This document shows positions 1 through 287 of a stretch of 287 nucleotides of DNA, in pieces (positions within the stretch are counted from its first letter, which is position 1; each line of letters starts with the position of its first letter). The stretch comes from Escherichia coli (GTDB lineage Bacteria > Pseudomonadota > Gammaproteobacteria > Enterobacterales > Enterobacteriaceae). The notes beneath the pieces are model-generated. The model saw only the letters and a list, made by a program, of their open reading frames with translations. It was not told where the DNA came from and searched no databases. Location of the stretch: the NCBI RefSeq assembly GCF_003334305.1, contig NZ_QOWS01000087.1, one strand, 5' to 3'. The position numbers and the translations under genes were made by a program.

Positions 1-1
1 G

Positions 2-77
2 TGGTGGGTGATGACGGGATCGAACCGCCGACCCCCTCCTTGTAAGGGAGGTGCTCTCCCAGCTGAGCTAATCACCC
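2..77 (-). tRNA. valT: tRNA-Val, anticodon UAC, complete 76 nt with genomically encoded CCA
   Basis: Reverse complement of 2-77 reads GGGTGATTAGCTCAGCTGGGAGAGCACCTCCCTTACAAGGAGGGGGTCGGCGGTTCGATCCCGTCATCACCCACCA. It folds as a canonical cloverleaf: acceptor GGGTGAT/ATCACCC, D-stem GCTC/GAGC, anticodon stem CCTCC/GGAGG with loop CTTACAA, T-arm GGCGG-TTCGATC-CCGTC, discriminator A, CCA. The anticodon TAC is at window 42-44 (reverse complement). The sequence matches enterobacterial tRNA-Val(UAC) from memory. The paralog name is tentative because several identical copies exist (valT/U/X/Y/Z); valT is chosen only because the upstream gene is tRNA-Lys with a 135-nt spacer. Confidence 0.95.
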
Positions 78-98
78 AATACTACGCTGGATACTACA

Positions 99-113
99 AC
101 TAACTATGTTAGT
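99..113. other. Perfect inverted repeat giving a 6-bp stem with a 3-nt loop (actaac-tat-gttagt), abutting the orphan tRNA-Lys 3' fragment
   Basis: Positions 99-104 are the exact reverse complement of 108-113, with loop 105-107. Its last base (113) is the terminal A of the CCA copy. On the minus-strand RNA the hairpin begins exactly at the end of the tRNA-Lys 3' fragment. The stem is AT-rich, so stability is modest. Confidence 0.35.
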
Positions 114-130
114 GGTGGGTCGTGCAGGAT
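113..130 (-). repeat. Orphan 18-nt copy of the tRNA-Lys 3' terminus (minus-strand ATCCTGCACGACCCACCA), an exact direct repeat of 213-230
   Basis: Plus-strand 113-130 (tggtgggtcgtgcaggat) is identical to 213-230 over 18 nt. It corresponds to tRNA-Lys positions 59-76: the last two T-loop bases, T-stem 3' strand, acceptor 3' strand, discriminator and CCA. Identity stops sharply at both edges (131 g vs 231 t; 112 g vs 212 t). The upstream flank (131-146) retains only faint similarity to the T-arm (TCGA...ATCC with a 3-nt insertion), so this is a fragment, not a pseudogene. Confidence 0.85.
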
Positions 131-146
131 GACTCGACTTCGTCTC

Positions 147-157
147 GCCCTTCGGGC
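147..157. other. Short GC-rich hairpin, 4-bp stem with 3-nt loop (gccc-ttc-gggc), directly adjacent to the 158-173 hairpin
   Basis: Positions 147-150 (gccc) pair with 154-157 (gggc). The minus-strand RNA reads GCCC-GAA-GGGC. It is contiguous with the 158-173 stem, so the two could stack coaxially. The stem is short and the loop tight, so stability is uncertain. Confidence 0.25.
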
Positions 158-173
158 CGTTGCTGATGCAACG
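158..173. other. Perfect inverted repeat giving a 6-bp stem with a 4-nt loop (cgttgc-tgat-gcaacg)
   Basis: Positions 158-163 are the exact reverse complement of 168-173, with loop 164-167. On the transcribed minus strand the RNA reads CGUUGC-AUCA-GCAACG. No U-tract follows on the minus strand, so it is not an intrinsic terminator for the tRNA transcript. Confidence 0.4.
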
Positions 174-212
174 TTATCCTTCACGTTTTACTACCGCTTC
201 CACCTTAGCGAT

Positions 213-287
213 TGGTGGGTCGTGCAGGATTCGAACCTGCGACCAATTGATTAAAAGTCAACTGCTCTACCAACTGAGCTAACGACC
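213..287 (-). tRNA. lysT: tRNA-Lys, anticodon UUU, 75 of 76 nt in window (5' nucleotide at 288 is outside), with encoded CCA
   Basis: Reverse complement of 213-287 reads GGTCGTTAGCTCAGTTGGTAGAGCAGTTGACTTTTAATCAATTGGTCGCAGGTTCGAATCCTGCACGACCCACCA. This is a canonical cloverleaf lacking only the first G: D-stem GCTC/GAGC, anticodon stem GTTGA/TCAAT with loop CTTTTAA, T-arm GCAGG-TTCGAAT-CCTGC, acceptor 3' strand ACGACCC, discriminator A, CCA. The anticodon TTT is at window 253-255 (reverse complement). The sequence matches enterobacterial tRNA-Lys(UUU) from memory. The paralog name is tentative because there are several identical lys copies. Confidence 0.93.

Follow-up and report, generated by a model that had tools for sequence, protein, structure and literature searches.

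The RtT RNA, or RttR, of the Escherichia coli tyrT-tyrV locus reportedly goes back to Bosl & Kersten in 1991. The tRNA-linked repeats (TLRs) of this bacterium had first been noticed by Egan & Landy in 1978, and the catalogue of Rudd (1999) comprised 22 TLRs at ten K-12 loci, with one to five per locus, both as relayed in PMC8144298 (Front Microbiol 2021). The hallmark of the 22 K-12 TLRs is a stretch of 18-19 bp identical to the 3' terminus of whichever tRNA or rRNA gene precedes the unit (PMC8144298). The 5S-linked members rrA, rrB and rrF, which lie between the dual terminators of rrnA, rrnB and rrnD, bind Hfq and CsrA in vitro, whereas the TLRs of tRNA operons were predicted to be CsrA non-binders (PMC8144298). 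According to the same paper, TLRs "thus far have no known function", an early starvation phenotype of the tyrT RtT repeats having later been retracted; for the 5S-linked TLRs a role as RNase E or 3'-end signal has been proposed (PMC8144298).

With these systems we compared a stretch of 287 nt from E. coli (the window, i.e. the whole stretch of DNA that was analysed). On the tRNA strand it comprises, in this order, a tRNA-Lys(UUU) gene of lysT type (213-288, of which 213..287 in the window, minus strand; ARAGORN, Rfam tRNA 71.1 bits), a 135-nt spacer and a tRNA-Val(UAC) gene of valT type (2-77, minus strand; ARAGORN, Rfam tRNA 65.9 bits). The window is the E. coli lysT-valT spacer together with its flanking tRNAs, the first base of tRNA-Lys falling just outside the window end. 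The genuine 3' end of tRNA-Lys, AUCCUGCACGACCCACCA (213..230, minus strand), consists of the T-loop end, the T-stem 3' strand, the acceptor 3' strand and ACCA. As a whole, the window was 100% identical to many complete E. coli genomes, which in practice excludes that the 18-mer or the core would vanish on re-sequencing. Related sequence was present in 5426 of 5426 complete genomes, with the best place being at least 99% identical in 4379 records, and the exact Lys-Val spacer was found at a coverage of at least 80% in only 3586 of the 5426. The K-12 lysT-valT spacer, also 135 nt long, differs from that of the window at two bases, both of which fall outside stems: relative to K-12, the window carries C for G (tRNA strand) at position 165, in the loop of core hairpin 1, and U for C at position 78, immediately 5' of tRNA-Val. 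Gene order in the operon was Lys-Val-Lys-Val-Lys-Lys-Lys in K-12 and Lys-Val-Lys-Lys-Lys-Val-Lys in strain PS3T; this strain-variable order and the limited presence of the spacer suggest that the repeated units have recombined with one another.

An exact 18-nt direct repeat, TGGTGGGTCGTGCAGGAT, occupies positions 113-130 and 213-230 (100 nt start to start, with 82 nt between). TGGTGGGTCGTGCAGGAT reads on the strand opposite to the tRNA genes; on the tRNA strand the copy (113..130, minus strand; direct-repeat search, shuffles and fold) is AUCCUGCACGACCCACCA, from the T-loop end through CCA, and it lies inside the 135-nt Lys-Val spacer in the same orientation as the tRNA-Lys gene. A pattern search allowing up to 3 mismatches returned just these two sites in the window, and 200 dinucleotide-preserving shuffles gave 0 matches to the 18-mer. 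The repeat boundaries are sharp since the flanking bases differ on both sides (g112 versus t212; g131 versus t231). The first-pass annotation of this DNA, which had described an exact 18-nt duplicate of the tRNA-Lys 3' terminus at a distance of 100 nt, in the same orientation and with sharp identity boundaries, was thereby borne out by the repeat search, the shuffles and the differing edges; so was its remark that no element is inserted at present, only 82 nt lying between the copies. Its description of the copy as an orphan, however, did not hold. The K-12 operon contains ten exact occurrences of the 18-mer, namely the five genuine 3' ends of lysT, lysW, lysY, lysZ and lysQ and five copies, one of which lies 98-156 nt (start to start) downstream of each tRNA-Lys 3' end.

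The copy terminates a complete TLR unit of 100 nt in the short RtT-like form (113..212, minus strand; Rfam RF00391, alignment and fold), which begins one base past the genuine CCA and closes with the copied one. The Rfam RtT model RF00391 scored 60.2 bits (E = 1.3e-11) at 281..113 on the minus strand, above its curated gathering threshold of 45 bits, and the copied CCA forms the very end of the matched interval. The 5' half of the model was aligned onto the tRNA body with a 44-nt insert, so that the truly homologous model positions are only ~60-130. RtT matches over threshold were found in all five K-12 Lys intervals, and the tyrT-tyrV locus gave four matches of 133-138 bits, each ending in the tRNA-Tyr 3' end AAUCCUUCCCCCACCACCA. 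The unit could be aligned to the remaining four Lys units of K-12 as well as to the RtT repeats of tyrT, and this alignment reveals a common Lys/Tyr core, A[A/G]CGUUGC-loop-GCAACG[G/A]CCCGAAGGG[C/U]GA...GA[G/A]U[C/A]AUCCU, beyond which every unit follows its own tRNA. The core is also common to the 5S-linked rrB of rrnB. The likeness to the tRNA-Tyr 3'-end units of tyrT pointed out previously thus extends to a conserved core common to the spacer and the tyrT RtT repeats, and, as judged from the aligned sequences, the relation between the two is one of homology, not analogy.

The lysT-valT unit agrees on every point with the definition of TLRs given in PMC8144298. It lies on the same strand as tRNA-Lys and starts at the base after its CCA (with the operon context taken from K-12), it ends in an exact 18-nt copy (113-130 = 213-230), and it aligns with the tyrT, Arg and rrnB rrB units and contains the signature GCAACGGCCCGAAGGGCGA. 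The outer helix of RtT is represented by CGUGAAGGAU, which pairs with AUCCUGCACG in 9/10 pairs. Like the window unit, the other TLRs of K-12 are located in tRNA operons right after a tRNA gene, have an 18-nt matching end and contain the common core; there are up to five units per locus, and five in the lysT operon. We saw no essential difference between the two, and the unit is a member of this group. That the 18-mer is the terminal segment of a TLR, an RtT-like element, is in our judgement almost certain.

Compared to the RtT (RttR) of tyrT-tyrV, the Lys unit shares the core hairpins, the closing helix in which an upstream strand pairs with the copy, and the CCA terminus, but it is short (~75 nt homologous), lacks the 5'-domain hairpin GAGAAG/CCUUC...GAAGGUUCGA, ends in the Lys and not the Tyr end, and lies between genes, whereas the tyrT units form a tandem array after the last gene. 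The tyrT-form 5' domain (a hairpin with a copy of the T-stem 5' strand and UUCGA) was found in long units but in neither the short Lys nor the Arg(ACG) units; the window unit is therefore a short variant of the RtT family. In rrA, rrB and rrF the homologous core AACGUUGCGAAGCAACGGCCCGGAGGGUG... likewise precedes a segment that duplicates the upstream gene's 3' terminus. These RNAs have an additional hairpin on the 5' side and loops with GGA motifs, in contrast to the Lys unit, whose only GGA (in GAAGGAU) is found in the closing helix and not in a loop as in the CsrA/Hfq subgroup. As to annotation, PGAP applies the label "RtT sRNA" to the unit behind the final tRNA-Lys of another E. coli strain, while in the K-12 RefSeq record none of the five Lys units is annotated.

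The unit was predicted to fold with a minimum free energy of -34.7 kcal/mol (z = -2.77) into a closing helix, three small hairpins inside it and an 8-base tail. In this predicted fold, bases 121-130 of the copy form the 3' strand of the closing helix and bases 113-120 (ACCCACCA) the tail, for which GGUGG at 200-204 is an alternative pairing partner. The 5' partner strand CGUGAAGGAU (176..185, minus strand; MFE fold and pair counts) pairs with the first 10 nt of the copy with one A.G mismatch. Of the three hairpins, all on the minus strand, core hairpin 1, CGUUGC-AUCA-GCAACG (158..173; fold and alignments), is 99% paired and combines a nearly invariant stem with a variable loop, and core hairpin 2, GCCC-GAA-GGGC (147..157), is contained in the ACGGCCCGAAGGGCGA signature of all TLRs. 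Core hairpin 3, GAC-GAA-GUC (136..144; pair counts), covaries, with its middle pair (columns 44-51) occurring in four Watson-Crick forms (GC:10, AU:6, CG:3, UA:1, in addition to UG:1). The three-hairpin core can be written as ACGUUGC...GCAACG, GCCCGAAGGGC and a variable hairpin.

Pairs were counted across 21 aligned short units of the Lys and Arg types. With a structure derived from the same sequences that were used for counting, 95.4% of cells were paired in the 21 units, versus at most 47% with partners slid by 1-3 columns; the covariation score was 0.114, versus 0.03 in the slid control. Two pairs displayed at least three pair types. In the closing helix (helix 1), 90% of cells were paired across the 21 units, and pair 4-65 is U-A in Lys, G-C in Arg and A-U in variant Arg units; in L078 the 5' partner changes from G to A where the tRNA end changes from C to U. 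All host tRNAs have one half of the closing helix (AGGAU/AUCCU) in common, and a cross-type pairing control with G.U allowed gave 8-10/10 pairs with the unit's own type and 7-9 with other types, a modest discrimination. Nearly all of 75 distinct units folded into the same architecture, with the tail predicted to be single-stranded in most of them. The long unit after E. coli lysQ has lost the 5' partner, so the closing helix is not universal. When the precursor of tRNA-Lys plus spacer was folded, the tRNA kept its acceptor stem and its anticodon and T arms, and the TLR formed a separate domain. Pairing of the copy as a decoy with the 5' acceptor strand of the tRNA was also considered and received no support from this thermodynamic fold of the whole precursor.

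An A/U-rich leader of 35 nt (78..112, minus strand; inverted repeat and precursor fold) separates the copied CCA from tRNA-Val. The copied ACCA together with CUAAC can pair with GUUAGUUGU of this leader to form a small hairpin (window 96-116; inverted repeat), which would hide the copied CCA as long as the precursor is unprocessed. No sigma-70-like site was found in the spacer that could serve as an internal promoter, and the single "terminator-like" match was rejected as a spacer terminator, being core hairpin 1 on the non-transcribed strand. Further, the spacer contains Arg-rich short open reading frames of 20-26 codons (window 109-171 and 104-184, both minus strand), one of which reads QQRPEGR in the frame of tpr, the 29-aa "protamine-like protein" of the tyrT RtT repeat (RQRPEGR). 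The starts and lengths of these frames vary, i.e. they are not conserved, and the likeness to tpr is probably due to the core DNA common to both; a small-protein reading of the spacer was discarded on both grounds.

The distribution of the core was assessed with the pattern GCRACGRCCCGWAGGGYGA in one genome per species (at least 120 loci), in combination with ARAGORN. Among the matches listed, the core was located downstream of tRNA-Lys(UUU), Tyr(GUA), Arg(ACG), Pro(UGG) and Pro(CGG), in Escherichia, Citrobacter, Enterobacter, Klebsiella and Pluralibacter as well as in Pantoea, Erwinia, Mixta, Acerihabitans and Gilliamella, i.e. mainly in Enterobacterales. Exact copies of at least 18 nt of the unit's own upstream tRNA were present, among the matches listed, in 33/38 Lys, 23/25 Tyr, 7/7 Arg(ACG) and 3/4 Pro units. 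Citrobacter displayed the order Lys-unit-Val as in the window (L006, L094), and imperfect units followed tRNA-Arg(CCG) in Marinobacterium and Amphritea. In Citrobacter youngae (L098), the acceptor stems of two neighbouring tRNA-Lys genes are not identical (GGGUCGU...ACGACCC versus GGGGCGU...ACGCCCC), and the unit behind each gene copies the end of that gene (GACCC versus GCCCC). Units after variant genes for tRNA-Tyr (L116) and tRNA-Arg (L078) likewise copy their own upstream gene. As far as these sequences tell, the coupling between copy and gene is local. An insertion specific to one lineage was also considered for the window unit; it is refuted by the unit at the same place in Citrobacter (L006, L094) and by related units after tRNA-Lys in many genera.

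Several further arrangements were seen in the course of the comparison. In rrnD-type operons (L111:297-449; also L014 and L092), a short TLR is located between 5S rRNA and tRNA-Thr. The last 22 nt of the L111 unit (AACUGCCAGGCAUCAAAUUUAG) duplicate the 3' end of 5S rRNA together with its trailer, and an upstream GGCAGUU is complementary to AACUGCC; the Rfam RtT search did not detect this 5S-tRNA-Thr unit. In K-12, a 54-nt direct repeat after lysQ (L001:2636-2689 and 2792-2845) comprises the 18-mer and a Rho-independent terminator. As the repeat includes the terminator, the last TLR lies between two identical terminators, like rrB between rrnB T1 and T2. Long TLRs (L113, L120, L019, L003:1067-1244) carry an antisense copy of the host T-arm/acceptor followed by a sense copy, the Lys form being CGUGUAGGAUUUGAACCUGC ... 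GCAGGUUCGA[core]AUCCUGCACG...CCA. Here the ~70-nt core sits in the T-loop of the partial sense copy, between UUCGA and AUCC; the sense and the antisense copy are paired to each other, and both change with the host tRNA (Lys, Tyr, Pro). This layout hints at an origin by inverted duplication or by insertion into a T-loop.

Repeats that carry the TLR core and are free-standing, i.e. not tRNA-linked, were observed in Alcanivorax sp. 24 (L033-L047), Pseudomonas (L029/L079), Pectobacterium (L107/L108), Kluyvera (L121:8892-8985) and Arsukibacterium (L100-L103). Their form is AAAAUUGC-CGGGA-GCAAUUUU, ACGUUGC..GCGACG, CCCGAAGGG and a GGA-loop hairpin, then UCAUAAAAAA. One Alcanivorax genome contained at least 19 such copies, some as 74-nt tandems. 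The free-standing repeats align with rrB of E. coli rrnB and with the window unit, and six representatives (L032, L035, L037, L040, L103, L108) gave no Rfam match at E <= 0.001.

The lysT operon is transcribed as a single ~1100-nt transcript, from which RNase P frees the tRNAs starting from the 3' end and going backwards (PMC4176162; Agrawal, Mohanty and Kushner). The 133-150-nt 3' trailers of the Lys pre-tRNAs, which are the spacers, are cleared by RNase II/PNPase and then RNase T, and probes for the lysT-valT spacer reveal polycistronic operon precursors (PMC4176162). Cleavage of the long spacers by RNase E occurs chiefly in cells whose RNase P is inactive; in wild type, where Northern blots display few intermediates, this enzyme has a minor part (PMC4176162). 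For RrB, the 3' end of the 173-nt form lies 3 nt past the copied 5S end, which led its authors to infer an RNase E recognition element (PMC8144298).

Against this background, the most likely role of the copy is that of a 3'-end-defining processing signal which would give the spacer RNA a defined end; we put this forward tentatively, with somewhat less than even confidence. The reading follows from the way the unit ends, namely in a helix-proximal ACCCACCA, as a tRNA end presents itself to a 3' exonuclease or RNase E. The closing helix and the ACCCACCA tail would re-create the local context of the genuine tRNA 3' end, RNase E would cut just past the copied CCA, and RNase II, PNPase and RNase T would trim back to the helix-proximal CCA. 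The spacer RNA would thereby obtain a defined end and be cleanly parted from the tRNA-Val leader. The first-pass annotation had suggested that a second ACCCACCA end in the precursor could affect 3' processing, and this comes close to the sole functional proposal in print, the RNase E or 3'-end signal put forward for the 5S-linked units (PMC8144298). The minor part of RNase E in wild-type lysT processing weakens the RNase E-signal reading at this locus. Identity between the copy and the real end may be kept either by a processing constraint or by local gene conversion: as tRNA ends are nearly invariant, gene conversion or repeated duplication could keep the copies exact without a role at the RNA level.

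The first-pass annotation took the copy for a scar of duplication or recombination, a reading that the comparison it called for does not sustain. The copy ends a conserved, structured unit and an upstream strand pairs with it; the fragment recurs with its flanks in all other long spacers of the operon and at the same place in other genera, e.g. in the Lys-Val spacers of Citrobacter (L006, L094). It is thus an old operon element and not a recent scar. Stripped of the word recent, the same idea becomes that of a neutral repeat at the DNA level that arises incidentally when tandem tRNA arrays duplicate or recombine unequally, that has no RNA function and whose identity to the tRNA end is kept only by gene conversion or repeated re-duplication. 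Units of tyrT type occur 1-3 in tandem depending on the species, the order of Lys and Val genes differs among E. coli strains, the spacer is found at the above coverage in only 3586/5426 genomes, the lysQ 54-nt block including its terminator looks like a plain tandem duplication, and copies track the variant gene directly upstream, as local conversion predicts; all this fits such a repeat. We nevertheless judge it unlikely, given that the same core follows five tRNA species and 5S rRNA in many genera (among the matches listed), and that random duplications would not time and again link one core to different 3' ends at the same junction, GAGU[C/A]|AUCC. Loops, moreover, drift while stems stay and pairs compensate. 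The 5' partner, being an inverted match to the copy, also tracks it, which conversion between direct repeats does not explain.

An integrase attachment site had been considered as well. The T-loop-to-CCA segment is the usual identity block of integrases, and a direct repeat of this segment, as at the attachment sites in tRNA genes, gives the Lys unit a geometry that is superficially right for the remnant attL/attR core of a phage or island whose tyrosine integrase uses the tRNA-Lys 3' end. Such a remnant is nonetheless extremely unlikely. Integrase or island genes were not found within ±3 kb flanks in two E. coli genomes, the operon being flanked by tolB-pal-cpoB and nadA-pnuC-zitB, and the unit has neither integrase nor cargo. 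The 82 nt between the repeats are a structured, conserved core common to tyrT, Arg, Pro and 5S units; five such units are present in one operon, the same arrangement occurs in Citrobacter, Enterobacter, Pluralibacter and others, and TLR units also follow 5S rRNA. A role in trans of the excised spacer RNA, with its ACCCACCA tail on a helix, appears very improbable to us. The RNA would act either as a mimic or decoy of a tRNA 3' end (towards the RNase P P15 loop, RNase T/PH or the CCA-adding enzyme) or as a regulatory or sponge RNA like RrA/B/F of rRNA operons or 3'ETS-leuZ. Sponge RNAs from tRNA spacers such as 3'ETS-leuZ are also by-products of tRNA-operon processing that could act after excision (PMC8144298); they have no sequence relationship to the Lys unit, which is not known to bind Hfq or to have an sRNA partner, and the parallel would be one of function only. 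The single-stranded tail predicted for most units, the accumulation of tyrT RtT as a discrete RNA annotated as the sRNA RttR, and the in vitro binding of RrB to Hfq and CsrA (PMC8144298) are in line with a trans role. However, 19 TLRs of tRNA operons scored < 0.01 in a predictor of CsrA binders (PMC8144298), the window unit has no GGA in a predicted loop, its tail can pair with the upstream GGUGG or the downstream Val leader, and the scarcity of intermediates in wild-type Northern blots (PMC4176162) also speaks against it.

Together, these data lead to an explanation headed by the 18-mer as the defining terminal segment of a TLR, which as a whole we consider highly probable. The feature is already known, as a short-form TLR/RtT unit, and its unit is an old, structured and conserved operon element of a described family. 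The value of the finding is mainly that of a correct identification, at a place where RefSeq annotation shows only tRNAs, of a member of a family described in 1978 and catalogued in 1999. TLRs are located in some of the most highly expressed enterobacterial operons and are conserved across genera. The copying of the own gene's end even among variant genes in one operon, the pairing of a partner strand with the copy, and the core common to 5S-linked units and free-standing repeats all argue for constraint and not for debris. The remaining interest lies in the putative role of the TLR family. In view of the many-copy free-standing relatives in distant gammaproteobacteria, the TLR core may be a portable structured RNA module that stable-RNA genes acquired at their 3' ends on several occasions. 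The strict agreement of each unit with the gene directly upstream of it, and the compensation in the partner strand, would in that case point to a selected RNA function of all TLRs, the Lys unit included, a scenario to which we assign a distinctly low probability. If it were true, a mimic of the tRNA 3' end would control or time 3' maturation, or titrate an enzyme that binds 3' ends.

Follow-up and report, generated by a model that had tools for sequence, protein, structure and literature searches.

A short-form RtT repeat within an optional insert of the Escherichia coli lysT-valT spacer

The lysT-valT spacer and its RtT copy

The DNA analyzed here, termed the window (287 nt, E. coli contig NZ_QOWS01000087.1 of assembly GCF_003334305.1), represents the lysT-valT spacer region of E. 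coli; it is transcribed from the minus strand, on which all features described below are located. ARAGORN, the Rfam tRNA model, and the MG1655 annotation identified the tRNA-Lys(UUU) gene lysT (213..287; Rfam tRNA score 71.1 bits), the first base of which lies outside the window, and the tRNA-Val(UAC) gene valT (2..77). A spacer of 135 nt (212-78, ARAGORN) separates both genes within the lysT operon, which is a single transcription unit (PMC4176162). Neither ARAGORN nor the Rfam tRNA model called any tRNA besides lysT and valT in the window, and the RtT module described below was not called either. Other Rfam families were dismissed, as only tRNA and RtT passed and the remaining matches were far under threshold and overlapped the tRNAs. 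The window was matched in part by all 5426 complete E. coli genomes, and in 4267 of them at least 80% of it was matched in one place.

In the direction of transcription, the spacer starts with a linker of approximately 27 nt (187..212), the first part of an optional insert, which contains a small hairpin (AUCGCU/AGCGGU) followed by an A-rich single strand GUAGUAAAA. The linker is succeeded by a module (113..186) composed of a closing stem (P1), three internal hairpins (H1 to H3), and an unpaired tail ACCCACCA, as delineated by Rfam, our own model R1, folding, and RNAalifold. The module ends in an 18-nt fragment (113..130) that the earlier note had recognized as derived from the tRNA-Lys 3' end; it is indeed a 100% identical copy of the last 18 nt of tRNA-Lys (230-213), ranging from T-loop position 59 to CCA. 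The genuine 3' end and the fragment are copies 1 and 2 of a direct repeat, respectively. The remaining 35 nt (78..112) form the lysT trailer/valT leader; they end at the valT RNase P site (PMC4176162) and make up the whole spacer in insert-less strains (SSGw2).

The Rfam model RtT (RF00391) matched the minus strand at 281-113 with 60.2 bits (E = 1.3e-11), i.e. above the curated gathering threshold of 45; the MG1655 copy of the RtT in this spacer scored 58.8 bits. The Rfam alignment over 281-113 is partly an artefact that borrows the real tRNA for its 5' part: as the copy lacks the T-arm-like 5' domain of the full RtT consensus architecture, cmscan fills in the genuine T arm of tRNA-Lys together with a 44-nt insertion. 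Our own model R1, built from 39 short-form copies, gave 103.7 bits on 186-113. The copy is located in a tRNA operon and ends in a duplicate of the upstream tRNA 3' end (18/18 nt, tRNA-Lys). Window 186-113 (74 nt) is a truncated (short-form) member of the already catalogued RtT family, an identity overlooked in the earlier reading together with the closing stem P1 and the third internal hairpin H3. In MG1655, the lysT operon contains five RtT matches, one after each tRNA-Lys with a long spacer and one after the lysQ terminator; further copies are found at tyrT (four), where rttR and tpr are annotated, and after lysV (one). In the literature on RtT, rttR, and lysT spacers, nothing was found on the lysT copies as such. 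The window copy contains no ATG-initiated, tpr-like frame; its minus-strand frames comprise 20-26 codons and start with GTG or TTG. A coding reading (tpr-like peptide) was rejected, as the longest frame differs from the tpr frame and paralogues are 2 nt apart in H3 length.

Occupied and empty alleles differ by exactly 100 nt (212-113), representing module plus linker, located between the 18-nt direct repeats. In strain SSGw2, the spacers have lengths of 35, 51, 48, and 33 nt with linker and module gone together, so that none of the four RtT copies between tRNA genes is present; ATCC 8739 is devoid of two copies. Among the 5426 genomes, the unique right-hand flank was found in 5019 versus the left insert junction in 3549, indicating that about a quarter to a third of E. 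coli genomes do not contain the copy. Module-less strains with 33-51-nt spacers have the same seven tRNA genes. The lysT-valT RtT copy is dispensable. The earlier note had offered processing or structural elements of the precursor as the plainer explanation of the hairpins; with this copy absent from such a fraction of complete genomes, and all four absent from some strains, a need of the module for processing is weakened. A prophage remnant or an integrase att site was discarded as origin of the insert, since just 100 nt without cargo lie between the repeats, and viral contigs accounted for four loci.

Fold and covariation of the module

The observation of three perfect hairpins, from which the earlier note had started, was confirmed: in the minus-strand reading they are formed by 173-158 (CGUUGC/AUCA/GCAACG, 6 bp), 157-147 (GCCC/GAA/GGGC, 4 bp), and 113-99 (ACUAAC/AUA/GUUAGU, 6 bp), the last of which begins on the A of the CCA copy, as had been claimed. 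Likewise, the spacer proved to be structured above chance, with a folding energy of -42.3 kcal/mol (z = -3.0, 2/200 shuffles as good). For region 99-173, a z value of -2.65 was obtained, and its minimum-energy fold gives all three hairpins. Among 5000 dinucleotide-shuffled sequences, 6.4% contained three or more perfect hairpins, 1.0% reached at least 16 stem bp, and 0.02% had two perfect hairpins of 6 bp or longer.

The three hairpins had been treated as one spacer structure, which holds for the first two, both located within the RtT module, but not for 113-99, which is outside. The latter hairpin (99..113) belongs to the lysT trailer/valT leader and is retained in strains without the insert, so that its assignment to the same element was abandoned; in SSGw2, the genuine lysT CCA runs straight into window 112-78 with the hairpin directly after it. 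It is thermodynamically marginal (z = -0.25 for the trailer alone, and only -3.9 kcal/mol with CCA). Among orthologous Lys-to-Val spacers it was present, with differing loops, in E. coli and in loci L004, L082, and L113, a different stem was found in Serratia (L043), and it was absent from several genera (L058, L076, L101, L102, and L070). Hairpin 113-99 is limited to some lineages.

The module 186-113 folded at -27.7 kcal/mol (z = -3.59, 0/200 shuffles as good); its minimum-energy structure represents half of the ensemble, and the fold remained unchanged when the whole window was folded. RNAalifold on an unbiased MAFFT alignment gave the same helices P1, H1, H2, and H3. For the linker (212-186), -6.0 kcal/mol and z = -2.1 were calculated. 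Folding of the module with DNA parameters yielded z = -4.24. The z values by strand were -3.6 (RNA) and -4.2 (DNA) for the sense and -2.3 and -2.8 for the antisense strand, a difference that is suggestive only.

The closing stem P1 (10 bp) is formed by 185-176 (CGUGAAGGAU), which paired with 130-121 in every fold, and by the facing strand 130-121 (AUCCUGCACG) within the copy of the tRNA 3' end. Nine of the ten positions pair, and the A181.G125 mismatch is kept in 38/39 short-form copies. In P1, CGU equals the final 3 nt of the 5' acceptor strand of tRNA-Lys, and GAAGG differs from the 5' strand of the T stem by a single C-to-A change; the facing strand comprises the T-stem and acceptor 3' strands of the tRNA-end copy, the last 8 nt of which (ACCCACCA) stay unpaired. 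P1 tracks the identity of the tRNA, with GGGGAAGGAU/AUCCUUCCCC at tyrT and GUGCAGGAU/AUCCUGCAC in the long Lys copies. As P1 is built from tRNA parts, the module can be described as a tRNA top half that has been shortened and carries three hairpins in place of the T loop; it is predicted to adopt a four-way junction. According to the Rfam consensus, the H2 region would pair with the T-loop UUCG. This pairing was rejected because it is impossible in the short form; in long copies, its U:N pair is broken, uncompensated, in 18 of 100 cases.

For the analysis of covariation, one genome per species was searched for copies of the tRNA-Lys 3' end without the preceding T-loop G. The search returned 120 loci, almost all from Enterobacterales, with 202 copies, 165 of which have the core just upstream. 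The compensatory covariation that had been proposed as a check supported the internal hairpins in 137 distinct enterobacterial copies: 14 of 23 pairs change on both sides, compared with 6.2 ± 1.1 in shuffles, and slid controls fell to 26-45% paired. This wider alignment (A2, 137 copies) was fitted to the model structure and leans towards it; raw stem lists show the same compensatory pattern. H1 (158..173), identical to the 6-bp hairpin of the earlier note, was assigned by covariation, with 6/6 pairs changing on both sides and 96.6% of cells paired in the 137 copies, and with 3/6 pairs changing on both sides in the short-form set alone. H2 (148..156, CCC/GAA/GGG) is 99% paired and nearly invariant, one pair being changed from CG to GC in four copies, and has a GNA loop (GAA 84, GUA 21, GCA 18, GGA 8). 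It corresponds to the former 4-bp hairpin without its outer pair: the inner three pairs stood, but G157:C147 is not the conserved pairing, as 157:147 is an A.C mismatch in 24/137 copies and C147 covaries with G133 (CG 116, UA 14, UG 5 of 137 copies). The C147:G133 pair belongs to H3 (133..147), likewise assigned by covariation, which continues with the tandem G146.A134/A145.G135 and a GAC/GUC stem with a GAA loop. In H3, 3/3 stem pairs change on both sides with 97.7% paired (137 copies), 2/4 do so in the short-form set, and more than 40 different stem and loop versions were found; the conserved tandem G.A that flanks H3 is reflected by its G and A being kept in 126-134 of 137 copies. P1 is invariant in the short-form set, so that covariation is uninformative on this stem. 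G.U and A.C counts, evaluated as a test for selection at the RNA level, were 16 versus 8, too small a difference to be decisive. Throughout the repeat family, compensatory changes preserve the internal hairpins.

Related arrangements were observed beyond E. coli. In Photorhabdus caribbeanensis, 14 tandem units lie downstream of two intact tRNA-Lys genes, and every unit consists of a whole tRNA-Lys body with a core of approximately 64 nt between T-loop positions 58 and 59; a core at this site precedes the copy of the last 18 nt of that tRNA. A metagenome scan for the H2-H3 junction, from which Lys and Tyr contexts were excluded, yielded at least 120 loci from soil, sediment, and marine samples. 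Among the matches listed, environmental modules near a tRNA gene end 144-184 nt downstream of the tRNA, and the preceding tRNAs were Ser(GCU), Ser(GGA), Asn, Pro, Lys(CUU), and Lys(UUU); an exact copy of the last 18 nt of the neighbouring tRNA ends the module in 7 of the 10 loci checked. Other copies among the matches listed lie within terminal inverted repeats of 22-32 nt. The 115 distinct environmental copies among these matches had 59 different stems for H1 and 42 for H3, and their loops were mostly GNA triloops. The Rfam RtT threshold was reached by 4 of 20 environmental modules, and no other Rfam family covered the modules in the same 20 loci (both among the matches listed). A partner protein was sought by all-against-all comparison of 967 reading frames within 3.5 kb and was discarded, as no family occurred in more than six loci among the matches listed.

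Fate of the spacer RNA and competing explanations

Processing of the lysT transcript has been described by Agrawal, Mohanty, and Kushner (PMC4176162). RNase P works from the 3' end towards the 5' end and acts at unusual sites in the operon, including the removal of the terminator just after CCA. RNase II and PNPase, followed by RNase T, take off the long 3' trailers of the Lys pre-tRNAs, and cleavage by RNase E within the long spacers is confined to conditions in which RNase P is inactive. In the wild type, few processing intermediates were observed, and species detected by spacer probes were described only for RNase P mutants. Term-seq 3' ends (Adams et al., PMC7815308) were assigned to lysT (+3/+5), valT (+2), valZ (+3), lysZ (+3/+4), and lysQ, and are listed at 780632/780634 and 780842. 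In the three condition lists of that study, no 3' end was found at the CCA copy at 780729, a position at which the repeated sequence complicates read mapping. As a positive control for the absence at 780729, the same tables contain an 'orphan' 3' end 4 nt past the CCA copy located between tyrT and tyrV.

The earlier note had raised the idea that the spacer acts as a stable fragment binding small RNAs. On the RNA strand (minus), no promoter and no terminator or U-tail was found in the spacer; the sole terminator-like match turned out to be H1 read on the opposite strand and was dismissed. No entry named lysT, valT, lysW, or lysY was found in the text-form Hfq CLASH tables, and the combination of a stable fragment with an Hfq-binding terminator and U-tail, as in 3'ETS-leuZ, is not present. 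As published northern blots and 3'-end mapping revealed no stable spacer product, the sponge idea is unsupported. The more general statement, that the spacer has more structure than its maturation needs, is borne out insofar as the structure is real, covaries, and has a paralogous tyrT repeat that gives an RNA (rttR); the sponge role for the lysT spacer found no support. Taken as a whole, the earlier reading is partly supported.

The lysT-valT spacer carries a short-form RtT repeat in a tRNA-linked optional insert; we consider it probable that this repeat adopts a self-contained fold and is discarded as spacer without a lasting product. The hairpins would then be features of the repeat family, not adaptations of the spacer to the maturation of lysT or valT. 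In the precursor, the module would form its own fold and be thrown away with the spacer: RNase P would cut at the 5' end of valT, 3' exonucleases would then trim the lysT trailer, RNase E would act as a back-up, and no lasting RNA product would arise. Copies may be gained and lost via recombination between the direct repeats. From the dispensability of the copy and the negative published data, we infer that it has no function of its own at this locus; the published data on stable products cover few growth conditions and represent negative evidence only. The finding that the tyrT paralogue gives a detectable RNA runs counter to the discarded-spacer view. Moreover, this explanation leaves the selection on the fold unexplained: the maintained hairpins still call for some selection, and since compensatory change over many genera points to selection on the fold, 'mere by-product' is perhaps too modest a description.

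It appears very unlikely that the spacer yields a trans-acting RNA or sponge. Such a function would be consistent with a compact, well-defined fold with a 3' end mimicking a tRNA, with the precedent of a tRNA-spacer sponge (Lalaouna 2015, as cited in PMC7914890), and with the rtT RNA of tyrT, an annotated product that, as cited, is released from the tyrT transcript by processing and might modulate the stringent response (Bosl and Kersten 1991); the Term-seq 3' end past the tyrT-tyrV CCA copy argues in the same direction. Beyond the rtT RNA of tyrT, no other functional claim was traceable in the literature on the RtT family. For the lysT-valT spacer itself, however, the CCA copy lacks a 3' end in all three Term-seq condition lists, wild-type intermediates are few (PMC4176162), a terminator hairpin or U-tail for Hfq is missing from the RNA strand, the CLASH tables contain none of the four gene names, and many E. 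coli genomes lack the copy altogether. In addition, the insert is nearly all base-paired, and its unpaired linker differs between paralogous spacers and is not conserved. We also regard it as scarcely probable that the module is a processing signal, either by recruiting RNase P or RNase E in the manner of a tRNA-like minihelix, or as a barrier pacing 3' exonucleases. P1 with its ACCA tail resembles the acceptor/T-arm half of a tRNA, and the unusual RNase P sites, the RNase E cuts in long spacers with RNase P inactive (PMC4176162), and the Term-seq 3' ends 3-5 nt past the lysT CCA would fit. Yet P1 is followed by 8 unpaired nt instead of a discriminator base plus CCA, strains that have only the short spacers retain all seven tRNA genes, and the removal of trailers has been ascribed to RNase II, PNPase, and RNase T with no spacer signal required (PMC4176162).

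A selfish or mobile DNA element that is active as single-stranded DNA and enters hairpin loops such as the tRNA T loop, with an incidental RNA fold, is an unlikely origin. C-GNA-G triloops and pyrimidine-GA-purine tandem mismatches, the latter with sheared tandem G.A pairs, are motifs of unusually stable DNA mini-hairpins. Most loops of the family are GNA triloops with a closing C:G pair, and CGAG...CGAG borders the stems, features in keeping with a single-stranded DNA reading. This reading would also account for the good fold with DNA parameters, the exact presence or absence of the insert, and the Photorhabdus core that splits whole tRNA-Lys genes at T-loop positions 58/59. The modules that follow Ser, Asn, Pro, and Lys tRNAs and carry the last 18 nt of the respective tRNA, those inside terminal inverted repeats, and the copies past the lysQ and lysV terminators, which retain the family architecture and score above the Rfam threshold, point in the same direction. 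On the other hand, no transposase or other protein family recurs nearby (at most 6 of the approximately 120 matches listed share a neighbour), viral contigs contributed only four loci, the tRNA 3' end is duplicated, unlike in IS200/IS605-type elements, and the layout is explained as well by an interrupted tRNA gene that underwent tandem duplication and then decayed. To our knowledge, no excised or circular form of the module has been reported.

A broader reading, conceivable though doubtful, takes the RtT core as one branch of a wider, poorly catalogued family that resides in hairpin loops, and the E. coli hairpins as relics of a self-propagating element that may act as single-stranded DNA, rather than as an RNA device of the operon. 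The core of such a family may comprise approximately 65-85 nt with three or four GNA-triloop hairpins and a CGAG...CGAG-flanked stem in many bacterial lineages. Some members would occupy the T loop of tRNA genes between positions 58 and 59 and hence stand before a copy of the last 18 nt of the respective tRNA, as observed for Tyr, Lys(UUU), Lys(CUU), Ser(GCU), Ser(GGA), Asn, and Pro, and others would lie within small inverted-repeat elements. For the lysT-valT spacer, little is at stake: the repeat is catalogued, has no demonstrated function, and natural strains manage without it. Its anatomy is corrected by the closing stem and the third internal hairpin with the tandem G.A, and the case for a sponge is removed. 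Further work is perhaps worthwhile only on how widely the core is distributed; if it represents one family, its origin and the reason for the kept fold are testable questions.

Comparison with known systems

The lysT-valT spacer shares with 3'ETS-leuZ and related sponges that it is a transcribed spacer of an enterobacterial tRNA operon. It differs in having neither a terminator, nor a U-tail, nor a conserved unpaired stretch, in the lack of reported Hfq chimeras and of a detected stable fragment, and in being operon-internal and optional.

Like REP/BIME, REPIN, and MITE elements, the module is short, multi-copy, and strain-polymorphic with compensated hairpins, and its environmental relatives include copies within terminal inverted repeats. 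In contrast to these elements, a GTAG-type REP motif is missing, the search for a partner transposase yielded none, and the enterobacterial module is always linked to a tRNA, oriented with it, and terminated by a tRNA-end copy; the sole long inverted pairing in the window copy is the tRNA-derived P1. The direct repeat of a tRNA gene from T loop to 3' end resembles the repeats of T-loop-targeting integrases, but the insert consists of only 100 nt between the repeats and contains neither an integrase nor cargo.

With tRNA acceptor/T-arm minihelices and tRNA-like RNAs (e.g. YrlA), the module has in common that P1 joins three acceptor pairs to the T stem and that the 3' end reads ...ACCA. Unlike in a minihelix, the first four acceptor pairs are missing, which leaves 8 nt unpaired, and the T loop is replaced by three hairpins.

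The closest counterpart is RtT RNA itself (E. coli rttR, tyrT). The window copy has a Lys instead of a Tyr end and lacks approximately 42 nt of the 5' domain, i.e. the T-arm-like hairpin and a fourth hairpin; in addition, it has no tpr-like frame, whereas tyrT has an annotated RNA product. Both have the same H1-H2-H3 core with the CGAG...CGAG-flanked hairpin and a similar closing stem, reside in a tRNA operon, and are terminated by a duplicate of the T-loop-to-CCA portion of the upstream tRNA.

Closing stem, consensus pairing and loop motifs of the window copy

The closing stem of the tRNA-linked repeat (RtT, Rfam RF00391) in the window, a short-form copy, contains a single mismatch, an A.G opposition at positions 181/125 of the minus strand. 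This mismatch is kept in 38 of 39 aligned short-form copies from many genera, and one short-form copy has a U.G wobble instead. The copy at locus L075, which was excluded from the 39-copy alignment, carries a C at the mismatch position that would pair. When the window was aligned to the Rfam RtT model, the 5' part of the alignment (window 281-187) consisted of the genuine tRNA-Lys together with a 44-nt insertion. In the Rfam consensus, the T-loop UUCG is paired with the region of the second hairpin (H2); short copies cannot form this pairing, and 18 of 100 long copies show an uncompensated change at its U:N pair. GNA triloops closed by a C:G pair account for the overwhelming majority of hairpin loops in the family, the window copy (157-133) included, and the third hairpin (H3) is flanked by CGAG...CGAG. 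Units such as GCGAAGC occur two or three times per RtT element.

RNA 3' ends and a potential alternative pairing at lysT

Published Term-seq tables place dominant 3' ends 3-5 nt after the lysT CCA (MG1655 780632/780634; PMC7815308). For the tyrT-tyrV RtT copy, the same tables contain an 'orphan' 3' end at MG1655 1287359, located 4 nt past its CCA copy and supported by 35,500 reads in one condition list (PMC7815308).

On the minus strand, the CCACC within the genuine tRNA-Lys 3' end (window 218-214) is complementary to GGUGG nine bases downstream (204-200). Orthologous lysT-valT spacers and lysZ-lysQ spacers share this CCACC...GGUGG pairing, with differing loops. In the precursor, the pairing would be expected to compete with the acceptor stem.

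Copy number and copies beyond terminators

E. coli strains differ in how many RtT copies their lysT operon holds: MG1655 has five, ATCC 8739 has three, and SSGw2 has none between the tRNA genes. The losses in the latter two strains are all exact, with direct repeats on either side.

Long-form copies were also observed downstream of operon terminators, after lysQ (L001 1684-1809) and after lysV (L003 860-985), each followed by a second terminator copy. Although little transcription should be expected at these positions, both copies retain the family architecture and exceed the Rfam threshold.

Environmental relatives and tandem arrays

The RtT-like modules on the metagenome contigs L138 (800-913), L190 (602-683), L191 (5149-5227), L213, L148 and L234 follow tRNA-Ser(GCU), Ser(GGA), Asn(GUU), Pro(GGG), Lys(CUU) and Lys(UUU). 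Their ends lie 144-184 nt downstream of these tRNAs, and the terminal 18 nt of each is an exact copy of the 3' end of its own upstream tRNA. Most modules in the 20 environmental loci scanned fall below the Rfam RtT threshold. At L168 (7923-8060), L212 (281-465) and L162 (591-768), the core (Hb, H1, H2, H3) is enclosed within small elements flanked by terminal inverted repeats of 14-32 nt (GTCATYCCGGCG..GGCCGGA / TCCGGCC..CGCCGGAATGAC); no tRNA end follows the core in these elements, and no Rfam family covers them.

In Photorhabdus caribbeanensis (L007 5440-7870), a tandem array of 14 units, repeating every ~175 nt, lies downstream of two intact tRNA-Lys genes. In every unit, a core of ~64 nt interrupts a complete tRNA-Lys body between T-loop positions 58 and 59. 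Tandem tRNA-Lys/core units were also noted at L005, L006, L077 and L078. Compared with the Rfam RtT model, the L007 units score 80-89 bits each.
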